A DNA stretch of 64,000 bases from an uncultured Chloroflexia bacterium (GTDB taxonomy: Bacteria; Chloroflexota; Limnocylindria; Limnocylindrales; CSP1-4). This document shows positions 1-64,000 of the stretch, piece by piece; position 1 is the first letter of the stretch; every line of letters begins with the position of its first letter. The DNA is taken from NCBI GenBank assembly GCA_963814115.1, contig CAWFBS010000006.1, positions 267,096 through 331,095 of the forward strand. The letters run 5' to 3'. The notes beneath the pieces are model-generated. The model saw only the letters and a list, made by a program, of their open reading frames with translations. It was not told the DNA's origin and made no database searches. The translations under genes were made by a program, and so were the position numbers.

Positions 1-1
1 G

Positions 2-562
2 GAGGCGGTCGACGAGGGCCTCGACCCGCGGACGGTGCTCGCCGCGATGACGGCGGCCATGGAGGTCATCGGGGCTCGGTTCCAGAACCAGGAGATCTAC
101 GTCCCCGAGATGCTGATCTCCGCCCGGGCGATGAAGGAGGCCACCGCCGTCCTGGAGCCCGTCCTGGTCAGGGCCGGCATCCGGCCCCAGCACACCGCGG
201 TCATCGGGACGATCAAGGGCGACCTGCACGACATCGGCAAGAACCTGGTCGCGATGATGTGGAAGGGCGCCAACATCGAGGTGATCGACCTGGGCGCGAA
301 CGTCTCGCCGGAGCGCTTCGTCGAGGCGGCCCAGGAGCACGGCGCGCACCTGGTCGGGATCAGCGCCCTCCTGACCACGACCATGGTGGGGATGAAGGAC
401 GTCGTCGCGGCGGTCCGCGCGGCCGACCTCGGGGGGGTCAAGGTGATCGTGGGCGGCGCTCCGGTTACCCAGGACTTCGCCGACCAGATCGGCGCCGACG
501 GCTACGCGCCGGACGCGGCGTCGGCCGTCGAGGCCGCTCGGGAAGCGCTCCGCGCCGGCTGA
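2..562 (+). CDS. Corrinoid (B12-binding) protein of a cobalamin-dependent methyltransferase system, 5'-partial
   Basis: B12-binding motif GDLHDIGKNLV, ISALLTTTM, VGGAPVT, N-terminal cap EIYVPEMLISARAM; frame open to the window edge. Confidence 0.9.
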   Translation, partial: EAVDEGLDPRTVLAAMTAAMEVIGARFQNQEIYVPEMLISARAMKEATAVLEPVLVRAGIRPQHTAVIGTIKGDLHDIGKNLVAMMWKGANIEVIDLGANVSPERFVEAAQEHGAHLVGISALLTTTMVGMKDVVAAVRAADLGGVKVIVGGAPVTQDFADQIGADGYAPDAASAVEAAREALRAG

Positions 563-578
563 CGGCCGCCCGCCCGGG

Positions 579-1337
579 TCAGTCGCCCGGGGAGGCGGGT
601 TCTGCCCGGATCACCGCGTCGTCGTACGACATCGCGAGTCGCTCGCCGGGCTGCAGGACGAGGAAGTCCGCCGGGTCCCAGGCACCCTCGATCAGGCGCC
701 GAACCAGGAGCAGCTCGCCCGCAAGCTTTGCGAACCCCCAGCCGCGCCGCTCGGCGTCGTCGCGGGCACGGGCCTCGGCCGTCGCCGCCGCCTCCGGCGC
801 GGCTACATCCATCTCCACGAACGCGGCGCGGTCGTAGTGGGAGCGCCATGCGCCCAGGACTTCCATCAGGTATGCGGCGTTGTCCTCACCGTACTTCGCC
901 ACGTACTCATCGTAGGTGGCCCGCGCAGACGCGTCGGAGACCGCGCCGACCCCGCCGAACGCGCTTCCGTCGTCCGTCCGCTCCAGGTAGTCCTGGACGT
1001 ACCAGTAGGTGCCCGGGTTGGCCGTGAACTCGGCCTGGTAGCGGGAGCGATCGCCCAGGAACAGCGTGATGCAGTCGTGCGCCCGCGGGACGACCAGCGG
1101 GACGGTGCCCGCGCGCAGACCGGCCGTCGCGCCGCCGCACAGCCCGTAGGCGAGCGCCACCGCGTCGTAGGGCGCACCCACCTCGTCGATCTCGGCCTGG
1201 AGGAGCGCGCGCAGGTTGGGCGGATCGTCGTGCAGACCGCGCCGGTTCAACCGGACATCCACCACGTGCGGAGAGCGGGCCGCGCACAGGTAGACAGACC
1301 GGGCCAGGACCTCGCAGGTCAGGGCGAGCAGGCGCAT
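579..1337 (-). CDS. DUF1638-like protein (associated with corrinoid methyltransferase loci)
   Basis: MRLLALTCEVLAR..GLHDDP..LAYGLCGG..VPRAHDCITLFLG..GTYWY..YGEDNA pattern; start reassigned to ATG 1337. Confidence 0.8.
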   Translation of the reverse strand: MRLLALTCEVLARSVYLCAARSPHVVDVRLNRRGLHDDPPNLRALLQAEIDEVGAPYDAVALAYGLCGGATAGLRAGTVPLVVPRAHDCITLFLGDRSRYQAEFTANPGTYWYVQDYLERTDDGSAFGGVGAVSDASARATYDEYVAKYGEDNAAYLMEVLGAWRSHYDRAAFVEMDVAAPEAAATAEARARDDAERRGWGFAKLAGELLLVRRLIEGAWDPADFLVLQPGERLAMSYDDAVIRAEPASPGD

Positions 1338-1500
1338 CGCCGGGAAGCCTACCAGCAGCATTGCCCCTGGCGTCCCGGGCGCCGCGCACACGGCTAGCGC
1401 CCGCACGCAGCCCGGGCACCGTGCACCGCCCCGCGTGCCCCGGTGGCGCTCGCCCCCTGTATCGTTCGGGGAGTCCACCCGTATCCAGGAGCACCGCATC

Positions 1501-2706
1501 GTGGCCCTTCCGTCGCTTGCCCGGATCCCCGCCCCGCCCGACTCGATCCTCGGACTGTCGGAGGCCGCCCGCGCCGACACGCGGAGCGGAAAGATCAACC
1601 TGTCGTCGGGCGTCTTCGTGGACGAGACCGGGACGACGCCGGTCCTGGCGTCCGTGACCGAGGCCGAGCGGCGCATCCTCGCGGCGGGCCGGAGCAAGCT
1701 CTACCGGCCGATCGACGGCGAGGCGGCGTTCCGCGACGCGGTTCGCGACCTCGTCTTCACGCCCGAGCACGAGGTCGTCCGGTCCGGGCGGGTCGCCGTC
1801 AGCCAGACTCCCGGGGGCACGGGCGGGCTGCGGGTGGCAGCCGACTTCATTCGTCAGACCGGCGGCGGCGGCACGATCTGGATGAGCCAGCCCACCTGGC
1901 CCAACCATCCCCAACTGTTCTCGGCCGCCGGCTTCCGGATCCGCGAGTATCCCTACACGGACCCGACGGGGCGCAGGATCGACGAAGATGCCCTGCTCGC
2001 GGCGCTTGGAGAAGCGTCACCTGGCGATGTCGTGCTGCTCCACGGCTCGTGCCACAACCCGACCGGCGTCGATCCGTCGCCGGCACTCTGGCGGAAGATC
2101 GGCGACCTCGTGGACGACCGGCGCCTGCTTCCGTTGGTCGATTTCGCCTACCAGGGGTTCGGGGACGGGCTCCGCGAGGACGCCGACTGGATGGACGGGC
2201 TCGTGCGTCCTGGTCTCGAGCTCCTCGTCTCGACGTCCTACTCGAAGAGCTTCGCCCTGTACAACGAGCGCGTCGGAGCCCTGGTGCTCGTCGCCGGGTC
2301 GGCCGCCCAAGCCGCGGCGGCGCAATCGCACGTGCGGATCGCGATCCGCTGCAACTACTCGAACCCGCCGTCGCACGGCGGAGACATCGTGGCGACCATC
2401 CTCGGCGATCCCGACCTCCGCGCCAGGTGGGAGGTCGAGCTGGGCGGGATGCGGGCCCGAATCAAGGCGAACCGGGGGGCGCTCGTCGAGGCGATCACGG
2501 CACGCGGCATCCCCGGTGACTGGGCACCAATCGCCACCCAGCGCGGGATGTTCGCGCTCCTCGGGCTCAGCCTGGAGCAGGTGGCGCGGCTCCGCGAGGA
2601 GCACGCCGTCTACGTGGTCGGGCGCGGCAGGATCAACGTCGCGGGCTTCACGTCCGCAACCGTGGGGCCGTTCGCGGACGCGCTGGGGGCCGTCATCGCC
2701 GGCTGA
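1501..2706 (+). CDS. aspC: Aspartate/aromatic amino acid aminotransferase (AspC/TyrB family)
   Basis: KINLSSGVF, QTPGGTGGL, HNPTGVD, DFAYQGFG, SYSKSFALYNERVG (PLP Lys), RINVAG; CAGGAG SD before GTG. Confidence 0.9.
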   Translation: MALPSLARIPAPPDSILGLSEAARADTRSGKINLSSGVFVDETGTTPVLASVTEAERRILAAGRSKLYRPIDGEAAFRDAVRDLVFTPEHEVVRSGRVAVSQTPGGTGGLRVAADFIRQTGGGGTIWMSQPTWPNHPQLFSAAGFRIREYPYTDPTGRRIDEDALLAALGEASPGDVVLLHGSCHNPTGVDPSPALWRKIGDLVDDRRLLPLVDFAYQGFGDGLREDADWMDGLVRPGLELLVSTSYSKSFALYNERVGALVLVAGSAAQAAAAQSHVRIAIRCNYSNPPSHGGDIVATILGDPDLRARWEVELGGMRARIKANRGALVEAITARGIPGDWAPIATQRGMFALLGLSLEQVARLREEHAVYVVGRGRINVAGFTSATVGPFADALGAVIAG

Positions 2707-2740
2707 ACGCGTCTCCGGGCCGGCGCCGTACCATCGTTGC

Positions 2741-3631
2741 ATGCCGATCACCGCTGTCGAGCTCTTTCGCACCGTCGGGCTGAGTGCCGACGGGCCCGTC
2801 GTGTGGGGAAGCCCGGTCCGCGCCAACGGCCCGGGGATCTACGTCGTCGAGTGGCCGGCGGTGCCCGACCGCGCCCCGGTCGACATCTCGGCGGTCGGGA
2901 CGTGGCTCAGCCGCGTACCCACGCTCGCCGTGGACGGCGAACGGCCAACCGGCAAGGGGCTCGCCGCGCGGCTTGCCGCCTGGTGGCTCCCCGGTGAGCC
3001 GATCGTCTTCATCGGCAGCACCGGGAAATCGATTGCGCGGCGCGTGGACGCGTTCTACCGGACGCCGCTCGGTGATGCGCGACCGCATGCGGCAGGCCAG
3101 TGGCTCAAGGCGCTCACGAACCTCCGACGCGCACGGGTGTGGTGGGCTTCCACCGGGGCCGCGGAGGAGTACGAGGACGCCTGCTTCGAGGCCTTCGCGG
3201 CAGCCGTTCCCGACGAGGTTCGCGCGCAACTGCCTGCGAAGGGCGTCGCCCTCCCGTTCGCCAATCGGCGCCACCCGAACGGCGCCGCTCGCCCCGACGG
3301 GGTGACCGGCTCAACCGTCGAGCCCCCGGCATCGGCCGAACCGGCCGTGGCAGCCGGCAAGGGCACCACGCGCAGGAGTCCCAGCACGATCTCGGACGAG
3401 GATCTTGCCCGCGTCAACGAGCTGCTCCAGGACCTCGCCTGCGGCGAGCCGGGGCTGGAGATCACGCCGTCGCAGGCGAACGCCGAGGGTGCGATCCGAC
3501 GCCTCCTCGGGGAATCGCCCGCTCGCCCGGCAAGCGCGCTGGGACAGCTCCTGCGCGCAGGGAAGATCACCGGAGCCCACCAGGACCTGGATGGCCGATG
3601 GGCAATCCGCTGCACCAGACGGAGTCACTGA
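2741..3631 (+). CDS. Divergent GIY-YIG-like nuclease domain plus small C-terminal domain
   Basis: PGIYVV ... IVFIGST..SIARRV ... EEYED ... LPFAN; TACCAT 6 nt before ATG. Confidence 0.5.
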   Translation: MPITAVELFRTVGLSADGPVVWGSPVRANGPGIYVVEWPAVPDRAPVDISAVGTWLSRVPTLAVDGERPTGKGLAARLAAWWLPGEPIVFIGSTGKSIARRVDAFYRTPLGDARPHAAGQWLKALTNLRRARVWWASTGAAEEYEDACFEAFAAAVPDEVRAQLPAKGVALPFANRRHPNGAARPDGVTGSTVEPPASAEPAVAAGKGTTRRSPSTISDEDLARVNELLQDLACGEPGLEITPSQANAEGAIRRLLGESPARPASALGQLLRAGKITGAHQDLDGRWAIRCTRRSH

Positions 3632-4104
3632 TGACCCTTCGACCAAGCCTCGCCGTGATCGCGCACGACGGGAAGAAGACCGACCTCGTGGCGTATGCCA
3701 CCTACAACCGCGCCGTGCTCGCCCAGTTCGACCTGTACGCCACCGCGACCACCGGGCGCCTCCTCCGCGAGAAAGTCGGGCTCGAGGTGACCACCCTTCT
3801 CTCCGGCCCGCTCGGCGGCGACGCGCAGATCGCCGCGATGGTCGCCGAGGGCAAGATCCGCGCCGTCCTGTTCTTCGTGGACCCCCTGAGCGCCCACCCG
3901 CACGACCCGGACATCCGCACGCTGCTGCGCGTGTGCAACGTGCACAACATCCCGATCGCCACGACCCTTGCCGCGGCGGACCTGTTCCTGACCTCGCCGC
4001 TGCTCTACGTGGGCATGGGCGAGGTGGCGGACGTGGTCGAAGCCGGGGCGGCCGCGCTGGAGGTCGGGGTCGCCCAGCCGGGAGGTGTCGCCAGCCGGCC
4101 ATGA
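3631..4104 (+). CDS. mgsA: Methylglyoxal synthase
   Basis: IAHDGKK, ATATTG, SGPLGGDAQI, FFVDPL..HPHDPDI, NIPIAT; TGATG overlap with the upstream gene. Confidence 0.93.
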   Translation: MTLRPSLAVIAHDGKKTDLVAYATYNRAVLAQFDLYATATTGRLLREKVGLEVTTLLSGPLGGDAQIAAMVAEGKIRAVLFFVDPLSAHPHDPDIRTLLRVCNVHNIPIATTLAAADLFLTSPLLYVGMGEVADVVEAGAAALEVGVAQPGGVASRP

Positions 4105-4169
4105 CCGGCAGCCAGGTCGAGGACCTGACGGCGCCTGAGGCGGACGCGAGCCTCAGGCTGTCGCGAGCC

Positions 4170-5495
4170 TCAGCCGGATGGCAGCTCCGGCGGGCTCGCC
4201 GGAAGCCGGATCTCGAACCGGGCCCCGCCCTCCGGACGGTTGGACGCCGCGATCGTGCCGCCGTGGGCTTCCACGATCCATGCGGCGATCGACAGGCCCA
4301 GGCCGGTACCACCAGCCGGCGCGTTGTCGGCCCGCCAGAATCGCTCGAATATCCGGGGCAGGTCCTCCTCGCGGATGCCCGGGCCTTGGTCGTCGACGGT
4401 CAGCACTGCGTCCGGGCCTTCGGGCCGGATGCGCACGGCAACGGTGGTCCCCGCCGGGCTGTGCGCGAGCGCGTTGTCCGTGACGATCGTGACGAGCTGG
4501 CGAAGGCGGAGCGGATCCCCGGAGACCGTCGCAGGCCGCGGATCGACCTCCAGCTGGACGCCTCGCTGCGCGGCGACCGGCGTGAGCGGCCCCACCGCCT
4601 CCACCGTGATGTCCGCCAGGTCGAGCGTCGTGCGCTCGAGCGTCAGGGCACCGGAGTCCGTTCGCGCCAGGAGCAGGAGATCCTCGACCAGCGCCGTCAG
4701 GTGGGAGACCTCCGCGTCGATGTCATCGAGGGCTTCGCCGACCTTCTCCACGGGCTGCTTCCGGTTGCGTCGAAGATCCGACACGCTCGCCCGGATGACC
4801 GTCAAGGGCGTTCGCAGTTCGTGGCTCGCGTTCGCGGTGAACTCGCGCTGTCGCCGGAGCGCGGCGTCGCGCCGGTCCATGGAGGCCCGGACCGGGATCA
4901 GCGCCCGGCCCGCATAGACGTAGCCGGCCGCGAGAGCCAAGAGGAGCGCCGCCAGCCCGCCGACCGCGAGAACGGACAGGAGCGTCGAGAGAAGCTGCAC
5001 CTCTGAAGACCGCTCGCCCAGGACCTGGACGACGTACGAACCATCGGGCCGGACGACCGCCACCGAGTAGACCCGGATCGGAATCGACGACACCTCGACC
5101 TGGCGTACGTCCGTGGATCCGGCGCGGGCCGCGTCGACACCAGCCTGGTTCGGCAGCCCGGAGATCTCCTGCAGCTCCGCCGGCCCGAGCAGCGTGCCGT
5201 CGGGACGAACGATGAGCACGAGGGTCCCGGACGACCCGTTCCCGAACCCGGGACCCAGCACGAAGCCGCCGGGGACCGGCCCCTGGCTCTGGAGGACCCG
5301 CACGATCGGGTCGGCGCGGGCCGCCAGGAGGTCCGTCCCGCGCGCGTCGAGCGAGCCCGAGACCGCCAGGTACAGCGCCGTGCCCAGCGCGACGAGGATG
5401 ACGAGCGTCAGGCCGCCGCTCCAGGCCAACAGCCGAAGACGCGTGCGACGGAGCAGCGCCGCGTCGCCGTTCTCGCGTGGTGCGTCAGTCGCCAC
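4170..5495 (-). CDS. Membrane sensor histidine kinase
   Basis: Two TM helices, H-box ASHELRTPL, N-box DNALAH, DQGPGI, FERFWR, GTGLGLSI. Confidence 0.93.
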   Translation of the reverse strand: MATDAPRENGDAALLRRTRLRLLAWSGGLTLVILVALGTALYLAVSGSLDARGTDLLAARADPIVRVLQSQGPVPGGFVLGPGFGNGSSGTLVLIVRPDGTLLGPAELQEISGLPNQAGVDAARAGSTDVRQVEVSSIPIRVYSVAVVRPDGSYVVQVLGERSSEVQLLSTLLSVLAVGGLAALLLALAAGYVYAGRALIPVRASMDRRDAALRRQREFTANASHELRTPLTVIRASVSDLRRNRKQPVEKVGEALDDIDAEVSHLTALVEDLLLLARTDSGALTLERTTLDLADITVEAVGPLTPVAAQRGVQLEVDPRPATVSGDPLRLRQLVTIVTDNALAHSPAGTTVAVRIRPEGPDAVLTVDDQGPGIREEDLPRIFERFWRADNAPAGGTGLGLSIAAWIVEAHGGTIAASNRPEGGARFEIRLPASPPELPSG

Positions 5496-6156
5496 GCAGC
5501 CGGTATCCCATCCCGCGGACCGTCTCGATGCGGGCCGCGGCGTCCGGGCCCAGCTTGTCCCTGAGCAGGTGGATGTACGCCTCCACCGTGTTCGGGGTCA
5601 ACGCGGCACCATATGGCCAGGCATAGTCGAGGAGCTGGTCGCGGCTGAGGACCTGGCCGGGCCGCCGAAGCAGGCACTCGAGGATCGAGTACTCGCGGCC
5701 GCTCAGCTGGACCTCCTTGCCCCCCACGTCGACGCGGCGCAGCGCCTCGTCGAGCACGATCGGCCCTGCGCTGAGGCGCATCGTCGAGCGTGGCGGCGGT
5801 CGCCGGCCCAATGCGCGGAGGCGCGCAAGCAGCTCCTCGTAGGCAAACGGCTTCACGAGGTAGTCGTCCGCGCCGGCGTCCAGGCCTGCCACCCGGTCTC
5901 CCACGGCGTCGCGCGCGGTGAGCATCAGGATCGGCACCTGGTTGCCCAACCGGCGAAGCTGCCGGGCGACCTCGAAGCCAGACCGGTCCGGCAGCCCAAC
6001 ATCGAGGATGACCGCGTCGAGGCCCGGGGAGGCCCCGGCGACTTCCAGGCCGTCGTCGGCCGTCTCGGCCGTCTCCACCGTGTGGCGGTCCTGCGTCAGG
6101 AGTCGCCGGAGGAGGCGAACGAGCCGCGCGTCATCCTCGATGACCAGCAGGTGCAC
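5485..6156 (-). CDS. OmpR/PhoB-family response regulator (MprA-like)
   Basis: IEDD, LDVGLP, LTARD, GADDYLVKPF, wHTH ending IETVRGMGY. Confidence 0.95.
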   Translation of the reverse strand: MHLLVIEDDARLVRLLRRLLTQDRHTVETAETADDGLEVAGASPGLDAVILDVGLPDRSGFEVARQLRRLGNQVPILMLTARDAVGDRVAGLDAGADDYLVKPFAYEELLARLRALGRRPPPRSTMRLSAGPIVLDEALRRVDVGGKEVQLSGREYSILECLLRRPGQVLSRDQLLDYAWPYGAALTPNTVEAYIHLLRDKLGPDAAARIETVRGMGYRLRGD

Positions 6157-6202
6157 GAGATCTCCAGTGCGGGTTGGAACCCATCAGCTTGCGATTGCCT
6201 GA

Positions 6203-6797
6203 TCAGGGGGTGACGAGCGTGACCTCCGAGGCGGTGATGGTACGGGTCACCGTGCCGGTGCCGCCGGTCGCCGCCGGTCCCGCCGGTCCCGCCCGCGGCA
6301 CCGGCTCCGCCGCCAAACGCGCCGCCGAAGCCGCCCGCTCCGCCACCGAGCTCCACCTGCACCTGCACCTGCTTCCCGGCCGTCACGTCAGCCGCGGTTG
6401 CCGCCGCCTGGGCATGGTAGGTCGTGGTGCTGGGCAGGTCGACGGTGACAGTGCTCCCGTTCGCCTCCTTGAGGGTCATGGTGGTGCCCGAGATCGACTC
6501 GACAGTCCCGGTCAGGAGGACCCCGCCAAAGCCGGCCCCGCGTCCAGCGGCGCCGGCCGCGGTGCCGGCCGCGCCGGTACCACCCGTACCGAACCCGCCG
6601 CCCGCGAAACGCGAGGTGGCTGCCGCGGCCGCCGGTGCGGTCACGCGGCCGATGGCGAACGTCACGCCGCCGACGGCGATGAGCAATCCCACGGCAAGCA
6701 GGATCGTGAACGTCCGGTCCTGCTTCTTGGCCGGTGCGACGACCGGCGGCGGGGGCGTCGTCACCGGCGGGGCGACCTGCGCGAACGAGTCAGTCAT
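6203..6797 (-). CDS. Single-pass Gly-rich protein with DUF5666-like beta domain; 1-nt frameshift near 6270
   Basis: TM helix, GTVESISGTTMTLK..GSTVTV..TTY..GKQVQV; removing one base in the GGT-repeat tract restores GTGTVTRTITASEVTLVTP-stop at 6203. Confidence 0.65.
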
Positions 6798-6830
6798 GGT
6801 GCGTTCCTTTCATACGTCGCGGGGCGACGG

Positions 6831-8042
6831 TCATTCGTACCGAAGGGCGACAACAGGGTCGAGCCGGGCGGCCTGGCTCGCGGGCCAGACGCCGAACACG
6901 ATCCCCACGATCAGGCTGAAGCCGACGGCGGCCACGATCGTCAGCGGGCTGAAGATGAACCCCCAGCCGGCGATCACGCCGATCACGGCAGAGATGGCTA
7001 ACCCGATCACGATGCCGACCAGGCCGCCGGCCAGGGAGAGGGCCAGCGCCTCGATGAGGAACTGGGCCAGGATGTCGCGTCCGCGGGCACCGATCGCCTT
7101 GCGGATGCCGATCTCGCGGGTCCGCTCCCGGACCGAGACCAGCATGATGTTCATGATCCCGATGCCGCCCACGATCAGGGAGATCGAGGCGATCCCGGCC
7201 AGCAGCACGCTCAGCAGCGTGCTGACCGACCCGACCGTCGCGAGCAGTTGGTCCTGATTCTGGATCGTGAAGTCACTGGTGGCCGTTCCCGTCAACCCGT
7301 GACGCTGGCGAAGCGTGGCCGTGATCTCGGCGGTGACGGTGGTCATCTGGTCCGCGGACGCCACACTCACGCCGATCGACCGGACGCTGGTCCCACCCAC
7401 CAGCAGGGCGCTGGCGGTCGAAACCGGGATCAGGACCTCGTCGTCGGGACTCGCGAAGCCGGTGCCACCCTTGGCCTGCATGATCCCGACCACCTCGAAT
7501 GGCAGCCCTCCGATCTGGATGTCAGTCCCGATCGCGCTGGCGCCCAGGCCCAGGTCGTCCGCGGTCGTCGCGCCCAGGACCGCGACACGGAGGGTGGAAT
7601 CCACGCTGGCCGGGGTCAGGAACGAACCCTGCCACATCGTGTACGCCAGAGCGGTCAGGTAGCCCGGCGTGGTCCCGACCACGGTCGTGGTCGTGTTCAG
7701 GGAACCCGCGACCACGAGCTTCGAGGTGGAAAGCTGCGGCGCGACGGCCTGGACGCCGGACAGCGAACCGAGCGCGGTCGCGTCGGCCAGCGTGAGCGTC
7801 GTGGATGAGCCGGCCGCCCCGCGCGTGAAGCCGCTGAATGAAGCCCCCGGGTTGACCGTCAGCAGGTTCGTGCCAAGGCCCGCCAGCCGGTTGCTGATCC
7901 CGCTCGTCGCGCCCTGGCCGACCGCCACGAGGGCCACGACCGACGCGACGCCGATGACGACGCCCAGCATCGTGAGAGCTGTGCGGAGCTTGCCGGTTCC
8001 CAGGCGCCCGAGCGCGAGATGAAGGAGATCGCGCACGCTCAT
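6831..8042 (-). CDS. MacB/FtsX-family ABC permease
   Basis: LRTALTMLGVVIGVASV, GGIGIMNIMLVSVRERTREIGIRKAIGA, LDPVVALRYE. Confidence 0.93.
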   Translation of the reverse strand: MSVRDLLHLALGRLGTGKLRTALTMLGVVIGVASVVALVAVGQGATSGISNRLAGLGTNLLTVNPGASFSGFTRGAAGSSTTLTLADATALGSLSGVQAVAPQLSTSKLVVAGSLNTTTTVVGTTPGYLTALAYTMWQGSFLTPASVDSTLRVAVLGATTADDLGLGASAIGTDIQIGGLPFEVVGIMQAKGGTGFASPDDEVLIPVSTASALLVGGTSVRSIGVSVASADQMTTVTAEITATLRQRHGLTGTATSDFTIQNQDQLLATVGSVSTLLSVLLAGIASISLIVGGIGIMNIMLVSVRERTREIGIRKAIGARGRDILAQFLIEALALSLAGGLVGIVIGLAISAVIGVIAGWGFIFSPLTIVAAVGFSLIVGIVFGVWPASQAARLDPVVALRYE

Positions 8043-8713
8043 GCCGCCACCTGTCCGTCGCGGATATGGATCTGGCGGTCCGCCACGGCAGCCACCTCCG
8101 CGTCGTGGGTGATCAGGATGATCGTCCGGCCGGAGGCATGGAGGTCGTGGAAGAGCTCGATGACCTCCGCCCCGGAGTGGCTGTCGAGGTTGCCCGTCGG
8201 CTCGTCCGCGAGGAGGATGGCCGGCTCCGTGACGAGGGCCCGGGCGATCCCGACGCGCTGCTGCTGGCCCCCGGACAGCTCGGTCGGCTCGTGGTCCAGC
8301 CGGTCCCCCAGGCCCAGCCGCTCGAGGACTGCCTGGGCGCGCGCATGCCGCTCGCGGCGCGGGACGCCCTGGTACATGAGCGGCGTGGCCACGTTGTCCA
8401 GGGCGGACGTCCGCGGCAGCAGGTTGTACGACTGGAAGACGAAGCCGATCGACCGGCTTCGGAGGGCCGCGAGGCCGTCGTCGTCGAGCGTGTCGACCGG
8501 CGTGCCGTCCAGGATGTAACGCCCCTCCGTCGGCCGGTCCAGGCATCCCAGGATGTTCATCATGGTCGACTTGCCGGAGCCCGACGGTCCGATGATCGCG
8601 ACGAACTCGCCGCGGTCGATCTGCAGATTCACCGACACGAGCGCAGGCACCGACAGCCTGCCCGACGTGTAAACCCGGGAGACTCCCTCCAGGGCGATGA
8701 TCGCGCCCGTCAT
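8039..8713 (-). CDS. MacB/LolD-type ABC ATP-binding protein
   Basis: Walker A GPSGSGKST, LSGGQQQR, LADEPTGNLD, ITHD. Confidence 0.95.
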   Translation of the reverse strand: MTGAIIALEGVSRVYTSGRLSVPALVSVNLQIDRGEFVAIIGPSGSGKSTMMNILGCLDRPTEGRYILDGTPVDTLDDDGLAALRSRSIGFVFQSYNLLPRTSALDNVATPLMYQGVPRRERHARAQAVLERLGLGDRLDHEPTELSGGQQQRVGIARALVTEPAILLADEPTGNLDSHSGAEVIELFHDLHASGRTIILITHDAEVAAVADRQIHIRDGQVAA

Positions 8714-8715
8714 GG

Positions 8716-10701
8716 TTAGCCGCCACCGCCCGCGCCACCCCGGCCGAACCCACCGCCCCCGCCGCCGACGATGCCCGGAATCGCGACGCCGCCGCCGGTG
8801 GTCGTCGAGGTGCTGGTCCGGGCCGACACCGTCCCGATCGCGACCGTGTCGCCGGCCGAGATGCCACTCTGGATCTCGGCCAGGCTGGTGGTCACGAGAC
8901 CCACCTGGACCGGAACGAGCTGCGAGGTGCCGTCTGCGGCGATCACCCGGACGCTGTAGTTGCCCGACGATCCGTCGAGCGCGATGGCCGGGACCGCAAT
9001 GACGTTGCTGGCCTCCGCCGTGGTGACCGCGATGCTCGCGCTCATCCCGGACAGCACCGTCGCCGGCGCGTTGGTTAGCGTGATCTGGACCGCGTAGGTG
9101 ACGACGCTGGAACCGCCGGCGGCCGTCGCCGCGGTCGGGGTGATCTGGCTCACGGTGCCGTCGATCGTCTGGCCAACAGCAGCGACGGTCACAGCTGTGG
9201 GCTGCCCAACCTTGATGCTGCCGATCGCGCTCTCCGCGAAGCTGGCGGTCACCTGCATCGGACCGACCTCCAGCGTGATCGCGTTGCCGGACGGGGCGAG
9301 GAGGCCGGCGACGACGCTCACGGCGACGACGGTGCCGTCCGCCGGGGCCGTGAGCGTTGCGCCGTTGACCTGTATCTGCGCCTGGCGGACGGACTCCTGG
9401 GCGTTCGTGACCGACGCCTGGTCGGAGGCGATCGTCGAGGGCACGGCGGGCGCCGTCTTGCTCGCATAGGAGAGCTGAGCGGACTGGAGTCCGAGGCGGG
9501 CCGAGGCAAGCTGGTTCGCCGTCGAGTTCGACGACGTCGAGAGCTGGAGCTTGAGCGACGCCAGCGCGTTCTGGGCGTTCGTGACGGCGGTCTGGTCGTT
9601 CTTGAGCAGGTTGGCGGTATCCGTGACGAGCTGCGCCTGCGCCTGGGTGAGGGCGGCCTGCGCCTGGGTCAACGACAGCTGGTTCTGCTGGTCGGTGATT
9701 GTGGCAAGGGTGCCCGAGCCCGAAAGCTGGGCATTGAGCATGTCGAGCTTCGCCTGCGCGCTGGTCACCTGAGACTGCGCGTTGGAGACCGCTGACTGCG
9801 CGGAGGCAACCGCAGCCGTGTCCGCGGCGATCTGCTGCGCCTGCTCGGTCGTGGGCGGACTATCGGCGTTTGCCCTGTCCGTGTTTAGTGTGGCCTGCGC
9901 CGCCGAGAGCGTTGACTGCGCCTGCTGGACTGCCTGCTGCGCGGTCGTCACCGCCTGCTGGGCCTGCTGAAGCGAGAGTGTGTTCTGCGCCGACGTGCTG
10001 CTTGCCGAGGCCGTGGACGCCTGGATTGACAGGTTGAGCGAATCCAGCTTGCTCTGGGCGGAGTTGATCGCGTTCTGGTCCGACGTGAGCGTGGCGGCTG
10101 CGGGGCCCGCGGCCTTGTCCGCGGCGAGCTGGTCCTGGGCGGTCTTGAGCGTCGTCTGGGCCTGCGCCAGCTGGAGGTCAGCGGAGGCCTTGGAGATCGG
10201 CGCGCTCTGCTCGGCCTGGGCGAGCGACTGCTGGGCCTGCTGGATCGAGAGCGCTGCTGCCGCCCGGTCGGTCGCGGAGAGGCCGCCCTTGTCCGTAGCG
10301 AGCTTTGCCTTTGCCACGGCGAGGTTTGCCTTCGCGATCGCGAGTGTCGCGGCAACCGAGCTGGAGTCGGCAACGGCGAGGACCTGGCCCTTCTTGACGC
10401 TCTGGCCGACGGTCGCCTTGACCGATTTCACGAGCCACGTGCTGCTTCCGCCTGCGCTCGACGAGCTGGACGAGCTGGAGGCCACGAGCTGGGGCTGGCT
10501 GCCGAACGCGAGGCCGTACGTCGCGCTGGGGGCGATGCTGCCGGTTGCGACCGACTGCGCGACCACGTTCTCCTGCGTCGCCGTCGCGGTCAGGTACTGG
10601 GTGCTCGCGGACGAGCCGAAGCTCGGCCCGATCACGGCAACCCCAATTGCGCCGACCCCGATGGCGATGAGGCCGATCACGGCCAGGAGGCGAAGCTTCA
10701 T
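8716..10701 (-). CDS. Efflux periplasmic adaptor (MacA/HlyD type) with a very long coiled coil
   Basis: N-terminal TM, lipoyl halves VGQSVKKGQVL and LTAPADGTVV, Ala/Gln heptads between them, SGMSA, VPAIAL. Confidence 0.85.
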   Translation of the reverse strand: MKLRLLAVIGLIAIGVGAIGVAVIGPSFGSSASTQYLTATATQENVVAQSVATGSIAPSATYGLAFGSQPQLVASSSSSSSSAGGSSTWLVKSVKATVGQSVKKGQVLAVADSSSVAATLAIAKANLAVAKAKLATDKGGLSATDRAAAALSIQQAQQSLAQAEQSAPISKASADLQLAQAQTTLKTAQDQLAADKAAGPAAATLTSDQNAINSAQSKLDSLNLSIQASTASASSTSAQNTLSLQQAQQAVTTAQQAVQQAQSTLSAAQATLNTDRANADSPPTTEQAQQIAADTAAVASAQSAVSNAQSQVTSAQAKLDMLNAQLSGSGTLATITDQQNQLSLTQAQAALTQAQAQLVTDTANLLKNDQTAVTNAQNALASLKLQLSTSSNSTANQLASARLGLQSAQLSYASKTAPAVPSTIASDQASVTNAQESVRQAQIQVNGATLTAPADGTVVAVSVVAGLLAPSGNAITLEVGPMQVTASFAESAIGSIKVGQPTAVTVAAVGQTIDGTVSQITPTAATAAGGSSVVTYAVQITLTNAPATVLSGMSASIAVTTAEASNVIAVPAIALDGSSGNYSVRVIAADGTSQLVPVQVGLVTTSLAEIQSGISAGDTVAIGTVSARTSTSTTTGGGVAIPGIVGGGGGGFGRGGAGGGG

Positions 10702-10808
10702 GCGGATCCCTCTGGTAGAGCATGCCGGCGGAGCCCGGGCGATGCGGCCGGTGGGGCCGGGACAGGACCTGGTCGTCGGAACAACGGCGGCAGGTGTATC
10801 GCCTGACC

Positions 10809-10825
10809 CTGAAAGAGCCCTGAAG
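10809..10825 (-). promoter_or_regulatory. Hexamer direct repeat CTTCAG-N5-TTTCAG, putative OmpR-type binding site
   Basis: Upstream of the adaptor gene; same motif recurs at 13743-13759. Confidence 0.55.
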
Positions 10826-10831
10826 CGCGGA

Positions 10832-11707
10832 TCAGGCCAAGAATGGCTCGACGGACGGCGTCCAGGCGAGGCGCCGATCGGTCGTGATGGCGAGCGCGCC
10901 GTAGCCGGGGTGCGTCGCAACCCATTCCGGGCCGGAGACGCCCATCGCGAACGCCGTGGTCGCGTAGGCATCGGCCCAGGTCAGGCTGGGCCCCACCACC
11001 GTCACGCTGTGCAGACCGCGAGGGGCTCCGCCCGTCCGCGGGTCTCGGATGTGCTCGCCCCTCTCGTAGGTACCTGAGGTTGCCACGGCGAGGTCGCGGA
11101 CGGCCAGCACACGGGCGATCGCGTCCACGTGGTCGGGATGGCGAATCCCGACTCGCCACGCTCGGCCCGGCTCCGGCTCGCCGCGGGCGATCACGTCGCC
11201 GCCGCAGTTACAGGCGTAGTTGCGGGAGCCCGCTTCGTCGAGGAGGAGCGCGGCCTCTTCCACCGCCCAGCCCTTGACGAGCCCGGATGGGTCCAAACGT
11301 CCGTCGGTGCGGTGGCCGCGCGCGTCGAACCAACCGTCTGTCGTCCGGTGGAGGTCGTCGCACATACCCAGCACGAATCGCACCTCCGGCGACGCGTCGG
11401 CCTCCGCCAGCTCACCGCGCCCGATCCGGCTGATCTCGCTGTCCGGGCGATACGTACTGAAGCGCGCCTCGATCTGCTCTAGGCGGGCGAGCATCGCATC
11501 GACGACGGATTCCGGGATCCCCGGGTCGCGAATGTCGATGCTGATCACGGTGCCCATGACCGCGGCCACACGGTGCGGACCGCGCGCCGCACCGGTGGCC
11601 GGCCCGGCAGTAAGCGTGCGACCGATAGGCCCGGCCAGGAGTCCGCTGGCGTTTGCCAACTCGCCGCGCGCCGCCACGGTCGAAGCCGTTCCCCCGGGTC
11701 TAGCCAT
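10832..11707 (-). CDS. apbE: FAD:protein FMN transferase (flavinyl transferase)
   Basis: VMGT, FSTYRPDSEIS, LDPSGLVKGWAVE, GGDV, VATSGTYERG.HI.DP, ADAYATTAFAMG. Confidence 0.9.
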   Translation of the reverse strand: MARPGGTASTVAARGELANASGLLAGPIGRTLTAGPATGAARGPHRVAAVMGTVISIDIRDPGIPESVVDAMLARLEQIEARFSTYRPDSEISRIGRGELAEADASPEVRFVLGMCDDLHRTTDGWFDARGHRTDGRLDPSGLVKGWAVEEAALLLDEAGSRNYACNCGGDVIARGEPEPGRAWRVGIRHPDHVDAIARVLAVRDLAVATSGTYERGEHIRDPRTGGAPRGLHSVTVVGPSLTWADAYATTAFAMGVSGPEWVATHPGYGALAITTDRRLAWTPSVEPFLA

Positions 11708-12272
11708 GCGCCGCCTGGTCGAGGGCAGCCTGCAGCGACTGCGCGTAGGCGTCGCTCGTGTACGTGGCGCCGGAGATCAGGTCGATCTGCGCGCTCTGGG
11801 CCGTCAGCGCCTCCGTCTGGAGCATCGGCCCGACGATCCCGCTGATGTACGCAGATCGCTGTCGATCCGAGGGCAGCTGGAGCGCCGTCACATCGGTGAT
11901 CTTGCCGTTGGCGATCGTGACCTGAACCTGCACCGGCCCGAACTGGGTCTGGACCACCGGACCCGTGACCGTTCCGTTCGCGAGGGCCGTGCCCCCTGAG
12001 CGCGTGGCCGGGGCCGCGCTGGCTGCCGGTGCGGCAGTCGCGGCGGGTACCCCGCCGCCGCTTTGCGACGCCGGGCTGGCCGCCGGGTTGGCATTCGACG
12101 CCGGCGCAGCGGCGGCTCCCCCTGCCGACACCGGAGCAGACGTCGCGACAGGCGCGACGAGCGCGATGTTCCTCCCGGCCGAGAGCGTTCCGGTGTCGGG
12201 CGTCTTGAACGAGAACAGCAGGATCAGGGCGAGGGTCGTCAGCGTGAGGGCGATGGCGCCGCGTTTCGGCAT
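11700..12272 (-). CDS. Membrane-anchored extracytosolic FMN-binding protein
   Basis: Signal/TM, Ala/Pro linker, FGPVQVQVTI..GKITDV, flavinylation motif DLISGATYTS. Confidence 0.9.
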   Translation of the reverse strand: MPKRGAIALTLTTLALILLFSFKTPDTGTLSAGRNIALVAPVATSAPVSAGGAAAAPASNANPAASPASQSGGGVPAATAAPAASAAPATRSGGTALANGTVTGPVVQTQFGPVQVQVTIANGKITDVTALQLPSDRQRSAYISGIVGPMLQTEALTAQSAQIDLISGATYTSDAYAQSLQAALDQAAHG

Positions 12273-12287
12273 GGCTATGTCTCCGGA

Positions 12288-13703
12288 TCAGTAGGCAAAG
12301 CGTTCGAGGTGGACCTGCGACGCCGGCACCGCCAGCGCTCTCAGGCTTGCTCGGACCAATTCCATGAGCGGGGTGGGTCCGCACAGGTAGACGTCTCGGT
12401 TGCGCACGTCGGGGACGAGCGCGCGCAGGCCATCGGCGTCGAGCGGGTCCCGGGGCATCGCCCGGGTCCCACGCCGGCCCACGAGATAGTGGACCGCCGC
12501 GCCGCGGTGCCTCGCGAGCGCGTCCAGCTCGTCGCGGAAGACGAGGTCCGCCTCCCGGCTGGCGCGGTAGATGAGCGTGAGGTCGCCGGGCCGGCCCGGC
12601 AGCGACTCCAGGAGCGCCCGGAGCGGCGTGATGCCGATCCCGCCGGCGACGAGGAGCACACGCTGGCGCGTGCGGCGCGCCCCGGTAAGCGTCCCGTAGG
12701 GCCCCTCGAGTGCGACCCGGGTTCCCGGCTTCAGGGCCTGGAGCTGCGCCGTCCAGTCGCCCAGCTCCTTGATCGTGAACCGGAGCGACCGTCCGTTCGG
12801 GGCGGCCGAGAGGGAGAACGGGTGGGCGCGCCACCAGGCATCACGGGTCAGCAGACGCAGGTTGAAGTACTGGCCGCTCCTGGCGGCGAGGCGCTCCAGG
12901 TTGCGACCAGTCACGTAGACGGAGACCACCCCCGGCGCCTCCGTGACCACGCTCGCGATCCGAGGCCGATAACGCAGCGTCGTCCTGATCGGCTGGCCGA
13001 ACCGGAAGACGAGGACCATCGCGACCGCGACTACAAGCAGGGACGTCCAGTAGATCCTCGCCACAGGATCGTTGATGAAGTCGCTCCCCACGACGAGCTG
13101 GTGCGCGAACCCGAGCGCGATCCCCAGGTATGCGTAGAGGTGGATGCCGTACCAGGTCTCGTACGAGAGCCGCCGCCGTGCGGCGCGGACCGAGGTAGCC
13201 GCGACGGCGACGAAACATGCCATCGCGGCTGTCGCCATCAGCACGAACGGGTAGGTCCCGAGCAGGGTGGTCGTCTCGTCGAGGATGCTTCTCCCGTCGC
13301 TCATCGACCAGCCGAACGTCGTGAAGACGACGTGGCCTGCGAGCAGCCAGACCGTCCCGAACCCGAGCCAGCGGTGCGCCCACGCCAGGCGGTCCATACC
13401 GAATACCTGATCGAGCCAGGGGCTGCGCGACATGAGTACCAGCTGGATGAGCGCGAGGTACGTGCCCAGGAGTGCGGTGATCTGGCCCGCCGCGGTGAGA
13501 AAGGCCCCGGGGCTCGTCAGCGCCGACGCGCCCCCGTGACGGATCCACATCGCGACGATGAGCGCGCCGTTGGCCACCAGCAGGGCGACGACGTCGGAGG
13601 CACGGACGGGCCAGCGCCGCGGAAGCGGGACGCGGACGGGTCGGGCGGCGACTGGTCGAGAGGCAGTTTGCAAGACGGTTCCCGGCTGCGGTGGCGACCT
13701 CAC
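12288..13703 (-). CDS. Ferric-reductase-like transmembrane domain fused to FAD/NAD(P)-binding reductase
   Basis: TM region with WAHRWLG, GH, WYGIHL, FAHQ histidines; HPFSLS, EGPYG, AGGIGITP, YLCGP, ERF. Confidence 0.88.
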   Translation of the reverse strand: MRSPPQPGTVLQTASRPVAARPVRVPLPRRWPVRASDVVALLVANGALIVAMWIRHGGASALTSPGAFLTAAGQITALLGTYLALIQLVLMSRSPWLDQVFGMDRLAWAHRWLGFGTVWLLAGHVVFTTFGWSMSDGRSILDETTTLLGTYPFVLMATAAMACFVAVAATSVRAARRRLSYETWYGIHLYAYLGIALGFAHQLVVGSDFINDPVARIYWTSLLVVAVAMVLVFRFGQPIRTTLRYRPRIASVVTEAPGVVSVYVTGRNLERLAARSGQYFNLRLLTRDAWWRAHPFSLSAAPNGRSLRFTIKELGDWTAQLQALKPGTRVALEGPYGTLTGARRTRQRVLLVAGGIGITPLRALLESLPGRPGDLTLIYRASREADLVFRDELDALARHRGAAVHYLVGRRGTRAMPRDPLDADGLRALVPDVRNRDVYLCGPTPLMELVRASLRALAVPASQVHLERFAY

Positions 13704-13742
13704 CGAGAGGTCGCCAAGAGGTCGCCATCCTCAGGGACTGGG

Positions 13743-13759
13743 CTGAAGCACGCCTGAAA
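13743..13759 (-). promoter_or_regulatory. Hexamer direct repeat TTTCAG-N5-CTTCAG, putative OmpR-type binding site
   Basis: Directly upstream of the oxidoreductase gene; matches 10809-10825. Confidence 0.55.
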
Positions 13760-13873
13760 GAACCTACCCGCCGGGGCCGGCGATCAGGGGCCGGGGGCGC
13801 GGCGCGCTTCTCCCTTCGCGCCGCGGGTGGGGCGCTGCGGGCTTCGCGCGGCTATTCGCTGCGGGCGACGACC

Positions 13874-14239
13874 CTAGCTGGCGGTGCGGGCCGCCGCGCG
13901 GCGCGCCGGCGGCTTGAGGGCCTTGATGGCCTCCTCGATGTCGCGCATGATCCCGTCGCTGCCCGCCGACGACTTCGCGGACCGCAAGCTGGCGAGCGCG
14001 ACATCGCGCGTCTCGACGTCCACGGCGGTATCGGCGTCGACGGCCTTGCGGATGACGCGGACGGCGAAGGCGCCCAGGGCCGGGTCGGTGAGCCACGGGC
14101 TCACGCCCTTGATCGCGGCCTCACCGTGGGCAGCGATCGCGTCGCGAAGCTCGATGCGACGGTCCGGTGCAGCCTCTTCCGCGGCCTGGAGCAGCGACTC
14201 GAGGGATTGATCTTCCGACTTCATCGACAGACTCTCCAT
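13874..14239 (-). CDS. Hypothetical alpha-helical (HEAT-like) protein
   Basis: Plausible composition; RIELRDAIAAHGEAAI..WL.DP helical pattern. Confidence 0.55.
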   Translation of the reverse strand: MESLSMKSEDQSLESLLQAAEEAAPDRRIELRDAIAAHGEAAIKGVSPWLTDPALGAFAVRVIRKAVDADTAVDVETRDVALASLRSAKSSAGSDGIMRDIEEAIKALKPPARRAAARTAS

Positions 14240-14449
14240 CCAGTGGACCGTCTCGCCGAGTGACGGACATCCACGGCGGGTGTCGGGACGCAGGTGTCCG
14301 GACGCGTGGGAGGCGGCGCGGTGCTACCAGCCTACCGCTTCTGAGCCTGCCCCGTGCGGCGAGGGCGGGCTCGGCGAGGCGCGGGCACTGGACGTGCCGG
14401 AAGTCCCTGGTGGCTTGACCGCTGTACCTCAATGGGACAATAGCGGGCA

Positions 14450-14524
14450 GCGGGACGCTCTGACGCGCGGGCCATGTCCACGGCCGCCCAAGGCCGCGCC
14501 GAGCCACTGGCGAGGCCGACCCGC
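14450..14524 (+). ncRNA. c-di-GMP-II-like riboswitch aptamer (variant), copy 1
   Basis: P1 GCGGG/CCCGC; kink-turn-like UGAC..CGAG; P3 GCGCGG/CCGCGC; loop GGCCGCC complementary to GGCG(AG)GCC; homologous to 23243-23315; lies in a 5' leader. Confidence 0.7.
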
Positions 14525-14549
14525 AGGCAAGCGTCCCGGGGAGGGCGAG

Positions 14550-16433
14550 ATGGGCGAACGCGGCCGGGCCAGCCGGTTCGTGGTCGGCATCGCGGTCACC
14601 GCTCTTCTCAGCGGATGTGCCGGGAGCGCGACATCCTCGCCGGCGCCTTCATCTGCTCCGCCGGCCGAGGGCCCGTCAGCTCCCGCCGCGACAGCAGCCA
14701 CACCGGCGGCCAGAGCGCCGTCGGCCACGTCGGGCACCCCGGCGACCGTCGAGTTGACCGGGTTCAGCGTGCGCCCGTTCGGCCTCGCGGTCACCACCAG
14801 CGCGTACTTCGCTGTCGACGCGGCCGGAAACGTCTACCTCCCCGGCGGGTCGAAAGGCGCGGCCCTTGGGAAGATCGCCCCCGACGGCTCGCTGGTCGCA
14901 CGCTGGGCCGGCTTCGACGTCGTGCCGGGTCAGCCGGACACGGTCGTGGGCGTCGCGGTTGACCCGGCGTCTGGTGACGTCTGGGTCACCGACACCACCG
15001 CCGACGCCGTGGTGCACCTGGCGTCCGACCTCACGCTGAAGGGTAAGTGGGGATCGACCGGCCCCGGCAAAGGCCAGTTCTTCAGCCCGGGCGGCATCGC
15101 CATCGACCCGCAGGGGAACATCGTCGTCGCGGACATGGGCAACGACCGCATCGAGACGTTCACACCCGACGGGAACGTGGTCACGGTCTGGGACGCGCCC
15201 GGCGGCAAGACCGCGCCCGTCGATGTCACGACCGACCCGGAGGGCAACGTCGTCGCCTCGACCATGCAGCCGCTCATGCTCACGGTCACTGGCGGTGAGG
15301 TCATCAAGCTCGGGCCGACCGGCAGCTCCCTCCTGACACTCCCGGACGCCGCGGGCATCGACGCGCTCACGTTCCCGGATGCCGCGGTCGATGCCACCGG
15401 GAACATCTACGAAGCGGACGCCTTGCTCGGCCTCGTGAAGTTCTCCGCGGACGGAAAGCAGTCGGGCACGTGGCAGATCCGCGGCGGCGGCCAGGCCGCC
15501 GTCGCGGTGCGCGTGGCACCGTCGGGGAACATCTACACGCTCGCCTGCGTTGGCCAGAACGGCGACTGCACACTCGCCGAGTACACGCCCGACATGCAAC
15601 TCGTCGCGACCTGGCACGCGTCCACCCCGGTGGACCACCCGGGGACCATGGTCGACGTGGGCGGCCACCGGCTGTACCTCCAGTGCGTGGGCTCGGGGAG
15701 CCCGACGATCGTCTGGGAGGCCGGATACAACGGGTCCGGCTGGCTGAACACCTCGCAGTACCTGATGGGCAAGCTGGCGGAGACGAGCCGTGTCTGCACC
15801 TACGACCGGGCGAACCTGGGGTGGAGCGACCGCGGCCCGACGGAGATGAGCTACTGGTCCCAGGCGGTCACGGACCTGCACACGGCCCTGGCGAAGGGCG
15901 GCGAGAAGGGACCGTACGTGATGGCCGGCCACTCGTACGGTGGACTTCTTGCGAGGCTGTTCGCGCTCACGTACCCCAAGGATGTTGCGGGTGTCGTCGC
16001 GGTCGACCCGTCCCATGAGGACGCGTGGGCTGGACCGGCAACCGATCCGACGGCACCGTTCGGCATGACGACGTGCACCGATGCCTCGTGCCCGCTGTAC
16101 GAGAACATCCAGGCGCTCAAGAAGCTCGAAGGCGGCAAGGTCGCGGGGTCGCTCGGCGCGCTCCCGCTCGTCGTCCTGTCCCACGCGCCGGACTTGCCGT
16201 GGTGGAACGCGGACTACGACGCGACGTGGGAGAAGCTCGGGGCCGACACCGCCACCGCATCGACCAACGCCCGGCACGTGATCGCGACGTGGTCCACCCA
16301 TGAGATCCCATACACGCAGCCCGGCCTCGTGATCGAGGCGGTGCGGCAGGTGGTCGCGGCGGCACGGGCGCCGAAGCACACGCTCCCGCCTTGCGGCGCG
16401 GCCTTCACCGCGCTGGGAGGTCAGTGCGAGTAG
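14550..16433 (+). CDS. Lipoprotein: NHL-repeat beta-propeller fused to alpha/beta hydrolase
   Basis: Lipobox LLSGC; NHL repeats (GQFFSPGGIAIDPQGNIVVADMGNDRI); YDRANLGWSD, nucleophile elbow GHSYGG, late His (STHEIP). Confidence 0.85.
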   Translation: MGERGRASRFVVGIAVTALLSGCAGSATSSPAPSSAPPAEGPSAPAATAATPAARAPSATSGTPATVELTGFSVRPFGLAVTTSAYFAVDAAGNVYLPGGSKGAALGKIAPDGSLVARWAGFDVVPGQPDTVVGVAVDPASGDVWVTDTTADAVVHLASDLTLKGKWGSTGPGKGQFFSPGGIAIDPQGNIVVADMGNDRIETFTPDGNVVTVWDAPGGKTAPVDVTTDPEGNVVASTMQPLMLTVTGGEVIKLGPTGSSLLTLPDAAGIDALTFPDAAVDATGNIYEADALLGLVKFSADGKQSGTWQIRGGGQAAVAVRVAPSGNIYTLACVGQNGDCTLAEYTPDMQLVATWHASTPVDHPGTMVDVGGHRLYLQCVGSGSPTIVWEAGYNGSGWLNTSQYLMGKLAETSRVCTYDRANLGWSDRGPTEMSYWSQAVTDLHTALAKGGEKGPYVMAGHSYGGLLARLFALTYPKDVAGVVAVDPSHEDAWAGPATDPTAPFGMTTCTDASCPLYENIQALKKLEGGKVAGSLGALPLVVLSHAPDLPWWNADYDATWEKLGADTATASTNARHVIATWSTHEIPYTQPGLVIEAVRQVVAAARAPKHTLPPCGAAFTALGGQCE

Positions 16434-16511
16434 GGGAAACAGGCTGGAATCCTGTGCCTCGGTAGGACAACGGGTGGCTGGGGCGGAACCTGCTCGGCGG
16501 AGGCAATTGGC

Positions 16512-16676
16512 ATGGACCTTGCCTCGGTGGCCGAAGACGGCTTCGGCTACGGCGCCCTTATTCGAGCTCGCTGGGATGATGCCGTCCGTCTCGGTGCTGG
16601 CGCCCTCGTCGTCCAGGCGTCGGGCATGTCGCGCCCGATCCTGGAACGGCTCGGGTTCCGTGCGACCGGTGCATGA
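16512..16676 (+). pseudogene. GNAT acetyltransferase C-terminal remnant
   Basis: Translates to ..YGALIRARWDDAVRLGAGALVVQASGMSRPILERLGF..; N-terminal part absent. Confidence 0.6.
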
Positions 16677-16733
16677 CGCTGCTCATCGACCGAGCGGCGT
16701 CCGACCACCCCGGGTGACGGCTCTTCCTGAGAG

Positions 16734-16755
16734 CGAAGCCGGGAGTTGGAGCGGG
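16734..16755 (-). repeat. Degenerate copy of the tRNA-Gly 3' end and flank (att-like)
   Basis: Minus strand CCCGCTCCAACTCCC-GGCTTCG vs CCCGCTCCA-CTCCCCGGCTTCG at 25254-25275. Confidence 0.55.
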
Positions 16756-16781
16756 CCGCCTACCGTGTCGTCACGGAGATG

Positions 16782-19700
16782 TCACGACACCATCGGGGAC
16801 GCGGCGGAGTGACCGGCCCGATCCGCTGAACGAACCGTCGCCGCGTCGAGCCGGGCGATGAACGGCGCGGCCTGGAGCCGAACGAGGATCTCGCGGGCGG
16901 CCGTCGGCGGCCGGCCGGACCTCCGGATCGGAAGGCTCGAGCAACGTCGCCATGGTGATCGCCGTGAGAGCCTCGCGCCAGGGCGCGCCGAGGTCGCGCC
17001 ACCCTGCGAGCGCCTCCCGGAAGGCCGACAGCGCCTCTCCTCCACGCCCTTCGAGCGCCGCCAGCCCGGCCCGGACCGTCCGGCGGTTCACGTCGACGAT
17101 CCTGCCGTGTGCCCCGGTCGCGTCCAGGGCCGCGAGCGCGGCGGCCGCCCGCTGACCGGTCGCGCTCCCAGAGCGCGCAGATGGCGGCATACGGGTAGAG
17201 GTGGCTCGCCTCATCGCGGGCAAACGTGCCCGCACTCCGTCACCGCGTCGTAGGCATCGGAAAGCCGGCCCGCCCCGAAGGCGACCCAGAAGCGCACGTC
17301 GAGGATCGACTCGCGCCATGACGTCTTCGTCCGAGGCGACCGATGAAACCGCTCCAGCCAGGCTTGTCTCCTCCGCCAGGTCCTCCCCGCGCAGGGAACC
17401 GACCATGAGACGACTGTACGGTCAGAAACGCCCGCTCGACGTCCTCCGGCGCGGTCCCCATGGCAGCGTCGATCTCAGCGCGCGCCCAGTCCCAGTCGCC
17501 CGTGTCCAATGGCGGCCTGCGTCGCGTTCACCAGAGTGAAGGCGTATCCGGCGCGATCGCCGCGCCGCGCCGCCGACGCATGAGCGCAGTCCGAGCGGCG
17601 TCGAACACTCCCCGGACGTCCGAGTCGATCAGGTACCCACTGAGGTTGTTCAGGCCTCTCCAGGTGATCGCCGCCAATCCGTTCGTCTCGGCAAGGTCGA
17701 TCCCCGTCCGGATTGCGCCAACGCCTTCGTAGGAGCGACGGAGAGAGCACAGGGCGGAACCGCGGGTGACCAGCGTGTCGGCCACGAGCGCCACGAGGTC
17801 GCCCCGCTCGGCCGCGGCCAGGGCACGATCGGCGACCTCGACCCCGCGCTGATGCTGCTGGCCGACGAAAGAGCGCCCGGGCGAGCTGACTGTCGAGGGC
17901 GACGGCCTCGGGGTCCCCGGCGAGGTCGGCGAACTCCGTGGCGGCGGGCTCGAGGATCGCCAGCGCCCGGCCGTAGCGGTTGCCGTGGATCAGCGCTGCA
18001 CCGAGCTCGGCGGTCGTGCGGGCGAGCCGCGGAGCGATCACCGAGCCCGCGGTGGATGTCGATGGCCTCGCACGAGATAGCGCTCCGCCGCCTCGTGGTC
18101 GGCCGCGAGGGAAGCCGAATGACCGGCACCGCTCGCGGAGGAGGGCCTGATCTCGCAGGTCGGTCGTCACGCTGAGCGCCTCCTCGAGGAAGGCGACGGC
18201 CTGCGCGTGGGAGCCCAGGGCGATGGCACGCTCGGCAGCCGCCCGGAGCGCCACCCGGGCCTGGGCCGCAAGGGTGTCCGCCTCGGGCCCCCGGGCGCGT
18301 TCCGGTGGGCGGCGAGGTAGTGGCCGGCAAGGGCGGCCGGCGAGCTCGTCGGTCCCGAGCGACTCGAAGTAGCGGGCGGCGGCGAGGTGACGGACCTTCC
18401 GGTCGCGCTTCGCGAGCGTGTTGTAGGCGACCTCGCGGACCAGCGATTGGACGAAGGCGTACTGGCCCCGCTCGGGGCTGCGCGGGTTGCCCTCGACCGC
18501 GAGGAGCTCGCGCCGAGCGAGGCTCCGCAGGCGCGGCTCGAGGGCCGGCTCGTCGATCCCGCTGACGGCCGCCAGGGCCAGCGAGGCGTGAAGGTCTGGC
18601 CGAGAACGGCGGCATCGAGCAGGAGGACCCGGTCGGCGGGCCTCGAGGGCATCGAGCCGGGCGGCGACGAGCTCGGTCAGCGTCTCGGGCACAGCGATGT
18701 CCGCGAGATCACCGGTCGGCCGGTAGGCCCCGTCGCTCGCCACGAGCTTGCCGTCGGCGAGGAGCATCCGGACCGTCTCGACCGCGTACAGGGGGACCCC
18801 GTCGGCCCGCTCGACGATCGAGCTGGACGGCCGCCTCGGGGAGCCCGGGGACGAGGCCGGCGAGGAGCTCGCGCATGGCGGCCTCCGGCAGCGGCTCCAG
18901 GTGGAGGGTCGCAAAGTTGCGCCGACCAGCGCCCCAGCCGGGACGGCGCTCGAGCAACTCCGGGCGCGCCAGCGTGAGGACGTAGATCGGCACGCCCCGC
19001 GACCAATCGAGCAGGTGGTCGATGAAGTCGAGGAGGCCCGAGTCGGCGTGGTGGAGGTCCTCGAAGACCATCACCACCGGGGCGACCGCTGCGAGCCGCT
19101 CGAAGAAGGTCCGCCAGGCGCTGAAGAAGTGCGCCGGGCCGGCGGCGCTCGCCTCGACCCCCAGCAGGGCAAGGAGAGCCGGCTCGATCCAGCGCCGCTC
19201 GTCGGGATCGGGCACATGGGCAGCCACCGTCTCGGCGATCTTGCGGCGCGTCGTCGCCTCGTCGTCGGTCTCGAGGAGGCCGGCCCGTGCGCGGACCATC
19301 TCGCCGAGCGCCCAGAACGTGATCCCGTCCCCGTAGGCGGGGCAGCGTCCTTCGTGCCAGAAGGTATCCTCGGCGAGCCCGTCGGCGTACTTGAGGAACT
19401 CCCAGGCGAGCCGCGTCTTGCCGATCCCGGCCTGGCCGGTGACCGAGACGTGGCGCGGCCGGCGCTCGCGGGCCGTGGCGTGGAAGAGGTCCTTGAGGAG
19501 GCGCAGCTCGTCGTCGCGGCCGACGAAGGGGGCCTCGAGCGTCTCCGCCCGGTTGCGGCCACCCCGTTCCGCGACGACGCGGAGGGCCCGCCAGGCGGGC
19601 ACTGGGGCGGTCTTGCCTTTGAGGGTCTGCTCGCCGGCCGGCTCGAAGACGATCGCCGCGGAGGCCGCCCGGGCAGTGGCTTCCCCGACGAGCACCGCGC

Positions 19701-20319
19701 CGGGCGGGGCGACCGACTGGAGCCGGGCGGCCGTGTTGACGAGGTCCCCGGCGACCATCCCCTGGCCGGTCGCGCCGATCGTCACGGCGGCCTCGCCAGT
19801 CAGGACCCCGGCCCGGGCAGCGATCGCAGGACCGAGCGTCCGGACAGCGTCGACGAGCTCGAGCCCGGCCCGCACCGCCCGTTCGGCGTCATCCTCGCGG
19901 GCGAGCGGGGCGCCCCAGACCGCCATGACGGCGTCGCCGATGAACTTCTCGACGCTCCCGCCGTGGCGGGCGATCACCTCGCCGGCGAGCTCGAAGTACC
20001 GAGAGAGCGTTTCGCGGACCTCCTCGGCGTCGCGCTCCTCGGCGAAGGGGGTGAAGCCGACCAGGTCAGCGAAGAGGACCGAGACGTGCCGGCGCTCGGC
20101 CACGGGAACGGGAGTCCGTGCGGGAGCTTCGGAGCGCCGCATCGCCGCAGGGGGTGGCGTTGCTCCGGTCACGAGCGGGGTCGCGCATTCGCCGCAGAAC
20201 TTCGCGTCGGCGCTGTTGGTCGCACCGCAGGACGGACAGCCCAACGCGAGTCGAGACGCACACTCCTTGCAGAACTTGCGCCCCGCCTCATTCTCGGTCC
20301 CGCAGTTCGCGCAGACCAC
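16782..20319 (-). pseudogene. Double zinc ribbon + class III nucleotide cyclase + AAA/STAND ATPase + TPR-like tail; 3' half multiply frameshifted
   Basis: CANCG..FCKEC..CPSCG..FCGEC; FADLVGFT, EKFIGDAVMA, GDLVNTAARLQ; FVGRDDEL, GQAGIGKTRL, FEDLH; C-terminal part spread over all three minus frames. Confidence 0.8.
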
Positions 20320-20586
20320 CCGGCGCTCCAATGCGACGTGAGGGACCGAGCGTACCGCAGGTAGCCCGCTACCGACAGGGGGATCTGTCGCCGCGACCGC
20401 ACCGACCCGCCGCCCGCCTCACGGCTCACCGCTCGATTTGTCTGTCAACTCGATTTGCCTGCCAAACGGCTCTGGCGAGCCAGGGCCGCCCGCAGTGGAG
20501 TGATCGCTGGCGACCGGGCCGCCACCAACAACCCGTGCCACCCGTCTCATCGGTGGCCCAACCCGCACCACGAGCAGCGGCGACAG

Positions 20587-21591
20587 ATGAACGCAAAGCG
20601 CCGTGCCGCGTCCCTTCTCATTGGGGTGATCCTTGCGGCGTGCGCGGGCACGTCGAGCCCGGCCGCGACGCCCGGCGCGAATGTGACTCCCGCAGCGCCC
20701 GCTTCGCTGCCACTGTCGGGCTCGACGGCGAGCCCGACAACATCGCCCAGCCCGACGCCCACGCCCATCGTGTTGCCCTCCGCTCCGGCGCCGGTTCCAT
20801 CACCCGATGCTGGGCCGACGCCCGGGCTGGAGAACACGCTCGTGGCCCGCATCTTCGTGTACCCCGACGTGACGGTCGGCCGGATCCCCCCGATGCTCAG
20901 CGTCTACGCGGACGGCCGGGTCCTCCTGCCCTCCTGGAGCGCAGATGGGAGGATGGACTTCATCGCCCGCCGGCTCACCCCGGCCGGCCTGGCGGCGCTT
21001 CGCTCGGCTCTCGAAGCAAGCGGGTTCTTCGCCGGCGACATCGAGATCCCGCCGACGCAGGCGACCGACTCCGGCTACACGACGTACACCGTCTCGCTCC
21101 GGGTCGGAGACCGACTCGCCACCGCCCGCACGACGAACTCCGCGATGTCGGCGCAGGGTCGTGCGCTCGTGGACCTCGCCGAGCGGTGGACGCATCCCGA
21201 GCGCGTGCTTCCCGCGGACGCCTGGCTTCCCGGTCAGTCCATCTACCAGGGGTCGAGCTGGTACCTAGTGCTGCGGCTCCTGCCGGACTTCGTCTCGACC
21301 CAGGATGTGGACTCGACGGCGCTCGAGGCGGAGATCGGCGACCTGGCGTCGTTCGGCCACCTGATGGAGGCGTTCGAGGACGGGAGCACGGTCCGCTGCG
21401 GGATCGTCGGGGCGGCCGCCGTCGCGCGGATCGTGGCTGCCCTGGTGGCCGAGGGCGTCTACGCCGAGGCGGGCGGAGCCGAGTACCGCGCCGACATGCG
21501 CTGGGTCGGCGGCAACGGGATCGTCACTCTCGGTGCCTACCTGATGCTGCCGGACGACCCGGTCACGTGCCCCGCGGACATCATCGTGTGA
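20587..21591 (+). CDS. Hypothetical lipoprotein with Pro/Thr/Ser linker
   Basis: MNAKRR + hydrophobic stretch + LAAC; SPSPTPTP linker; PMLSVYADGRVL domain. Confidence 0.75.
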   Translation: MNAKRRAASLLIGVILAACAGTSSPAATPGANVTPAAPASLPLSGSTASPTTSPSPTPTPIVLPSAPAPVPSPDAGPTPGLENTLVARIFVYPDVTVGRIPPMLSVYADGRVLLPSWSADGRMDFIARRLTPAGLAALRSALEASGFFAGDIEIPPTQATDSGYTTYTVSLRVGDRLATARTTNSAMSAQGRALVDLAERWTHPERVLPADAWLPGQSIYQGSSWYLVLRLLPDFVSTQDVDSTALEAEIGDLASFGHLMEAFEDGSTVRCGIVGAAAVARIVAALVAEGVYAEAGGAEYRADMRWVGGNGIVTLGAYLMLPDDPVTCPADIIV

Positions 21592-21870
21592 CGGTGGCTG
21601 ACACCCCCACCACCTCGCCCGGCTCTAGTGGCCGCCGTGCCCGGCCGTGCTGTCGTCAACGCAGCCATCGAACGGCCACGCTATCGGAGCGACCAGGCAG
21701 GCGCCGCCGATCCGGGCCCGATCGGCCCGACGAGTTCGAGCCATCTGGCAATTCGATACATCATGGCCGGGTGACACATAGTCGGCCGAGATGCCGACCT
21801 TGCTGACCTCCCCGACCGCGGTGGACACGGCACCGCGACCCGACCAGGGCGTGGCGAGCCCGCGATCCCG

Positions 21871-23122
21871 GTGAGAACGCACACGATCCGGGTCCGGCTC
21901 GACGAACAGGGTCACCTCGTCCTGCCCGCGAAGCTGGCCGAGCGGTTCGGGCTCGTCGACGGCGCGGCCGTCCGCCTCGATGAACGCGCCGACACGCTCA
22001 CCATCGGCCGGGCGACCGCAAGCCTCGCCCGGGTGTACGTGGAGCCGACGACCCTCTGCAACCTGCTCTGCAGCACCTGCATCCGCAACGTGTGGGACGA
22101 GCCGCAGGGATTGATGTCGACGGACACGTTCGCCCGGATCATCGAGGGCGTGCAGGAGGTCTCGCCTCTCCCGACCCTGTTCTTCGGTGGGTTCGGCGAA
22201 CCGTTCGCGCATCCAGACCTCGTCTCGATGCTCGCCGCCGCGAAGTCGGTCGGCTGTCGGGTCGAGCTCATCACGAACGGCACGCGGCTTGCCGACGAAG
22301 CCCGACGCGAACTCGTTCGCATCGGGCTCGACCGGCTGTGGGTCTCGATTGACGGGGCGACGCCCGAGAGCTACGCCGACGTCCGTCTATGGGACGCCTT
22401 GCCGGAGGTGATCGAGAACCTCACTCGACTGAAGGAGCTGCGCACGACCCATGGTGCCGGGCTGCCCAGGCTCGGGATCGCGTTCGTGGCAATGAAGCGG
22501 AACATCGCGGACCTTCGAGAGGTCGTCTGCCTGGGTCAGAAGCTGGGGGCTGACCGGTTCTCGGTCAGCAACGTCCTTGCACACACACGCGAGATGCGCG
22601 ACCAGGTGCTCTATGCCAACTCGATCGACACGGAAGAGGTCGAGCCCTCCATATGGGATCCGGAGATCTCGCTGCCGCGGATGGACATCGACGCGCTGAC
22701 CACCGAGCCTCTCGTTCGAGCCCAGGCGGGCCGTGACCGGGCGGTGGCTCCCGGACCCAGCGCGAGGACCCCGCTCGAACACTTGTCCCTTCGTCCAGAA
22801 GGGCAGCGTCTCGGTACGCTGGGATGGGGCCGTCAGCCCGTGTCTGCCGCTACTCCACACCCACCGCAGCTACCTGGACTTTCGGCCCCGGATGAGCCAC
22901 GCCTTCTCCGTGGGCAACGTCAATCAACGGAGCCTGATCGACTTGTGGAACGATCCCGGCTACGTGGGGCTGCGCGAACGGCTCCTGGCCTTCGACTTCG
23001 CGCCCTGCACCATCTGCAACAGCTGCGACATGGCCGACGAGAACCTCGAGGACTGTTTCGGGAGCCCGACCCCGGCGTGCGGCGGCTGCCTCTGGGCACA
23101 GCGGTTCATCCAGTGCCCGTAG
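21871..23122 (+). CDS. Radical SAM/SPASM protein with N-terminal AbrB-like domain (tungsten-oxidoreductase maturase-like); frameshift near 22730
   Basis: RLDEQGHLVLP; CNLLCSTC; GGFGEP; ITNGT; second frame CPFV..VSPC..CTICNSC..DC..CGGCLWAQRFIQCP. Confidence 0.8.
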
Positions 23123-23242
23123 GGGCGACTGCTCGCGGGCTCGGGACCCGCTTACCGGTCGCTGTTCGGCGACCCACCACCAGTCAGGTTCAGGAACGCC
23201 GCCTGTGCAACACCCGCGCCCGTCAAGCGTCTTGTCTGCAAC

Positions 23243-23315
23243 GCGGGAGGCGATGACACGCGGCCCATGTCCCGGTCGCCGCGACCGCGCCGAGCCATTG
23301 GCGAGACCAATCCGC
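23243..23315 (+). ncRNA. c-di-GMP-II-like riboswitch aptamer (variant), copy 2
   Basis: P1 GCGGG/UCCGC; P2 GGC/GCC with GAU bulge and tandem GA (kink-turn); P3 CGCGG/CCGCG; loop GGUCGCC complementary to GGCGA(GA)CC; followed by SD GAGGAGG. Confidence 0.75.
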
Positions 23316-23344
23316 GATGCGTCCCGGATCGAGGAGGGAACGCG

Positions 23345-25126
23345 ATGCGTGGCGTGCGGATCGGCTCCGGGGGCCGGATCCTGTCTCTCGGCATCGGCCT
23401 GGCGCTGATCATCACGATGGCCGACGTCACGCCGGCGGGCGCCGCGACGGTCACGAACATCTGGCAGGCGAAGGTAGGGAGCGCCGGGGCAAACGGCACC
23501 GCGACGATCCAGGCGTACACGAGTGGAACGGGCTCGATCGCGCTCAAGCTCGCGAAGCTCACGGCGTCGACCAGCCTGCCGGTCAGGATCACCAAGGGGA
23601 CGTGCAGTTCTGTCGGCGCGGTCCTCCTCACGCTCCCGTCGATCAAGACGACGAACGTCGGGGCGGCATCACGGACGTCCTCCTTGAGTGCGACGCAGGT
23701 CAAAGCGGTGGCGATCGCCACGACCGGCCCGAGTGGGATCGCGATCCGTGTGGGTTCCGGCTCGACCCTGAAGTGCGGCGTCTTCAGGTCGAAGCCAGTC
23801 GTCACCGTCTCGGGTCCTGCAGGGGTCCTGACAACCGGGGGGACGGGAACGTTCACGGCCACGGTCCGCGGCTCATCCAACACCGCGGTCGCCTGGTCTG
23901 TCGTGGAGCGCGGTGGCGGGTCCATCACCCAGGATGGCGTCTACACGGCGCCCGCGACGCCTGGCACCTACACCGTGAAAGCGACGTCCCAAGCCGACAC
24001 CACCGCCTCGGGCACCGCCCGAGTGCCGGTCGTCATCCCGGTCGGCCACGTCCCGGGCTACGACGTGGGGGTGGACTACTACTCCTACGCCGTGGACTTC
24101 CACTCATCGGCGTTCATCACGCAGTACCAGAAGCCGGCCGTCCGCCAGACCGTCCGGACGCAGCTCCAGGGGATGGCGGACCGCGGCGCGACGGTCATCT
24201 CGACGCGGATCTGGTTCGTCACCGAGCCCGGGACGACGAACTTCGGGGACACGTGGCGGGCGACCTTCCCCATGAGCGACCAGGAGAAGCAGAACCTCCG
24301 CGCGTTCGCCCAGGACGTCGCGGCCGTCCGGGGTGCCGGGGGTAACCGGCTCCGCCTCGACCTCGGCCTGTTCTGGCTTGGCGCGGCCGACTACACCAGG
24401 GGTACCCTGGCCTCGGGCCTCGGCTGGACGCCACTCGCGCCCACGGAGTTCACGCGCCGCGTCGCGGTGACGACCGACAAGGTCCTCGCCGCCGTTGCCG
24501 GCGTGAAGAGACCCGACGGGGTGCTCGTCGTTGACACGATCTACCTCGACGGCGAGGTCATGGTCGGGGCCAAGGCCAACCAGGAGTGGTTCCTCACGAC
24601 GCACTACCCGCGCTTCGTGGCCCGCGTGGCCGCGGCGGGCTTCCGGCCGTCGCTCTACTTCAACGTTGCGAGTGCCGCCGAGGATGTCCTGGCTCCCGGC
24701 TACATCGACGCGGACTACCACCCGATCCTCGACGGTCACATCTCGATGTTCTGGGTGTATCGCAGCCTGAGGTTCATGGCCGACCACGGCCTGCCGCTCC
24801 CCGACCGGGTGGACTTCTCGTGGTACGTCCCAGCGACCGCCGACGCCTCCTCCGCCACGCTGCTGGCGCGCGTCCTCGACGACGCGGACGCGACGCTGCC
24901 ATCGCTCGGCCTGCCGAAGACGTACGGAATCGCCGAGACCTACTACTACGTCGACGCCACGCCGCGCCGGGAACTCGGGCAGGCGATCGCCGCACAGGCG
25001 GCCGCCAACCCGCGCCTGCAGCGGGTTACGTTCTGGACGCCGGGCTGGGGTCCGACCGGGTCACACCTCGGGTACCCGTTCGCCATCGAGGACTTCTACC
25101 CGCCTGCCGACGCAACGGGCGGCTAG
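23345..25126 (+). CDS. Secreted protein: N-terminal beta domain, Ig-like domain, putative glycoside hydrolase TIM barrel
   Basis: Signal peptide ending AGAA; FTATVRG..VAWSV..GSITQDGVYTAP..GTYTVKATS; GVDYY, YLDGEV, IAETY, VTFW. Confidence 0.7.
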   Translation: MRGVRIGSGGRILSLGIGLALIITMADVTPAGAATVTNIWQAKVGSAGANGTATIQAYTSGTGSIALKLAKLTASTSLPVRITKGTCSSVGAVLLTLPSIKTTNVGAASRTSSLSATQVKAVAIATTGPSGIAIRVGSGSTLKCGVFRSKPVVTVSGPAGVLTTGGTGTFTATVRGSSNTAVAWSVVERGGGSITQDGVYTAPATPGTYTVKATSQADTTASGTARVPVVIPVGHVPGYDVGVDYYSYAVDFHSSAFITQYQKPAVRQTVRTQLQGMADRGATVISTRIWFVTEPGTTNFGDTWRATFPMSDQEKQNLRAFAQDVAAVRGAGGNRLRLDLGLFWLGAADYTRGTLASGLGWTPLAPTEFTRRVAVTTDKVLAAVAGVKRPDGVLVVDTIYLDGEVMVGAKANQEWFLTTHYPRFVARVAAAGFRPSLYFNVASAAEDVLAPGYIDADYHPILDGHISMFWVYRSLRFMADHGLPLPDRVDFSWYVPATADASSATLLARVLDDADATLPSLGLPKTYGIAETYYYVDATPRRELGQAIAAQAAANPRLQRVTFWTPGWGPTGSHLGYPFAIEDFYPPADATGG

Positions 25127-25266
25127 TCCGTTCAGGCGCGAAGGCGCTCGCGTCGCAATCGGGAGGCGATTCGCGGCCACATTGGCAGCGCGTCGCCGAG
25201 CGTTGCAGGTCGCGGATCAGGCCGCCCGTCCAGTAATCGTGTCGTCCCGATCACGAAGCCGGGGAG

Positions 25267-25342
25267 TGGAGCGGGAGACGGGGTTCGAACCCGCGACATG
25301 CAGCTTGGAAGGCTGCCGCTCTGCCAGCTGAGCTACTCCCGC
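25267..25342 (-). tRNA. tRNA-Gly (anticodon TCC)
   Basis: GCGGGAGTAGCTCAGCTGGCAGAGCGGCAGCCTTCCAAGCTGCATGTCGCGGGTTCGAACCCCGTCTCCCGCTCCA; cloverleaf with encoded CCA. Confidence 0.98.
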
Positions 25343-25384
25343 CCGCGATCTCTCGGCGCGACGAGAGGGAGCGTAGCACGGCGA

Positions 25385-25783
25385 GCGCCCGTACCGATCG
25401 CGCGTCGCCTGCCTCGGGCCCGCCTGAAGTCGGACGTTTCCGCCAACCGGCAAGAGGAGCACCGCTTCGGCGCCGGCCTGGGGCGCGAAGCACTCGACCG
25501 GCGTGCCCGGCTTGACCGAGTCCGGGGTGTCGAGACCGATCACACGCACGGTATCCGTCCGACCCGAGATGGTGACCTTCAAGGTGTCGCCGTCCACCAC
25601 GGGTGTCACACGCGCGGCGACGTCCGGTACGGGCGAAGTCGGGGCGGCCGACCGTATCGCTGCCGTCCCGACGGCCGCAACGGGCGCTACCTCCGGTCCC
25701 TGGGTCGCGGCCAGGTCGCCGCAGGCCGCGATGGTCGAAGCGGCCGCCACGAGCAGTACGAAGGTCGCGAAGCGGCGTCGCAT
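25385..25783 (-). pseudogene. Thermonuclease (SNase-like) lipoprotein, 3'-truncated
   Basis: IAAC lipobox; VVDGDTL..VRVIGLDTP..VECF..RDRYGR, then similarity ends and the frame runs into the tRNA. Confidence 0.7.
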
Positions 25784-25862
25784 GGCATCGATTGTGCTCG
25801 CCAGCGTGAAGACTCAAATGGCAAGCGGGCCCCGGGCCGCCGAGAGGCTTTACCCTTGGCGA

Positions 25863-26175
25863 ATGTGCCGCAGCATCCGCCCGCTCCGGGTCGTGGAGCC
25901 ACCCACGACCGACGGCGACGTTCGTGCCGCCGCCCTCCAGTACATCCGCAAAGTGAGCGGCTCGCGCACGCCGCCGCGGCGTAATGCGAGCGCGTTCGAG
26001 GCCGCGATCGCCGACGTCGCCGCCGCCACGACCCGTCTCCTCGAGGCGCTGGGCACGCCGCCTGTCGCGGGCGACCCGACACCACCTGCGCTCTGGCCTC
26101 GGACCGGCAACCCTCGCGCCCGTGCTCGCGCTCGCCGGTCTCGTCCCCGCCTCGACGTCGGAGCCGCACGCGTGA
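25863..26175 (+). CDS. DUF2277-family protein (3' end uncertain)
   Basis: MCRSIRPL..PPTTDGDVRAAALQYIRKVSG..NASAFEAAI; in frame with the next gene as assembled, but an off-frame TGA at 26173-26175 overlaps the next GTG. Confidence 0.7.
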
Positions 26176-26930
26176 CCGACGAGGCTGCCCGCCGCCAGTG
26201 GGCCGCCGTCGCGGAGCGGTATGGCGCCGGCTGGAAGCAGGCGAGCGCGCCCGACCTTACCTGGCTGGTCGCCGCCGTGCAGCCCACCCCCACCGACCGG
26301 GCGCTGGACGTCGGGACGGGCGGCGGTCACGCGGCCCTGGCGCTGGCACCGGCGGTCGCGTCGGTAGCTGCCATCGACCCGACCCCGGAGATGCTCAGCG
26401 TGGCGAGCCGCCTCGCGGCGGAACGCGGCATCACGAACATCGCCTTCACGCGGGCTGTCGCGGATGCACTTCCCTTCCCCGATGCCAGCTTCGACGTGGC
26501 GATCACACGCTTCTCGGTCCATCACTGGCCCCAGCCCGGGCTCGCGTTCCGGGAGCTCCGGCGGGTGATGCGTCCGGGCGGGCGACTGGGCATCGTGGAC
26601 CAGCTCGCACCGGAGGATGGCCCGCTCGACACGTTCCTCAACGCGGTGGAGCTGCTGCGGGATCCGTCGCATGCGCGGTCGCTCCGGGCATCGGAGTGGC
26701 TCGCGGTCCTGGCTGCGGCCGGGTTCGCGGGTCGCATGGAGCGTACGTGGGAGCTGGAGCATGAAGTCGAGGCCTGGCTCGCGACCACCGCGCCGGTCGC
26801 GTGGCGCGCCGATGCCGTCCGTGCGCTCCTGCGCGATGCGCCACCGGCTGCTCGCGAGCACTTCCGGATCAGGGAGGACGCGTCCCGGATGTCGGTCGGC
26901 TGCACGCTGATCGCCGCGACACGGGCGTAG
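26172..26930 (+). CDS. Class I SAM-dependent methyltransferase
   Basis: ALDVGTGGGH, LPFPDASFD, RFSVHHW, RVMRPGG, RDPSH. Confidence 0.88.
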   Translation: MTDEAARRQWAAVAERYGAGWKQASAPDLTWLVAAVQPTPTDRALDVGTGGGHAALALAPAVASVAAIDPTPEMLSVASRLAAERGITNIAFTRAVADALPFPDASFDVAITRFSVHHWPQPGLAFRELRRVMRPGGRLGIVDQLAPEDGPLDTFLNAVELLRDPSHARSLRASEWLAVLAAAGFAGRMERTWELEHEVEAWLATTAPVAWRADAVRALLRDAPPAAREHFRIREDASRMSVGCTLIAATRA

Positions 26931-27349
26931 CCCCGCGACGCCGCGTTGGCCGCGGGGCCGCGGGGCCGCGGGGTGCCAGCGCGCTCGTCGGCCTCTGTGC
27001 GTGAGGCGCACGATCGGGCCGCCCACGGGTCCCCCGCGCCCCTCCGCACGTCAGGACGGTGCGTCAAAGGAACGGTCTCGACCGATCCCAGCCTGATCCG
27101 GCGCAGTCCAGCCCGATCGGGCCCGATCTTGCCCGCTCGCGCTCCTCCAGCGCCCTTCCCGGTGACCGTCGGGAGCTGCCGTGGCTCCCGGATCGTGCGT
27201 CCGGCGCACAGGGAAGCCGCGTTTGCACGCGAGACGCACAAATCGGATAGGGCGGGTCGCGTCGTTGCGCGAGACGCTCAGGTGCGACGAGCCCGCCCAG
27301 GCGCGGGGAGCCCGGACGGCCCGGCCGACGAGCCCCGCGCTCCGCTCCC

Positions 27350-28831
27350 CTACCCCCGCGCGGCCCGCCGCAGCGCCACCGCGCGCCGGAAGAGCGCCGC
27401 GTAGAGCGGCGCCGACGACGTCTCCCAGGCCCAGTCCACGGCCATCCCCCGGGCCACGAGCCGCTGCCACGGTGCGCGATCGGCCGCCCCAAAGACCGCG
27501 AGTGCCCGCTCCACTGCAGCGACAAGCGCCTCCGGTGTCGCGTCGTCGAACAGGAAGCCGGTGCCGCCCGCAGGATCGGTAGCGAGGTCGACGATCGTGT
27601 CGGCCAGCCCGCCCGTGCGGCGCGCCACGGGCGGCGTGCCGTAGCGCATCGCGATCATCTGGCCCTGGCCGCAGGGCTCGAACCGGGACGGCATCAGGAA
27701 GAGGTCCGCGCCCGCGTAGATCCGCCTGGAGAGCTCACGGTCAAACCGCTCCAGCACGACGATGCGGCCGGCCGCGCGGGCCGCCTCAGCCCGGATCCCA
27801 GCCAGCAGGCTCGCGTCGCCGCTCCCCAGGACGACGAGCCGGGCGCCGCTGGCCACCAGTCTCCTCGCCGCGCCCGCGACCAGGTCGAACCCCTTCTGCG
27901 GATCGAGCCGCCCGATCACGCCGAGCACTGCCGATGCGTCGGCGGGGTCGAAGCCGATGCGCCCCAGGAGATCCGACCGGCAGGCCGCCTTGCCGGAGAG
28001 ATCCGAGGCGTCGTAACGCGCGGCCAGCGCCGCGTCGCCGGCCGGGTTCCAGAGCTGCTCGTCCAGCCCGTTGAGGATCCCGCCGAACCGGTCGCCTCGC
28101 GCGACGAGGTCGCCGTCGAGGCCCATTCCGGCCGCTGGCTTCAGGACCTCCCGGGCGTACGTCGGGCTCACGGTGTTCACCGTCTCGGCGCGCCGGATTC
28201 CCTCGCGGAGCAGGTCGATCCCCCACCCGTCCCCGGCCGCCGCCGCCGCCCTGCCCAGCCCGAGCTGGACGACTCGTTCCCGCGGTGTCCACCCGTGATA
28301 GGCGAGGTTGTGGATCGTCAGGGCGATGGCCGCCCCGCCGACGATGGGATCGTCCACGTACTCCAGGTCGCGCAGCAGGGCGACCGGACAGGCCTGCCAG
28401 TCGTGGATCGCGACCAGGTCCACCGGCCGCCGCTCCGCGCACCGGGTTTCCAGGGCGGCGCGCCCGAGCAGTCCGAAACGGCGGGGGTTGTCCGGGAAGT
28501 CGCCGTCGCTGTCCCCGTAGAAGCCGGCCCGGTCGAATGCAGCGGGGAAGTCCACGAGCCGAAGGCGATACCCGTCCGCCTGGAACGACCGGATCGCGAC
28601 CTCGCTGATGCGGCCGGGCGCAAGCGGATCGCGAACGCTGATCTGGAGCGTATCCACTGCGACCCGATCGGGGATGGACACGCTGGCATAGCGAGGCAGG
28701 AAGACCTCCACCTGGCCATCGACCGCGCCCGGGATCCGACCGAGAGACCGGGCCAGCGCATCGACGACGTCGCCGAGACCGCCGGTCTTGGCCCAGGGCT
28801 CGCATTCCGCTGCGACGAACACCACCTGCAT
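27350..28831 (-). CDS. glgA: Glycogen synthase
   Basis: KTGGLGDV, HDWQ, TIHNLAYHG, TVSPTYA, RLDPQKGFD, PSRFEPCG. Confidence 0.95.
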   Translation of the reverse strand: MQVVFVAAECEPWAKTGGLGDVVDALARSLGRIPGAVDGQVEVFLPRYASVSIPDRVAVDTLQISVRDPLAPGRISEVAIRSFQADGYRLRLVDFPAAFDRAGFYGDSDGDFPDNPRRFGLLGRAALETRCAERRPVDLVAIHDWQACPVALLRDLEYVDDPIVGGAAIALTIHNLAYHGWTPRERVVQLGLGRAAAAAGDGWGIDLLREGIRRAETVNTVSPTYAREVLKPAAGMGLDGDLVARGDRFGGILNGLDEQLWNPAGDAALAARYDASDLSGKAACRSDLLGRIGFDPADASAVLGVIGRLDPQKGFDLVAGAARRLVASGARLVVLGSGDASLLAGIRAEAARAAGRIVVLERFDRELSRRIYAGADLFLMPSRFEPCGQGQMIAMRYGTPPVARRTGGLADTIVDLATDPAGGTGFLFDDATPEALVAAVERALAVFGAADRAPWQRLVARGMAVDWAWETSSAPLYAALFRRAVALRRAARG

Positions 28832-28919
28832 GGGGCGCGATGGTAGCCCGCGGGATGGCTCGCGCGCCACCTAAACCGGTTCACGCCGCCAATGCTCCTC
28901 CGGTATGATCCCGGCGAAT

Positions 28920-31145
28920 ATGGTTCCCCTCGTCCGTGTCCCGACCCAGCCCACGGTCCCGATTCGCGTCCCGCCACAGTTCGACGGCCTGCGCACGCTC
29001 GCCTACAACCTCTGGTGGATGTGGCACCCACGGGCGGCGCTGCTCTTCAGCCGTCTCGAGCCGAACATCTGGTCGCGCTACCGCAACCCGGTCGACCTGC
29101 TCCAGGGCGCCATCAACTGGGAGCCACTCCTGGACGACCCCGCCTTCATCGCCGAATACCACGGGGTGATGGAGTCGTTCGAGCACTATCTCGCGAACGG
29201 GGCCGACCACTGGTTCAACCGGCATCACGCTGGCCACCTGTCGGGACCGATCGCCTATTTCTGCGCCGAATATGGCTTCCACGAGTCTCTGGGCATCTAC
29301 TCCGGCGGGCTCGGCGTGCTCGCCGGCGACCACATGAAGGCAGCCAGCGACATGGCGCTGCCACTGGTCGGGGTGGGCCTCCTCTACCGCCGCGGGTTCT
29401 TCCGCCAGACGATCGACGCGGACGGGCACCAGCAGCACGAGTACCCCGACTACGATCTGGGCCGCCTCCCGTTCCAGCGCGTGCTGAACCACGTGGGCGA
29501 CCCGCTGACCGTCCCCGTCGAGCTGCCCGGACGGGTGGTCTCCGCGGCCGTCTGGCTTCTCCAGGTCGGCCGCGTGCCCGTGCTGCTGCTCGACACCGAC
29601 CACTCCGGCAACGATGACGCGGACCGCCACATCACCCACATCCTCTATGTCCGCGGACGGGAGATGCGGCTCCACCAGGAGATGGTGCTGGGCGTCGGCG
29701 GCGTGCGGGCACTTCGCTCACTGGGCGTGGCCCCAGCTGTGTGGCACCTGAACGAGGGTCACTCGGCATTCCTTCTCGCTGAGCGTGCGCGTGAGCTCGT
29801 GGCGACAGGTGTGTCGCTCGAGGACGCCTGGGCCGCCGTGAGACGCAACAGCGTCTTCACGATCCACACGCCGGTCTCGGCCGGCAACGAGCGCTTCGAC
29901 GCGCAGCTCGTGCGGCGGATCGCGGGGCCCTTCTGCGAGGGCGAGGGCGATGAGAAATCCGGCCCGGGGAGGGCCGGCCGCGTGCCGCTCGACGAGGTCC
30001 TGCGCCTGGGCCTTGGTGTCGACGGGGACCCCTCCCAGTTCGACATGACCGCCTTCAGTCTCCGCCTGTCGAACGGGGCCAACGCGGTCTCCATGCTTCA
30101 CGCGGAGACAGCCAACAGGACCTGGGAGCCGATCGTGGGCTCGCGAACGATCCTGGGCATCACGAATGGGGTGCACACGCCAACGTGGGTGGGCCGGGCC
30201 ACCCGCGAGCTCCTGGAGCGGCACCTCGACGTCGACATGGATGACCTGGACGGCAGGACCGACAGCGGGCACTTCTGGGAGCGCATCGGGCGACTGCCGG
30301 ACAGGGAGCTCTGGGAGGCGCACGGGTATCAGAAGCGCGAGCTGGCAATCTTTGCGCGCCAGCGGCTGCTCTCGCAGCTGGCCCGCCACGGCGAGTCGCC
30401 CGCCACCCTCCGCGAGATCGAGACGGCAATCGACCCCAGGATCCTCACGATCGGGTTCGCCCGTCGTTTCGCCACCTATAAGCGAGCGCAGCTCCTATTC
30501 AGCGACATGGATCGCCTGGCGCGGCTGGTCTGGAGCGCCGACCGACCGGTCCAGTTCGTCTTCGCGGGCAAGGCGCACCCAGCGGACCGGCCCGGCCAGC
30601 AGGTGATCCAGGCGATCTTCGAGCGCAGCCGCTCCGCGGAGCTGGGCGGGCGCGTCTTCGTCCTCGAGGACTACAACATCCGGGTCGCGAAGCTGCTGGT
30701 CCGCGGCGTGGACGTCTGGCTCAACAACCCGCGCCGTCCGCTCGAAGCCTCCGGGACGTCCGGGATGAAGGCGTCGGCCAACGGCGTCGTGAACCTGTCC
30801 GTGCTCGATGGGTGGTGGGACGAAGGCTGGACCGGGGACAACGGCTGGGCGATCGGGGGCCGTGTCTCCAATCCGGACGAAGGCGCCCAGGATTGGGCGG
30901 ACGCGCTGGATCTCTACCGGATCCTGGAGGACGAGGTTGTCCCCCGCTACTACGAGCGGAGCGCTGCCGGGCTCCCGCACGAGTGGCTGGCGCTCATGAA
31001 ACGATCGATGAGCACCACCATCTGGCGCTTCTCGACCACGCGCATGCTCCACGAGTACGTGGAGCAGCTGTACCTGCCAGCTGCGGGCGTCGACGTCGCG
31101 GCGCTCGCAGCGAGCCGGCCCAGGCACGTCACCGAGGCGGGCTGA
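28920..31145 (+). CDS. glgP: Alpha-glucan phosphorylase
   Basis: YSGGLGVLAGDH, HLNEGH, ITNGVH, ARRFATYKRA, EASGTSGMK. Confidence 0.95.
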   Translation: MVPLVRVPTQPTVPIRVPPQFDGLRTLAYNLWWMWHPRAALLFSRLEPNIWSRYRNPVDLLQGAINWEPLLDDPAFIAEYHGVMESFEHYLANGADHWFNRHHAGHLSGPIAYFCAEYGFHESLGIYSGGLGVLAGDHMKAASDMALPLVGVGLLYRRGFFRQTIDADGHQQHEYPDYDLGRLPFQRVLNHVGDPLTVPVELPGRVVSAAVWLLQVGRVPVLLLDTDHSGNDDADRHITHILYVRGREMRLHQEMVLGVGGVRALRSLGVAPAVWHLNEGHSAFLLAERARELVATGVSLEDAWAAVRRNSVFTIHTPVSAGNERFDAQLVRRIAGPFCEGEGDEKSGPGRAGRVPLDEVLRLGLGVDGDPSQFDMTAFSLRLSNGANAVSMLHAETANRTWEPIVGSRTILGITNGVHTPTWVGRATRELLERHLDVDMDDLDGRTDSGHFWERIGRLPDRELWEAHGYQKRELAIFARQRLLSQLARHGESPATLREIETAIDPRILTIGFARRFATYKRAQLLFSDMDRLARLVWSADRPVQFVFAGKAHPADRPGQQVIQAIFERSRSAELGGRVFVLEDYNIRVAKLLVRGVDVWLNNPRRPLEASGTSGMKASANGVVNLSVLDGWWDEGWTGDNGWAIGGRVSNPDEGAQDWADALDLYRILEDEVVPRYYERSAAGLPHEWLALMKRSMSTTIWRFSTTRMLHEYVEQLYLPAAGVDVAALAASRPRHVTEAG

Positions 31146-31191
31146 GCGAATCTGCCGGGCCGGCCCGGGAGCGACAGGCAAGGGAGGACTC

Positions 31192-33384
31192 GTGGCGCAG
31201 CGGATCTCGCTGGCTCTGGCGCTGCATAACCACCAGCCGGTGGGCAACTTCGGCTGGGTCTTCGGCGATGTCTACGACACGGCCTACCGGCCCATGCTCG
31301 ACGCCCTGGACCGGCATCCCCGCGTGCGCCTCGCCCTCCACTACACGGGTCCGCTGCTCGACTGGCTGCGCGCCGAGCGACCGGAGTTCATCGACCGCCT
31401 GGCAGGGCTCGTGGCCCGGGGCCAGGTGGAGCTTCTTGGGGGCGGCTACTACGAACCCGTCCTCGCCTCGCTGCCGGAGCGCGATCGCGTCGGGCAGCTC
31501 TGCAAGATGGCCGACGAGATCCAGCAAATCACGGGGCGCCGTCCGCGTGGCGCCTGGCTGGCCGAGCGGGTCTGGGAGCCGGACCTGCCGACCGCGCTTG
31601 TCGAGGGCGGGTACGACTGGACCATCCTGGACGACAACCACTTCCGGGCAGCGGCGATCCCGGAGGAGAAACTGTGGGGTCCGTACACCACGGATGACCA
31701 GGGCAGCATCCTGACGGTCTTCGGGACGGAGAAAGGCCTTCGCTACCGGATCCCGTTCGGCGACGTCGACGACGTGATCGCCTACCTGCGCGACCACGCG
31801 ACCGAGGAGGGCGACCGAGTCGGGATGATGGGCGACGACGGCGAAAAGTTCGGGTCGTGGCCCACCACCTGGGAGCACTGCTGGGGCGCCAACCGCTGGG
31901 TCGACCGCTTCTTCGAGGCGCTCGAGGCGAACGCGGCCTGGCTGACCACCACCACGCCGTCCGATTGGCTGGACCGGAACGCACCGATCGGCCGCGTGTA
32001 CGTGCCCACGGCCTCGTATGCGGAGATGGGTGAGTGGGCGCTCCCGCCAGACGAGAGCCGCGTCTTCACCAGCCTGCTCCATGCCGCGGAGGCGGCCGGG
32101 CGGCCGGAGGCGCGGTATCTGCGCGGCGGGTTCTGGCGCAACTTCCAGATCAAGTACCGCGAGATCAACGACCTCCACAAGCAGATGCTTCGCACCTCGC
32201 TGAAAGTCCACGCGATGCCGGCTGGCCCGGCCCGGCTCGCCGCGCTCGACCACCTGTTCAAGGGCCAGTCCAACGACTGTTACTGGCACGGCCTGTTCGG
32301 CGGGATCTACATCAGCCACATGCGGCTCGCCACCTACGAGCACCTGGTCGCCGCCGAGGATGCCGCCGACCGGACGGCCCGCAGCGCCGGCGCGCTCCCC
32401 GGACCGGACGGCGTGCGCACCGCGGACGTGGACCTGGACGGCATCGACGAGGTGGTCCTCGCAACGCCGGGGCAGGTCGTGGTCGTCAAGCCCTCCGAGG
32501 GTGCCGGCATCGGGAGCTGGGACGTACGCGCCGTGCGCCACGCGCTGGGGGCGGTGCTCCGACGTCGCCCGGAAGCCTCCCACGCGACGCTCGTGGAGCA
32601 CGAGCGCGCCAGCGCGGCGCACGCTGCGGGTTCGAACGAGGGCGACGGCGTCGGGTCGATCCATGACCGCGTCGCGACCAAGGAGGCGGGCCTCGCCAGC
32701 CGGCTCTACTACGACGCCTACGAGCGGCGCTCCGGGCTGGTCCACCTCCTGCCCGCAGGGACGACGCCGGGAGCGTTCGCGCGCGCCGAGATCGAGGAGC
32801 TGGCCGACTTCGTCGACGCACCATACCGGGTCCTGGAGGCCGTCAGCGCCGCCGCCGGGGGCCATGTTCGGGTCGTGCGGAGCGGCCACGTCCGAACGTC
32901 GGCCGGTCCCGTCCCCGCGGTCGTGGAGAAGCGGATCGAGGTCGGGGGCAGCCGCCGGAACCCGACGCTGACCGTCGAGGTCAGCCTGGAGAACGTCGGC
33001 GAGGTCCCGATCACCGGACTCTTCGCGATCGAGTGGGCCACGACCATGCTCGGCGGCGGGGCGAACCCGGCCGCCTATTGGGTCCTTGGCGGCGAGCGCG
33101 TCCCCCATGACAGCACGGCCAGCCGAGCCGCGGTGACGTCGCTTCGGTCCGGGAACGACTATGTGGGGCTCGACGTGGCGACCGAGGTCACACCGGCGGC
33201 GGATGCGTGGATCGCCCCGATCGAGACGATCTCGAACTCGGAAGCCGGGTTCGAACGCGTCTACCAGGGCTCGGCACTGCTCCTGACGTGGCCGCTGGAC
33301 CTCGCGGCGGGCGCCCGGATGTCCGCGCGGGTCGAGCACGTCCTCTCGACAAGCCGGGACCGGGCCGAGGAGGAGGGGCTCTAG
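31192..33384 (+). CDS. GH57 alpha-amylase / 4-alpha-glucanotransferase
   Basis: HNHQPVGN, GGYYEP, WLAERVWEP, GDDGEKFG, QSNDCYWHGLFGGIY, SNSEAGFERVYQG. Confidence 0.9.
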   Translation: MAQRISLALALHNHQPVGNFGWVFGDVYDTAYRPMLDALDRHPRVRLALHYTGPLLDWLRAERPEFIDRLAGLVARGQVELLGGGYYEPVLASLPERDRVGQLCKMADEIQQITGRRPRGAWLAERVWEPDLPTALVEGGYDWTILDDNHFRAAAIPEEKLWGPYTTDDQGSILTVFGTEKGLRYRIPFGDVDDVIAYLRDHATEEGDRVGMMGDDGEKFGSWPTTWEHCWGANRWVDRFFEALEANAAWLTTTTPSDWLDRNAPIGRVYVPTASYAEMGEWALPPDESRVFTSLLHAAEAAGRPEARYLRGGFWRNFQIKYREINDLHKQMLRTSLKVHAMPAGPARLAALDHLFKGQSNDCYWHGLFGGIYISHMRLATYEHLVAAEDAADRTARSAGALPGPDGVRTADVDLDGIDEVVLATPGQVVVVKPSEGAGIGSWDVRAVRHALGAVLRRRPEASHATLVEHERASAAHAAGSNEGDGVGSIHDRVATKEAGLASRLYYDAYERRSGLVHLLPAGTTPGAFARAEIEELADFVDAPYRVLEAVSAAAGGHVRVVRSGHVRTSAGPVPAVVEKRIEVGGSRRNPTLTVEVSLENVGEVPITGLFAIEWATTMLGGGANPAAYWVLGGERVPHDSTASRAAVTSLRSGNDYVGLDVATEVTPAADAWIAPIETISNSEAGFERVYQGSALLLTWPLDLAAGARMSARVEHVLSTSRDRAEEEGL

Positions 33385-33416
33385 GTGATGCGCGCGAACG
33401 GGCGCCCGGCCCGGTG

Positions 33417-34859
33417 ATGCGCGGCCGCCTGGCCATTCACGGCCACTTCTACCAGCCTGGGCGGCGCGACCCGTTCACCGGCCTGCTCCCGGACGACCCC
33501 GCGGCCGCGCCGTTCCCGAACTGGAACGCGCGGATCACGGCGGAGTGCTATCGCCCGAACGCGGAGCGAGGGAACCTGGACCGGATCAGCTTCGACGTCG
33601 GGCCAACCCTGACGGCCTGGCTGGCGTCCGAGGAACCGACGACACTGGCGCGGATCGTGGCCGCCGACCATGGGGTGAATGCAGTCGCGCAGGGCTTCCA
33701 CCACGCGATCCTTCCCCTGGCCTCGGCGCGCGACCGGACCACCGAGATTCGCTGGGGGCTCCGCGATTTCGCATTCCGGTTTGGCCGCCCGGCGACGATC
33801 TTCTGGCTGCCCGAGGCGGCGGTTGACCTCCCGACGCTGCGGGAGATGGCACGCCAGGGCGTCAAGGCCACGATCCTCGCCCCCTGGCAGGCCGCCACGC
33901 CGGGCATCGAGACCCGTCGGCCCCATCGGGTGCAGCTTGGCGGCGGCCTCGAGATGATCGTGGTGTTCTATGACGGCGAGCTGTCCGGGGCGGTCTCGTT
34001 CCAGCCCGAGACCACGGCCGACGCCGACCGGTTCGCACGAGAGCTGGTCCTGCCCGCGCTGGCGGCCCCCCTCCATCGCGACGGCTCGCACCGGCGCGAG
34101 GTGGGCGCGCCCCTGGTGCTCGTTGCCACCGACGGTGAGCTGTACGGCCATCACCAGCGCTGGCGCGATCTCTTCCTCGCACGGCTGACCGACCCGGAGG
34201 AGGACCGCGGCTTCGACGTGGTCTCCCTCGGCCGAGCACTCGCGGCGGAGGACGCAGTGTCGTTCCCGCTGGTGCGAACCGCCGACCGGACGTCCTGGAG
34301 CTGCCATCACGGCGTCCTGCGCTGGTCCGGCGAGTGCCCCTGCGCGCCGGACGGGCGCTGGAAGGGGCCGCTTCGCGCGGCGCTCGAGCGACTCGCGGCG
34401 GGCGTGGACGCGGTCACGGAGCTCCTCGCCGCCGACATGCCGGGGCGCGGCGGTGGCCGGCGCGAAGGCGTGACCCTGGACCCCTGGGCAGCTCGGAACG
34501 CCTACGTCGACGTCGTGATCGGGGCAACGCCGCCTGCTTCGTTCGCCGCTGCGCAGCTCGCTGCCGGCACAGGGGACGCCACCTCGCGCCGCCTGCTCGA
34601 CCTGATGGAGGCCCAGCGCTGGCGCCTGGCGATGTTCGCCTCCGACGGGTGGTACTGGGACGACCCGGCTCGCCCGGAGACGCACCAGATCCTGCGCTGC
34701 GCCGCCTGGACTGCCCGCACGGTCGACCGGCTGGCCGGAACGCATCTCGAGCGTCGCCTGGAGGAGGATCTGGCCCTGTTCGTGTCCCCGTCGCAGGGGA
34801 TCGACGGTCACGGCCTGTACCGGGCTGCCCTCGCGGAGGTCGGCCGGACCGACGACTAG
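33417..34859 (+). CDS. GH57-type protein (DUF3536 family)
   Basis: IHGHFYQP, NWNARITAECYRPN, FWLPEAAV, ATDGELYGHH, SWSCHHGV, MFASDGWYW. Confidence 0.85.
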   Translation: MRGRLAIHGHFYQPGRRDPFTGLLPDDPAAAPFPNWNARITAECYRPNAERGNLDRISFDVGPTLTAWLASEEPTTLARIVAADHGVNAVAQGFHHAILPLASARDRTTEIRWGLRDFAFRFGRPATIFWLPEAAVDLPTLREMARQGVKATILAPWQAATPGIETRRPHRVQLGGGLEMIVVFYDGELSGAVSFQPETTADADRFARELVLPALAAPLHRDGSHRREVGAPLVLVATDGELYGHHQRWRDLFLARLTDPEEDRGFDVVSLGRALAAEDAVSFPLVRTADRTSWSCHHGVLRWSGECPCAPDGRWKGPLRAALERLAAGVDAVTELLAADMPGRGGGRREGVTLDPWAARNAYVDVVIGATPPASFAAAQLAAGTGDATSRRLLDLMEAQRWRLAMFASDGWYWDDPARPETHQILRCAAWTARTVDRLAGTHLERRLEEDLALFVSPSQGIDGHGLYRAALAEVGRTDD

Positions 34860-34874
34860 GCCGGCCAGGAATCA

Positions 34875-34903
34875 GTGAACCGCCGGCACGGCCGGCGGTT
34901 CAC
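34875..34903. terminator. Perfect 13-bp hairpin between convergent genes
   Basis: GTGAACCGCCGGC-ACG-GCCGGCGGTTCAC; no U-tract. Confidence 0.55.
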
Positions 34904-34964
34904 GAGGCTCGGTTTGGCGAAGAGGGGGAGGGAGGGGGCCTCGCCGAGCGGAGACGCGCGAAGA

Positions 34965-35096
34965 TCAGGCGGCGCCGTGAACTGGTGCGTGCGGGTCGTC
35001 GAGGTCGAAGCGCGTGTCCACGCCAACCTCGGCTGCGCTCGCCGCGAGGACAGCGAGGCCAGTCAGGATCGCCAGGATGATGACGAAGATACCCAT
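34965..35096 (-). CDS. Small single-pass membrane protein (43 aa)
   Basis: MGIFVIILAILTGLAVLAASAAEVGVDTRFDLDD..; divergent from GntR. Confidence 0.6.
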   Translation of the reverse strand: MGIFVIILAILTGLAVLAASAAEVGVDTRFDLDDPHAPVHGAA

Positions 35097-35139
35097 CAGA
35101 ATTGAGGCCTCGAGCAGCGGCCGGGTGGCCGCGGTTGAT

Positions 35140-35176
35140 ATAGTCAACTAGAACATGTGCAGCATAGTTGGACTAT
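35140..35176. promoter_or_regulatory. Two palindromic operator-like sites
   Basis: TAGT-CA-ACTA and ATAGT-TGG-ACTAT in an AT-rich patch of the divergent promoter region. Confidence 0.6.
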
Positions 35177-35182
35177 CGGGCT

Positions 35183-36328
35183 ATGTCAATGGGTGATCCG
35201 TCGGGTGATCCGTCCCACAGCCCCGACCGTCCCTGGTGGCGCGACGACCCGACCATCGGGCGCACCGTCCGGCCGGGCGAATCAGCGGGGGTCGCACCCG
35301 CGCTTGCACCCGCGGCGTCGGCAGCGCCCGGCGGCTCGCTGGACATCGCCCGGGATTCGGATGTGCCGATCTCCACCCAGCTCTACTGGCAGCTGGCGTA
35401 CCAGATCGACACGGGCCGCCTCCACCCGGGCTCGCGACTCCCGGCGGTGCGCGAGCTTGGCGCGATCCTCCACGTCAACCCGAACACGGTTCGGGCGGTC
35501 TACAAACGGCTGGCCGAGGCAGGCTACGTCGTGTCGCGCCAGGGCGCGGGCACGCGCGTCACGGCCCGCGCGCCCCAACGCCGCACCTCCGGCTCACTGG
35601 AGAGCCTCGTCGCCGATCTCCTCCGCACGGCCGCACGCTCCGGCTACTCGGCCGACGAGGTGGCCTCGGCCGTCTACTCGGCCGCGGCCGAACGGAAGCG
35701 ACCCGGGCCGCGAATCGAGATCCTGTTCGTCGAGTGCACGACTGCCGACGCGCAACGCGCGGCCGAGCGGATCGCCGAGTCGTTCGATGGCCTGGCCGAC
35801 GCGGACGGCGTCCTCATCGACCTGGTCGACGACAGGCTTGAGCGCTTCCATTACGACCTGGTCGCAACGTCCACGTTCCACGCCGACGAGACGATCGCGC
35901 TGGTGAAGGGCCGCGCCCCGGTGATCGCGATGCTCGCCGCGCCCTCGTACGCGGAGCTGCTCGACGAAGTCCGGGCGCTGCCGCGAGGCAGCCGGGTCGG
36001 CCTCGTCTGCGCAACAGAGCGGAGCACGCAGAACATCGCCCACTGGCTGCAGGAGTCGGGAGGGGCGGGCGTGGAGCTGTTGACCGCGCTCCTCGGCGAC
36101 GAGCCAGCCCTTGACCTTGCCAACCGGTCCGCCGACCTGCTGCTCCTGACCCGCGAGGCGCTCGAGATCGGGCTGGCCTCCCGTTTCGGCCGGCAGGAGC
36201 GGATCCGGGAGTGGACCTACGACCTGGACCCGGCCGGGATCGAGCTCCTGCGCCGGGCGATCGAACGGATCCGCGCGGCCCGCGGCCCCCGCATGGCGTC
36301 CGCCGAAGGATCCGCCGGAGCGGAATAG
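35183..36328 (+). CDS. GntR (YtrA-like wHTH) regulator with long C-terminal alpha/beta region
   Basis: VPISTQL..LHPGSRLPAVRELG..VNPNTVRAVY..SRQGAGT. Confidence 0.88.
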   Translation: MSMGDPSGDPSHSPDRPWWRDDPTIGRTVRPGESAGVAPALAPAASAAPGGSLDIARDSDVPISTQLYWQLAYQIDTGRLHPGSRLPAVRELGAILHVNPNTVRAVYKRLAEAGYVVSRQGAGTRVTARAPQRRTSGSLESLVADLLRTAARSGYSADEVASAVYSAAAERKRPGPRIEILFVECTTADAQRAAERIAESFDGLADADGVLIDLVDDRLERFHYDLVATSTFHADETIALVKGRAPVIAMLAAPSYAELLDEVRALPRGSRVGLVCATERSTQNIAHWLQESGGAGVELLTALLGDEPALDLANRSADLLLLTREALEIGLASRFGRQERIREWTYDLDPAGIELLRRAIERIRAARGPRMASAEGSAGAE

Positions 36329-36643
36329 CACCGCACGCCTGGGCTTGATGGCCACGGTGCGGCGCTCCCGTCCCTTCGCGGGTCATCCACGAACCGGGCG
36401 AGTGCCAGGGCCGGGATCCACGCGCAATGTTGTCCCGAACCGCGGCTCGGGCGCAGCCTGCGAGCGCACAGCGGCGGGTGGAGCCCGGTGCGACGGCGGG
36501 CGAACACCGGCGGGCTGCTCGCGGGAGCGCCTCCATTTGTTGGTGACAGGAACGCGGGCCGCAGAACCAGTCAGCACGAGATCGGCTGGGGCATGGCAGG
36601 CGCGCAGATGTTCCGGACCGCGGCCCGAGTAGACTGCGCTGCC

Positions 36644-37336
36644 ATGGAGATCGGCGCCTCCTGGACGCGCAGCCCCGTGCTCGAAGGGAATCTCGTGCGC
36701 CTGGAACCCCTTGACGAGCGCCATGTCCCCGAGCTGCTGATCGCGGCGGCGGACCCCGCAACGTGGACGTGGATGCCGGTGCGCCTCGACAAGGAGCGAG
36801 CGATCCGGACGTGGCTGGCCGACGCGCTCCGCGCCCGTGACGCCGGCACGGATCTCCCATTCGCGACCGTCGAGACGGCGACTGGTCGCGCAGTCGGAAG
36901 CACCCGCTACATGGCGATCGTCCCCGCCCACCGGCGACTGGAGATCGGCTGGACGTGGCTGGCGCCGGACCGCTGGAGGACCGGCATCAACGTCGAGGCG
37001 AAGCTCCTGCTCCTGGCCCACGCGTTCGACACGCTCGACGCGATGCGGGTGGAGCTCAAGACCGATGCCCGCAACGAGCGATCCCGGGCTGCCATCCTGG
37101 CCCTCGGGGCACGGTTCGAAGGCGTCTTCCGTAAGCACATGCGGATGCCCGACGGCCGCGTCCGCGACTCGGCCTGGTACGCGATCACGGATGACGACTG
37201 GCCCGAAGTCCGGACGCGGCTCGTGGCACGCCTCGCCGCAGGTTCCAGGCCCGGGCCGCGTGCCGGCGCACCGGGCCGGCCGGGCGCGGATGGCGACCAG
37301 CGGGCCGGCGTCGACGCACCGCCACGCGCCCCGTGA
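36644..37336 (+). CDS. GNAT N-acetyltransferase (RimJ/RimL-like)
   Basis: [38 protein letters not shown]. Confidence 0.9.
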
Positions 37337-38388
37337 GCGCTCGCCCGCTCCCGGATCTCTTGCTTCCACGGACCATGGAGGTCGCGACGGTCGACTACCA
37401 CACGGGAGGCGAGCCGTTCCGGATCGTGACGGGCGGCGTGCCGGAGATCCCGGGGGCAACGATTCTCGAGAAGCGGCGCTGGGCGGCGACGCACCTGGAC
37501 CCGGTGCGCAGGCTCCTCGTCAACGAGCCGCGCGGGCATGCCGACATGTACGGCTGCTTCCTTGTGGAACCGGAGGACGCGGGCGCCGACCTGGGCGTCC
37601 TGTTCTTTCACAACGAGGGCTACTCCACGGCCTGCGGACACGGGACGATCGCGCTGGTCACCTGGGCGCTGGAGAGCGGCCGGCTCCCGATCACCGGGCC
37701 GGAGACCTCGGTCAGCGTGGACGTCCCCTCCGGCCGGCTCGCCTGCGTGGCGCGCTGCGACGTCCCCGCCGGACGCGTGCTGGGCGTGCGGTTCCGGAAC
37801 GTGCCCGCCTTCGTGCTGGCGCGCGACGTGACGCTTGCCACCTCAGCAGGCCCGGTCCAGGCGGACGTCGCCTACGGCGGGGCGTTCTACGGAAGCGTGG
37901 ATGTTCGCTCGATCGGTCTCGCGGTGAACGCCGCCAGCCTGCCCAGGCTCATCGCGTTGCAGCGCGAGCTGCGGCCAGCGCTCGATTCGTCGCTCGACGT
38001 GGCGCACCCCGTCGAGCCGGAACTGCGTGGCATCTATGGGATCACCTGGTGGCAGGACGAGCCGACGGCCGCCGCGGACGATGCGGCCCTTACCCAGCGC
38101 AACGTGACGGTCTTCGCGGACGGCGAGGTGGATCGTTCGCCGTGCGGGAGCGGGACCTCGGCACGGCTCGCGATCCTGCATGCCCGGGGCCGGATCCAGG
38201 TGGGCCAGGAGCTCCGCCACCGGAGCATCGTCGACTCCGCTTTCGGGGGCCGCATCGTCGGGACGACCGTGATTGCGGGCCGGCCGGCGGTCGTGACCGA
38301 GGTGGAGGGCCAGGCGCATCTGACGGGGCGCCACGCGTTCTGGCTCGACCCGGCCGATCCGATCGGTACCGGATTCCTCCTCCGGTGA
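37333..38388 (+). CDS. Proline racemase / hydroxyproline epimerase family (Cys/Cys)
   Basis: [41 protein letters not shown]. Confidence 0.9.
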
Positions 38389-38537
38389 TCGCGGCGGCCG
38401 GCGCTGGCTCGAGACGCTGCCGCGGTGCCGTCCGCCGGGCCGGCCGGACGCTGGACGCTGGACGCGGCATGGGATGATCGTGCGATGCGCGCCGGCCGTC
38501 ACGCCGCGCGGACCGCGAGCAACGGGGAGGGAGCAGC

Positions 38538-38948
38538 GTGAAGGGCTTTGTCGCCAGCGTCATCGCCACCGGGGTCGCCCTGTGGCTCGCTGCGCACTAC
38601 GTCTCGGGCATCGCGATCCCCTCCTCGTCGTTCAAGACGATCCCCGACGACCTCGTCACGTTCGGGATCGTCGCGCTCGTGTTCGGCGTCGCGAACGGCC
38701 TGGTCAAGCCGGTGGTGAAGATCCTGTCGCTGCCGATCACGCTGCTGACGCTGGGCCTGGCCGGGATCGTGCTCAACGCTGTCCTCTTCCTCGGCGCGGC
38801 CTGGATCTCGGACCAGATGGGCGGCCGGATCACCGTGGGGGACTTCCCCCCGGACCTGTTGACCCAGGCGACGCTCGTGACCGCGCTGATCGGCTCGATC
38901 GTGGTGGGCGTCGTCTCGGCGGCCGTGCGCATGGCCATCCCGGACTGA
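38538..38948 (+). CDS. 4-TM YvlD / phage-holin-family-IV membrane protein
   Basis: GVANGLVKPVVKILSLPITLLTLGL..VLNA. Confidence 0.85.
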   Translation: MKGFVASVIATGVALWLAAHYVSGIAIPSSSFKTIPDDLVTFGIVALVFGVANGLVKPVVKILSLPITLLTLGLAGIVLNAVLFLGAAWISDQMGGRITVGDFPPDLLTQATLVTALIGSIVVGVVSAAVRMAIPD

Positions 38949-38952
38949 CGGC

Positions 38953-40461
38953 GTGGACCCCGCGGGGACCGGCGAGGAGCGCGACCGGCTGGGGGTCCTG
39001 GCGCCCGTCCTGCGGCGGATCGCGCGGCGGCACGGTACGCCGGCCTACGTCACGGACATCGCCGCCGTGGAGGCGGCCGCGGCGGCCATCGGCGCGGCGT
39101 TCCCGGTTCCCTGGGAGCGGCGCTATTCCCTGAAGGCGAACAACCTCCCCGCGCTCGTGGCACGCCTCGCCGGGCTGGGGTTCGGTGCGAACGTCGTCTC
39201 GCGCGGGGAGTGGGCGCTCGCGACGCGCGCGGGCATCCCGAATGCCGAGATCACGCTGGAGGGGATCGGCAAGACGGACGCTGACCTGCGGGCGGCCGCC
39301 CGGGCTGCCGCGGCGGGCGCGCCGCTGCACTGGGTCGCGCTGGAATCGGCGGACGAGGCCGCCGCCCTGGCGCGTGCGGTCGGTGCCGTCGGTGTCGTCG
39401 ACGGTGCGCTTCGCCTGGACGTGCTGCTCAGGCTCAACCCGGAGGTCGAACCGGAGACACACCGATCGCTGGCGACCGGCGCGGCCATCTCGAAGTTCGG
39501 GCTGACGGCGGATGAGGTCACGGCCGCGATCGAGGCAGGCGGAGGCTCCGATGGGCCGCTCCGCTTCCGCGGCCTCCACCTCCATGTCGGGTCGCAGCTG
39601 GGGGCTGCCGACGCCTGGCGAGACGCGGTCCGCAGGGCGTTGGCCCTCCTGGCGCTCCTCAAAGGCGGGCTGCCGACGTTCGACACGCTCGACATCGGCG
39701 GTGGCTTTCCGGTGGGCCCGCTGGGTGTGCCGGTGCCGGATCCCGGTCGCTTTGCCCGCGAGCTTCCGCCGATCCTGGCGAGCATTCCGGCCGACCGGCG
39801 ACCGGATCGACTCGCCGTGGAGCCCGGGCGAGCGCTTGTAGCGCGCGCCGGCTGGATCGTGGCGCGGGTCCTCCATGTCAGGGAGCGACTGGCGCCTCGG
39901 GGCCTGCCGGCCCTGCTGGATCGTTCGGGACCGCTTGGCCTCGCGGTCGTGCCACGCGAGGCAGAGGCGGAGGATCGCGCGGAGCGTCTCGTCGTGATCG
40001 ACGCGGGGATGACCGAGCTGGTGCGGCCCGCGCTCTACGGTGCCGAGCACGGGATCGTCGCGCTCACCTCGCGCGGGCGGGCGGTGAGCCCGGCGTCGGA
40101 CGGTGCCCGGCAACGTGCATCCGCCGCCTGGAGCGCGGCGGCTGATCTTCGCAGGTCCATCGAGGCGACACGTCGCGGCGCGGCTGGACAACCGCAACGG
40201 CTCGACGAGGCGGGGTCAGAGTCGGGCTGGCCACCCGTCCGCGTCGACGGCCCGATCTGCGAGTCGACCGACACGTTCGGTGAGCACCGCCTCCCACCGT
40301 TGCAGCGCGGCGACCTGGTCGCGATCCGCGACACGGGTGCCTACGGCGCGACGATGCGCTCCGCTTACAACGGCCGGCCGCGCCCCCCGGAGGTGTTCGT
40401 GGAGGTCGACGGCTCGCTGACGCTGGCCCGTCGGCGCGGGACTCTCGCCTCGCTCGGCTGA
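38953..40461 (+). CDS. lysA: Diaminopimelate decarboxylase-like PLP enzyme
   Basis: YSLKAN, LRLNP, SKFG, HLHVGSQ, DIGGGF, EPGR, GPICESTD, GAYG. Confidence 0.8.
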   Translation: MDPAGTGEERDRLGVLAPVLRRIARRHGTPAYVTDIAAVEAAAAAIGAAFPVPWERRYSLKANNLPALVARLAGLGFGANVVSRGEWALATRAGIPNAEITLEGIGKTDADLRAAARAAAAGAPLHWVALESADEAAALARAVGAVGVVDGALRLDVLLRLNPEVEPETHRSLATGAAISKFGLTADEVTAAIEAGGGSDGPLRFRGLHLHVGSQLGAADAWRDAVRRALALLALLKGGLPTFDTLDIGGGFPVGPLGVPVPDPGRFARELPPILASIPADRRPDRLAVEPGRALVARAGWIVARVLHVRERLAPRGLPALLDRSGPLGLAVVPREAEAEDRAERLVVIDAGMTELVRPALYGAEHGIVALTSRGRAVSPASDGARQRASAAWSAAADLRRSIEATRRGAAGQPQRLDEAGSESGWPPVRVDGPICESTDTFGEHRLPPLQRGDLVAIRDTGAYGATMRSAYNGRPRPPEVFVEVDGSLTLARRRGTLASLG

Positions 40462-40522
40462 CCGGGGCTCGGCGGGACCGCGGGCCTCGTCCGGGCACCG
40501 GCGAACCGGGCACCAGCGCGTG

Positions 40523-40582
40523 CCGGGGACCGACGGGCGCGACCGGGGACCGACGGGCGCGACCGGGCACCGACGGGCTCGG
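40523..40582 (+). repeat. 20-bp tandem repeat, about 3 copies
   Basis: CCGGGGACCGACGGGCGCGA twice plus degenerate CCGGGCACCGACGGGCTCGG. Confidence 0.8.
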
Positions 40583-40608
40583 CCCGACGTGCGCGGTACG
40601 ATGGCCAG

Positions 40609-42717
40609 GTGAGCGAGAGCAGCAGCCAGGGCCAGGGGCGCACGTCGGAGCGCGACCGCTTTCGGGCGCGGCTCGCCGGCCGACCTCTCGTCGCCGATGG
40701 CGCCACGGGCACGTTGCTGTTCTCGCGGGGGATTCCCCAGCGAGCCTGCCTCGACGAGCTGGTCCTGTCGCGGCCGGACCTCGTGGGCACGATCCATCGC
40801 GAGTACCTGGATGCTGGTGCGGACCTCGTGGAAACGTCCACGTTCGGCGCGAACCGGGTCCGCCTCGCCGGCTGGGGCCTGGGGCACCTCGCCGCCCGGC
40901 TCAACCGGCGGGGCGCCCAGCTCGCGCGCGAGGCACGTGACGTTGCCGGGCGGGATGCCCTGGTCGCGGGGTCCATGGGGCCGCTCGGCCGCCCCGCGCA
41001 CGGCGACCTGGGAATCGGCGACGCTGCGGCTCGGGCCGCATTTCGCGAGCAGCTCGACGGGCTCCTCGAAGGTGGCGTGGACCTGCTGATCCTCGAGACA
41101 TTCCACGACCTCGACCAGCTGCTGCTGGCGATCGGCGAGGTCCGGGCCAGCACCGGTCTGCCGATCGTTGCCTCGATGACGTTCGGCGAGGAGCTGGGCC
41201 TCGCCGACGGCCGGACGCCGGAAATGGTCGCGGCCGCGCTGGCGGCGAGCGGCGTCGATGCGCTCGGGGTCAACTGCGGCATCGGACCCAGCACATCTCT
41301 CGACGCCCTGGGCAGGATGGACCCGGGGCGCCACGGCCTTCCGGGCTCGTTCATGCCGAACGCGGGGCTCCCGAAGCGCATCGAGGGCCAGTTCGTCTAT
41401 TCGGCCGATGCGGCCTGGTTCGGAGAGGTCGTGCCCCTTGCCCTTGCAGCCGGGGCCCGGATCGTGGGCGGCTGCTGTGGCACAACCCCCGCGCACGTCG
41501 CCGCGATGCGGTCGGCCGTGGACGCGGCGATCGCGGCCGGGAACGGGTCAGGCGAGCCGGGCCCGGACGTGGACGATCGATCCCGCCCATCCGAAGCGAT
41601 CGGGTCCGCCGGGACGGACACGCCGGCGAGACGGCGAACCGCGCTCGTCGAGATGCCACGCACCGCCGCGCCGGATGGGACGGCACCTGGTGCTCCCGAT
41701 GAGCCCGCCCCGACCGATCTCCTCCGCAAGCTCCGGGCTGGGCACTATGTGATCTCGGTGGAGATCGACCCGCCCCGCTCGATCCGGATCGAGCGGACCG
41801 TTGACGCGGCGCGGCTCCTCGCGGCGGCCGGGACCGACTGCGTCAACATCAGCGACTCGGCGATGGCGCGGGTCCGGATGGGAGCCCTGGCCGTGGCGTT
41901 CGGGATCCAGCACGACCTCGACCTCGAGTGCGTGGTCCACCTCACGACGCGCGACCGGAACCTGATGGCCCTCGAGTCGGAGCTGCTCGGGGCGCACGCC
42001 CTGGGCGTCCGCAACTTCCTGGCCCTGACGGGCGACCCTCCACGCGTCGGCGACTACCCCACGGGGACCGGTGTGTGGGACGTCGATTCGATCGGCCTGG
42101 TGCGGATCCTGGCCCGTCTCAACCGCGGCGAGGACGAGGCCGGGGCCCCGATCGGCGGCCGGGCGGCGTTCACGATCGCCTGCGCGCTCGACCCGACCGC
42201 CGAGGACACCGCGAGCGAATGGGACCGGCTGGCCCGGAAGCTCGAGGCGGGTGCGCAGCTCGTGATGACCCAGCCGCTCTTCGATGCCGCCCAGGTGGAA
42301 ACCATGCTCGCCGAGGCGCGGCGCCGGTTCGGCCCGCGGGGCTTCCCGGTACCGCTGCTCCTCGGCGTGCTCCCGCTCCAGTCGAGCAGGCACGCCGAGT
42401 TCCTCCACCACGAGGTCCCCGGGATCACGATCCCCGACGCCGCGCGGGCTGCCATGCGGGCCGCCGGTGAGTCGGCCGCGGAGGTCGGCCTGGAGACAGC
42501 GCTGGGGTTGCTGCGCGACGTCGGGACGGAGGTGGCCGGTACCTACGTGATGCCCTCGTTCGGGCGCTACGAGCAGGCGGCGGAGCTCGTGCGGCGGCTG
42601 CGCGCCGAGGTGGCGCCGGGTGCGGGGTCGCGTCACGTGGCGCCACCAACCGGTGCATCGGCGGCGCATCCTGGTCCGCCGGCGCAGCCTCCCGCATCGC
42701 CCTCGGCGCTCGGCTAG
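40609..42717 (+). CDS. yitJ: Bifunctional homocysteine S-methyltransferase / methylenetetrahydrofolate reductase (YitJ type)
   Basis: DGATGT, GVNCG, PNAGLP, GGCCGT; ISVEIDPP, TTRDRN, TGDPP, TQPLFD, HEVPGI. Confidence 0.9.
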   Translation: MSESSSQGQGRTSERDRFRARLAGRPLVADGATGTLLFSRGIPQRACLDELVLSRPDLVGTIHREYLDAGADLVETSTFGANRVRLAGWGLGHLAARLNRRGAQLAREARDVAGRDALVAGSMGPLGRPAHGDLGIGDAAARAAFREQLDGLLEGGVDLLILETFHDLDQLLLAIGEVRASTGLPIVASMTFGEELGLADGRTPEMVAAALAASGVDALGVNCGIGPSTSLDALGRMDPGRHGLPGSFMPNAGLPKRIEGQFVYSADAAWFGEVVPLALAAGARIVGGCCGTTPAHVAAMRSAVDAAIAAGNGSGEPGPDVDDRSRPSEAIGSAGTDTPARRRTALVEMPRTAAPDGTAPGAPDEPAPTDLLRKLRAGHYVISVEIDPPRSIRIERTVDAARLLAAAGTDCVNISDSAMARVRMGALAVAFGIQHDLDLECVVHLTTRDRNLMALESELLGAHALGVRNFLALTGDPPRVGDYPTGTGVWDVDSIGLVRILARLNRGEDEAGAPIGGRAAFTIACALDPTAEDTASEWDRLARKLEAGAQLVMTQPLFDAAQVETMLAEARRRFGPRGFPVPLLLGVLPLQSSRHAEFLHHEVPGITIPDAARAAMRAAGESAAEVGLETALGLLRDVGTEVAGTYVMPSFGRYEQAAELVRRLRAEVAPGAGSRHVAPPTGASAAHPGPPAQPPASPSALG

Positions 42718-42727
42718 ACTCCATCGC

Positions 42728-43060
42728 ATGGGAGCAACTGACACGATGGAGCTGTTCTTCGAGCAGCTGAACGGGGGATCGCGCGAGGGCGCGGTAGCGC
42801 TGATGGACGAGCGGATCGAGATGCGGGTCCACGTCGGCGAGAACGCCCGGACGCTGCGCGGCCTGGACCAGGTCAGCGGCTGGTTCCTCCGGGCCGACGC
42901 CGGCCTGAAGATGATCCCGGGCGCAGTACAGGACATGGGCAACACCTACCAGGCGGACCTGCTCGTGGTGCGACCCGGGGTCGAGTCCCAGCACCTCGAT
43001 GCCGCGTTCCGCGTCGAGGCCGGCAAGATCACCTCGATCAACCTGGCGCCGCGCCGCTGA
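42728..43060 (+). CDS. Small SnoaL/NTF2-like protein
   Basis: FFEQLN.G..AVALMDE..LRGLDQV..WF..FRVEAGKITSI. Confidence 0.65.
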   Translation: MGATDTMELFFEQLNGGSREGAVALMDERIEMRVHVGENARTLRGLDQVSGWFLRADAGLKMIPGAVQDMGNTYQADLLVVRPGVESQHLDAAFRVEAGKITSINLAPRR

Positions 43061-43062
43061 CG

Positions 43063-43124
43063 CTCGCCGCCGGCCGCGGCATCGCCTCGCCGCCGGCCGC
43101 GGCATGAGTTCGCCGCGGCCGGCG
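43063..43124. repeat. 20-bp direct repeat plus an inverted partial copy between convergent genes
   Basis: CTCGCCGCCGGCCGCGGCAT at 43063 and 43086; GCCGCGGCCGGCG at 43112 forms a hairpin. Confidence 0.6.
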
Positions 43125-43191
43125 TCTGGGTCCCCCTGTGCTCGCAGTCGCGACAGCGCGGGCCCGGACGGGGTCGCTTCGCTGATGACCG

Positions 43192-44595
43192 CTACGGGCC
43201 GCTGGGCGACGGGGCCGACGTGATCGTCCCGCTGTCGGTGATCGCGGGTGCCTCCGCCGGCGGGATCACGATCTCGTCCCCCAGGCCGAGCTTGTTGGGG
43301 TCCTTGATCTTCGGGTTCGCCTTTACGATCGCGTCCACCGTGACCCCGTACTTGGCGGCGATCCGCGAAAGCGTATCCCCGGCCTTGACCGTGTAGACGG
43401 TCGCGCTGGGTGACGGCACCGGCGTGATCGACGGCGCCGCCGAGGCGCCCGAGGAGGCGCTCGCCGTCGGCGTCGGGGTGGCCGCCACGCCCCCATTGCC
43501 GCTCGTGAGACCGCGGAACAGGAACGGCGCGGCGAAGAGCGCGATGCCGACGACCAGGACGATCAACCCGTACAGGACCGGCCGCGGTAGGGTCGCCAGC
43601 CCACCTCCACCGGACTTGAGCGACGGGTATGCCTCGAAGCGGCGCGGGCGCTCCCAGGCGGGCGCGGCCGGGTCCGCGACGTCCCGGCCCACACCGAGGT
43701 CCGCGATTCGATCTGCACCGCGTCCGGCGGACCGGTCAAGACCGCGGCCTGCTCCCGCCACCTGGGACCGCCCGCGGTCGCCCGGCGTGTACCCCACCGC
43801 CGCACGCCGGGCCGGCACGGCGCGCGGGACGTCGTGCGACAGGTCTGCGTCGGCGGGCTGATCCATGGCTCCTTCCGCAGCGGGACGTCGCGATGCACGT
43901 CCGGCGAGGAAGGCGGGCGCCGCCGGCTCCGCCGGGGCGAAATCCGGTTCACGATCGGCGTCTGGCGTCGGCTCGATCGGCTGGGTCCGTCGTTCCCCTG
44001 CCGGTCCAGTCCCGGCCGGGCCGGCGCCCGAGCCAGCCAGGGAGCCGAGCGCGGAGCCGGACCAGGCGCCAAGGCCAGGGCCAGTGTCGCGGACGTCGGG
44101 AATCGGACCACCGTCGGAGTCGAACGCGGGCGGTTCGGTTCGGGCCGCTCCCGCCCCGGCTGCCCCGGCCTCGCCCGCTCCCGCCCCGGCGCCGCCCACC
44201 TGCGCCACCCAGGGCGGCGGTGCCGTCCACTCGGCCCGTCGCTGCCGTTGCGGCGGCGCCGGCGTACTCTGCGGCGCCACCGGCCTGCTCGCCTGCTCGC
44301 CGACTCGGTCAGCCTGCCGCGGCGCTGTCGGGACCTGGCGGAGCGTCGGGTTGGGCTGCTCCACCGGCGGCGCTGCCTCGCGTCGCGCCCAGTCCATGAA
44401 CGTTGGGCACCCCGGAAAGGCAGAGGAAAGGCAGTAGGCAGCCTGGTGGGCGAGGGCCCGCGAGGCGGCGGGGCTTTCCGCGAAACACCGGTGGCGGTGA
44501 TCGGGAACGGTGGACCGGAAGTCCCGGTCGTCATCGAAGGCGACGAACGGACAGACAGCCTCTCGGTCCGCGCCGGCCGGGCTTCGTTCGGTCAT
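43192..44595 (-). CDS. Bitopic membrane protein: N-terminal Cys/His domain, disordered linker, TM, C-terminal LysM
   Basis: CPF..HRC..HQAAYCL..CP; TM VLYGLIVLVVGIALFAAPF; YTVKAGDTLSRIAAKYGVT..ANP..IVIP. Confidence 0.85.
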   Translation of the reverse strand: MTERSPAGADREAVCPFVAFDDDRDFRSTVPDHRHRCFAESPAASRALAHQAAYCLSSAFPGCPTFMDWARREAAPPVEQPNPTLRQVPTAPRQADRVGEQASRPVAPQSTPAPPQRQRRAEWTAPPPWVAQVGGAGAGAGEAGAAGAGAARTEPPAFDSDGGPIPDVRDTGPGLGAWSGSALGSLAGSGAGPAGTGPAGERRTQPIEPTPDADREPDFAPAEPAAPAFLAGRASRRPAAEGAMDQPADADLSHDVPRAVPARRAAVGYTPGDRGRSQVAGAGRGLDRSAGRGADRIADLGVGRDVADPAAPAWERPRRFEAYPSLKSGGGGLATLPRPVLYGLIVLVVGIALFAAPFLFRGLTSGNGGVAATPTPTASASSGASAAPSITPVPSPSATVYTVKAGDTLSRIAAKYGVTVDAIVKANPKIKDPNKLGLGDEIVIPPAEAPAITDSGTITSAPSPSGP

Positions 44596-44670
44596 GGCGC
44601 CGATCATACCGGGGATATGGCGCACGGAGCGGCCCGGCCCGAACGCGCCCGAGGGTTTCGCGACGGACGG

Positions 44671-45114
44671 TCAGCGAAGGAAGTGGATCGCCCGAAGGCC
44701 GAGGTCGCCAACGATCACGAGGATCGAGGTCCAGACGACCACACCGGCGCCCATCCACGTGATCAACCGCCGGCGGGGTGCCCCGAGGACGATCGCGATC
44801 GCGGTTCCCATCGCCGGTGCGAACACGAGCGGCGAGACGAGGCCCCAACCCGCGACGCCGTAGCGAACCCAGATGCGGTACAGGCGTCCGTGACCCGCGG
44901 CCGTAGACGAGCCCCGCCGCCGCACGAGCCAGGCGCGAGACGCCTCACCGGCCACGGCCACCACGCCGACCCCGATCATCGACCCGAGGACCGTCAGGCC
45001 CCACACGAGGAAGGGCGACAGGCCCAGCGCCAGACCCACGGGCACGGCGCCCCAGATCTCGACGACGGCGAGTCCAAGGACGCTGAGCGCGGGCGTCGGA
45101 ACAACTCCTCTCAA
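44671..45114 (-). CDS. Small multidrug-export-like membrane protein
   Basis: EIWGAVPVGLALGL, RYGVAGWGLVSP; start uncertain. Confidence 0.65.
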   Translation of the reverse strand: MRGVVPTPALSVLGLAVVEIWGAVPVGLALGLSPFLVWGLTVLGSMIGVGVVAVAGEASRAWLVRRRGSSTAAGHGRLYRIWVRYGVAGWGLVSPLVFAPAMGTAIAIVLGAPRRRLITWMGAGVVVWTSILVIVGDLGLRAIHFLR

Positions 45115-45288
45115 TCCGGGACGGACGCACGGAGATCTCCTCCGACCGGCCCGCCGCCGCGCGGACGCCGAGCCGCGGCCGCACCCGGGGGAGTATACGG
45201 TCGCCCCGGGGTGCATTCGGCCGCCCGATCAGACCGTTGGGCGCGATGCGAGCCCTGCCCCGCGGGTTCGTCACGCGGCCCGGTACTC

Positions 45289-46107
45289 CTACCCCGTCCG
45301 GCGGTAGGTCCAGATGGCAAGCGGGGCGAAGACGGCCACGATCCCGGCGATCCAGCCCAGCGCCAGCAGGACGGTGCCGGCGTCGGCGGTACCGAGGATC
45401 AGGCCGCGGGCAGCGTTCACCACGATCGTCACCGGGTTCGCCTCGGCAATCGGGCGCAGCCAGCCCGGCATCGTGGCGACCGGCACGAACGCCGAGCTCG
45501 CGAACGTGAGCGGGAAGACCGGGATGAAGATCGCCCCCTGGGCAGCCTGGGCCGACTTCGCCCGGAGGCCGATGTTCGCCGACAGCCAGCTGATCGAGTA
45601 CCCGAACAGGGTCACCAGGGCGAGGGCAAGCAGGAACTCCGGGACGGTCCCGGTGAACCGGAAGCCGATCAGGAAGCCAACGGCCGTCATGACCGCGACC
45701 GTGTACGCGTTGCGCAGGAGGTCCGCGAACGTCCGCCCGACAAGGACGCCCGAAGGCGCCATTGGGAGCGAGCGGAAGCGGTCGATGATCCCCTTCTGCA
45801 GGTCCTCGGCCAGTCCGATCGCGGTGCCGGTCCCGCCGAAGACGACTGTCTGGACGAAGATGCCCGGCATCAGGAAGGTCACGTAGTCGATCCCGGGCGT
45901 CTTGATCGCGCCGCCGAAGACGAACGCGAACAGCAGCACGAACATGATCGGCGTGACCGTGTCCACCACGAGGAGCTGTGGGTTCCGGACGACCGCCAGC
46001 ATGTTCCGCCAGGCAAGCGTGATCGAGTCGGTGACGATCCACATGGGACGGCGACGCACCCGCGGGATGGGGCGGCCGGCCGTGGCCGGCGCGGTGAGGG
46101 CGGTCAT
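45289..46107 (-). CDS. ABC-2 type permease (DrrB-like)
   Basis: PIMFVLLFAFVFGGAI, GIIDRFRSLPM, FASSAFVP..MPGWL..NP. Confidence 0.92.
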   Translation of the reverse strand: MTALTAPATAGRPIPRVRRRPMWIVTDSITLAWRNMLAVVRNPQLLVVDTVTPIMFVLLFAFVFGGAIKTPGIDYVTFLMPGIFVQTVVFGGTGTAIGLAEDLQKGIIDRFRSLPMAPSGVLVGRTFADLLRNAYTVAVMTAVGFLIGFRFTGTVPEFLLALALVTLFGYSISWLSANIGLRAKSAQAAQGAIFIPVFPLTFASSAFVPVATMPGWLRPIAEANPVTIVVNAARGLILGTADAGTVLLALGWIAGIVAVFAPLAIWTYRRTG

Positions 46108-47135
46108 GCTGCCTTCTCCTCTTCTTTGCGGCCGAAGCGCCGGCGCGAGCCCGCGGCCCGCGCGTCGGCAGTCTCGTCCGCCGGGGGCGTCTCCTCGGCT
46201 CGGCGGCCGGTCAGGGCAAGGAAGACGTCGTCGAGGCTCGGCCGGCGGAGCGCCAGCTCCGCGATCTCCAGCCCGGCTCCGTCGATCCGGCGGACGATCT
46301 CGGCCAGCATCCCGGCCCCGTTCTGGACCGGCACGTGGATGCGGCCCTCGCCGGCTTCGGCACGCGGCGCGGCGGCGGCCAGTGGGCGCAGGAGCTCGAG
46401 CGCCTCCGACGTCCGGCGGGGATCGACGACGCGGACGTCGACGACGTCCTCGCCGAGGCGGTCCTTCAGCTCGTTCGCGGTCCCCTCCGCGATCAGGAGG
46501 CCGTCATCGATGACCGCGATCCGGTTCGCCAGGCGGTCGGCCTCCTCCAGGTACTGGGTGGTCAGCAGGATCGTGGTCCCGTCGGCGACCAGCTTCTCGA
46601 TGACATCCCAGAGCCCGAGCCGGCTGGCCGGGTCGAGGCCAGTCGTCGGCTCGTCGAGGAACAGGACCTCGGGGCTGCCGACGAGGCTGGCGGCGAGGTC
46701 GAGGCGGCGGCGCATGCCCCCGGAGTACGTTCGGGCGGGGCGGCTGCCAGCAGCGACGAGGTCGAATGTCGCGAGCAGCTCGTCGGCGCGGGCGCGGGCG
46801 GCGGGCCGGCCGACGTGGAGCAGCCGGCCGACCAGCTCCAGGTTCTCGCGGCCGGTCAGGTTCTCGTCCACCGCCGCGAACTGGCCGCTGAGCCCGATCG
46901 CCGCGCGGACCGCATCCGGCTCGCGCAGGACGTCGTGGCCGGCCACCGTGGCGCGGCCGCCGTCCGGGTTGAGGAGCGTGGTGAGGATCCGCACTGCCGT
47001 CGTCTTCCCGGCGCCGTTGGGTCCCAAAAGGCCGAGGATCGTGCCGGCGGGGACGGCCAGGTCGATCCCCCGCAGCGCGTGGACGTCACCGTAGGACTTG
47101 CGCAGTCCCTCGGCTGAGATGGCGAACTCGAACAT
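46104..47135 (-). CDS. ABC ATP-binding protein (DrrA-like)
   Basis: GPNGAGKTT, YSGGMRRRLDLA, LDEPTTGLDP, TTQYLEEAD, PSLDDVFL. Confidence 0.93.
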   Translation of the reverse strand: MFEFAISAEGLRKSYGDVHALRGIDLAVPAGTILGLLGPNGAGKTTAVRILTTLLNPDGGRATVAGHDVLREPDAVRAAIGLSGQFAAVDENLTGRENLELVGRLLHVGRPAARARADELLATFDLVAAGSRPARTYSGGMRRRLDLAASLVGSPEVLFLDEPTTGLDPASRLGLWDVIEKLVADGTTILLTTQYLEEADRLANRIAVIDDGLLIAEGTANELKDRLGEDVVDVRVVDPRRTSEALELLRPLAAAAPRAEAGEGRIHVPVQNGAGMLAEIVRRIDGAGLEIAELALRRPSLDDVFLALTGRRAEETPPADETADARAAGSRRRFGRKEEEKAA

Positions 47136-47287
47136 GAAACCCTCGTGGTGTCGCGTGCCGCGCGAAGTGCCCGGCAGCCACTCCTCCATTCGGGTTGCGG
47201 CGCCGGGTGGATTGGTTGGCGGATCGGACGTTGCGTGTCGAGCCGAGCTCAATCCAGCCGCAGGGGTCGTCCCGGATCGGGCGGACA

Positions 47288-47452
47288 CTACCGACGCCCG
47301 AAGATCACCCCGAGAATGCCCTTCAGAAGCCCGGTGATCGCGGCGAGCACGAAGAGGACGACCAGGCCCACCACGAGCAGCGGCCACAGTGGGATCGGGA
47401 CGACGAAGAAGAGGAGGACGACGAGAAGCCCGACGACGAGGCAACCGCACAT
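47288..47452 (-). CDS. Small hydrophobic membrane protein (54 aa)
   Basis: MCGCLVVGLLVVLLFFVVPIPLWPLL..IFGRR. Confidence 0.6.
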   Translation of the reverse strand: MCGCLVVGLLVVLLFFVVPIPLWPLLVVGLVVLFVLAAITGLLKGILGVIFGRR

Positions 47453-47620
47453 GGCCAGCGGCTCCGGTACGAGGTCAGCCTCTGGATCATCCCACGAGCC
47501 GCAGGTCGACGGCCTGCCGCGGCGTGCCGGCCCCTCCACAGCGCGTCCGGGATCGGACGTTCCGCGCCTTCACGACCGGACAGGACGAACCAACCCAGTC
47601 GCGAAGGGTTCGACCGACCC

Positions 47621-47646
47621 GGAACCATCTTCGTGCGCCCCACGTC
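47621..47646 (+). promoter_or_regulatory. Putative ECF sigma promoter GGAACC-N16-CGTC
   Basis: Matches the common ECF -35/-10 consensus about 40 nt before the ATG at 47688. Confidence 0.4.
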
Positions 47647-47687
47647 CCCGGAGAGGGATGCACAATGCGTGCGCAACTGGGGGACGA

Positions 47688-48371
47688 ATGAACGGTACGC
47701 AACACACTCGATCGACACGTGCCCGCCGGACGTCGGGACGATTCTTCGCGGTCGGACTCGCGGCCACCATGACGCTCGTCCTCGGCGGGTGCGTGAGCGC
47801 CGGGTCTTCTGGCGGCGCACCCACGCCGGCCGGCACCCCGGCGCCACCAGCAGCGGTGACGCCGGCGCCGCCATCGGCAACCTCCGCGCCGACCCCGACG
47901 CCGAGCGCCTCGGCCGGCGCTCCGCTTGGATCTGCGCCGTGCGAGTCCCCGGGCAACTCGGTGCAGGCATGCCGTCGCGCATCCACCGCCCCCACGCCGC
48001 CTGCGACGGCGCCGGCCGCGACGCGCACAGCCGCCCCGACGCCGGCGCCGACTTCCACCGCGACGCCGGGGACTGCGAGTTCCTCGTCCGTCAGCGTGAC
48101 CCAGGCGGACAACGGCACGACGCTGCATCTCGTGGTCGGCCAGCAATTCCTCCTGGACCTCGGATCGAGCGAGGATTGGACCGTCAGCGTGGCCAACCAG
48201 GACGTCGTCTCGCGAGTTCCCGGCGTGCTTGTCGTGAAGGGAGCCCAGGGGATCTACGCGGCGCGGGCGACCGGCACCACCGTCCTGAGCGCGATCGGCA
48301 GCCCGCAGTGCGCCACCGGCATCTGCCCGCTGTTCCGCATCGCGTTCACGGTCACGATCACGGTCGACTGA
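47688..48371 (+). CDS. Lipoprotein with Pro/Thr linker and chagasin (I42)-like Ig domain
   Basis: LGGC lipobox; VTQADNGTTLHLVVGQQFLLDL..W..GTTVLSA..FTVTITV. Confidence 0.65.
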   Translation: MNGTQHTRSTRARRTSGRFFAVGLAATMTLVLGGCVSAGSSGGAPTPAGTPAPPAAVTPAPPSATSAPTPTPSASAGAPLGSAPCESPGNSVQACRRASTAPTPPATAPAATRTAAPTPAPTSTATPGTASSSSVSVTQADNGTTLHLVVGQQFLLDLGSSEDWTVSVANQDVVSRVPGVLVVKGAQGIYAARATGTTVLSAIGSPQCATGICPLFRIAFTVTITVD

Positions 48372-48498
48372 GCGGCGCTGCTCCTGCTGGGCGGAGACGT
48401 CGGGCTCGTCCTGGAGCGTGACCGGCAGCCGAGCGAGGGCCGGGCCGACATGGGAAACTCCACCCGATGTTCCAGTCGCAGGCGCCAGGTTCCCTTTC

Positions 48499-49236
48499 GT
48501 GATCGCCGCGTTGTCGCGCGTCCGGTCTAGCGTCCGTCCGCCGGTCAGCCCGCACGACACACGCGGCTCGGGCATCCTGCGACCGACCGTCTTCGGGGCA
48601 AGTGACGGCCTGGTGTCCAACGTCAGCCTGATCATGGGTATCGCCGGCGCATCCTCGGTTGACCCGCATGCCATCGTGCTGGCCGGGATCGCGGGGCTCC
48701 TGGCGGGTGGCTTCAGCATGGCCGCGGGCGAGTACATCTCCGTCCGGTCGCAGCGCGAGCTGCTCGACTACCAGGTCGAGCTCCAGCGCCAGCAGCTCCG
48801 CCACACGCCGGAGCAGGAGCGGGCGATCCTGGTGGAGATCTACGCCTCGAAGGGCCTGGCGCGCGCAGAGGCGGACCTCATCGTCGATCGGATCATGGCG
48901 AACCCCGAGCAGGCGATCGACACATTCGTTCGCGAAGAGATCGGCCTCTCTGCTGAGACGATGGGTTCGCCCGTCGGGGCTGCCGTCGGCTCGATGCTCG
49001 CCTTCGCGGTTGGTGCATTCGTGCCGCTGCTGCCGTACCTGCTGCTTTCCGGCGCGATGGCGTTCACGCTGAGCATCGTCGGCACCCTGGCCGCCCTGTT
49101 CCTGCTCGGGATCGGGGTGAGCCAGCTGACGCACCGCCACCCGCTGAAGGCCGGGCTGCGGCAGGCGGGCATGGGCTTCGTCGCCGCGGCCGTGACCTAC
49201 GGGGTGGGCACGCTGCTGGGGACCGCGGTCCACTGA
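48499..49236 (+). CDS. VIT1/CCC1 family Fe/Mn transporter
   Basis: VFGASDGLVSN, FSMAAGEYISVRSQ, REEIG, GAFVPLLPY; start uncertain. Confidence 0.9.
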   Translation: MIAALSRVRSSVRPPVSPHDTRGSGILRPTVFGASDGLVSNVSLIMGIAGASSVDPHAIVLAGIAGLLAGGFSMAAGEYISVRSQRELLDYQVELQRQQLRHTPEQERAILVEIYASKGLARAEADLIVDRIMANPEQAIDTFVREEIGLSAETMGSPVGAAVGSMLAFAVGAFVPLLPYLLLSGAMAFTLSIVGTLAALFLLGIGVSQLTHRHPLKAGLRQAGMGFVAAAVTYGVGTLLGTAVH

Positions 49237-49446
49237 AGGAAGGGCCCACCGGCCGCGGAGGGTGAGGCCGGTGGATCCACGGGACAGGTGGCCGCGGCTT
49301 CGTGAACCTGCCTGTGACTCGCCGTCCGAACTGCGGACTGCAAACCGGGGACGAGCCGGGACGCCTGCTTGAGGGACTTGGTAGGATTCGTGAGGCATTG
49401 ACTCGGCGCTCTGCCGCCACCAGCTGACCCCGAGAGGAGGGGACCC

Positions 49447-51405
49447 ATCCACTCCCGTCGAGCGTGGCTCGCGAGCAGCCTGGCCCTCGTCGTGGCGCTG
49501 GCGGTCGTGCCCCTCGCCCCGCGCGTGGCCGCGGCGGACTCCGGCGCGAACTACGCCGCCAACTGCACGGTCCGCCTGCGGGCTGCTCCCGCCACGACCG
49601 CGACATCGCTGGTGAGCATGCCGGCCGGCACGATCGTGACCACGGCGGGCAGCGTGGCGGGTGGGTCCTGGTCGGCCACCTGCGGGACGGACGTCTCGGG
49701 GAGCACCTGGTACGCGATCAGCGCGGTCGACGGCACGAGCGTCGCGACGCTCTACGGGGTGAGCGTGGCCTACGCCGCGGCAGGGCTGTTCACGCTGTCG
49801 AGCTCGCCACCCCCGCCGCCCGCCGTCACCCTCGAGGGGATCGACGTCAGCCACTACCAGGGCGTCATCGACTGGCCGAGCGTCGCCGCCGCCGGCAAGC
49901 GCTTCGCGATCGTGCAGGCGACCGACGGTGAGACGTGCCTCGACCCAACGTATGCGACGAACCACGCCAACGCCCGGGCGGCCGGCACGCGTGTCACCGC
50001 CTACCACTTCGCCGAGCCGTCCAACGTGCCCGGGGAGGCAATCATCCAGGCGGACTGGTTCGTCAACAACGCCGCGCTCCTGCCCGGGGACCTGGTCCCG
50101 GCCCTGGACCTCGAGCAGACCGGCGGGCTGTCGGTGAGCGACCTTCAGGCGTGGGTCGGCGCGTGGCTCGGGGAGGTCACCGCCAAGCTCGGCGTGCGGC
50201 CCATGATCTACGCGAGCCCGGCCTTCTGGACGACCTCCATGGGCAACACGACGCTGTTCGCCGACCAGGGCTACTCGGTGCTCTGGATCGCCCACTGGGG
50301 AACCTCCAGCCCGGCGCTCCCCGCCGCCAACTGGGGCGGGCACGGCTGGACCTTCTGGCAGTACTCGAGCACCGGCTCGGTGCCAGGGATCTCCGGGAAC
50401 GTGGACCTCGACCGGTACAACGGCAGCGACCTGTCCCCTGTCTCGTTCAACTACACGTACGTGCCGCCGCCGCCCGTCGTGCCGCCGAAGGCCCCACCCG
50501 TGCTCGCCGGCATGACGCCGAGCAGCGCTCCGGCCGGCGGCTCCGACCTGGACATCACGATCCAGGGGGCGAACTTCGCGTGCGCCGTCTTCACGGCCTA
50601 TTGGAATGGGACGCCGCTGCACACGGCGTACGTCTCCCCGACCCAGCTGGCGGCGGTCGTGCCGGCCGCCCTGCTCGCAGCGCCCGGCGTCGCCTCCGTC
50701 ACGGTCGTCAACCAGGCCACGGGCGGGGCGAGCGCGCCTGCGCCATTCAACGTCACGGGTACCGGCTCACCGGCTGGTACGCCCCCGCCCGTGATCACCG
50801 GCATGGTGCCGAACGCGGCTCCCGCGGGTGGCGGTGACCTGACGATCACCCTCCAGGGGACGAGCTTCGCGGCCGGCATCTCCACCGCCTCCTGGAACGG
50901 CACGCCGCTGTCCACGACCTTCGTCTCACCATCGCAGCTGTCCGCGGTGGTGCCGGCCGCCCTGACCGCGATACCCGGGCCGTTTGGGGTGACGGTCGTC
51001 AACCAGGTGGCGGGCGGCGGCGCAAGCGCGCCGGCCCCGTTCACCGTCACGGCGCCGCTCCCGGTTCTCAGCATCGGCGCCTCGAGTGCCCTTGGCCGCG
51101 CGCCAGCCACGGGCTACAGCGCCAAGACCCCGAAGGTCGCCCACGTCGGCGGTTCCGTGACCTGGAAGTTCAACCTCGGGGCCGCGCTCGCCGGACAGCG
51201 CGTGAACGTGCTGGTGGCAAGCCGGGTCGGCACGGCGTGGGGCGCGCCGAAGTATTACAAGTCGGCCTGGGCCGACCCGAAGGGTGTCGTGGCCATCACC
51301 TGGACTCGCGCGACGGCGGGGGCCATCAACGTCCGCGTCCAGCTGTACGGAAGTGCCACCTACGCCACGAGCACGTCCCCGCCATTGGGCGCCTACTGGC
51401 GGTAG
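49447..51405 (+). CDS. Secreted GH25 muramidase with SH3b-like N-terminal domain and two IPT/TIG-like repeats; probable ATC start
   Basis: GIDVSHYQG, AYHFA, ALDLE, FWQYSSTG, VDLD; duplicated segment ..TPL.T..VSP.QL.AVVPAAL..; SD GAGGAGG 6 nt before in-frame ATC. Confidence 0.85.
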   Translation: MHSRRAWLASSLALVVALAVVPLAPRVAAADSGANYAANCTVRLRAAPATTATSLVSMPAGTIVTTAGSVAGGSWSATCGTDVSGSTWYAISAVDGTSVATLYGVSVAYAAAGLFTLSSSPPPPPAVTLEGIDVSHYQGVIDWPSVAAAGKRFAIVQATDGETCLDPTYATNHANARAAGTRVTAYHFAEPSNVPGEAIIQADWFVNNAALLPGDLVPALDLEQTGGLSVSDLQAWVGAWLGEVTAKLGVRPMIYASPAFWTTSMGNTTLFADQGYSVLWIAHWGTSSPALPAANWGGHGWTFWQYSSTGSVPGISGNVDLDRYNGSDLSPVSFNYTYVPPPPVVPPKAPPVLAGMTPSSAPAGGSDLDITIQGANFACAVFTAYWNGTPLHTAYVSPTQLAAVVPAALLAAPGVASVTVVNQATGGASAPAPFNVTGTGSPAGTPPPVITGMVPNAAPAGGGDLTITLQGTSFAAGISTASWNGTPLSTTFVSPSQLSAVVPAALTAIPGPFGVTVVNQVAGGGASAPAPFTVTAPLPVLSIGASSALGRAPATGYSAKTPKVAHVGGSVTWKFNLGAALAGQRVNVLVASRVGTAWGAPKYYKSAWADPKGVVAITWTRATAGAINVRVQLYGSATYATSTSPPLGAYWR

Positions 51406-51444
51406 CCCTCGGCTCGGCGCCGGCCGATCCGTGGGCTGAGGTCG

Positions 51445-52371
51445 CTACACCTTGCAGGCGTAGTCCGCGTCGTACGGCTTCGCGAACCACTGGGTGATCG
51501 CGACGACACCGGTGAAGCCCTTCAGAGAGCAGTTCGACTGCGCCCCGGAAAGCGTCCGGGCGCCCGGGATCCAGTCGGGCAGGGTGGCGAGGTCCCCGAT
51601 GGCGGCGGCGGTCGGGTTGCCGGTGATCTGCTTCCACTGGAGTGCGGTCGAATAGATGCCCACCGTGGTTGCGCCACCGACGTGGATCCCCGTTGCGGTG
51701 GTCTCCGACGTGTTCGTGAAAGCGGCGACCATCCCCTGGAGGTCGGCGACGTTGTTCGCGAGCCCGCCCGTCCCCGTCTCCCAGCTGTTGGTCGTCTCGA
51801 CGTCCAGCCACCACGGGTAGGCCGAAGGCAGGTTCGAAGCGCCGACGGGCGCCGTCCCGATGAGCCAGAGCATGTCCTGCACGGCGCGGTTCCAGCCGTA
51901 CTGCCAGGCGCAGGCCTGGTCGTTCCCCCCGGTGCAGGACCCGTAGGGGTCGACGTTCAGCGAGCCGGAGCCCCCAGTTGCCACGTTCGGATCGACGTTC
52001 GAAGTCGGCCAGTCCGCGACGGCAGGGACCACCTGGCCGGGGTTGGCGGTGTTCACCGTCAGCGCAACCTTTGGGAAGACTCCCGGCGCCGACGTGCCCG
52101 TGGACGCCAACGCCCACGTCAGCTCGCTGGCGAAACACGGGTTCTGGTTGTTCGCCAGCCCGCCGTTCACGCCAACGATCCCGAACGCCTGCCCGGCGGG
52201 ATACGAGCGGCCACACTGTGGCCAGGAGATGTCGTTCCCGGTCCCGCTCCTGGTCGTGCCACCCCCGCCGCCGGGCGCGCCACCGCGTGCGAGCGCGGGC
52301 AGCGCGCCCATCGACAACGCCACGAGCGCAGCCAGCGTTGAGACGGTGGCCCTGCGAGCGAGTCCGGTCAT
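51445..52371 (-). CDS. Secreted GH25-like / DUF1906-like glycosidase
   Basis: Signal peptide; GNDISWPQCG, FGIVGVNGG, WWLDVET, VGIYST, DADYAC. Confidence 0.7.
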   Translation of the reverse strand: MTGLARRATVSTLAALVALSMGALPALARGGAPGGGGGTTRSGTGNDISWPQCGRSYPAGQAFGIVGVNGGLANNQNPCFASELTWALASTGTSAPGVFPKVALTVNTANPGQVVPAVADWPTSNVDPNVATGGSGSLNVDPYGSCTGGNDQACAWQYGWNRAVQDMLWLIGTAPVGASNLPSAYPWWLDVETTNSWETGTGGLANNVADLQGMVAAFTNTSETTATGIHVGGATTVGIYSTALQWKQITGNPTAAAIGDLATLPDWIPGARTLSGAQSNCSLKGFTGVVAITQWFAKPYDADYACKV

Positions 52372-52445
52372 GGCGGCTCCAGGCGACGCTCCCGGCAAAG
52401 AGCGGGACGGCTGGCTTCCGGGAGGACGGTTCGCGCGGTTTGTAC

Positions 52446-52482
52446 CACACGGCGGCCGCGGGTGGCACGCGGCCGCCGTGTG
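52446..52482. repeat. Perfect 15-bp inverted repeat in a divergent promoter region
   Basis: CACACGGCGGCCGCG-GGTGGCA-CGCGGCCGCCGTGTG. Confidence 0.8.
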
Positions 52483-52617
52483 CATCCCGCATCCGAGGCC
52501 ACGTTTGACAGGTTTCGGGCGCCCTCTGACACTGGAGACGCGGCCGAGGCCGCCGGTGCAGACCCCAGGTGCCACGTCCCCGGGCCACCGACCACGACAC
52601 GCGAAGCGAGGAGTCCC

Positions 52618-53037
52618 ATGTCTCGTCTGACCAGCTGGCTGCGCCCGACAACGATCGCCCACGCCCATTGCGACGTCCCCTGCGGGATCTACGACCCCGC
52701 CGAGGCGGTTCTCGCGGCCCGCACCGTGGCCCGAATGGTGGAGCTCATCGGCCAGATCCCCGAGGGCTCGACCGCCGTCGCCGACCGCAACAAGTTCGTC
52801 CGCTGCGTGGCCGTCAAAGAGCAGCACGCGGAGAAGGTGAAGCACGAGGTCCAGGTCATCTGGTCCGACTACTTCAAGCCGGAGCACCTCGCCGCGTTCC
52901 CGGATCTCCACACGAAGGTCTGGAACCTGCTCAAGTTGGCCGGCAAGAACAAGCAGACCGTCGACGCGCAGGCGGCGGCCGACCTCGAGGCGGCGGCCAA
53001 GGAGTTCGCCGACATGTTCTGGGCGACCAAGAAGTAG
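52618..53037 (+). CDS. sodN: Nickel superoxide dismutase precursor
   Basis: Propeptide ending AHA, nickel hook HCDVPCGIYDP, WSDYFKP, FWATK. Confidence 0.96.
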   Translation: MSRLTSWLRPTTIAHAHCDVPCGIYDPAEAVLAARTVARMVELIGQIPEGSTAVADRNKFVRCVAVKEQHAEKVKHEVQVIWSDYFKPEHLAAFPDLHTKVWNLLKLAGKNKQTVDAQAAADLEAAAKEFADMFWATKK

Positions 53038-53070
53038 CCGACGATCCTCGCCGGGCATGACCCGGCTTCC

Positions 53071-53568
53071 GTGATCGGCACCATGGCCCGCGTTCGGCGC
53101 TCGCGTATTTCTGGCGCCGGGCAGCCGTGGCGGCTGCGGTTGTTCGTGCTCGCCTCCGCGATGCTTGCCGTCACCTGGGATGCCGCGGTGCTCGTCCGCC
53201 GCGCGCGGCGGGGACCGTGGCGGGTGGAAGTGGCAGGCGAAAGCATGGCCCCGGCGCTGCTCCCGGGTGACTGGCTCCTGGTGGATCCGACGACGGCCCG
53301 CTGGCCGCGCCGTGGGACGCTCGTCGTGGTCCGCGAGCCGGACAGTGATCTCGTCGTCGTCAAGCGCGTGGCCGCGCGCCCAGGGGACCGGGTCACGCGC
53401 GACGGCGCCACGCCCACCTTCCTCGGCGCCGCGGAAGCGTGGCTCACCAGCGATTCACCGCGTGCCGGCATCGACTCGCGCCGATACGGGCCCGTCGAGG
53501 CGGGGCGGCTACTGGGCCGGGTCACCTGGCGCTATGGGCCGCCCGGAAGGTTCGGGCGGCTGCGCTGA
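53071..53568 (+). CDS. sodX: Ni-SOD maturation protease (S26)
   Basis: VAGESMAPAL.PGD, VVKRV, DSRRYGPV; directly after sodN. Confidence 0.85.
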   Translation: MIGTMARVRRSRISGAGQPWRLRLFVLASAMLAVTWDAAVLVRRARRGPWRVEVAGESMAPALLPGDWLLVDPTTARWPRRGTLVVVREPDSDLVVVKRVAARPGDRVTRDGATPTFLGAAEAWLTSDSPRAGIDSRRYGPVEAGRLLGRVTWRYGPPGRFGRLR

Positions 53569-53634
53569 GGTCAACGTCGCGCGGTGGCTGAGCCCCGGGG
53601 TTCCCGAGCGAGCCGGGACGTGCGCGGCCGGCGG

Positions 53635-54543
53635 CTACCCCAGGGCAGCCTCGAGCGCGCCCCTCGCGAGTGCGATCCCGGCCGTCTCGCAGTCTGCGGC
53701 GAACGACGCGAGACCATCCTCGCTGGTATCCCAGCGCGACGGGAAGGCCACCAGCCGGTCGAGGCCCAGCTCCGTGTAGGCACCCAGGCGATCGACACGC
53801 GCCTGGCCGTCGGCCCGCGTGTCGGCGTCGCGGCAATACAGCGACATCCGCAGGGTCGCGGGATCGCGACCCTCCTCCTCACAGCGTTGCCGTGCCACCG
53901 GGAGGGCCCGGCGCACCTCGTCCGGCTCGAGGAAGACCAGGTTGAGCTCGTCCGCATAGCGCGCCGCGTGGCGGAAGGTGACCTGCTGGCCGTTGCCGCC
54001 CACGATGACGGGAATGTGGGCCTGGATCCCCTTCGGCACGTTGATGGCGCCCTCGACCCGCGCGTACGGACCCACGTAGGTGGCGTTCCCCGGGCCCAGC
54101 ATGCGGCGGATCACCTCCAGGTGGTCACCCAGGGCGCCGAGCCGATCGTGAAGCGTGGGGAAACCGTAGCCATAAGTGAGCCACTCGTCTTCCTTCCAGC
54201 CGGCCCCGATCCCCAGCTCGAAGCGGCCGCCGGAGATGACGTCGATCGTCGAGGCCATCTTGGCGGTGAGAGCGGGGTTGCGGAAGCCGGTGCAGATGAC
54301 CATGTGGCCGATCCGGGCCCGCGATGTCGCCTGCGCCAGCGCCGCGAGCATCGTGAACGACTCGAAGGTGATCTCCTGTGTCGGACGGGGCACGGTCGTG
54401 AAGTGGTCGAACACCCAGATCGACTCGAAGCCCAGCGCCTCGGCCTGCCGGGCCCGGGTCACCGCGGTCGCCCAGGCGTCCGCCGCCGGCCAGCCGTCGA
54501 ACTCGCCCTTCCAACCCTGGGGAACCATCACCCCGACGTCCAT
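53635..54543 (-). CDS. LLM-class, probably F420-dependent oxidoreductase
   Basis: VPQGW, WVFDHF, RNPALTAKMA, LGIGAGW, IVGGNG. Confidence 0.88.
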   Translation of the reverse strand: MDVGVMVPQGWKGEFDGWPAADAWATAVTRARQAEALGFESIWVFDHFTTVPRPTQEITFESFTMLAALAQATSRARIGHMVICTGFRNPALTAKMASTIDVISGGRFELGIGAGWKEDEWLTYGYGFPTLHDRLGALGDHLEVIRRMLGPGNATYVGPYARVEGAINVPKGIQAHIPVIVGGNGQQVTFRHAARYADELNLVFLEPDEVRRALPVARQRCEEEGRDPATLRMSLYCRDADTRADGQARVDRLGAYTELGLDRLVAFPSRWDTSEDGLASFAADCETAGIALARGALEAALG

Positions 54544-54649
54544 GCCTGCCCTCATCTTCCGAACGTGACCGCGGGGAACGCGCTTCCGCGCGCGGCGCGA
54601 CGTGAGCGCCAGGTCTGCCCTCCCCGCCGTCGAGCCTATCATCGGCGGC

Positions 54650-55939
54650 ATGGAGTTGCCGCCGCCGTTCGACCCAGCCGTCCTTGCCCATTCCGACCCT
54701 GAGGAAATGCTCTCCGGCCCACCCGCACCGTGGGCCGCGCTACCCGCTCCTGCGCATCGGGACGGCCCACCGTGGTGGATGACGGAGATGATCGCCGCGG
54801 AGCCGGCCCTGTCCGGCCGCGTGCTCCGCCGCCTCGGCGTCGTGCGGCGCAGCTCGGGCGTGCCGGGCGTCCCTCCGAAGCTGGAAGCGCCCGGGCGCGA
54901 CACGTCCGCGGGCCGGCTTGCGGTGGCCATCCGCGCCGCTCTGCAGGAGGGCGAGCCGGTCGTGGTCACGGGGTGCGGCACCAGCGAGCACGCCGCGATG
55001 GCGTTCGCCTCCATCGTCGGCGACGCCGCGGATCGTGCCGGCATCCCGGGTGCCGGCCAGCCGGGGGCCGTCCTGGCTCGCCAGGCATTCGAGGCGTCGC
55101 TGGCCCCCCAGCGCCGGGGGCTGATCATCGGGATCAGCCACGAGGGCGCCACCGGCGCGACGTTGGCGGCGCTGCGAGCCGCCGCGGCACGCGGCACCAG
55201 GGTCGCGGCGGTCACGGTGAGCCGCGCGGCACCGATCGGGGCGCTTGGCCCGCTGGTTCTCGAGACCGCGGAGATCGACCGGAGCTGGTGCCACACGATC
55301 GGCTACCTGTCCCCGATCCTGGCCAGTGTGGCGGTCGGAGCCGCGCTCACCGGTGAGAGCCGCGAGGCCGACCCTGCCGCGATTCGCGCGCTCCTCGCCG
55401 CTGGCATCGAGCAGGCCGGACAGGCGGAATCGATCGCCACCGCCCTGGCCGGCTGCCGCGAGCTGATCGTCGTCGCGTCGGGCGCCGACCTGCCCGCCGG
55501 CCGCGAGCTGGCGCTCAAGGTGGAGGAGGCAACCTGGCTGCCGACGGCGCTTCGCGAAACGGAGACCTTCCTCCATGGACACCTGCCGGCGATGGACGCC
55601 GCGACCGGGCTGGTGCTGGTCCTGGCGGACCGCGCCGGGCGTGAGTCGCGCTCTGCGCGCGCCCAGCAGGCGCTGGCGGCCGCGGCGCGCGTCGGAATGC
55701 GTCCCGCGGCGATCCTCGCCGCGAACCTCGACGCCGAATGGCCCGCCTTCCTGGCCCCGGCCGGTCGCATCCTCGTCGCGGAGTCGCTCGTCCTCCCCAG
55801 CCCCGTTGCCGCGCTCGTCGGGACGGTGACGCCCCTCCAGCTGCTGGCCGAGCGCCTGGCCATGGTGCGCGGGACGAACCCGGACTCCATCCGGCGCGAC
55901 GAGCTGCCCTATCGCGAGGCAGCCGCGCTCGGGGACTAG
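54650..55939 (+). CDS. Tandem SIS-domain protein (GlmS isomerase / sugar-phosphate deaminase-like)
   Basis: MTEMIAAEP, GCGTSEHA, ISHEGAT, ELALKVEE, FLHGH, NPD; no glutaminase domain. Confidence 0.8.
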   Translation: MELPPPFDPAVLAHSDPEEMLSGPPAPWAALPAPAHRDGPPWWMTEMIAAEPALSGRVLRRLGVVRRSSGVPGVPPKLEAPGRDTSAGRLAVAIRAALQEGEPVVVTGCGTSEHAAMAFASIVGDAADRAGIPGAGQPGAVLARQAFEASLAPQRRGLIIGISHEGATGATLAALRAAAARGTRVAAVTVSRAAPIGALGPLVLETAEIDRSWCHTIGYLSPILASVAVGAALTGESREADPAAIRALLAAGIEQAGQAESIATALAGCRELIVVASGADLPAGRELALKVEEATWLPTALRETETFLHGHLPAMDAATGLVLVLADRAGRESRSARAQQALAAAARVGMRPAAILAANLDAEWPAFLAPAGRILVAESLVLPSPVAALVGTVTPLQLLAERLAMVRGTNPDSIRRDELPYREAAALGD

Positions 55940-55945
55940 CCGGCG

Positions 55946-56893
55946 CTAGCCGCGGACAAGCACCTCGCCCAGCAGGTCCACGTGCTCCAGGTCCCAGGGG
56001 AGGAAATCCTGCAGCATGATTCGCTCGCAGCCGGCCGCCTCGAATCGTGCGGCCATCGCGCGGGCCTCGTCCGGCGTGCCGTAGATCCAGCGGGGCCGTC
56101 GCGCATCGAACCAGGCCGTCCCCTCCTCGGCCATCCCGAAGGCGTCGAGGATCGCCCGCGAGCGGCGCTCCACCTCGGCGGCATCGCGCCCGACGAGGGC
56201 GCCGACCATCGTCGAGTGGCACAGCGTGGCGGGATCGCGCCCGGCGTCACGGGCCACCGTGTCGAGCTTCGCGAAGCGCTCCGCCGCGCGTTCGGGTGAC
56301 GCGCTCGACAGGTTGAACTCGTCGGCGAACCGGACGGCGATCCGCATCGAGCGGGGGCTCCCCTCGCCCCCCACGATGATCGGGGGCGCCGGGCGCTGGA
56401 CCGGCCGTGGCCGGAGACGCCCGCCCGGGACCTGGTAGTGGCGGCCGCTGAACGACCAGCCGTCCGCGCCCTGCCAGAGGCCGCGCAGGATCTCCAGCTG
56501 CTCCTCCAGCATCTCCGCGCGGACGTCGAGTGGCGGGAACGGGAACCCGTGGTGGTCGTGCTCGGCCTGGTTCCAGCCCGCGCCCACGCCCACCTCCAGC
56601 CGACCGCCGGACATCTCGTCCACGGTCGCGGTCAGCTTCGCAAGGTTGCCCGGGTGCCTGAATGTCACCGGCGAGACGAGCGTCCCAAGCCGGATGCGGC
56701 TCGTTTCACGGGCGAGGCCGGCCAGGACGGCCCAGGCATCGGTGGTGGGGCGGCCCGCCTCGCCGGGGAAGCTGTCGTAGTGATCGGAGCGCAGGAACGT
56801 CTCAAAGCCCGCCGCCTCGGCACGCCGGGCGAGCGCCAGCTGATCGGCGTACGAGCAGCCTTGCTGCGCCTCGATCATCAGCGCGTACCGCAT
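55946..56893 (-). CDS. LLM-class, probably F420-dependent oxidoreductase
   Basis: EAQQG, RSDHY, LGTLVSPVTFRHPG, GVGAGW, IVGG. Confidence 0.9.
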   Translation of the reverse strand: MRYALMIEAQQGCSYADQLALARRAEAAGFETFLRSDHYDSFPGEAGRPTTDAWAVLAGLARETSRIRLGTLVSPVTFRHPGNLAKLTATVDEMSGGRLEVGVGAGWNQAEHDHHGFPFPPLDVRAEMLEEQLEILRGLWQGADGWSFSGRHYQVPGGRLRPRPVQRPAPPIIVGGEGSPRSMRIAVRFADEFNLSSASPERAAERFAKLDTVARDAGRDPATLCHSTMVGALVGRDAAEVERRSRAILDAFGMAEEGTAWFDARRPRWIYGTPDEARAMAARFEAAGCERIMLQDFLPWDLEHVDLLGEVLVRG

Positions 56894-56948
56894 GGACCAC
56901 TCCTCCCTGGGTCGACTCCCGGTCCGGGCGTGCCGTTCCGGCGTGCCT

Positions 56949-56996
56949 TTGACGAATTGATAGTTGCACAGTAGATTATTACGATGATGGTAACAA
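56949..56996 (+). promoter_or_regulatory. Sigma70 promoter TTGACG-N17-TAGATT overlapped by operator-like palindromes
   Basis: -10 is 6 nt before the marR ATG; TTATTAC-N7-GTAACAA spans the start. Confidence 0.65.
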
Positions 56997-57553
56997 ACGA
57001 CCCGGCTGCCAGCGGTGTCGCTCCCCGATCGGCCCGGCGCGCGGCGCTGATCGACCAGATCGTGGCTGGGACCGCCAGCATCGCCGGCCACCGACGCTGC
57101 GCGGCCGCCCGGCGGCTGCACCGGCAGGGAATCAGCATGGCGCATCTGCAGACGCTGTGGATCCTCCAGGAGAGCGGGCCCATGCCGATGACTCACCTGG
57201 CGGACGTGCTCGGCGTCGCGGTGCCGAACGCCACCGGGATCGTCGACCGAATGGAGCAGCGCGGGCTCGTGGAACGCGTTCGTTACGATGCAGACCGCCG
57301 CGTGGTGATCGTCCGACCGACACCCGCCGGGGAGCTCGCAACCGAAGAGGTCGACGGCTGGCGGGGCGACATGCTGGAGGTGCTCCTGGACCGGCTGGAC
57401 ACGGAGCAGCTGGTGCGTCTCGTGGGCGGAATCGACGAGATGCGCGAACCGATCCGGACGGGGGAGCTTCGCGAACCAGCGGTAGCACACGCGACGAGCC
57501 CGCCGCCGGCTGGGGCGGGGCCATGCCAGACAGAGGAGATCGCTCGCCGATGA
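56984..57553 (+). CDS. MarR-family regulator
   Basis: LADVLGVAVPNATGIVDRMEQRGLVER..DRRVV..T.AG. Confidence 0.9.
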   Translation: MMVTNDPAASGVAPRSARRAALIDQIVAGTASIAGHRRCAAARRLHRQGISMAHLQTLWILQESGPMPMTHLADVLGVAVPNATGIVDRMEQRGLVERVRYDADRRVVIVRPTPAGELATEEVDGWRGDMLEVLLDRLDTEQLVRLVGGIDEMREPIRTGELREPAVAHATSPPPAGAGPCQTEEIARR

Positions 57554-58056
57554 TGGAAGGGGCACCGCTGCCCGGGGCTCCCCGGGTCGCGCCGACGCCG
57601 CGGTCGCTCGCCGTCCCGGGCAGTGCGGGCGCCCCGTTCGTCGCGGTGCTTCCCGTCGCGGACCTTCCGGCGGGCGGAATGACCCGGGTGAGCCGCGGCG
57701 ACCTGGACGTGTTGCTCGCGAACGTGCCGGCGGGGATCCTCGCGGTCGACGACCGCTGCCCGCACATGGCCGCGCCACTCTCGCTCGGGCGGCTCGAGGG
57801 GTGCATCGTGGACTGCCCGCTCCACAACGGGCGATTCGACCTCTGCAGCGGCGGGACGGTCCGGATGCCGACGACCGGCGGCCTCGATGCCGACGGGGCG
57901 CCCCACCTGCCCTGGTCTCCTCCAGGGTCAGCCCCGAAGCCGGAACCGGCCGGCCTCAAGGCCGAGGCGCGTCGCCTCACCCGGGTCCGGCGCTTGCGCC
58001 ACTACCCGGTCCGAATCGTCGACGGGATGATCGAGATCGCCTTGCCGCTCCCCTGA
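57550..58056 (+). CDS. Rieske [2Fe-2S] ferredoxin
   Basis: RCPH..LSLG..DCPLHNGRFD; YPVRIVDG. Confidence 0.88.
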   Translation: MMEGAPLPGAPRVAPTPRSLAVPGSAGAPFVAVLPVADLPAGGMTRVSRGDLDVLLANVPAGILAVDDRCPHMAAPLSLGRLEGCIVDCPLHNGRFDLCSGGTVRMPTTGGLDADGAPHLPWSPPGSAPKPEPAGLKAEARRLTRVRRLRHYPVRIVDGMIEIALPLP

Positions 58057-58083
58057 GGCCGGAGGGGCGCGGCGGCACGGCCG

Positions 58084-58947
58084 TCAGGCTTCCTCGGACC
58101 CGTGGGCGTGTTCGTTCATCTCCACGAATGCCAGCAGGCCCCGGACCACCTCGTCGAGATCGTCCGTCACCGTGAAGAGCTTCAGGTCGTCCTCGGAGAT
58201 CGTGCCGGCTGCGAGCGGCGTGTCGCGGCACCAGGCCAGGAGGCCGGCCCAGTAGGCGCTCCCCACCAGGAAGACCGGGAAGTGCGCGATTTTGCCGGTC
58301 TGGATCAGCGTCAGCGACTCGAAGAACTCGTCGAACGTTCCGAACCCGCCCGGGAAGATGACGAACCCCTCCGCGTACTTCACGAACATCGTCTTGCGGA
58401 CGAAGAAGTAGCGGAACTCGACGCCCAGGTCCACCCAGGGGTTGAGCCACTGCTCGTGCGGCAGCTCGATGTTGCAGCCGACGGAGAAGCCGCCTGCCTC
58501 GAAGCAGCCGCGGTTCGCGGCTGCCATGACGCCCGGGCCGCCACCGGTGATCACGGTAAGGCCCGCCTCGGCGAGGAGACGGCCGAGCTCGCGCGCCTGC
58601 GCATAGACGGGGTCGTCCTCGGCTATCCGTGCGGAGCCGAAGACCGTGACGGCAGGCCCGACACCGGCCAGCGCGTCGAAGCCCTCCACGAACTCGGCCT
58701 GGATCCGGAGCGTCCGCCATGGGTCCGAGTCGAGAAAGGCGGTTCGGTTGCGCCGCAGGAGCCGCTCGTCGGCGGTGCCGGCGCGGGACGGCACCTGCCG
58801 GTCCACCGCTTCCCGGCGGACCACGAGCCGCCCGGCCCGTCGGAGGTTGTCACGGCCAGGGGTGATCGGCTCGCCGTCCTCCGCGTGGACGCGCGTGCGA
58901 TCCAGTTCGTGGGATCGGGACGGGGACGGGGCGTCGCGGGCAGGCAT
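58084..58947 (-). CDS. LOG family nucleotide phosphoribohydrolase
   Basis: VFGSAR, ITGGGPGVM, FRYFFVRK, PGGFGTFDE. Confidence 0.92.
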   Translation of the reverse strand: MPARDAPSPSRSHELDRTRVHAEDGEPITPGRDNLRRAGRLVVRREAVDRQVPSRAGTADERLLRRNRTAFLDSDPWRTLRIQAEFVEGFDALAGVGPAVTVFGSARIAEDDPVYAQARELGRLLAEAGLTVITGGGPGVMAAANRGCFEAGGFSVGCNIELPHEQWLNPWVDLGVEFRYFFVRKTMFVKYAEGFVIFPGGFGTFDEFFESLTLIQTGKIAHFPVFLVGSAYWAGLLAWCRDTPLAAGTISEDDLKLFTVTDDLDEVVRGLLAFVEMNEHAHGSEEA

Positions 58948-58975
58948 CGGGACCTCCGGGCGAGTGGCAGCCGGG

Positions 58976-59350
58976 CTACGGGCCAGGCGCGCTGAACCAG
59001 GTCTTCCATGTGGCGTCGGCCGGCCCGGCCGTCACGGCGTTGCCGTTTCGGACCAGCGGAAGCCGCAGCAGGCGTGGATCGGCGAGCAGCCGGGCCGCCA
59101 GCTCGTCGTCGTCCATGCGAAGGTAGCCCAGGCCGGCATCCCGCCACGTTCGCGACGTGGTGTCGGCAAGGGAGCCGGCGCCGAGCTTCGCGACGAAGCG
59201 CTGCAGCTCGCCCGGCGCGATCGGCTTGCGCCGGAGATCCACGAAGTGCACCTCGACCCGGCGCTCCTTGAAGAAGCGAAGCGCGGCCCGTGTAGGCTGG
59301 CTGTCCTCGCGGCCGAAGACCTGGACGCTGGGCGCTGATGCGGCGGGCAT
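58976..59350 (-). CDS. ArsC/Spx-like thioredoxin-fold protein
   Basis: VQVFG..TRAALRFFKER..DL..GEL..PRLLRLPLVR..VTAG. Confidence 0.82.
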   Translation of the reverse strand: MPAASAPSVQVFGREDSQPTRAALRFFKERRVEVHFVDLRRKPIAPGELQRFVAKLGAGSLADTTSRTWRDAGLGYLRMDDDELAARLLADPRLLRLPLVRNGNAVTAGPADATWKTWFSAPGP

Positions 59351-59466
59351 GCCGAGATCGTAGCGCCCCCCGGCACCGGCGTCGGCTGGCGTGCGACGGA
59401 AACGGGACGTCGGGCTCCAGCAGGGCGGGGGGTCCGGCGCTACCATCGCGGCGGAGGTGATCAAAG

Positions 59467-59745
59467 GTGTCCGTCTGGTTCACGGTCCGGCTCGACGACG
59501 CCCCGGGTTCGCTCGCCCGGGCCGCTGCCGCGCTCGCCGAACGCGGGGTCAACATCACGGGCATCGTGGGTGTCGCCGAGGACACGGACGGGGAGCTCAT
59601 GCTCACGACCAGCGATGCCGCGGCCACTCGCGACGCCCTGGCCAGCCTGGGAGTGGCGTTCGACGAGCACGACCCCACCGACCCGCACGGCCTGACCGCC
59701 CCCGGGGTCATTGCCGACCTGGCCCGTGGCCTCGCGGAGCGCTGA
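59467..59745 (+). CDS. ACT domain protein
   Basis: VRLDDAPGSLARAAAALAERGVNI; SD GGAGGTG. Confidence 0.85.
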   Translation: MSVWFTVRLDDAPGSLARAAAALAERGVNITGIVGVAEDTDGELMLTTSDAAATRDALASLGVAFDEHDPTDPHGLTAPGVIADLARGLAER

Positions 59746-59787
59746 ACCACGTGCGCCCGGCATGGTCGTGAAGGCGCGGTTGCGCCC

Positions 59788-60480
59788 GTGAGCTCGCGCC
59801 GGGCGGCCGCCATCCCGCCGACCGTGGCGATCCGGGTGGTCCACGAGGATGCGCCCGGCGCGCTGCCCGCCATCCTCGGCGCGCTCGCCCTGGCCGGCGC
59901 AACCGTCCGCACCATGAGCACGGTCCGGCGCCTCGGTGATGCCGATCCCGGGCCCGCGGTGGAAACGGAGATCGAGGTCGAGGGAATCGATGAGGAGCGC
60001 CTGGACGCGGCCGTGGCCGGCGCGCCGGGCGTCCGGGAGCGGCGGGCAACCCGCACGATGGACCGCATCTTCGGCAAGCGGATCATCGTGGTCGGAGGAG
60101 GCGCGCAGGTGGCCCAGGTCGCGCTCGGGGCGGTCTCGGAGGCGGATCGACACAACCTCCGCGGGGAGCAAATCTCCGTCGACACGATCGCCCTGGTGGG
60201 TGAGGCGAACATCGCCGGCGCGGTTCGAGCGGTGGCGGACCTGCCGCGCGCCCGCTGCCTGGTCCTGGCCGGTTCGATCATGGGCGGCGACATCAGCCGG
60301 GCCGCCGACGAGCTTCGCGCGGTCGGCATCCCGATCATCGCGCTCAACATGGTCGGCTCCATCACCGAGCACGTGGATCTCGTCGTCTCCGACCCGGTCC
60401 AGGCCGGGACCATGGCGGTGATGGCAATCGCGGACACCGCGACCTTCGATTTGGCCCGTCAGCGCGGCCGGCGGTACTGA
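59788..60480 (+). CDS. ACT + DUF5612 protein (Archaeoglobus AF1403-like)
   Basis: IFGKRIIVVGGGAQVAQVALGAVSEADRHNLRGEQISVDTI..VGE..LVLAGSIMGG..LNMVGS..DPVQAGTMAVM. Confidence 0.85.
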   Translation: MSSRRAAAIPPTVAIRVVHEDAPGALPAILGALALAGATVRTMSTVRRLGDADPGPAVETEIEVEGIDEERLDAAVAGAPGVRERRATRTMDRIFGKRIIVVGGGAQVAQVALGAVSEADRHNLRGEQISVDTIALVGEANIAGAVRAVADLPRARCLVLAGSIMGGDISRAADELRAVGIPIIALNMVGSITEHVDLVVSDPVQAGTMAVMAIADTATFDLARQRGRRY

Positions 60481-60483
60481 GCC

Positions 60484-61398
60484 GTGCGGATCGCCACCTG
60501 GAACGTCAACTCGCTCAAGGCCCGCCTGGAGAAGGTCGAATGGTGGCTGGAGCGTGCGGCGCCCGACGTCCTCCTGCTGCAGGAGACGAAGCTCTCCGAC
60601 GACAGCGCCCCGCTCCTCCCCTTCTCCATGGCCGGTTACGAGCTGCTGCATCACGGCGAGGGACGCTGGAACGGGGTCGCGATCGCGAGCCGCGCCGGGC
60701 TGGCCGGGGTGGTCACGAACTTCGGCGACGGCCCGGTCCGATCATCGGCCGCGGGCGCGTCGGCCCCGGGCGAGGGCGATGACTTCGACCCGTTCGGGGA
60801 GGCCCGGATGGTGAGCGCGGTCTGCGATGGTGTGCGGGTCGTCTCGATCTACGCGCCGAACGGACGTGAGGTCGGCTCCTCGTTCTATGAAGGCAAGCTG
60901 GCCTGGTTCGCGCGACTCCGGCGCTGGCTGGACGAGACCCAGGACCCGGCCGCTCCGCTCGTGATCGGCGGCGACTTCAACGTCGCGCCCGCCGACCGCG
61001 ACGTGTGGGACCCGGACGCCGCGCACGGCGGGACGCACGTCTCCGGGCAGGAGCGGGCCGCGTTCCGAGCGCTGCTGGACTGGGGGCTGGAGGATGCCTG
61101 GCGCGAGCGGAACCCGGAGCTTCGGCGCTTCACCTGGTGGGACTACCGCGCCGGCAACTTCCAGCGCGACGAGGGCATGCGGATCGATCACCTCCTGGTG
61201 ACCGCTCCCGTTGCGACACGCATCGTCGACGTCGAGGTGGACCGGGAGGCTCGCAAGGGCAAGCCCGTTCCCTCCGACCACGCGCCGCTCGTCATGGACC
61301 TCGACGAGCCCGGCCGCCCCTTCGACCCGGGCTGGTCCGACGCCGCCGCGCGGATCGCCGACCGCATCGCCGCGCGACGGGCGCACGCCGAGGCCTGA
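60484..61398 (+). CDS. xth: Exodeoxyribonuclease III / AP endonuclease
   Basis: TWNVNS, LQETK, WNGVA, GDFN, TWWDYR, RIDH, SDHAP. Confidence 0.95.
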   Translation: MRIATWNVNSLKARLEKVEWWLERAAPDVLLLQETKLSDDSAPLLPFSMAGYELLHHGEGRWNGVAIASRAGLAGVVTNFGDGPVRSSAAGASAPGEGDDFDPFGEARMVSAVCDGVRVVSIYAPNGREVGSSFYEGKLAWFARLRRWLDETQDPAAPLVIGGDFNVAPADRDVWDPDAAHGGTHVSGQERAAFRALLDWGLEDAWRERNPELRRFTWWDYRAGNFQRDEGMRIDHLLVTAPVATRIVDVEVDREARKGKPVPSDHAPLVMDLDEPGRPFDPGWSDAAARIADRIAARRAHAEA

Positions 61399-61449
61399 CC
61401 CGGCCAGCGCGCGACGGTGCGGCCGTGGCCGTCGCTTCCGGGTTCTGCC

Positions 61450-62244
61450 TCAGACCGACTCCAGCTCCACGGCCGGTCCCGCGCGCGCCCGGACGGAGCG
61501 GAGAGCGACGGCCTGGATCGCCAGGGTGAGCGCCAACGCCAGCCCGAACGCGGGCCCGATCCCGAGCGGGATGAGCCCCAGGGCCAGCACGAGCATGAAC
61601 GCGGCCGTCCCGAACAGCCCCACCAGCAGCCCGCGCAGGACGTCCAACGCGCCCGGCACTCCCTCCTGCCGATACGTGAACAGGGTCAGGATCGAGACGT
61701 AGACCGGGAACGTGGCGATGATCCCGCTCGTGTGGGCGCCGAGCAACGGCGCGATCGTCGTCAGGCCGACCACCAGGCCGGTTCCGATCGCCATCCGCGC
61801 CGGTAGGTCCCACGCCGGGTGCGGCCCGGCGGCCCGGCGAGCGCCCGACTCCGGCAGGAGCCGAAGCGCGACGCCCAGAGCGGCGAGCACGACCACGAAC
61901 AGGAGTCCGGCAGGGGCATTCAGGACCGGCTGGACCATCACGCCGATCGTCGCGAACGCGATGATCGCGAGCAGGATGCCCGTTCGAGACCCGGCCCTGA
62001 CGAGCCCGGCCGCGAACGCGACCGTGAACCCGGCAATCGCCGCGAGTCCCATGAGCGACCCGACGATGGCCGTCGCCGCGAACGCCGTCCCGTGGTCAAG
62101 TGCGAGGAAGAACGTCACCGGGCCGCTGGTGAGCGGCAGCGACACCAGCCAGCCCCCGATGGCCGGACCCCACCGCCGTGCGGCAAGGCTCGCGCCACCG
62201 ATCAGGAGCGGCGTCAGTATCAGCTTCAGGGCAAGGACCGGCAT
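61450..62244 (-). CDS. Multi-pass membrane protein with internal duplication
   Basis: Related halves GPAIGGWLVSLP and GAHTSGIIATFP; about 8 hydrophobic segments. Confidence 0.75.
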   Translation of the reverse strand: MPVLALKLILTPLLIGGASLAARRWGPAIGGWLVSLPLTSGPVTFFLALDHGTAFAATAIVGSLMGLAAIAGFTVAFAAGLVRAGSRTGILLAIIAFATIGVMVQPVLNAPAGLLFVVVLAALGVALRLLPESGARRAAGPHPAWDLPARMAIGTGLVVGLTTIAPLLGAHTSGIIATFPVYVSILTLFTYRQEGVPGALDVLRGLLVGLFGTAAFMLVLALGLIPLGIGPAFGLALALTLAIQAVALRSVRARAGPAVELESV

Positions 62245-62314
62245 CCGGACAGGGTAGCGGGGCGCGGTGGGGAGGGCGGCTCGCCGGCGATAGGCAGCCA
62301 GCCGGGTGCCTGCG

Positions 62315-63661
62315 CTAGGTTTCGTTCACCGCGTGCCCAACGGCTGGACTGCTCGCCCCCGCGAGCAGGATTCCCTCGGCCGACGCCGTGGCACCGGCCA
62401 CCGGCCGCGTGGCGGCCCCAGGCGCTGCGTTCGCCGATCGCACGGCCATGCGCTTCTCCGCGTTCGGGACCTCGGTCCGGGCCTCGCGCTCGGTGCGCCG
62501 GCCGTCGTTCGCGTAGCGGTCCGCGCACATCAGGTCGAACGCGTGGACCGAGGCCTCCTGGTTCGAGTAGCGGCCGGCCTCCCAGCTCCGCGAGCGCGTA
62601 CCCTGCTGCTGGAGCTCGACCACGTGGTAATCCTGCCGGTTCGTGAGGTCCCAGAACTCCACCGCGCCCGAGACATCGACCGAGTCCGCCGAATCGACAT
62701 CGACGTAGAGGTCGCAGACCACCTTCGAGCGGTTCGGCCCGTCGGGCCAGGCCTGGTGAGTGAGCACGTAGTCCGGGTGGACCGAGATGATCAGGTTCGG
62801 CCAGAGGATGTAGTAGTAGATCCGCCCGGCTTCCTGCGCGTCGCGGGCATACAGGAGCGGCCGGCCGTGCCGCTGGCCGTCCATCGACATCGTTTCGCAG
62901 CCGTTCGCGAACACCATCCAGCCGCCCTTCCACGGGCCGCTCGGGAAGAAGTCCTCGCCGAGGTCGTACGGGGTCAGCTTGTTGAGGAGCGGGTGAACCC
63001 CCGGACAGTGGTAGCACTCGGAGTAGTTCTCGGCCACGATCTTCCAGTTCGCCGCGACGTCGTACTCCAGCCGGGCTGCCCGCCGGAGCCGGCCGAAGTC
63101 CCGCTGGAAGCTCGCGTGGTGACCGAACCAGTCGCCCAGGTAGGCCTCGAGGCCCGGCGTCCCGTCGTCGAAGCAGAGGAAGATCCAGCCGCCCCAGACC
63201 TCCGCCCGGATCGGGGTGAGGCCGAATGTCGCATGGCTGAAGTCCTCGAGATCCTCCGTGTGCTTGGTGCGGATGAGCCGCCCGTCCAGGTCGTAGATCC
63301 AGGCGTGGTATGGGCACTGGAAACGGACCGCCGTCCCGCATTCGCGCTCCTCCACGGCTGTGCCGCGATGGCGGCACACGTTGTAGAAGGCGCGCACGAG
63401 GTCGTCGCCGCCGCGGACCAGCAGGACGCTCTCGCCAAAGTAATCACGGAGCGCAAAGCTGCCGGGATCCGGGATCTCTTCCGCCCGGGCCACCGCGACC
63501 CAGTCCCGGAAGAACCACTCGTCGCGCTCGAAGTCCAGGAATGCGTCATCGTGGTAGGCACGGCCGGGGAGGAGCCGGGCGCCGCGGAACGGCCGGCGGA
63601 TCGAGGCAAGCTCCTCGGGCGTCAACGGCGATGGGCGGTGCGGAAGCTGGGGGGTGGTCAT
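62315..63661 (-). CDS. Rieske non-heme iron oxygenase alpha subunit (glycine betaine / choline monooxygenase-like)
   Basis: NVCRHRG, CPYHAWIY, NWK..ENYSECYHC..VHP, HPDY, WDLTNRQD..QQG. Confidence 0.88.
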   Translation of the reverse strand: MTTPQLPHRPSPLTPEELASIRRPFRGARLLPGRAYHDDAFLDFERDEWFFRDWVAVARAEEIPDPGSFALRDYFGESVLLVRGGDDLVRAFYNVCRHRGTAVEERECGTAVRFQCPYHAWIYDLDGRLIRTKHTEDLEDFSHATFGLTPIRAEVWGGWIFLCFDDGTPGLEAYLGDWFGHHASFQRDFGRLRRAARLEYDVAANWKIVAENYSECYHCPGVHPLLNKLTPYDLGEDFFPSGPWKGGWMVFANGCETMSMDGQRHGRPLLYARDAQEAGRIYYYILWPNLIISVHPDYVLTHQAWPDGPNRSKVVCDLYVDVDSADSVDVSGAVEFWDLTNRQDYHVVELQQQGTRSRSWEAGRYSNQEASVHAFDLMCADRYANDGRRTEREARTEVPNAEKRMAVRSANAAPGAATRPVAGATASAEGILLAGASSPAVGHAVNET

Positions 63662-63773
63662 GCGGGCGCGCTGGCGGTCATGCGGGCGGGCTCCTCCGGC
63701 AGGAGCCTGGATCGTATCCGATGACCGCCAGGGTGGGCACACGGTGGACCGAGCGCCCGACCCCACCCGGCGC

Positions 63774-64000
63774 TCAGTCGAGCGTGACCGCCTCGTGCCA
63801 GATCGGCACATGGACGTCGAGGCCGAGCGCTGCGACCTTCGGCGCGAGCTCCGCCTGCGGGCCCGGGTCACCATGCACGAGGAAGACGCGACGCGGGAAG
63901 CCCGGGTCACCGGGGCGCTTGCCGTGAGTGAACCCGGCCAGCCAAGCAAGGAGTCCGGGCTCGTCCGCGTGCGCCGAGAAGCCGCTGATGGAGGCGATCC
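63774..64000 (-). CDS. MBL/beta-CASP ribonuclease C-terminus, 5'-partial
   Basis: Minus-strand translation SGFSAHAD..LLAWL..RVFLVHGD..VHVP..VTLD-stop. Confidence 0.85.
   Translation of the reverse strand, partial: IASISGFSAHADEPGLLAWLAGFTHGKRPGDPGFPRRVFLVHGDPGPQAELAPKVAALGLDVHVPIWHEAVTLD

What the first reader, a model, noticed from the sequence alone, without database searches (positions are those of the whole stretch)
14450..23315. Two homologous c-di-GMP-II-like riboswitches in front of unrelated secreted-protein genes
Seen: the leaders at 14450-14524 and 23243-23315 align along their whole length (TGAC.CGCGG.CCATGTCC..GG.CGCC..CCGCGCCGAGCCA.TGGCGAG.CC.A.CCGC). Both are followed by GCGTCCCG and then the SD; GCGTCCCG can pair with the aptamer 5' end, giving an alternative fold. 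Known: P1, kink-turn, P3 and a loop-to-3' pseudoknot define class II c-di-GMP riboswitches. Inference: a cyclic-dinucleotide regulon controls translation of an NHL/hydrolase lipoprotein and an uncharacterised secreted glycosidase.
Basis: partly seen in the sequence, partly recalled or inferred. Interest (0 to 1): 0.78.

Follow-up and report, generated by a model that had tools for sequence, protein, structure and literature searches.

The report
Two variant c-di-GMP-II-type riboswitch leaders
Both leaders are real copies of an already catalogued variant of the class II cyclic-di-GMP riboswitch whose ligand is still unproven, and this soil bacterium carries about a dozen of them in front of mostly secreted-protein genes.

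Summary
Both leaders match Rfam RF03169 (c-di-GMP-II-GAG): 23237-23321 at 74 bits and 14444-14530 at 56.4 bits, cut-off 40. Both fall below the canonical c-di-GMP-II cut-off (41.1 and 24.0 against 53.5). Relative to the canonical family consensus, the pocket adenine A69, which reads one guanine of c-di-GMP, is a G here. Copy 14444 also has G at A70.

The fold is supported on 57 copies, pseudoknot included. The genome holds 11 such copies, one canonical copy with a terminator, and 5 sub-threshold relatives. In the same genus, 23 of 24 genomes carry 2-47 matches.

No terminator follows either copy, and the start codon lies 19-23 nt downstream. Control is therefore most likely translational and involves the conserved linker GCGUCCC(G). 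Whether the ligand turns expression on or off is unresolved, and so is the ligand itself.

The downstream genes are a lipoprotein with a beta-propeller and an alpha/beta hydrolase domain, and a secreted protein whose fold resembles a TIM-barrel glycoside hydrolase.

Verdict: new members of a known orphan-like variant family. It is a useful system, not a new kind.

The parts
14415..14441 (+). Putative promoter of copy 1. TTGACC lies at 14415-14420, followed by a 15-nt spacer and TGG-GACAAT (hexamer 14436-14441), which looks like an extended -10. This would start the RNA at about 14447-14449.
   Evidence: Read from the sequence. The same TGGGACAAT or TAGGACAAT lies 2-4 nt before two other copies. 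The sigma-70 scan tool did not call it, so this is inference only.
14444..14530 (+). Aptamer copy 1, c-di-GMP-II-GAG type. Its outer P1 is weak, and the first P2 pair is C.C.
   Evidence: RF03169 56.4 bits against a cut-off of 40, E 1.7e-8. RF01786 scores only 24.0 bits against a cut-off of 53.5. RF03170 scores 51.5 bits.
14481..14488 (+). 5' strand of the pseudoknot in the P3 loop of copy 1 (CGGCCGCC).
14509..14518 (+). 3' strand of the pseudoknot of copy 1 (GGCGAGGCCG). The positions equivalent to canonical A69 and A70 are G and G.
   Evidence: This is the only one of 57 aligned copies with G at position 70.
14531..14538 (+). Linker GCGUCCCG. It is the exact complement of the aptamer 5' strand CGGGACGC (14451-14458). 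CGUCC (14532-14536) can also pair with GGGCG (14543-14547).
14538..14545 (+). Shine-Dalgarno-like run GGGGAGGG, 4 nt before the ATG.
14550..16433 (+). Gene 1, 627 aa. The N-terminus has a lipobox-like LLSGC. It carries a beta-propeller (SGL/NHL hits) followed by an alpha/beta hydrolase domain.
   Evidence: Pfam: Abhydrolase_1 4e-12, SGL 5.9e-7, NHL 2.5e-6. N-terminus.
23205..23231 (+). ECF-sigma-like promoter of copy 2: TGCAAC, 16 nt, then CGTC. It ends 5 nt before the aptamer.
   Evidence: The 27-mer has 7 matches in the genome at up to 5 mismatches. Five of them stand at -32 of variant aptamers and one stands before a truncated aptamer. Reading it as an ECF promoter (AAC...CGT rule) is recalled knowledge and an inference.
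23237..23321 (+). Aptamer copy 2, c-di-GMP-II-GAG type.
   Evidence: RF03169 74 bits, E 5.4e-13. RF01786 scores 41.1 bits, below the cut-off of 53.5. RF03170 scores 69.9 bits.
23273..23280 (+). 5' strand of the pseudoknot in the P3 loop of copy 2 (CGGUCGCC).
23300..23309 (+). 3' strand of the pseudoknot of copy 2 (GGCGAGACCA). The bulge G-A sits where the canonical class has A69-A70.
23319..23326 (+). Linker GCGUCCCG. Its first three bases are also the last bases of P1. It matches 7 of 8 positions of the 5' strand CGGGAGGC, and it can also pair with GGGAACGC (23337-23344).
23331..23338 (+). Shine-Dalgarno-like run GAGGAGGG, 6 nt before the ATG.
23345..25126 (+). Gene 2, 593 aa. It has a signal-peptide-like N-terminus, a poorly modelled N-terminal 150 residues, a beta-rich stretch at about 150-235 (my reading of the model: a beta-sandwich), and a (beta/alpha)8 barrel at about 240-565.
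   Evidence: No Pfam hit and no PDB sequence hit. AlphaFold2 model with mean pLDDT 66.9. Foldseek finds GH53, GH5 and GH2 enzymes at E 2e-7 to 6e-6, with a best target-normalised TM-score of 0.63.

Best explanation
Both leaders are 5'-UTR aptamers of the Rfam family RF03169, the c-di-GMP-II-GAG variant of the class II c-di-GMP riboswitch. Each sits at or next to the predicted transcript start and ends 19-23 nt before the start codon of a secreted or lipoprotein gene.

Shown:
- Family membership by covariance model.
- The P1/P2/P3/pseudoknot fold, with compensatory changes.
- The G that replaces pocket adenine A69.
- The absence of a terminator.
- The conserved linker GCGUCCC(G).

Inferred:
- The RNA binds a dinucleotide second messenger in a remodelled pocket. 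My odds are about 0.4 that it is still c-di-GMP, about 0.45 that it is another dinucleotide such as 3',3'-cGAMP, c-di-AMP or pGpG, and about 0.15 something else or nothing.
- Binding locks the 5' strand GGGAGGC (GGGACGC in copy 1) into P1 and P2. That frees the linker, which folds onto the 3' half of the SD, so the ligand lowers translation. Without ligand, the 5' strand pairs with the linker and the SD stays open.
- I put about 0.5 on this OFF direction. I put about 0.35 on the opposite: the linker's GCG is shared with outer P1, so ligand binding would dissolve the SD hairpin and give an ON switch.

The confidence given is for the identity (a variant class II aptamer acting in cis on translation). 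It does not cover the ligand or the direction.
For: Family membership: RF03169 scores 74 and 56.4 bits against a cut-off of 40.

Fold: on 57 copies, 82.1% of cells are paired, against 32-40% when partners are slid. 21 of 30 pairs show changes on both sides, and 0 of 500 shuffles reach this. The pseudoknot helix was not part of the model that made the alignment. It is 86% paired, and 4 of its 8 pairs show changes on both sides.

Pocket: the RF01786 consensus GUGC-AA-CCG (shown aligned to this genome's canonical copy) reads GCGA-GA-CCG here, and 40 of 57 copies have A-G-A. A69 makes three hydrogen bonds to one guanine of c-di-GMP, and A70 intercalates (PMC13715770, whole text read).

Platform:
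- 0 terminator-like sites at either leader.
- 0 of 41 related leaders have a run of 4 or more T. The start codon lies a median of 19 nt after the aptamer.
- GTCCC is in the linker of 17 of 41 leaders, against about 0.04 expected per leader.
- Copy 1's unique G-to-C change breaks the first P2 pair and makes the 5' strand a perfect 8-bp complement of the linker.
- Without pseudoknot and ligand terms, the alternative fold is close to the free minimum. Copy 1: -55.5 against -57.4 kcal/mol, with the aptamer fold at -41.5. Copy 2: -46.9 against -52.1, with the aptamer fold at -37.5.

Transcript: one contig from an RNA library spans 23255-23514, running from the aptamer into the coding sequence. This is weak evidence.
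Against: No binding or expression data exist, so the ligand and the direction are inference.

Against the linker pairing with the 5' strand:
- The three copies whose 5' strand is GGAAGGC keep GCGUCCC or GCGUCGC. There is no compensatory change there.
- In many related leaders the linker abuts the SD with 0-3 nt between them, which leaves no room for an anti-SD hairpin.
- The SD windows pair no better with their own aptamer parts than with those of other copies (permutation p 0.90-0.95).

Pointing to an ON switch: with the aptamer enforced, the SD and start codon were more open in 24 of 42 leaders and less open in 3. That test is biased towards this result.

Against a changed ligand:
- Three of 57 copies on the same scaffold have A at position 69.
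- The genome has 18 GGDEF, 6 EAL and 1 DAC match but no SMODS-type cyclase.
- No GGDEF has Ser or Thr at the PleD D344 position in my alignment.

Against the promoter reading: the sigma-70 scan tool called no promoter at either leader.
Confidence: 0.8

Rival explanations
1. These are ordinary c-di-GMP riboswitches. The A69-to-G change is tolerated, and the RNAs still sense c-di-GMP made by the genome's many GGDEF enzymes. This would be simply a large c-di-GMP regulon of surface and secreted proteins.
For: - The genome has 18 GGDEF and 6 EAL matches but only one canonical c-di-GMP-II aptamer.
- There is no SMODS cyclase and no Hypr-like GGDEF by my alignment.
- Secreted and surface proteins are typical c-di-GMP targets (recalled).
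- Three of 57 copies on the same scaffold carry A at position 69.
- The class II pocket already accepts cGAMP isomers in an engineered variant, so it is plastic (PMC13715770).
Against: - A69 is a direct three-hydrogen-bond contact of one guanine.
- G at that position is kept in 43 of 57 copies, 40 of them as the full A-G-A pattern.
- A canonical copy with A69 coexists in the same genome with a different platform, a terminator.
- Rfam keeps the variants as separate families.
- By my recollection, their authors proposed a changed ligand. That paper is not held, so this is unchecked.
Confidence: 0.4
2. This is an ON switch. Without ligand, the linker GCGUCCC forms a hairpin with the 3' half of the SD and the spacer. 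Ligand-stabilised outer P1 takes the linker's GCG away and opens the SD.
For: - In copy 2, G23319-G23321 belong both to P1 and to the hairpin GCGUCCC/GGGAACGC.
- The canonical copies seen here have terminators that overlap the aptamer 3' strand CCGACC, which is the ON design.
- With the aptamer enforced, the SD and start codon were more open in 24 of 42 leaders.
Against: - In copy 1 the linker does not overlap P1 as Rfam aligns it.
- The accessibility test is biased, because a locked upstream region offers fewer partners.
- This model gives no role to the perfect match between the linker and the 5' strand in copy 1.
Confidence: 0.35
3. These are decayed or ligand-independent leader elements. 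The copies are duplicated promoter-leader cassettes kept as stable 5' structures or protein-binding sites, without small-molecule sensing. This applies at least to copy 1.
For: - Copy 1 has G at position 70, unique among 57 copies. It also has a mismatched first P2 pair and a weak outer P1, and it scores lowest of the variant copies together with two others.
- A truncated aptamer with its own promoter exists at C9:161559-161666.
- Promoter, aptamer and the MRR... gene starts look duplicated as units.
Against: - The core and the pseudoknot are under strong conservation across a genus and beyond, with compensatory changes.
- Copy 1 still passes the RF03169 and RF03170 cut-offs.
Confidence: 0.1

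Closest known systems
c-di-GMP-II-GAG riboswitch aptamer (Rfam RF03169, clan CL00127)
   Same: The full-length match covers model positions 1-86 and is over the curated cut-off. The P1, P2, P3 and pseudoknot are the same, the GAG triplet sits in the pseudoknot 3' strand, and the element lies in a 5' UTR on the gene's strand.
   Different: - Copy 1 also has G at the A70 position and a C.C first P2 pair.
- Most copies in this genus have C opposite A68, where Rfam's consensus has u (35 of 57).
- The copy number per genome is unusually high, at 2-47 matches.
- Three further copies replace one k-turn strand by an extra hairpin and fall below the cut-off.
Canonical c-di-GMP-II riboswitch (Rfam RF01786; structure 3Q3Z)
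   Same: The overall architecture is the same. So are many core nucleotides: GGA-GGC, UGA, GAGCC, and ACCG with the equivalent of G73.
   Different: - Both copies score below the cut-off (41.1 and 24.0 against 53.5).
- GUGC-AA-CCG becomes GCGA-GA-CCG, so the contact A69 is G.
- The platform is translational. The canonical copies seen here, in this genome and in three other genomes of the phylum, carry terminators.
c-di-GMP-II-GCG variant (Rfam RF03170)
   Same: Both copies also pass this model's cut-off (69.9 and 51.5 against 47.9). By my column mapping it shares the G at position 69.
   Different: Both copies score lower than with RF03169, and the triplet here is GAG rather than GCG.
GEMM-I c-di-GMP to 3',3'-cGAMP specificity switch (G20 to A20 in Geobacter; recalled, and cited as references 8 and 9 in PMC13715770)
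   Same: A single change in a base that reads the ligand base, inside an otherwise conserved cyclic-dinucleotide aptamer. This is the precedent for expecting a changed ligand.
   Different: It is a different fold (class I). It has been shown experimentally, whereas nothing has been shown for the variant here.

Membership tests
RF03169 c-di-GMP-II-GAG | Covariance-model score at or above the curated gathering score (40 bits), full length. | tested here: met
   74 bits (23237-23321) and 56.4 bits (14444-14530), model positions 1-86.
RF03169 c-di-GMP-II-GAG | P1, P2 and P3 helices supported by compensatory changes. | tested here: met
   On 57 copies, P1 has 10 of 11 pairs and P3 has 7 of 8 pairs with changes on both sides. 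P2 is nearly invariant. Overall 82.1% of cells are paired, against 32-40% when slid. The alignment was fitted to these three helices.
RF03169 c-di-GMP-II-GAG | Pseudoknot between the P3 loop and the 3' tail. | tested here: met
   The helix is 86.0% paired, and 4 of 8 pairs have changes on both sides. An example is GGUCACC with GGUGA. The pseudoknot was not part of the model that made the alignment.
RF03169 c-di-GMP-II-GAG | Variant triplet GAG in the pseudoknot 3' strand, where the canonical class has GCA (A69 to G). The column mapping is mine. | tested here: met
   The sequence is GGCGAGACCA in copy 2 and GGCGAGGCCG in copy 1.
RF03169 c-di-GMP-II-GAG | K-turn between P2 and P3. | tested here: inconclusive
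   Only the sequence pattern was read: GGC-UCU/GAU-GA on the 5' side and GA-GCC on the 3' side. The geometry was not tested.
RF03169 c-di-GMP-II-GAG | Cis position: in the 5' UTR, on the same strand, directly upstream of a gene. | tested here: met
   The ATG lies 19 and 23 nt after the aptamers.
RF03169 c-di-GMP-II-GAG | Binding of a specific ligand, which is not established for this family as far as I could find. | not testable with these tools
   No paper in the held library gives a ligand. The paper that described the variants is not held.
RF01786 canonical c-di-GMP-II | Covariance-model score at or above 53.5 bits. | tested here: not met
   41.1 and 24.0 bits. Only C20:33222-33306 passes in this genome, at 68.3 bits.
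RF01786 canonical c-di-GMP-II | Pocket adenines A69 and A70 in the pseudoknot bulge. | tested here: not met
   The bulge is G-A in copy 2 and G-G in copy 1.
RF01786 canonical c-di-GMP-II | Binds c-di-GMP. | not testable with these tools
   This needs in-line probing or ITC.
RF03170 c-di-GMP-II-GCG | Score over the cut-off of 47.9 bits and the triplet GCG. | tested here: not met
   The scores pass (69.9 and 51.5) but are lower than with RF03169, and the triplet is GAG.

The most novel reading that the evidence does not exclude
The A69-to-G variant senses a messenger other than c-di-GMP, for example 3',3'-cGAMP, c-di-AMP or the breakdown product pGpG. In this soil lineage it would run a second, separate dinucleotide regulon of a dozen to nearly fifty leaders for secreted proteins. 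That regulon would sit beside a canonical c-di-GMP switch in the same cell and, in a subset of leaders, be stacked on an ECF-sigma-type promoter to give two-input control. The closest named records are MAGs labelled Chloroflexia.
Probability: 0.35. Interest if true: 0.7.

Novelty: new member of a known kind. Interest (0 to 1): 0.4.

Why it matters
As far as I could find, the ligand of the c-di-GMP-II variant families has never been reported. This lineage offers an unusually rich natural test set, all in one genome:
- 11 variant copies.
- Paralogs that differ only at pocket positions 68-70, including one with the canonical A at position 69.
- One canonical copy.
- A sub-type with an extra hairpin.

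That set could show whether a one-base change created a new second-messenger sensor. It could also show what signal governs secreted hydrolases and lectin-like proteins in abundant, uncultured soil bacteria. If the RNAs simply bind c-di-GMP, the finding is ordinary annotation.

Tried and rejected
1. SD pairing with the P3 loop. Many SD regions looked complementary to the C-rich P3 loop. However, own-leader pairing was no better than cross-leader pairing for the loop, the 5' strand or the 3' half (n = 41, p 0.93, 0.90, 0.95). I dropped this as specific support.

2. Accessibility modelling with and without the aptamer enforced. It gave 24 leaders more open, 3 less open and 15 similar, out of 42. 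I judged it biased, and the 'unpaired SD' measure counts an SD sitting in a small hairpin loop as open. I did not use it to set the direction.

3. Unconstrained minimum-free-energy folds do not recover the aptamer, because the pseudoknot is not modelled.

4. The sigma-70 and terminator scan found nothing at either leader. The promoter assignments therefore rest on my reading of the sequence.

5. Source of cGAMP. There is no SMODS match. No GGDEF has Ser or Thr at the PleD D344 position in a MAFFT alignment of 17 of the 18 GGDEF matches; I left out the weakest, partial match. The Hypr rule is recalled.

6. An ECF sigma gene next to the promoter group. None of the 21 Sigma70_r4_2 matches lies beside those loci.

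7. Public runs. The RNA run X18 holds only a small share. Its contigs leave parts of the gene uncovered, and they cannot show a start, a strand or a level.

8. The phylum draw (37 of 151 genomes over the cut-off) is not variant-specific, because the model also hits canonical copies. It includes the unpublished genome G184.

9. The orthologue in L050 (72% identity to gene 2) has no aptamer at the gathering threshold. Only L052, 1 of 8 related loci, has one.

10. Literature. No held paper names a ligand. The two key papers are not held.

Full report
**Observation**

The two leaders are there and are homologous. Over the full matches, 61 of 85 positions where both copies have a base agree. GCGTCCCG follows both, at 14531-14538 and 23319-23326. 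It is the exact complement of 14451-14458 in copy 1 and matches 7 of 8 positions of 23244-23251 in copy 2. SD-like purine runs and ATG codons (14550, 23345) follow within 19-23 nt.

**Identity**

A gathering-threshold Rfam scan of the whole window gives three matches. Two are RF03169 (c-di-GMP-II-GAG): 23237-23321 at 74 bits and 14444-14530 at 56.4 bits, cut-off 40. The third is a tRNA at 25270-25342 on the minus strand.

With the canonical model RF01786 the two copies score 41.1 and 24.0 bits, below its cut-off of 53.5. With the sister variant RF03170 (GCG) they score 69.9 and 51.5, over its cut-off of 47.9 but below their GAG scores. They are therefore members of a catalogued variant family, not of the canonical class.

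**Structure**

I built a model from the 11 variant copies of this genome. I used it to align 57 distinct copies from 48 loci of this genome, its genus, and a few other genomes of the phylum.

- On that alignment, 82.1% of cells form standard pairs, against 32-40% when the 3' partners are slid by 1-3 columns.
- 21 of 30 pairs show changes on both sides, and 0 of 500 column shuffles reach the observed values.
- The alignment was fitted to P1-P3, which inflates those helices.
- The pseudoknot was not in the model. It is 86.0% paired, and 4 of its 8 pairs show double changes, for example loop GGUCACC with tail GGUGA.
- One row (L064) comes from a genome marked unpublished (G184). No claim depends on it.

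**Pocket**

In the solved canonical structure (3Q3Z) the contacts are as follows, described in PMC13715770 (whole text read):
- One guanine of c-di-GMP makes three hydrogen bonds to the sugar edge of A69.
- The other guanine is read by G73 and the ribose of A70.
- A70 intercalates between the two bases.
- An A-U pair of P2 stacks on the ligand backbone.

I lined up the Rfam consensus lines. The canonical GUGC-AA-CCG corresponds to GCGA-GA-CCG here, so A69 is G, A70 and G73 are kept, and the first P2 pair is G-C.

Of 57 copies, 40 have A-G-A at positions 68-70, and 35 of those have a C opposite A68 in the loop rather than U. Copy 23237 is of the U type. Copy 14444 is C/A-G-G, and it is the only one of 57 with G at position 70. 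Three copies on the same scaffold have A at position 69.

Copy 14444 also has C instead of G at the first P2 position. That breaks the P2 pair and at the same time makes its 5' strand perfectly complementary to the linker.

**Distribution**

- The 3.15-Mb assembly (96% complete) has 17 RF03169 matches at E up to 0.001, and 12 of them are over the cut-off.
- One of the 12, C20:33222-33306, is canonical. It scores 68.3 bits with RF01786 and only 45.4 with the GAG model. It is followed by a terminator-like stem and T run that overlaps its 3' strand.
- The genome therefore has 11 variant copies, 1 canonical copy and 5 sub-threshold matches.
- Three of the sub-threshold matches share an extra hairpin in place of one k-turn strand. 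The hairpin covaries: GGGACC/GGUCCC against AGAACC/GGUUCU.
- Seven of the 17 matches lie on contig C9, which has 67.9% GC against about 71% elsewhere.
- In the same genus, 23 of 24 other genomes have matches, between 2 and 47 per genome. None of 16 genomes of the other sampled family of the order has one; those genomes are 1.0-1.4 Mb.
- In an even draw of the phylum, 37 of 151 genomes are over the cut-off. The model also hits canonical copies, so this figure is not specific to the variant.
- The closest named records for gene 2 are MAGs labelled uncultured Chloroflexia, at 72-74% identity.

**Transcript start**

Copy 2 is preceded by GTGCAACACCCGCGCCCGTCAAGCGTC (23205-23231). The 27-mer has 7 matches in the genome at up to 5 mismatches:
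- 5 begin 32 nt before a variant aptamer.
- 1 precedes a truncated aptamer at C9:161591-161666, which scores 26.7 bits.
- 1 was not examined.

TGCAAC, 16 nt, then CGTC fits the AAC...CGT pattern of ECF-sigma promoters. That pattern is recalled and the assignment is inferred. It would start the RNA at the first bases of P1.

Copy 1 has TTGACC, a 15-nt spacer, and TGG-GACAAT ending 2 nt before the match. Two other copies share the -10. The consensus scan tool called no sigma-70 promoter at either site.

One contig from a soil RNA library (263 nt, 11 differences) runs from 23255 to 23514, from the aptamer into the coding region. Contigs cannot show a start, and DNA carry-over is possible. In DNA runs the aptamer bins reach a summed depth of 120-295, against 1-19 for the gene. 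This fits a conserved multi-copy element in the community.

**Expression platform**

- Neither leader has a terminator-like site.
- I compared 41 related leaders in which an SD and a start codon could be found. These came from 47 distinct leaders after I dropped 9 rows that were canonical, distant or truncated.
- None of the 41 has a run of four T.
- The start codon lies a median of 19 nt after the aptamer (range 9-53).
- GTCCC occurs in the linker of 17 of the 41, against about 0.04 expected per leader.
- By contrast, the canonical copies (own C20; L062, L066, L068) carry CCGACC...GGUCGG-U-run terminators.
- Control is therefore most likely at translation initiation.

Two wirings fit the sequence.

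(a) OFF switch. The linker is an anti-SD that can pair either with the aptamer 5' strand GGGAGGC/GGGACGC or with the SD region. Candidate SD-side pairings are 14532-14536 with 14543-14547, 23322-23325 with 23336-23339, and the longer GCGUCCC with GGGAACGC. Ligand binding locks the 5' strand and releases the anti-SD.

(b) ON switch. The linker's GCG is shared with outer P1 (copy 2), so ligand-stabilised P1 dissolves the SD hairpin.

Energies without pseudoknot and ligand terms, in kcal/mol:

| Copy | Free minimum | Aptamer fold | Alternative fold |
|---|---|---|---|
| Copy 1 (14444) | -57.4 | -41.5 | -55.5 |
| Copy 2 (23237) | -52.1 | -37.5 | -46.9 |

For (a): the perfect complement created in copy 1, and the near-identity of the 5' strand and the SD.

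Against (a): there is no compensation in the three GGAAGGC copies, and the linker abuts the SD in many relatives.

For (b): the canonical design, and the biased accessibility result.

A test for leader-specific SD pairing was negative. I commit to (a) at about 0.5 and (b) at about 0.35.

**Regulated genes**

Gene 1 (14550-16433, 627 aa) has a lipobox-like LLSGC, beta-propeller hits (SGL, NHL) and an alpha/beta hydrolase domain.

Gene 2 (23345-25126, 593 aa):
- It has no Pfam hit and no PDB sequence hit.
- Language-model neighbours are GH5/GH10-type clusters at 0.81-0.85, which is a lead only.
- A model from a 9-sequence alignment has mean pLDDT 66.9. Residues 1-150 are not modelled and the barrel is mostly confident.
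- Foldseek finds GH53 galactanases, GH5 mannanases and GH2 glucuronidases at E 2e-7 to 6e-6, with 9-16% identity and a best target TM-score of 0.63.
- I did not check catalytic residues.

Other variant copies in this genome precede:
- an SRPBCC protein;
- a GDSL lipase;
- a C-type-lectin-domain protein;
- a beta-helix protein;
- a PD40 beta-propeller lipoprotein;
- several proteins with no family match.

Of the 41 related leaders, 24 precede ORFs with signal-peptide-like N-termini by a crude rule, and 7 of those have a lipobox-like motif. Among the 36 of those ORFs that are 60 aa or longer, the commonest Pfam families are Polyketide_cyc2 (4), SnoaL_2 (3) and methyltransferases (2).

**Ligand**

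The genome has 18 GGDEF, 6 EAL and 1 DAC match and no SMODS match. None of the 17 aligned GGDEF domains has Ser or Thr at the PleD D344 position (the rule is recalled). So c-di-GMP, its product pGpG, and c-di-AMP have obvious sources, while cGAMP has none that I could see.

The strict keeping of G at a direct contact, next to a canonical A69 copy in the same cell, argues for a changed or narrowed specificity. The gene classes and the cyclase repertoire argue for c-di-GMP. I cannot decide this in silico.

**Comparison, novelty and limits**

These are new, unannotated members of a known family, and this lineage has an unusually large paralog set of it. The family's ligand is not given in any paper of the held library. 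The 2017 paper that, by my recollection, defined the variants and suggested other signalling molecules is not held. The 2011 structure paper is not held either. Earlier binding tests may therefore exist that I could not see.

Noticed in passing
G000 C20:33222-33306 (L020:423-507; terminator L020:495-518): This is the only canonical c-di-GMP-II aptamer of the genome (RF01786, 68.3 bits). Its terminator-like stem and T run overlap the aptamer 3' strand. Only very short ORFs follow it.
   Followed up: partly
G000 C19:48114-48220, C19:50092-50198, C3:181538-181643: These three copies keep the pseudoknot strands and the GAG triplet but carry an extra covarying hairpin where the 5' k-turn strand should be. 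They score 30-35 bits, below the Rfam cut-off, so routine annotation would miss them. They precede a lipoprotein-like ORF, a DUF11 protein and an SCO4226-like protein.
   Followed up: partly
G000 C9:161559-161666 (L005:921-996): A truncated aptamer that lacks the pseudoknot 3' strand. It keeps its own copy of the ECF-like promoter and lies between two intact riboswitch-gene units.
   Followed up: partly
about 60 nt upstream of several aptamers, e.g. G000 C9:215307, C9:216523, C9:162101, C2:47088; also L052:780-800: The repeated element CCGGGCGTCCGGGGGCC has 29 matches in the genome at up to 2 mismatches, and 6 of them cluster in C9:161.5-165 kb. It often lies upstream of the riboswitch promoters. 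Its role is unknown; it could be the end of the upstream unit or part of a duplicated cassette.
   Followed up: partly
window 25270-25342 (-): A tRNA gene (Rfam, 68.8 bits) lies 144 nt after the stop codon of gene 2, on the other strand. By my reading of the alignment its anticodon loop is CUUCCAA. I did not run ARAGORN.
   Followed up: no
window 18709-20331 (-): Between the two leaders lies a gene with double zinc ribbons, a class III adenylate/guanylate cyclase domain and an AAA_16 ATPase domain. I saw no link to the riboswitches.
   Followed up: no
window 21871-23122 (+): Radical SAM and SPASM domain hits lie directly upstream of copy 2. They fall in two overlapping reading frames, which may mean a frameshift or two genes.
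   Followed up: no
start codons downstream of many copies, e.g. window 23345; L005:1608; L004:2698: Many regulated ORFs begin ATGCG(T/C)CG (MRR...). The linker often reads (G)ATGCGTCCC, repeating the gene start. This suggests that promoter, aptamer and signal-peptide start were duplicated as one unit.
   Followed up: no
window 23208-23361 in runs X5, X1, X18: The summed contig depth over the aptamer is 10-40 times that over the gene in soil metagenomes. This shows that the aptamer core is a multi-copy sequence in those communities.
   Followed up: partly
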